Shown here: in pieces, positions 1 through 24,793 of the stretch
Numbering within the stretch: the first letter of the stretch is position 1
How the letters are laid out: the number at the start of each line of letters is the position of its first letter
Virus record (IMG/VR): IMGVR_UViG_2740892230_000034
Length of the DNA: 24,793 nucleotides
Strand: one strand, 5' to 3'
Source of the DNA: a virus
Lineage: Duplodnaviria > Heunggongvirae > Uroviricota > Caudoviricetes
Notes under the pieces: generated by a model
What the model saw: the letters and a program-made list of their open reading frames with translations, nothing else
The model's database searches: none
Told to the model about the DNA's origin: nothing
Position numbers and translations under genes: made by a program

Positions 1-7980: not shown

Positions 7981-8151
7981 CTGGGCATTAGCTCTTTCCT
8001 CTCTCAGGCTTTTAGCCAGTCGCTGCACAATCGCAGAGTTGATAGAAATTCCATCCATTTCAGCAACACGTCTAATCTCCTCCTTCATTCGCGCTGGCAA
8101 ACGAAGCTGGAAACTTTGACTTTTACGACCTGTGTAAAGCACATCTTTCAT
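7978..8151 (-). CDS. arc: Arc-like ribbon-helix-helix repressor (57 aa)
   Basis: MKDVLYTGRKSQSFQLRLPARMKEEIRRVAEMDGISINSAIVQRLAKSL, an RHH fold pattern (beta strand FQLRLP then two helices). Shine-Dalgarno GGGAGA 7 nt upstream of ATG 8149-8151. First gene of the minus-strand arc-ant operon. Confidence 0.8.
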   Translation of the reverse strand: MKDVLYTGRKSQSFQLRLPARMKEEIRRVAEMDGISINSAIVQRLAKSLREERANAQ

Positions 8152-8262
8152 AAGTAATTCTCCCACAATGATACCAACTTGGTTCTAGAACCAATTTAAC
8201 ACCATTTATTTTGATGTCAAGTTGGTGCTATTGTTTAGCGAACATCTTTACGTTGAGGTCAT
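8152..8262. promoter_or_regulatory. Divergent promoter/operator region between arc and the mnt-like gene, with a 16-bp perfect palindrome
   Basis: TTGGTTCTAGAACCAA at 8179-8194 is a perfect palindrome. A second 8-bp inverted pair is CCAACTTG (8174-8181) / CAAGTTGG (8218-8225). Confidence 0.55.
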
Positions 8263-8583
8263 ATGAGCAAGTTCCCTAGTCATGAAATGGATAGGTTCAA
8301 TATCAGGCTTCCTGCAGGAATGCGGGATGCTATAGCTGAACGAGCCAAACGTAACGGCAGATCAATGAACTCAGAGATTGTTCAGATACTGGAAGATGCC
8401 TTGAATGCAGAAAATACACTCGGGGAAATAGCAGATAAAATCAACAGCGTCTCGGTTCCGCTAAATGTTGATGCGCTAGTTCAACTTCAAGCCCAGGTTA
8501 TCGCCATGCAAAAAGAAATACAGGAAAAGTTCAGAGAGCAGAACGAAAAGTTGAGAGAACTGCTAAACAAAAAAACCACCTGA
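8263..8583 (+). CDS. Mnt-like ribbon-helix-helix repressor with C-terminal coiled coil (106 aa)
   Basis: FNIRLPAGMRDAIAERAKRNGRSMNSEIVQILEDAL closely resembles the P22 Mnt DNA-binding domain as I recall it (FNFRMPMEVREKLKFRAEANGRSMNSELLQIVQDAL), and the protein ends KKTT. It is divergent from arc, which is the P22 mnt position. Confidence 0.8.
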   Translation: MSKFPSHEMDRFNIRLPAGMRDAIAERAKRNGRSMNSEIVQILEDALNAENTLGEIADKINSVSVPLNVDALVQLQAQVIAMQKEIQEKFREQNEKLRELLNKKTT

Positions 8584-8606
8584 CGGTGGGTTAATTTTTG
8601 CCTTTT
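8573..8606 (+). terminator. Possible intrinsic terminator after the mnt-like gene
   Basis: Short stem CCACC (8576-8580) / GGTGG (8585-8589) with loop TGAC, followed by TTAATTTTTGCCTTTTTT. Confidence 0.4.
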
Positions 8607-8616
8607 TTGGACCATA

Positions 8617-8645
8617 TTGACTACTCATAAAATGAGATCAATATT
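8617..8645 (+). promoter_or_regulatory. Candidate sigma70 promoter for the YjzC-like gene, with an operator-like palindrome in the spacer
   Basis: TTGACT (8617-8622), a 17-bp spacer containing CTCAT-AAA-ATGAG (8624-8636), then a weak -10 AATATT (8640-8645). Confidence 0.35.
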
Positions 8646-8681
8646 TAATCGCCCAATAACGGGTGCATGTTGAGGTATATC

Positions 8682-8861
8682 ATGGCGAAAAAACCAGGTG
8701 AAAACACAGGAAAAAACGGCGGAATATACCAAGAAGTTGGCCCGCGCGGAGGTAAGAAAGACAATTTTGCCACCGTCAAGGACAACGAAAGGCTTCCGCC
8801 AACAACAAAGCCAGGTCATGGCTGGGTATTAGATAAGCGAACTCCAGACAGCAAAAAGTAA
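8682..8861 (+). CDS. Small YjzC-like protein (59 aa), function unknown
   Basis: MAKKPGENTGKNGGIYQEVGPRGGKKDNFATVKDNERLPPTTKPGHGWVLDKRTPDSKK. The pattern G-x-Y-x-E-V-G...P...W resembles the YjzC-like small protein family (from memory). Shine-Dalgarno GAGGT 5 nt upstream; own terminator downstream. Confidence 0.65.
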   Translation: MAKKPGENTGKNGGIYQEVGPRGGKKDNFATVKDNERLPPTTKPGHGWVLDKRTPDSKK

Positions 8862-8867
8862 TAATCA

Positions 8868-8890
8868 AGCCGGGTCACTCCGGCTTTTTG
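8868..8890. terminator. Bidirectional intrinsic terminator shared by the convergent YjzC-like and HExxH genes
   Basis: Stem AGCCGG (8868-8873) / CCGGCT (8880-8885) with loop GTCACT, followed by TTTTT. The minus-strand stop codon (8875-8877) lies in the loop. Confidence 0.7.
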
Positions 8891-9240
8891 ATATGTCGCT
8901 CGCAGAACTCAACAAGCCTGCTCATTAAGTAGCAGTAAGTCTCGTTGGCTCTTCCTGGTTCAACATCAACGCCGACCCTTGAGCAGATATCGAATGCCAT
9001 GTGAGCGCACTCATGGGCAATAGTAGATAGTTTACCATTGAACACACCTATCACATGCAAAACACCATTCTCGCTGCTCATTGTATGAGACGCTCCGTTG
9101 GCATCCGAGTCCTGCACGTCCACGCCAAGTTTTTGATGCAGGCGTTGCCATTCTGGAAAGTCTCTGCAAAACACAATTGTACCGCTCTCAAAGAGCGGAA
9201 CGAGCATTTTTGGTACGTTTCCAATGTTAACTTTTTTCAT
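8875..9240 (-). CDS. Hypothetical HExxH-motif protein (121 aa), possibly a minimal zincin-like metallopeptidase
   Basis: MKKVNIGNVPKMLVPLFESGTIVFCRDFPEWQRLHQKLG...KLSTIAHECAHMAFDICSRVGVDVEPGRANETYCY... contains HECAH with a Glu about 20 residues downstream. Shine-Dalgarno AGGA upstream of ATG 9238-9240. No confident family assignment. Confidence 0.6.
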   Translation of the reverse strand: MKKVNIGNVPKMLVPLFESGTIVFCRDFPEWQRLHQKLGVDVQDSDANGASHTMSSENGVLHVIGVFNGKLSTIAHECAHMAFDICSRVGVDVEPGRANETYCYLMSRLVEFCERHIKKPE

Positions 9241-9270
9241 GGTATCCTGCTCAAAACTAAGGAGGTTGGT

Positions 9271-9498
9271 GTGAAGCGATGGTTCCTCATAATTACTGTT
9301 TTCGCGATCATTTACACTATTTTCCCTGCATTAAAAGCACCAATGCAAATAATTTCACTAGCAATAATTTCGATTAGTGCTTTCATTGCAGTAGCCGTAC
9401 TTGTGTTTAAGGTTTTAAAGTTTTTAGTTTGGCTATCAAAAGATGATGGATGCAAAGTTCATCAAGAAAAAGAAGGCAAAATAACCAAAGTTGACTAA
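9271..9498 (+). CDS. Small hydrophobic membrane protein (75 aa, about 2 predicted transmembrane helices)
   Basis: Strong Shine-Dalgarno AAGGAGG (9259-9265) 5 nt upstream of GTG 9271. VKRWFLIITVFAIIYTIFPALKAPMQIISLAIISISAFIAVAVLVFKVLKFLVWLSKDDG... Its stop overlaps the stop of the convergent gp16-like gene. Confidence 0.5.
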   Translation: MKRWFLIITVFAIIYTIFPALKAPMQIISLAIISISAFIAVAVLVFKVLKFLVWLSKDDGCKVHQEKEGKITKVD

Positions 9499-11618
9499 CT
9501 GTCACTAGCGAGCCATGTAATAATCCCCGTGCGGGCAATGGTTTTTGCTTCATCTGTTGATAAGGTTTTCTCCCATCTCTTAAATGCCCCAGATTGCATC
9601 AGTTTCCTTTCTATTGCGCGTCTCACTTCTGCTCTGTCTACTGGTGCGTTTTGCAGGCGAAATAGCATTGATTTAAACTCAGGAGAAGATAGCAGAGCAT
9701 CAGCAGCCTTTATCCTGCTTGTTTTCCCTGACATCAATGCAGACGTTATCACCCCTGTTGCACCTACACCAGGGAGACCAGATAAGCTTGTAATACCTTC
9801 CGCCGCAGCAGCTTTTGAGGCTATTCCATAAATTTTTGCGAGACTACCCTTTTCTTTCAGAAAGTTATTAACTTGCTGATCCACAAGACTACTAGCATAC
9901 TGCTTACCAGTATTGAGTCTATTCATAGCCTTAGCTGCTTGATAAATCGTATCAAGGCGCTTTGATGCATCTGTGCCAATAGCATCACGGAGAGCCTTCA
10001 TATTGGCCCCATTGCGTGACATTCCGTTATACCATTTTACAAATCCATCAACTCCTAATTGCTGACCAGGTGATTTGGCATAGCTGGTAAATGCTTTATT
10101 CATTGAGGTGAGCGCAACTTCCTGCCGCATATCCTTTGGAATCGACTTCATTAATTGCCTAAAGTCGCCACCGTTTCCTTTTGCCATATTAACAACAGCA
10201 CTTTCAACTTTTGGAATTGCTGATTGCTGAAGTTTTCTACCCAAGACGGTTACAGCATCATCTTCAATGGATTTTCGTTTTTTTACCAACTCCTTACCAA
10301 GCGTCCATAATTCCCCTGCGCCATATTTTTCTGCGACAGCCTGTTGGTCATCTGTTATGGCTGCATATAACTTTTTAAGAACACCTGTTTCTTCATCCTT
10401 GAATGGACCAGAGCCTTTGCCAATAGCTTGTCCAACCTGCTTTCTAGCGAGATCTAAACGCCCATACGTTGGCAAGGTGTTTGGATCAAGTCGGTTCAAT
10501 GTCCGCTTCATTATTGGAGATAATTCATCAATTCCACCTATGTCATCAGCAAAATCCTCTAAAAAATTCAATGTATTAGTTGCCTCAATCCGGTCTCTTA
10601 CAGGAACCTTTTCGGCAATTTTGTTGTAGATGTTATCTGACTGATTTTGTAATGATGAAATGGTTTTATCAAAATTATCTGCAAGCCTGTCAGAAACCAG
10701 TTGCTTATCAAGGCTTCCCCCAAATGAAGTTATCATTTCATCAGCTTTTCTTCCTAATTCAGTAATAAAACGCTTATGCGCCTCACTAATCTCTGTTCCA
10801 GGGAGACTTGCCACTGCATTATCAAGAGCCCTGACAGCAGGATTATTAGAGATCATGCCTGGAGTGGCATAATTTTCCAGTTCTAGCTCACGAATAGCAT
10901 TTATCGCGTTAAAATCAGGATTAACTTCATCGGCGAAATCTTGAATAGCTCGTTGCCCGCCGATAAATTTATTGTCCATTGCGCCAGCAGCTTTCTTTAA
11001 CGTTGCTTTAGATGATTTACTACCCATCCCTACGGATGAGCGATAAATATCTCCGGCACTATTTTTAATTTTTCCTGCAATCTTCCCAAGCGCTGGACCA
11101 ACAATCTCGGCTACAGGGCCAGCCACAGCGCCAATAGCAGCGCCGGAAGCAACATCGCTATTTGTTCCATTGGCTACAATAGCCCCTTCTCCAGCACCAA
11201 GCCCTGCGGCGGCAGCCAGCCTTGCCGCCCCTTTCGGAACCTGAGAAATAATCCCACCACCACTAACAAATGGCGCTGCTTGTCCAACGAACTCACCAAC
11301 ATCTTGTGCGGTTGATGGTTTTGCCGCTAACTTCTGCTGTAGAGACTGAATTGCGGCTTGCTCTTCTGGTGTCATGTCCTGAAACAGGCCAACACCTTTA
11401 CCAACATCCATCAATCCACTGAGAACGCCATACATAAAACGGTCGAAGCCGTTAGCATTATTAACAACATTTTCCTGTCTGGAATTTTCCTCTAGTGAAA
11501 CCAAAGGAGATTGCTGCTGTTCTGGTTGTGCATCAAGCACAAAGCCATCAGGAAGCTGTGAGTTATCAGGCTGATTATCGAGAACAAATCCTTCGGGTAA
11601 ACCTACATCGGTTGCCAT
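9495..11618 (-). CDS. Ejection (injection) protein, P22 gp16-like (707 aa)
   Basis: Last of three consecutive ejection-protein genes in conserved P22-like order. Ala/Gly-rich with a long open frame; overlaps the upstream gene end. Confidence 0.8.
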
Positions 11619-12946
11619 TGTCCGTTCCTATAAATGAGTTTCTGACCAGTTTTAGGGTTCGTTGCCGTCGCGCCTTCTGATATCCCACTTGGCGCAGCTT
11701 TTGTCTGCCCATTACCACCTTGTGGTGTAGGCTGCGCTGGGACATCGTCAAATAGCTTGGCCTTCCTTCTCCCTAAGCTTTTTTTCAGCCCTTGAGGAAT
11801 AGTATCTCCATACGTATCCAGATATTCGTCTACCTGCTGGTTAAACTGCTGCCCCATAGCGTTGGCGTTAATTTTGGCTGCGTTAACAATGTTATCCCTC
11901 GCTTCCTGTGACAAGCCATTCCCTGCATTAAGCTGGTCTACATATCCTTTTATCTGCCCCCATATGCCATCAGAGCGCATGACCTGAACCTGTTCACCTT
12001 CGCGAACAACTGACTGAGGGTCGAGAGACTTCATGTAATTAAAGATAATCCCAAGTTGGGCAGCGCCAGTATTTACCTTGCTAAGGGCTTGCAGAGAGTT
12101 TGCCGCCGCTCTGACAGAGTTATAATTTTTGCCAAAATTGGTAATATCAGAATTTAATCCCTTAATTAAGTCTGCTGACGGCTTACCTTTTTGCCCCAGC
12201 TCCATTAGCTTCAATCCCATCTCATCTGAGTGCATTTGTGCCCGCTGAGCCCTGTCTAGTTGAGCATTTTGGATATTTGCCCATCCTCTCGCGTTCTCCA
12301 TGTCAGCCTGACGGATGCTTTCATCCAATCGCCCTTTCTCAAGTTGGCGACCAACCATCTTATCCTGATAATCCAGCATTTTATCCGGACCAACAGCCCC
12401 TAGCGTCATAGTAGTCAGCATGTGTGATAGCTGCTCTGGATTCTGAATACCTGTCTGAATCATCCAGTCAGCATTAGCACCAACGCGATTTAACCTGTCC
12501 TTGTTGTCAGTAATGAATTTACTGTAGGCTTCCGGCCCCTGAGAAAGAGCGACGTTAGCCCTCATGGCTAAATCGCCCATATCGTTGCGTTGCTGATCAT
12601 TAAGACCGGAAAACGCCTGTTGTGCCTGTGCAACAAACGCTGGATTTTCCTGGGCAAACTTAAATAGTCCCGATGGATCACCAGAAGCCCATGCATCAGC
12701 GTGAACCTTATTGAACGCACTAATAGCTTTCTGTTGCTGTTCCTGATTGTAAATATCAGCAACTCCAGCCAGACCACGTAACGCGGTCAGGCCAACGTTA
12801 TTTGCACCTGAGCGAGCCAGTTCATTGTTTTCGCGGATCAGACCAAGCGTTGCGTTAATGTCGCTTGCCTTTGGCGCATTCTCATTTTGCGTACCGATGC
12901 CAGCCAGAAAACCACCAGAATTAATACCCTGTTGCCACGTAGCCAT
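11603..12946 (-). CDS. Ejection protein, P22 gp20-like (447 aa)
   Basis: Position and size in P22-like synteny. Shine-Dalgarno AAGGGG upstream of the ATG. Confidence 0.8.
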
Positions 12947-12956
12947 TGATTACCCC

Positions 12957-13649
12957 TTAAAACAACGAGCCAAGCAGACCAAGACCGCCGCCGATCGCAG
13001 CCCCCCACGGAGTTGATGAACCAATTAATTTCGCAAGTCCAGCCCCAGCAATAGCACCAGACGCACCTCCGCCAATAGCAGATTGCATTGCTGATGGTCT
13101 GTTGGCGTTTGCCGCCGCCAGCGCCGCGCTTTGCTGTGAAATCTGGCTCATGTTGTTGGCATATGTTTGCCCGGCGTTTGCCTGACCTTGCAGTGCGCCA
13201 AGACCAATATTTGCCAGATTCTGGTAGTTGTTCATCTGACCAGATAGCCATTGCTGACCAAGCGTTGGTGCGATTGTTGCTAACTGATTACCGGTTGCAG
13301 TGGAACCCAATCCACCTGTTGCTTCCGCTGCCGCCAGACTCTGATAGCGAGCCTGACCAGCAAGATCTTTGTACTGCTGAGAGTTGTAATACTGGTTAAG
13401 TGCCTGACCTTGCCCTTCCAGAGACGATAAGTTCTCGAGGCTGCCGACATACTTATCAGCCAGAGGAGTAAACGGCTTCAGGTTGTTCATGATGGTGTTG
13501 AACTGCTGATTTTGCAGGTCTGCTGCATACTTCTGAGCTTCTGCGGCATACTTTGCGCTTTTATCAGAACTGCCACCTTTCCCGCCTTTTTCAGGGCAAT
13601 AAGGTTCCTCGCCGCGCAGTTTTCTGCCCAGCTTAAATGCATATAACAT
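12957..13649 (-). CDS. Ejection protein, P22 gp7-like (230 aa)
   Basis: Position and size (P22 gp7 is about 229 aa from memory). Gln/Ala/Gly-rich low-complexity sequence typical of this family. Shine-Dalgarno GGGAGA. Confidence 0.8.
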   Translation of the reverse strand: MLYAFKLGRKLRGEEPYCPEKGGKGGSSDKSAKYAAEAQKYAADLQNQQFNTIMNNLKPFTPLADKYVGSLENLSSLEGQGQALNQYYNSQQYKDLAGQARYQSLAAAEATGGLGSTATGNQLATIAPTLGQQWLSGQMNNYQNLANIGLGALQGQANAGQTYANNMSQISQQSAALAAANANRPSAMQSAIGGGASGAIAGAGLAKLIGSSTPWGAAIGGGLGLLGSLF

Positions 13650-13651
13650 GG

Positions 13652-14110
13652 CTATCTCCCGTGATTCAGGAAGTCGATTAGTTCTTCGCGTGTAGCACTG
13701 TAAAATGTCACGTCATCCACGCCTTTGAAGTATTTCTTGATGGTTCCTACACGCTTAAGGCCAATCATTGCGCAGTAAATCTGCCCGTGGCGGAATTTGC
13801 GTGCGGCGAACGATGTGACGCACTGAACGGTGGTGTTAGTCAGAATGTATCGCCAGAACGCCAGCCCGATTTCCTTGCTGAAGCCGCGAATCTCTGGCAG
13901 GTACATGGCGTGGCAATCAAAGGTTAGCGGCTGAATTTCCTGATAGTAAACAATGCCGCCAAACTGACCGTGCACGTTCACCTCGAAGTAACGGCATTCA
14001 GGCTTGTAGTCGTATCCATCACCGTTGTTGCTTCCGGCAATAATGTCAGGGTGATTTCCGACTGCTTCGATCAGGTCGATGTTTCGCGTTGGTTTGAACT
14101 GAATCATCAC
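13652..14110 (-). CDS. Head assembly / DNA-transfer accessory protein, P22 gp14-like (152 aa)
   Basis: Sits between the tail needle and gp7-like genes, as in P22/Sf6 synteny. Confidence 0.7.
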
Positions 14111-14955
14111 TGCTCCGCAATGATTTTGATGGTTGTGGCAGTAAACGCCGCCCCATTTGACTGAATGGTTAACGTACTGCCATTTGTGGCAAGAAAGCCG
14201 TCTTTATCCACGCTGAAGAACGTAGCTAACAGAATGTTGTCGGTTGTTGTCGCCGAGTTGCGACTGCTTACCAGTGTGTCAGGAACAGAACCGGAAAATG
14301 TTAGCTGCATTGACCTGTTGGCGGTTCCGCTGGGCCACGTCCCGACAATCGACAGCTTGAAGAACAGGGTTTTGTTCTCGTTGAACACAACCATCTTGTT
14401 GTTAACAGTGTCGAAGAATGGTGCCAACGTTCCGGATGACGGCGTGAGCGTTTTCAGCAGGCTAACAAGGTTGGTCGGCGCTGTCGGGATGGTTACAGAT
14501 ACGCCAGAGTAAACAACCTCTGACTTCTTGCGCGTGGTTGCATACTCCAGAGCATCAATGCGCGTTTCATGGTCTGAAAGCGTGTTTTGAATGGCGACAA
14601 CTTCATCAGTCAGATACTCAATATCGTTTTCTGCTGTCGTTAATCGTGAATCAAGGCCGACTATCGCCGCTTCTGCGTTAGTGATCCTTGTTTCGTGGTC
14701 CTGTATCTTCGCTTCAGCCGATGCCAGTCGAATTTCGTGATCGACCAGAATCACATCCTGCTCATCGTTCCTGACCTGTGCATCATAAGCGCCCTGTCCG
14801 GCCTCGTTGGCCTTGTTAGCCACGTTGCCAACATCAGTACCCTGTGCGATAACGTACAGCAGATATGACTGCGAGAAGATATTGCGTGGAAGGACTGATG
14901 TATCGAGCCGCGTAGCCTGCACAATAACAGGGGTATTGAGATTCGAATCCGCCAT
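14107..14955 (-). CDS. Tail needle protein (P22 gp26 homologue) with a C-terminal knob domain
   Basis: N-terminus [68 protein letters not shown] is the conserved gp26 N-terminal domain and coiled coil. The Ser/Thr-rich C-terminal region of the 282-aa protein is consistent with an Sf6-type knob. Confidence 0.9.
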
Positions 14956-16373
14956 TACTCAATCCTTATCTGGCAGCCAGACAAAGTGACAGGTGACTTC
15001 GTGATAACGCGCAATTTGAAGCCAATGTTTTTCCTGATGCGCCCTACTTTCTTCCACAAAACGCGTTTGTCGTAAACGAACGGTTCATTCTGCTCAATCA
15101 TCTGCTCACGCCCGTAATTGATGCCGTCAGTGGTTGCAGAGAGAAAAAGGCGGTCGGCGTACTGCGCAACGCCAGTTGACGATTCAACTTCAAGGTCGAA
15201 AACTCTGGCGTTATCCGCTTTGAACAACGGAGTAAACAGCAGGTGTTCCTGTTGCTTGTCGTACTGGCTGCTGATATCGAACTGCAATTTCCCGGTAACC
15301 GATTCCAGCTTATCGCCGCACGTTATCTGATTGCCTTCGTAAATGAAGTCGATAGCGCGGTACACATCGTCATACAAGCCAGTTTTCAACACACACCATT
15401 GCGGACCATTGGCGCTTGAAGATGCGTCGTACACGAGAACATGGCGCGGAAGGTGGATAATCAGCAACTCATGAGCATCAAATCTCAGCGATTCCATCAC
15501 ACCATCAGCCAGTTCATCAGCAGTGTAGGAGCGGAGGATTTTCTCAATGCTCGCGCTGGCGATTGGTGAAACCTGACCGGATCCGATGATGTATACAGAC
15601 GGAGCACCTGTTGCCGGATTGCTGATGAACGCATAAGAATCAGCGAATGGCGTTTTGCAGTAAGTCCCGGCGATGCCTTTTTGCACCATCAGTGATGGCT
15701 GTGCGACATACAAAGCGGCACCAACGGTGGTTGCGCCAGTCAGGGAAAAATACTCAATCGTCGATGAACCAAAGCAGACGATGAAGTCTCGCCATGTTCC
15801 GATTCCGATGATGCCGTCAGGCTGCGACTCGGCACGATATTGTGCGCTGTAGCGGTCAGGATGCGATTCGTCTTCAAGGTCAGTGATAAACCATGAATCA
15901 GTGCCGTCTTTTGACCACGCATAACGCCCGCGTAAGCGCGTAATGTCACGAACAGAACCTAACTCATACTGCGTAAACCCGCTGTCTGCAGGCCAGTTTG
16001 AGACGGTTTTAACCGTGCCATCATAGCGATACTCGACCAGTTGACCATTAACGCCTACAGCCTGAGATGTCCGACCATGTGCCATTGATACGCGACCACT
16101 TCCAGCGACGTCACCGACTTCGCTTTCGCCTTTGTAGAGCTTCCCACCACACACGCGATAAACAGCATTCTGCGCCATGTTGTACTCGACACCGCGCGAT
16201 ACACCATTCACATCAGAACGTTTGGCAATGCCAGGGAATGAGCGAAGATATCCGCTGCTGTTGAGTATTTCTTTGGGTGTAGCCAACATATTCACTGGCA
16301 GATAGTCGATATAGTCGGCGTTTCGAAAGTCTTTGCCGACACCTTTCATAAGCGGAAGTTGCTGAATCGGCAT
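14955..16373 (-). CDS. Tail hub / tail accessory factor, P22 gp10-like (472 aa)
   Basis: Size and position upstream of the needle gene; its stop overlaps the needle gene start. Confidence 0.8.
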
Positions 16374-16381
16374 TTATTCAC

Positions 16382-16864
16382 CTATGCGTTTGGGATATCG
16401 CCATCAATCAGAGGGAGATCGCCTGGATAATATCGGTCAGATGTAAACACGTCATATTTATTACCCTGTCCTACAGGAAAATCTCCACGTCGTCGCATTG
16501 AAGGAACAACCAGAGTGTCGGTCATCAAGGCATCATATGAGCGTTTGGCGTTACTGAGAACTTGCGGAGTTGGTTCAAGGCTGTAATCAGATAGCATTCT
16601 CAGCAATAACTGATAGCCTACTGCGTGTTTGTATTTTCTTGGAAGACCTGACTCATCATCTGGTAATGGCTGCTCATCTCCAGTTGCGAAAGCGTAACCA
16701 ATGTCGCCGGGGTTAATCATCCACTCGGACATCATATCTTCCAGATCATTTACACCATCTTCAATTGATTGCGGCTCAACATCAGTCAGCGATGCATTAG
16801 AAGCAATAGCAAACTTACGAAGCGCAAAAAGGACGATCTCACCCTTTGTCAGTACTGTTGCCAT
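16382..16864 (-). CDS. Tail accessory factor / head completion protein, P22 gp4-like (160 aa)
   Basis: Size and position between the coat region and the gp10-like gene. Confidence 0.75.
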   Translation of the reverse strand: MATVLTKGEIVLFALRKFAIASNASLTDVEPQSIEDGVNDLEDMMSEWMINPGDIGYAFATGDEQPLPDDESGLPRKYKHAVGYQLLLRMLSDYSLEPTPQVLSNAKRSYDALMTDTLVVPSMRRRGDFPVGQGNKYDVFTSDRYYPGDLPLIDGDIPNA

Positions 16865-17024
16865 TGTCTGCCGCCTTACGACCTCGCTTACTGGTCGGTT
16901 TCAATTCATCAACTGAGGCAACAAAGCCCAACTTTTCGAAAAACTGGAAGTCTTTTTCTGCGATAACGGCCTGTACATGTCCGGATTCGTTATCTGCGGC
17001 AAGGAATACACTCATGCGATCCAT
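16839..17024 (-). CDS. Small hypothetical protein (61 aa) between coat and gp4-like genes
   Basis: Shine-Dalgarno AAGGAA 5 nt upstream of ATG 17022-17024. Overlaps the gp4-like start by 26 nt. Confidence 0.45.
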   Translation of the reverse strand: MDRMSVFLAADNESGHVQAVIAEKDFQFFEKLGFVASVDELKPTSKRGRKAADNGNSTDKG

Positions 17025-17040
17025 ATTGTTTCCTTAAAAC

Positions 17041-17062
17041 ATAAAAGGGGCGGAAGCCCCTT
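17041..17062 (-). terminator. Intrinsic terminator or attenuator immediately after the coat gene
   Basis: Stem AAGGGGC / GCCCCTT with loop GGAA at 17045-17062. On the minus strand it is followed by TTTTAT. Confidence 0.55.
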
Positions 17063-17066
17063 GTTA

Positions 17067-24793: not shown

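Follow-up and report, generated by a model that had tools for sequence, protein, structure and literature searches.

Gene content and expression signals of the interval

The window, i.e., the whole stretch of 24,793 nt that was analysed, is the P22-like prophage of E. coli 55989. Three small ORFs, orf59a (ORF1), hkcC (ORF2) and orf75 (ORF3), are located between an mnt-like repressor gene and the gene of a gp16-type ejection protein (Table 1). The interval had been called a moron hotspot in the first-pass annotation, and it is indeed the known 'ant moron' of P22-like phages (PMC2629481). The mnt-like gene is the left neighbour of the trio and lies outside it; only its last ~17 nt are common with P22 mnt. 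The trio ORFs are real genes and not chance ORFs. The same three CDSs are annotated in RefSeq E. coli 55989 (EC55989_RS13390, RS13395 and RS13400), and homologues were found (108 for ORF1 and 550 cluster representatives for ORF2 at E ≤ 1e-3).

Most of the initial description agrees with these data: the three small ORFs are all present, the minus-strand ORF2 carries the reported HExxH motif (HECAH, residues 76-80), orf75 has the two hydrophobic segments (residues 5-23 and 27-45) and the AAGGAGG site assigned to it, and the divergent start codons of hkcC and orf75 are exactly 30 bp apart (9241-9270). The three genes have, as had been stated, no structural role, and their functions are uncharacterised. 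Nothing meaningful was returned for any of the three proteins by an NCBIfam search, and PADLOC gave no hit for ORF1 or ORF2 and only a weak match of orf75 to a '4TM effector' (E = 0.068). No known RNA family was detected in the window at gathering thresholds. The profile searches that had been proposed as a check led to no defence or toxin-antitoxin profile. ORF1 and ORF2 are known, uncharacterised genes of phages P22 and HK620.

Specifically, positions 8567-9273 are 97.3% identical to phage P22; the identity starts at 8567 and stops 2 nt into the GTG of sieA/orf75. The HkcC protein is 100% identical to HK620 hkcC and to an unannotated P22 ORF, while ORF1 has 98% identity to P22 orf59a and to HK620 HkcD. 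The layout and the bidirectional terminator are also those of hkcB/hkcC/HkcD in HK620 (Clark et al., 2001; AF335538) and of orf59a in the P22 'ant moron' (Villafane et al., 2008; PMC2629481).

Table 1. Features of the interval and its neighbours (window positions)
Feature	Position	Strand	Remarks
mnt-like gene	8263-8583	+	Arc-family repressor, 106 aa; Pfam Arc, E = 1.6e-20
Hairpin CCACCTGACGGTGG	8576-8589	+	Spans the mnt stop codon; terminator-like scan; weaker than the 8867-8886 hairpin
Promoter-like TTGACT-17-AATATT	8617-8645	+	Upstream of orf59a; 9/12 match
orf59a (ORF1; P22 orf59a, HK620 HkcD)	8682-8861	+	59 aa, YjzC-family protein
Bidirectional terminator	8867-8886		Strong hairpin and T-run after ORF1; terminator-like scan
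hkcC (ORF2)	8875-9240	-	121 aa
Candidate extended -10, TGgTATCCT	9240-9248	rightward	Read by eye
Conserved 29-bp junction GGTATCCTGCTCAAAACTAAGGAGGTTGG	9241-9269		Exact matches in IMG/VR contigs
SD of hkcC, AGGA	9245-9248	leftward	On the junction
SD of orf75, AAGGAGG	9259-9265	rightward	On the junction, 5 nt ahead of GTG
orf75 (ORF3)	9271-9498	+	GTG start; 75 aa, two-TM protein in the sieA slot
gp16-type gene, type 'G2'	9495-11618	-	707-aa ejection protein; constant right-hand neighbour of orf75

Concerning the expression signals, orf59a had been credited with its own promoter and terminator. The terminator stands. It is annotated as t_mnt in P22 and as tORF59A in HK620. The hairpin extends into the final hkcC codons (KKPE), and this single bidirectional element ends both genes. 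The promoter is another matter, since matches of 9/12 quality occur here at chance frequency (3 found against 2.7 expected in shuffled sequence), although the site is conserved in P22 and SE1. The weaker hairpin at the mnt stop codon is the counterpart of the terminator tMNT annotated upstream of HkcD in HK620. The hkcC gene is read in the direction of the late operon, while orf59a and orf75 are antisense to it, on the strand of the mnt repressor; the alternating orientation reflects two transcription programmes.

The orf59a and hkcC genes

The assignment of orf59a to the YjzC family is indirect. Its match to the Pfam profile is sub-threshold (19.4 bits, with the gathering cut-off at 25 bits; E = 0.0013), but distant homologues (41-53% identity) carry PF14168 and closer ones are named 'YjzC family protein' by several sources. 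The protein also resembles the family in its length of ~60 aa and its conserved Gly and Pro; the invariant residues are G6, G14, G20, P21, R22, G23 and P39. A small three-stranded beta fold is predicted (AF2, pLDDT 86.7). For the YjzC family as such, no function is known.

With HkcC as its founding member, a large family of ~120-aa HExxH...E proteins can be defined that has no Pfam entry. Its 550 representatives are nearly all of 105-140 aa and stand-alone, and a Pfam search with 64 of the members gave no match. Among these 64 (22-43% identity) the only invariant columns are H76, E77, H80 and E100, the last of them 20 residues past H80, a pattern that reads as the signature of a maintained active site. 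The AF2 model (pLDDT 89) has the order beta-beta-alpha-beta-beta-alpha(HExxH)-alpha(E100), with predicted helices at 71-88, bearing H76, E77 and H80, and at 100-116, bearing E100 at its N-terminus. Gluzincins, such as the thermolysin-like enzymes and the minigluzincins, combine HExxH with a downstream Glu. HkcC is gluzincin-like in this respect, and also in placing its HExxH on a helix after a beta-sheet edge strand. HkcC would be a small protein of the cytoplasm that carries a metal site of the zincin type, and a peptidase activity is somewhat more likely than not. Among solved peptidases no match reached significance. A relationship with the neighbouring PF18894 'PhageMetallopep' gene was considered and rejected, as the two have nothing in common beyond HExxH.

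The hkcC gene is co-oriented with late structural genes not only in the window, P22 and HK620, but also in Klebsiella, Rosenbergiella, Xenorhabdus and Proteus prophages. Because of this shared direction, late read-through should express hkcC during lytic growth.

In several types of phage, though not in every case, the two genes move together as a convergent pair. The pair, with a gap of 5-30 nt and a common terminator, recurs at 43-64% HkcC identity in the podovirus ant moron, in siphovirus tail operons (Klebsiella, Rosenbergiella, Xenorhabdus, Proteus), in a Pasteurellaceae prophage and in a metagenome; a locus search with the closer HkcC alignment yielded 11 loci. In the IMG/VR sample, orf59a accompanies hkcC in 31 of 35 hkcC-positive loci and never occurs alone. 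These data would fit a functional pair that is more than linked neighbours, for example a late metallopeptidase processing a YjzC-like protein made by the lysogen, or one protein inhibiting the other. The pairwise identities of HkcC and Orf59a also co-vary (r = 0.92), but the coefficient comes from six loci that are not independent. Moreover, orf59a is missing beside the more distant HkcC relatives (38-55% identity), whether these lie near terminase genes or elsewhere, and YjzC-like homologues of 68-73% identity stand alone in Salmonella bongori prophages and environmental contigs. A search for HExxH partners beside the YjzC genes of Firmicute phages and at the solitary proteobacterial loci found none. 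We regard a functional pairing as possible but rather doubtful.

The 29-bp junction and orf75

The junction between the start codons of hkcC and orf75 is, together with the GTG start, conserved exactly in at least 120 IMG/VR viral contigs. It occurs once in the window, the chance expectation being 0 matches. On the right it is followed by small ORFs of at least 12 families that are unrelated to one another, SieA type A and HK620 hkcB (family 1) among them. On the left there are at least eight different flanks, which nearly always end with the start codon of a leftward gene, read here as CAT. Of the 12 junction ORF families, 11 have a hydrophobic segment of TM or signal-like character at the N-terminus, nine of them by hydropathy threshold and two, families 1 and 9, as judged by eye. 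The slot cassettes also encode a secreted 129-aa protein and a YobH-like one, which need not be exclusion factors. Cassettes with a right-hand palindrome (families 4, 6 and 8) shuffle among gp16 types. The junction probably carries an extended -10 promoter, judging from the element recognised by eye at its left end and not picked up by the promoter scan.

In P22, injection is blocked by the inner-membrane protein SieA, and the 85 bp upstream of sieA, junction included, were sufficient for exclusion; sieA is present in 22 of 66 P22-like phages (PMC10883804). The trio had been placed as a whole where P22 carries sieA. This is correct for orf75 alone, as P22 has orf59a and hkcC in addition to sieA; likewise, HK620 keeps hkcC and HkcD alongside hkcB (109 aa), which it holds where the 55989 prophage holds orf75. 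SieA (types A, B and C; Leavitt et al., 2024; PMC10883804) and orf75 occupy the same slot between gene 16 and the immI genes, with the same 29-bp junction, the same GTG position, the strand opposite to the late operon and flanking homologues of gene 16 and gene 9. Both are predicted inner-membrane proteins of P22-like prophages. However, orf75 has 75 aa and two TM segments, whereas SieA has at least 164 aa and ~4 TM segments (four in P22 SieA by the same hydropathy criterion). Homology to SieA was rejected: hhalign of the orf75 alignment against P22 SieA gave a probability of 0.4% over 3 aligned columns, and the SieA C-terminal motif FxRYPxEAxxFNK is absent.

The predicted topology of orf75 is an N-in/C-in two-helix arrangement with a conserved charged C-terminal tail and a periplasmic loop of ~5 residues, so that any contact with a periplasmic part of a DNA-delivery conduit would be minimal. 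The gene has a GC content of 34% and its stop codon overlaps that of gp16 by 4 nt. It matches phrog_7294 (E = 1e-47), and its homologues, all of at least 83% identity, come from E. coli and Salmonella only. Small two-TM inner-membrane proteins thought to block DNA entry at this membrane include T4 Imm and HK97 gp15 (the latter cited in PMC10883804, ref. 8), HK97 gp15 being the product of a prophage moron. Orf75 would be like them in size, topology and expression logic only, and is not known to be homologous to them. Class II holins have two TM segments, a charged C-terminal tail and 65-95 aa, and belong to lysis cassettes with late expression. The architecture of orf75 matches theirs, but its genomic position does not, being between gp16 and immI, antisense and sometimes in the mnt operon.

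The neighbourhood of orf75 is constant on one side only. The G2 type of gp16 adjoins it in 12 of 12 junction-bearing loci, in 5/5 loci of the main allele and also in phages EC.P3 and E212. In those five loci orf75, in its commonest allele, is the last gene of an operon mnt-orf92-orf186-orf75 without hkcC, where it again overlaps the gene of the 707-aa gp16, and the gene is therefore on the repressor-gene strand in both contexts. A cognate specificity between cassette and gp16 type was considered. This idea is weakened by the palindrome-bounded cassettes, which are found with several gp16 types, and by the breadth of SieA, which in P22 and HS1 is not gp16-type specific (PMC10883804). The tie of orf75 to G2 may be purely physical given the overlapping stop codons.

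Two probable units instead of one module

The trio had been proposed as a single undescribed superinfection-exclusion, defence or toxin-antidote module. A compact trio in a known moron hotspot, with two starts 30 bp apart and three proteins of no known function, invites such a reading, but it is largely refuted by the co-occurrence data and we consider it very improbable. In the comparison of P22-like loci, P22 has hkcC and orf59a together with sieA, and HK620 has them together with hkcB. Conversely, hkcC and orf59a accompany orf75 in six of the 12 loci sampled and are missing from the remaining six, as well as from all five loci of its commonest allele. Orf75 always adjoins the 707-aa gp16 whether these genes are present or not, which argues that the trio is not a module. 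The 30-bp spacer is the generic junction with its many right-hand and left-hand gene types, and no PADLOC hit supports a common system. Instead, we favour the view that two units, independent of each other, make up a mosaic in this part of the 'ant moron', with a probability of roughly 0.6. The first unit would be the orf59a/hkcC segment (8567-9273), present also in P22 and HK620. The second would be the sieA-slot gene behind the junction, which bears ribosome binding sites for both divergent genes and behind which different P22-like phages have different small envelope-protein genes.

What survives of the superinfection-exclusion idea concerns orf75 alone. As this gene lies in the swappable slot where P22 keeps sieA, it is a candidate new exclusion protein, and its location behind the sequence that precedes sieA in P22 makes an exclusion role a reasonable hypothesis. 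The protein would be made in the lysogen and, as a minimal functional analogue of SieA, would disturb within the inner membrane the conduit through which incoming P22-like phages deliver their DNA. We hold a lysogen-expressed inner-membrane exclusion factor only tentatively, at less than even odds. Still bolder is the picture of the junction as a self-contained expression head (extended -10, SD and GTG) for swapping unrelated small envelope proteins, of the slot as a diversified superinfection-exclusion arsenal evolving against diverse ejection proteins, and of orf75 as its smallest member, a hairpin jamming the conduit of the 707-aa gp16 type. It would account for the two thirds of P22-like phages that have no sieA, but as a whole it seems unlikely. 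Against exclusion it should be mentioned that orf75 has no similarity to SieA and less than half its length (75 aa against at least 164), and that two TM segments with a charged tail would suit a class II holin or a membrane toxin just as well.

Instead of blocking injection, orf75 could be a membrane-active effector, e.g., a holin-like or abortive-infection toxin, or it could serve in lysogenic conversion by modulating a membrane protein of the host. The charged tail would be cytoplasmic, as in that architecture, the periplasmic loop is very short, PADLOC sees a faint likeness to a '4TM effector' and other cassettes in the slot need not encode exclusion factors. However, orf75 is no part of the lysis cassette, runs antisense to the late operon and shares slot and junction with the proven exclusion gene sieA. 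Its position in the mnt operon, in the main context, would imply constitutive expression in the lysogen, where a lethal pore would be hard to tolerate. On balance an effector of this kind is possible, yet we think it unlikely. Even less credit is given to a loss of function, with orf75 as a decaying remnant or HkcC as a protein that has lost catalysis and is structural only. The orf75 alleles differ by few synonymous changes, one pair has a dN/dS above 1, and no solved peptidase matches HkcC significantly. The range of dN/dS among alleles (0.14-1.5, with at most 18 substitutions) is weak evidence of constraint. On the other hand, more than 1,100 collection blocks contain an intact orf75, its C-terminal 40 residues are invariant in all alleles, strong SD sites precede it in two different contexts, and HExxH...E supplies the only invariant columns of the HkcC alignment. 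Loss of function is accordingly improbable.

Orf59a and HkcC were already known from P22 and HK620 but uncharacterised; what is new is the 75-aa slot protein as a putative exclusion factor. To our knowledge, SieA stands alone among the studied systems in blocking the DNA injection of short-tailed phages. In many P22-like phages devoid of sieA, the same junction is followed, at exactly the same place, by the gene of a different small protein of the membrane or secreted type. The slot cassettes, orf75 among them, represent a concrete list of candidate exclusion proteins that can be tested with the single-copy insertion assay used for sieA, and they could serve as probes of how gp16 and gp20 build the trans-envelope channel. 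Finally, the HkcC family is established in the late operons of many temperate phages, and knowledge of its substrate could uncover a new phage function at the late stage.

Relation of the Three Genes to P22 and HK620

The three small ORFs between the gp16-like gene and the immI-like region match the first-pass annotation exactly in strand and length. In E. coli 55989, whose P22-like prophage (integrated by tRNA-Arg and intS) matches the window at 100% identity, RefSeq also lists these three CDSs, each as a hypothetical protein. Between positions 8,567 and 9,273 the window shares 97.3% identity with phage P22 DNA, and this identity breaks off after the first two bases of the GTG start codon, which belongs to the superinfection-exclusion gene sieA in P22 and to orf75 (ORF3) in the window. 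ORF1 corresponds to orf59a of P22 and HkcD of HK620 (98% aa identity), while the ORF2 protein is 100% identical to HK620 hkcC and to a P22 ORF that is flanked by the t_mnt terminator and the putative promoter PsieA and is unannotated in classical P22 records. Since P22 holds matches to both, orf59a, hkcC and sieA are all found together in that phage; of the proposed trio standing in for sieA, only the third gene does so. Both orf59a and hkcC had been named earlier, though never characterized.

Features of the window discussed in the text
Feature	Position	Strand	Remarks
Acyltransferase-family gene	~1875-3785	+	RefSeq; between intS and tailspike gene
Arc/Mnt-type RHH gene (RefSeq RS13360)	approx. 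5971-6225		85 aa; inside ORF 5887-6225
73-aa ORF	6240-6461	-
Antirepressor-like gene	6461-7240	-
Antirepressor-like gene	7278-7988	-	P22AR C-terminal domain
Arc/Mnt-type RHH gene	7978-8166	-
Arc/Mnt-type RHH gene (mnt-like)	8263-8583	+	106 aa
Weaker hairpin	8576-8589		3' of mnt-like gene
Promoter-like site	8617-8645		9/12 match; upstream of ORF1
ORF1 (orf59a)	8682-8861	+	59 aa
Strong hairpin with T-run	8867-8886		3' of ORF1; overlaps last codons of ORF2
ORF2 (hkcC)	8875-9240	-	121 aa; HECAH, residues 76-80
TGgTATCCT	9240-9248		possible extended -10
Junction	9241-9269		29 bp
ORF3 (orf75)	9271-9498	+	75 aa; GTG start
GTGACA-16-TATTTT	9478-9505	-	9/12 promoter-like; at gp16/orf75 overlap

Regarding expression signals, ORF1 had been credited with its own promoter and terminator. 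The terminator hairpin stands, but the promoter-like site is of chance-level quality, as 9/12 matches are as frequent in this region as in shuffled sequence. The start codons of hkcC and orf75 diverge 30 bp apart, and an AAGGAGG lies 5 nt upstream of the orf75 GTG. The alternating orientation of the genes is real and simply reflects two strands, with gp16, hkcC, arc, ant and the tailspike gene on that of the late operon and mnt, orf59a and orf75 on the opposite one.

The neighboring immI-like region (5,887-8,583) is unusually rich, bearing three RHH and two antirepressor-like genes; its 106-aa Mnt-like protein has no more than the last codons in common with P22 Mnt. The acyltransferase-family gene is probably an O-antigen-modifying lysogenic-conversion gene.

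A Conserved Junction and its Cassettes

The orf75 gene is preceded by a 29-bp junction, GGTATCCTGCNCAAAACTAAGGAGGTTGG, which occurs once in the window and in exact copies in at least 120 IMG/VR contigs. Among the matches listed, a GTG is nearly always found one base 3' of it and the ORFs behind it form 12 unrelated families of 62-164 aa, namely SieA type A (7 loci), HK620 hkcB and relatives (21), an SE1-type 109-aa protein (16), a 129-aa protein with a signal peptide (28), orf75 (12), a 62-aa two-TM protein (12), a YobH-like protein (2) and five further families. A hydrophobic TM- or signal-like N-terminal segment is present in 11 of the 12 families among these matches, families 1 and 9 having been assigned by eye and the other nine by a hydropathy threshold. 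The left flank is variable (at least eight types), and its last three bases are almost always CAT, where a leftward gene starts; the other strand of the junction provides the AGGA ribosome-binding site for that gene. On the right, a palindrome, AGCCATCC(A/G)TGGC = TAGCCATCC(A/G)TGGC, closes many unrelated cassettes some 17 nt short of the gene-16 stop, in IMG/VR loci of families 2, 4, 6, 7, 9 and 11 and as variants in families 5 and 8; a search of the window did not find it. It makes up a conserved right boundary, the counterpart of the left junction, and may be a recombination joint or a small hairpin.

Within the junction, TGgTATCCT is a possible extended -10, which the promoter scan did not flag; if it acts as one, the conserved segment would combine promoter, SD and start codon in portable form. 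The sole experimental anchor for this reading is that in P22 exclusion was achieved with 85 bp upstream of sieA (PMC10883804).

After some cassettes (L027, L031, L034, L053, L067 and L088 in IMG/VR; not in the window) a hydrophobic micro-ORF of 21-22 codons, MVTVGWIIAFLIAFWVGRHWL or MVTVGWIIVALLVALWAKNRYY, with its own GGAG site, lies 26-32 nt past the cassette stop, antisense to and running into the 3' end of gene 16 of the G2 (707-aa) or G5 type. It could encode a small membrane peptide or be a chance ORF.

Distribution and Candidate Role of orf75

The distribution of orf75 refutes the proposal that the three genes form a module in place of sieA. Among the matches listed, hkcC and orf59a lie upstream in six of the 12 orf75 loci with a junction and other genes in the remaining six; phages EC.P3 and E212 likewise carry other upstream genes. 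The commonest allele, starting with MKQW and found in more than 1,100 collection blocks, Salmonella Kentucky included, has no junction, uses its own GGGAGG site and is the last gene of an operon mnt-orf92-orf186-orf75. What does hold of the earlier interpretation is that the interval is a real moron hotspot, known as the variable 'ant moron' (Villafane et al., 2008; PMC2629481), and that an exclusion role for the membrane protein is a reasonable proposal.

The orf75 protein is predicted to begin with a short basic stretch, followed by TM1 (~5-21), a loop of five residues (KAPMQ), a long TM2 and a charged tail; the tail is invariant between alleles, TM1 variable. The family is narrow, with every member at least 83% identical, and is confined to E. 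coli and Salmonella (34 of 5,426 complete E. coli genomes); GC content is 34%, against 45% for the window. No match was found in Pfam, NCBIfam or PADLOC and no similarity to SieA; it falls only into phrog_7294, a family of unknown function.

Given where it lies, its strand and its location in the membrane, we rate a SieA-like role as the single likeliest function of orf75, with a probability of roughly 35-40%; acting at the inner membrane, the protein would interfere with the gp16/gp20 conduit of incoming P22-like phages. Its neighbor is always the 707-aa gp16 type, the two stop codons overlapping by 4 nt (12/12 junction loci, 5/5 main-allele loci). However, this linkage may have a purely physical basis, as palindrome-bounded cassettes shuffle among gp16 types, and SieA itself has no gp16-type specificity (PMC10883804), which also counts against such a role. 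Further points against it are the tiny periplasmic loop, an architecture resembling that of a holin, and an uninformative dN/dS.

HkcC and its Pairing with orf59a

A profile search of 1.84 billion representatives retrieved 550 HkcC-like proteins at E <= 1e-3 (144 at E <= 1e-10), almost all of 105-140 aa and aligned over their full length. Across 64 members of 22-43% identity, only H76, E77, H80 and E100 are invariant. The AF2 model (pLDDT 89) places HExxH on helix 71-88, straight after a beta-hairpin, while E100 opens helix 100-116. In this modeled order of elements and in its 20-residue His-to-Glu spacing, HkcC resembles the gluzincins. The invariant residues, the modeled layout and this likeness favor, somewhat above even odds, a zincin-like and metal-dependent hydrolase; HkcC is placed in no named peptidase family.

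Both P22-like phages and siphovirus-type prophages (in Klebsiella, Rosenbergiella, Xenorhabdus and Proteus) have the gene in the orientation of their late structural genes, so that late expression by read-through would be the parsimonious expectation. The promoter-like site at the gp16/orf75 overlap, of a quality found at chance frequency, could serve hkcC independently of the late operon. A paralogue of ~38-40% identity is found elsewhere in many P22-like and lambdoid genomes (L, MG40, g341c, PS3, PS119, SE1, ST160), some having both copies; in species-genome loci (L135-L139) it lies just upstream of terminase-like genes, lacking an orf59a partner.

A 212-aa ORF adjoins the HkcC homologue in two metagenome loci (L129, L130), where it is assigned to PF18894, 'putative phage metallopeptidase', and in Kluyvera (L135), where we take it to be PF18894 from its identical length and position. 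Two HExxH proteins thus appear side by side at these loci; for the Kluyvera ORF, hhalign shows no kinship with HkcC beyond the motif.

As for orf59a, its YjzC-like label was borne out: intermediate homologues place it in the YjzC family by sequence, its own score being below the Pfam cut-off. Modeling gives, with confidence, a three-stranded beta mini-fold, for which a structural search gave no match. With HkcC identities as low as 43%, the convergent hkcC/orf59a pair (5-30 nt gap, shared terminator) turns up in phages of widely differing backbone, and identity in one protein tracks that in the other (r = 0.92; 15 pairs, drawn from 6 loci that are not independent). In Proteus the pair adjoins an mnt/ant set within a tail operon, which suggests en-bloc movement of a larger ant-moron unit. 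The two genes do not always go together: orf59a is absent beside remoter HkcC relatives, and YjzC-like genes frequently stand alone. A functional interaction between the two proteins seems rather unlikely.

In the searchable literature, both the HExxH...E signature of the HkcC family and the explicit view of a slot, delimited by the junction, that houses many unrelated envelope proteins, orf75 included, appear to be new.

What the first reader, a model, noticed from the sequence alone, without database searches (positions are those of the whole stretch)
8875..9240. Small HExxH protein: possible minimal zinc metallopeptidase
The 121-aa protein contains HECAH followed about 20 residues later by Glu, the minimal Glu-zincin arrangement. 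At this size it could be a regulatory protease (ImmA/IrrE-like) or an anti-defence or antirestriction-type metalloprotein. I cannot place it in a named family from sequence alone.
Basis: inference. Interest (0 to 1): 0.55.

Follow-up and report, generated by a model that had tools for sequence, protein, structure and literature searches.

The report
Phage hkcC: small zinc-protease-like gene
The 121-residue protein is real: it is hkcC, a function-unknown gene of P22-like phages that the reference P22 annotation omits, and it belongs to a large phage-only family whose only invariant residues form a zinc-protease active-site motif, although what it cuts is still unknown.

Summary
Window 8875-9240 (minus strand) encodes a 121-aa protein with HECAH at residues 76-80 and Glu100 exactly 20 residues after the second His.

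It is a genuine gene. It is 100% identical to hkcC ("unknown") of phages HK620 and P22. It is under strong purifying selection, and it is unannotated in the curated P22 records.

A profile search finds 547 cluster representatives, nearly all 105-140 aa. Across 120 of them (23-45% identity) the only invariant columns are H76, E77 and E100. H80 is kept in 119 of 120.

The family is phage-restricted and sits co-oriented inside late operons. Most members lie at the lysis-terminase junction. Here it follows the ejection-protein genes.

In enterobacterial phages it is usually paired with the convergent 59-aa gene orf59a, but the pairing is not obligate.

Best reading: a minimal gluzincin-type metallopeptidase made late in infection, accessory, with an unknown target. 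The ImmA/IrrE, SprT and antirestriction placements are not supported.

The parts
8875..9240 (-). hkcC coding sequence (121 aa plus stop), a putative minimal gluzincin-type metallopeptidase
   Evidence: ORF listing. 100% identical to HK620 hkcC and to the unannotated P22 ORF. PHROG 1365, E=1.4e-39. Purifying selection. AF2 pLDDT 89.
9001..9015 (-). Codons for H76-E77-C78-A79-H80 (the HExxH motif: two zinc ligands plus the catalytic base)
   Evidence: Sequence read directly. Invariant in A2. H76 and E77 invariant and H80 in 119 of 120 sequences in A4. Lies on predicted helix 71-88.
8929..8949 (-). Codons for A98-N99-E100-T101-Y102-C103-Y104. E100 is the putative third zinc ligand. This is the 'NExxCY' start of the glutamate helix.
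   Evidence: E100 is invariant in 120 representatives and Y104 is kept in at least 90%. The H-to-E spacing is 20 in 81, 19 in 31 and 17 in 22 of 150 sequences. The predicted helix 100-116 starts here. Aligns to thermolysin E166.
9245..9248 (-). Shine-Dalgarno-like AGGA, 4 nt upstream of the ATG
   Evidence: Read from the sequence. The same 'CAGGATACCATG' is present in L012. This is a weak element and its role is an inference.
8867..8886 (.). GC-rich hairpin that overlaps the hkcC stop codon. It is a bidirectional terminator shared with the convergent orf59a.
   Evidence: The terminator scan finds it on both strands. Annotated as t_mnt in P22 and as 'bidirectional terminator tORF59A' in HK620.
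8682..8861 (+). orf59a (59 aa, weakly YjzC-like). It is a convergent antisense gene that usually travels with hkcC. In P22 it lies downstream of mnt.
   Evidence: P22 annotation. Present and convergent, with a 19-43 bp gap, in 76 of 87 loci. 61-78% identical partners lie next to 43-62% identical hkcC homologues. PF14168 E=0.0017, below the cut-off.
9271..9498 (+). Flank, not part of the unit: a divergent 75-aa predicted membrane protein that occupies the position of P22 sieA. It marks the upstream mosaic boundary of the hkcC unit.
   Evidence: phrog_7294, E=1e-47. Homology to P22 and to 80 IMG/VR loci breaks at 9264-9282.

Best explanation
The ORF is hkcC, an accessory gene of P22-like phages.

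It encodes a soluble, single-domain protein of about 13.6 kDa. The protein belongs to a large, phage-specific and so far uncurated family with a minimal gluzincin active site. His76 and His80 on one helix, plus Glu100 at the start of the next helix, would bind one zinc ion. Glu77 would act as the general base. The beta-sheet in front of the HExxH helix would form the upper rim of an open substrate cleft.

The gene lies in the sense orientation inside the late transcription unit, here between the ejection-protein gene 16 and the tailspike gene. It is therefore made late in lytic growth, when it most likely cleaves a specific cytoplasmic protein or peptide of the host or the phage.

What is shown: the gene is real, the motif is invariant, the fold topology is predicted, the family is phage-restricted, and it is placed in late operons.

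What is inferred: zinc binding, peptidase activity and late expression. The substrate is unknown.
For: - Gene reality: conserved length and sequence down to 23% identity. dN/dS is 0.09-0.37 with saturated dS.
- Active site: H76, E77 and E100 are the only invariant columns among 120 representatives, and H80 is kept in 119 of 120. The His-to-Glu spacing of 20 and the 'NE' dipeptide match thermolysin's HExxH...NExxSD. phmmer aligns residues 67-113 to thermolysin 133-179.
- PDB profile search: the best hits are zinc peptidases aligned over the sheet plus the HExxH helix (myroilysin E=0.03, astacin-type BMP1, peptidyl-Lys metalloendopeptidase). All are weak.
- Structure: AF2 pLDDT 89 and pTM 0.83, with the order beta, beta, helix, beta-hairpin, HExxH helix, Glu helix.
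- Late-operon placement: hkcC is co-oriented with gene 16 and the tailspike gene in the window and in HK620. The paralogue orf-129 lies between the lysis genes and the terminase genes in ST64T. In 25 diverse clusters the downstream gene is on the same strand in 22. Downstream genes are mainly small and large terminase or portal, and upstream genes are mainly endolysin and spanin. Other members lie between the major head protein and an adaptor, or between tail tube and tape measure genes.
- Accessory status: the gene is a sharply bounded mosaic unit. It is present in only 131 of 5,426 complete E. coli genomes.
Against: - No biochemical data exist.
- No Pfam or NCBIfam peptidase model matches.
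- Late expression is inferred from gene order, not from transcript data. The Shine-Dalgarno-like element is weak.
- HExxH also occurs in non-peptidase enzymes.
- The curated P22 record places the sieA promoter over the first codons of the ORF.
Confidence: 0.6

Rival explanations
1. hkcC and orf59a are a two-gene module with self-immunity logic. Orf59a is expressed from the prophage (in P22 from Pmnt, together with mnt). The late-expressed HkcC protease removes or processes it, or Orf59a inhibits HkcC, once the phage goes lytic.
For: The pair is convergent with a 19-43 bp gap and shares one bidirectional terminator in 76 of 87 loci. It recurs as a unit in unrelated backbones: P22-like ant morons, four distinct siphovirus tail regions, and a metagenomic contig where the hkcC homologue is only 43% identical. 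The orientation is always hkcC sense and orf59a antisense to the late genes. The partners co-diverge.
Against: hkcC occurs without orf59a in several settings:
- 11 IMG/VR P22-like loci, where a 74-aa membrane protein takes its place.
- Locus L110.
- The ST64T-type paralogue.
- All 12 distant loci tested.

YjzC-type genes also occur alone as antisense morons, for example in Clostridium phage phiCT9441A, which has no zincin neighbour. Linkage may simply reflect a recombination unit built around a shared terminator.
Confidence: 0.12
2. HkcC is a counter-defence protease. Made together with the late proteins, it cleaves a host immune or abortive-infection factor, for example a sensor triggered by terminase, portal or capsid proteins.
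For: The family is phage-restricted, accessory and mosaic. It sits in known moron hot-spots, typically right before the terminase and portal genes. The catalytic residues are invariant, which implies an enzymatic role rather than a structural one.
Against: There is no direct evidence. The gene has no match in the PADLOC defence library, and I found no paper linking it to immunity. Known anti-defence genes are usually early genes (my own knowledge). The position may reflect only the tolerance of these junctions to insertions.
Confidence: 0.15
3. HkcC is a morphogenetic or packaging helper that processes or trims a virion, terminase or lysis protein.
For: Distant members lie between the major head protein and an adaptor, directly before portal, or before the terminase genes, in tightly packed co-directional operons with overlapping stops and starts.
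Against: The gene is patchily distributed among closely related P22-like phages and behaves as a swappable mosaic unit. The P22 literature lists it only as a gene of unknown function in the ant moron. The one proteolytic step in P22 assembly that I recall, gp7 processing, is attributed to host OpdA; this is my recollection and was not checked here.
Confidence: 0.1
4. HkcC is an ImmA/IrrE-like regulatory protease that cleaves a repressor of the adjacent immI region (Mnt or Arc) or the prophage repressor.
Against: There is no Peptidase_M78 match, either for this protein or for 120 relatives. HK620 keeps hkcC although immI is reduced to remnants. The paralogue and most family members have no repressor neighbour. 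Late-operon orientation is unlike the divergent repressor-protease pairs of ImmR/ImmA (my own knowledge).
Confidence: 0.04
5. The ORF is not a gene. It is an antisense reading frame that overlaps the sieA promoter and the mnt terminator, which is how the curated P22 annotation effectively treats it.
For: The curated P22 records carry only a promoter and a terminator here.
Against: There are hundreds of diverged homologues of the same length with invariant catalytic residues. Purifying selection is strong. The fold prediction is confident. Homologues occur in unrelated genomic contexts that have no sieA or mnt. The original P22 sequence had errors here, giving 72% identity in AF217253, which plausibly explains the omission.
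Confidence: 0.01

Closest known systems
hkcC of coliphage HK620 (AAK28904) and P22 hkcC, as named in the epsilon34 genome paper (PMC2629481)
   Same: The protein is 100% identical and sits in the same position, between gene 16 and the tailspike gene, next to orf59a and the bidirectional terminator.
   Different: Nothing differs; it is the same gene. The literature calls it 'unknown'. No zincin assignment turned up in the papers I searched.
Orf-129 of ST64T and phage L, gene 70 of epsilon34, orf47 of ST104 (paralogues in P22-like phages)
   Same: Same family (38-40% identity; hhalign E=3e-40), with the same HECAH...ANETYCY motif. They are also late-operon genes.
   Different: They lie between the lysis cassette and the small terminase gene and have no orf59a partner. 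Some phages carry both copies.
Thermolysin-type gluzincins (MEROPS clan MA(E), e.g. M4)
   Same: HExxH plus a Glu 20 residues after the second His within an 'NE' dipeptide. phmmer aligns the two active-site helices.
   Different: This protein has 121 aa against about 316 aa and has no C-terminal subdomain. The position of thermolysin Asp170 in NExxSD is taken by Tyr104. Sequence similarity is not significant (E=0.1).
Minigluzincins (proabylysin, projannalysin, selecase) and other mini-zincins of about 100-115 aa, such as Acel_2062 (PDB 3e11)
ImmA/IrrE (Peptidase_M78) and SprT/Wss1-like small HExxH proteases
   Different: The window protein has no Pfam match. The third ligand here is Glu, whereas Wss1/SprT use a third His (my own knowledge). 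There is no cognate repressor partner, and the gene sits in a late operon.

Membership tests
PHROG 1365 / hkcC family (function unknown) | Full-length profile match and identity to named hkcC genes | tested here: met
   phrog_1365 E=1.4e-39 over residues 1-121. 100% identity to HK620 hkcC.
Gluzincins (zincin metallopeptidases with a Glu third ligand) | An HExxH motif conserved in the family | tested here: met
   H76 and E77 are invariant and H80 is present in 119 of 120 sequences.
Gluzincins (zincin metallopeptidases with a Glu third ligand) | A conserved Glu about 18-25 residues after the motif, on the following helix | tested here: met
   E100 is invariant. The spacing is 20 in 81, 19 in 31 and 17 in 22 of 150 sequences. 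N precedes the Glu in 99 of 150. Helix 100-116 starts at E100.
Gluzincins (zincin metallopeptidases with a Glu third ligand) | A zincin fold with the three ligands converging on one metal site | tested here: inconclusive
Gluzincins (zincin metallopeptidases with a Glu third ligand) | Zinc binding and peptide-bond hydrolysis | not testable with these tools
   This needs purified protein, metal analysis and activity assays.
Minigluzincins (proabylysin / projannalysin / selecase) | Detectable sequence or structural homology to the solved members | tested here: not met
ImmA/IrrE (Peptidase_M78, PF06114) | A match to the Pfam model | tested here: not met
   No hit for the protein at E<=10. None of 120 relatives hits at E<=0.01.
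ImmA/IrrE (Peptidase_M78, PF06114) | An adjacent cognate repressor conserved with the protease | tested here: not met
   Arc and Mnt neighbours occur only in some P22-like and siphovirus contexts. They are absent in HK620 (remnants only), in the ST64T paralogue and in distant loci.
SprT-like / Wss1 (PF10263) | A match to the Pfam model | tested here: not met
   The window protein has no hit. Only 2 of 120 relatives hit, best E=1e-4.
Putative phage metallopeptidase (PF18894) | Profile similarity to a PF18894 protein (the 212-aa neighbour in L008) | tested here: not met
   hhalign probability 2%, E=0.022, over 47 columns around HExxH only.
Known anti-phage defence proteins (PADLOC) | A match to any PADLOC model | tested here: not met
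   0 families at E<=10.
Plasmid antirestriction metalloproteins (ArdC-type) | Occurrence on conjugative plasmids or in leading regions | tested here: not met
   Only 8 of 72,556 plasmid records match. Six are non-mobilisable, and several of these are about 30-40 kb and probably P22-like episomes, which is an inference from their size.

The most novel reading that the evidence does not exclude
The hkcC family is a widespread class of late-expressed phage proteases that disarm host immunity triggered by late proteins such as terminase, portal or capsid. Alternatively, in enterobacterial phages it acts as the lytic-phase antidote to the prophage-expressed small protein Orf59a. Either reading would be a protease-based self-immunity or counter-defence mechanism hidden in an unannotated gene of the model phage P22.
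Probability: 0.15. Interest if true: 0.75.

Novelty: new member of a known kind. Interest (0 to 1): 0.4.

Why it matters
P22 and HK620 are model phages, yet this conserved gene is missing from the reference P22 annotation and carries no function anywhere.

Assigning it to the zincin peptidases gives a concrete and cheap experiment: H76A, E77A or E100A point mutants in a genetically tractable phage.

It also defines a family of at least 547 sequence clusters that the searched libraries leave uncharacterised: PHROG 1365 lists it as unknown function, and Pfam and NCBIfam have no match. Its constant placement inside late operons suggests a recurrent, unrecognised proteolytic step late in infection.

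If the target turns out to be a host defence factor or the linked Orf59a, the finding would add a new protease-based strategy to phage-host conflict. If not, it remains a routine annotation upgrade.

Tried and rejected
- **pid ORFan.** I suspected from memory that the ORF might be the P22 'pid' ORFan. It is not: pid is 86 aa and lies between orf25 and orf80.
- **SieA paper.** The 2024 P22 SieA paper mentions orf59a once and this ORF not at all.
- **Family libraries.** Pfam, NCBIfam and PADLOC gave only noise for the protein; the lantibiotic hits are caused by the HEC string.
- **Structure libraries.** Foldseek against PDB found nothing. The afdb50 library was not available.
- **PF18894.** The PhageMetallopep protein next to a homologue is unrelated.
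- **YjzC neighbours.** The YjzC-family gene of Clostridium phage phiCT9441A has no zincin neighbour. The Brochothrix NF5 hit lies in an early region.
- **Literature.** The search for 'YjzC' returned only a yeast strain name. The search for 'hkcC' returned mostly unrelated acronyms.
- **Locus finder.** The search for related loci failed on alignments that were too diverse, including the only attempt on genome contigs. The first viral scan returned only near-identical copies.
- **N4 vRNAP.** The profile hit to the HExxH subdomain of the N4 virion RNA polymerase is insignificant, E about 0.9.
- **Fused model.** I did not attempt a fused HkcC-Orf59a structure prediction, because the tool returns no interface metrics and would probably refuse a non-window sequence.

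Full report
**What is in the window.** The window is a P22-like (Lederbergvirus-type) prophage. The late operon runs on the minus strand: terminase, portal, coat and the ejection-protein genes, ending with a gp16-type gene at 9495-11618. It is followed by an immI-like region with Mnt-like and Arc-like repressors and two antirepressors, then a tailspike gene, an O-antigen acetylase and an integrase.

The finding's ORF, 8875-9240 on the minus strand, is present exactly as described. It is 121 aa with an ATG start. HECAH is residues 76-80 (window 9001-9015). Glu100 (8941-8943) lies 20 residues after His80.

**Identity of the gene.** Window 8608-9273 is about 98% identical to phage P22. In the curated P22 record this stretch carries only the mnt terminator and the sieA promoter, with no CDS. 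Other records annotate the ORF as hypothetical. HK620 names it hkcC, 'unknown', and its protein is 100% identical to the window protein.

[quoted passage not shown] The UAB_Phi20 paper lists hkcC as 121 aa, 'Unknown' (PMC4837284).

The original P22 sequence (AF217253) gives only 72% identity here. That points to sequence errors and probably explains why the gene never entered the reference annotation. My initial suspicion that this was the 'pid' ORFan was wrong.

**Is it a real gene?** Yes.
- A word-indexed search finds 32 relatives down to 43% identity, nearly all of about 120 aa.
- An exhaustive profile search finds 547 cluster representatives at E<=1e-3 and 151 at E<=1e-10. Almost all are 105-140 aa single-domain proteins.
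- Codon-level comparison of nine homologues gives dN of 0.13-0.7 with saturated dS. dN/dS is 0.09-0.37 wherever it can be computed.

**The motif.**
- In 18 homologues at 43-77% identity, H76, E77, H80 and E100 are invariant, together with the surrounding 'STxAHECAHxAFDxC' and 'ANET.C.L'.
- In 120 representatives at 23-45% identity, the only invariant columns are H76, E77 and E100. H80 is present in 119 of 120, and G49 and Y104 in at least 90%.
- Of 164 sequences of at least 100 aa, every intact one keeps HExxH and the downstream Glu. The exceptions are truncated, frameshifted or fused entries.
- Among the 150 sequences that match the motif pattern, the His-to-Glu spacing is 20 in 81, 19 in 31 and 17 in 22. 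Asn precedes the Glu in 99.

This matches the thermolysin-type HExxH...NE arrangement. phmmer aligns residues 67-113 to thermolysin 133-179, which puts H76/E77/H80/E100 on H142/E143/H146/E166, although only at E=0.1-0.7. The family profile's best PDB sequence hits are zinc peptidases aligned over the sheet plus the HExxH helix (myroilysin E=0.03, BMP1/astacin, peptidyl-Lys metalloendopeptidase), again weakly.

**Structure.** AlphaFold2 with the 18-sequence alignment gives pLDDT 89 and pTM 0.83. The elements are E11-13, E21-25, H28-37, E49-56, E59-66, H71-88 (HExxH) and H100-116, which starts at E100. This is the order expected for a zincin N-terminal subdomain followed by a lone 'glutamate helix'.

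- Foldseek against PDB finds nothing.
- BFVD contains many phage proteins of 105-160 aa with TM 0.6-0.83. Almost all are uncharacterised, and a few are auto-labelled SprT-like, metalloprotease or IrrE.
- Coordinates are not exposed by the tools, so the metal-site geometry could not be measured.

**Curated families.** Pfam, NCBIfam and PADLOC do not match the protein. PHROG 1365 (unknown function) does, at E=1.4e-39. Of 120 relatives only two touch SprT-like (best E=1e-4) and one touches DUF5700. PF18894 'PhageMetallopep', which is encoded next to one homologue, is unrelated.

**Genomic niche.** In 80 IMG/VR P22-like loci, homology to the window starts at 9264-9282, exactly at the divergent start of the sieA-position gene. 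It ends at either about 8567 or about 8853. hkcC is therefore a sharply bounded mosaic unit, with or without orf59a.

In HK620 the gene lies between gene 16 and the tailspike gene 9, on the same strand, with immI reduced to remnants. Late transcription therefore has to pass through hkcC to reach gene 9. This is an inference from gene order.

A paralogue at 38-40% identity lies between the lysis genes and the small terminase gene. It is ST64T and phage L Orf-129, epsilon34 gene 70 and ST104 orf47. Some phages carry both copies.

Closer homologues also sit in siphovirus prophages of Rosenbergiella and Klebsiella and in metagenomic contigs, between the tail-tube/YdaY genes and the tape-measure gene.

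For 25 non-redundant clusters of distant members:
- The downstream gene is co-directional in 22.
- Downstream neighbours are mainly small and large terminase subunits and portal.
- Upstream neighbours are mainly endolysin and Rz-like spanin.
- Others lie between the major head protein and an adaptor, or next to an ejection-type protein and portal.

The family is practically absent from plasmids: 8 of 72,556 records match, and several of those are about 30-40 kb and probably P22-like episomes. It occurs in 131 of 5,426 complete E. coli genomes, always labelled 'hypothetical protein'.

**The orf59a partner.** orf59a (8682-8861, plus strand) converges on hkcC, and the two share the hairpin at 8867-8886. 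That hairpin scores as a terminator on both strands and overlaps the hkcC stop codon.

The pair is present, convergent with a 19-43 bp gap, in 76 of 87 loci. It persists next to hkcC homologues of only 43-62% identity in unrelated phage backbones, with Orf59a 61-78% identical.

The pairing is not obligate:
- 11 P22-like loci replace orf59a with a 74-aa membrane protein.
- L110 lacks it.
- The ST64T paralogue and all 12 distant loci tested lack it.

Orf59a is weakly YjzC-like (PF14168, E=0.0017, below the cut-off). A YjzC-family gene is an independent antisense moron in a Clostridium phage head operon, with no zincin neighbour. The link may be functional, or it may be a by-product of a shared terminator.

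**Interpretation.** The best-supported reading is a minimal gluzincin-type zinc metallopeptidase made late in lytic growth, accessory, with an unknown substrate (confidence about 0.6).

The invariance of the catalytic Glu77 as well as the three ligands argues for catalysis rather than mere metal binding.

The rivals differ mainly in the proposed target. They are Orf59a (self-immunity), a host defence factor, a virion, packaging or lysis protein, or a repressor (ImmA-like). The last is the least supported. 'Not a gene' is refuted.

**Novelty and score.** The gene itself is known by name, but its function is not. I found no published zincin assignment. It is a new, uncurated family within a well-known enzyme kind, so I rate it 'new member of a known kind'.

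Interest is moderate (0.4). It is not surprising in kind, but it is a large phage-wide family with an easily testable prediction in a model phage.

Noticed in passing
window 9271-9498 (+): A 75-aa predicted membrane protein (phrog_7294) occupies exactly the position of P22 sieA, and homology to P22 breaks at its start codon. Other P22-like loci have still other small membrane proteins on either side of hkcC (L012: about 62 aa and 74 aa). This looks like a swap site for small inner-membrane morons, which are candidate superinfection-exclusion genes.
   Followed up: partly
window 8682-8861 (+); L111 2486-2653: orf59a is a weak YjzC-like protein. A YjzC-family gene also lies antisense inside the head-morphogenesis operon of Clostridium phage phiCT9441A. 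This suggests that YjzC-type genes are recurrent antisense morons in phage late operons.
   Followed up: partly
P22 records BK000583, AF527608, AB426868 (L001 2768-3133): The curated P22 annotations lack hkcC even though the ORF is identical to HK620 hkcC. The original P22 sequence AF217253 matches at only 72% here, which is consistent with sequencing errors.
   Followed up: yes
L105 3001-3390 (ST64T orf-129) and epsilon34 gene 70, phage L Orf129, ST104 orf47: A 38-40% identical paralogue of hkcC lies between the lysis cassette and the small terminase gene. Several phages (Phi75, UAB_Phi20, ST160, SE1Spa) carry both paralogues.
   Followed up: partly
L110 4349-4885 (-); L106 209-562 (-): Antisense morons lie directly upstream of hkcC homologues in other P22-like prophages: a ClpP-family protease gene (PF00574) in L110 and a Rap1a (type VI immunity family) gene in L106.
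   Followed up: no
hkcC residues C25, C78, C86, C103 (window about 8932-9168): Four cysteines are invariant in the close subfamily. One of them lies inside HECAH. Cys at that position occurs in about 56 of 150 family members, and 'CY' after the Glu is widely conserved. Possible explanations are a second metal site, a cysteine switch or core packing. This could not be resolved without model coordinates.
   Followed up: no
PDB chains 9pnq, 11gp etc. (N4 virion RNA polymerase residues 2188-2234): The family profile weakly touches (E about 0.9, not significant) the C1 subdomain of the ejected N4 vRNAP, which a 2026 paper reports to carry a conserved HExxH. N4-like Klebsiella and Pseudomonas phages also encode stand-alone family members.
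   Followed up: partly
window 6461-8583: The immI-like region here has two different antirepressor-type genes (7278-7988 and 6461-7240), an Arc-like gene (7978-8166) and an unusually long 106-aa Mnt-position ribbon-helix-helix protein (8263-8583, phrog_1287).
   Followed up: no
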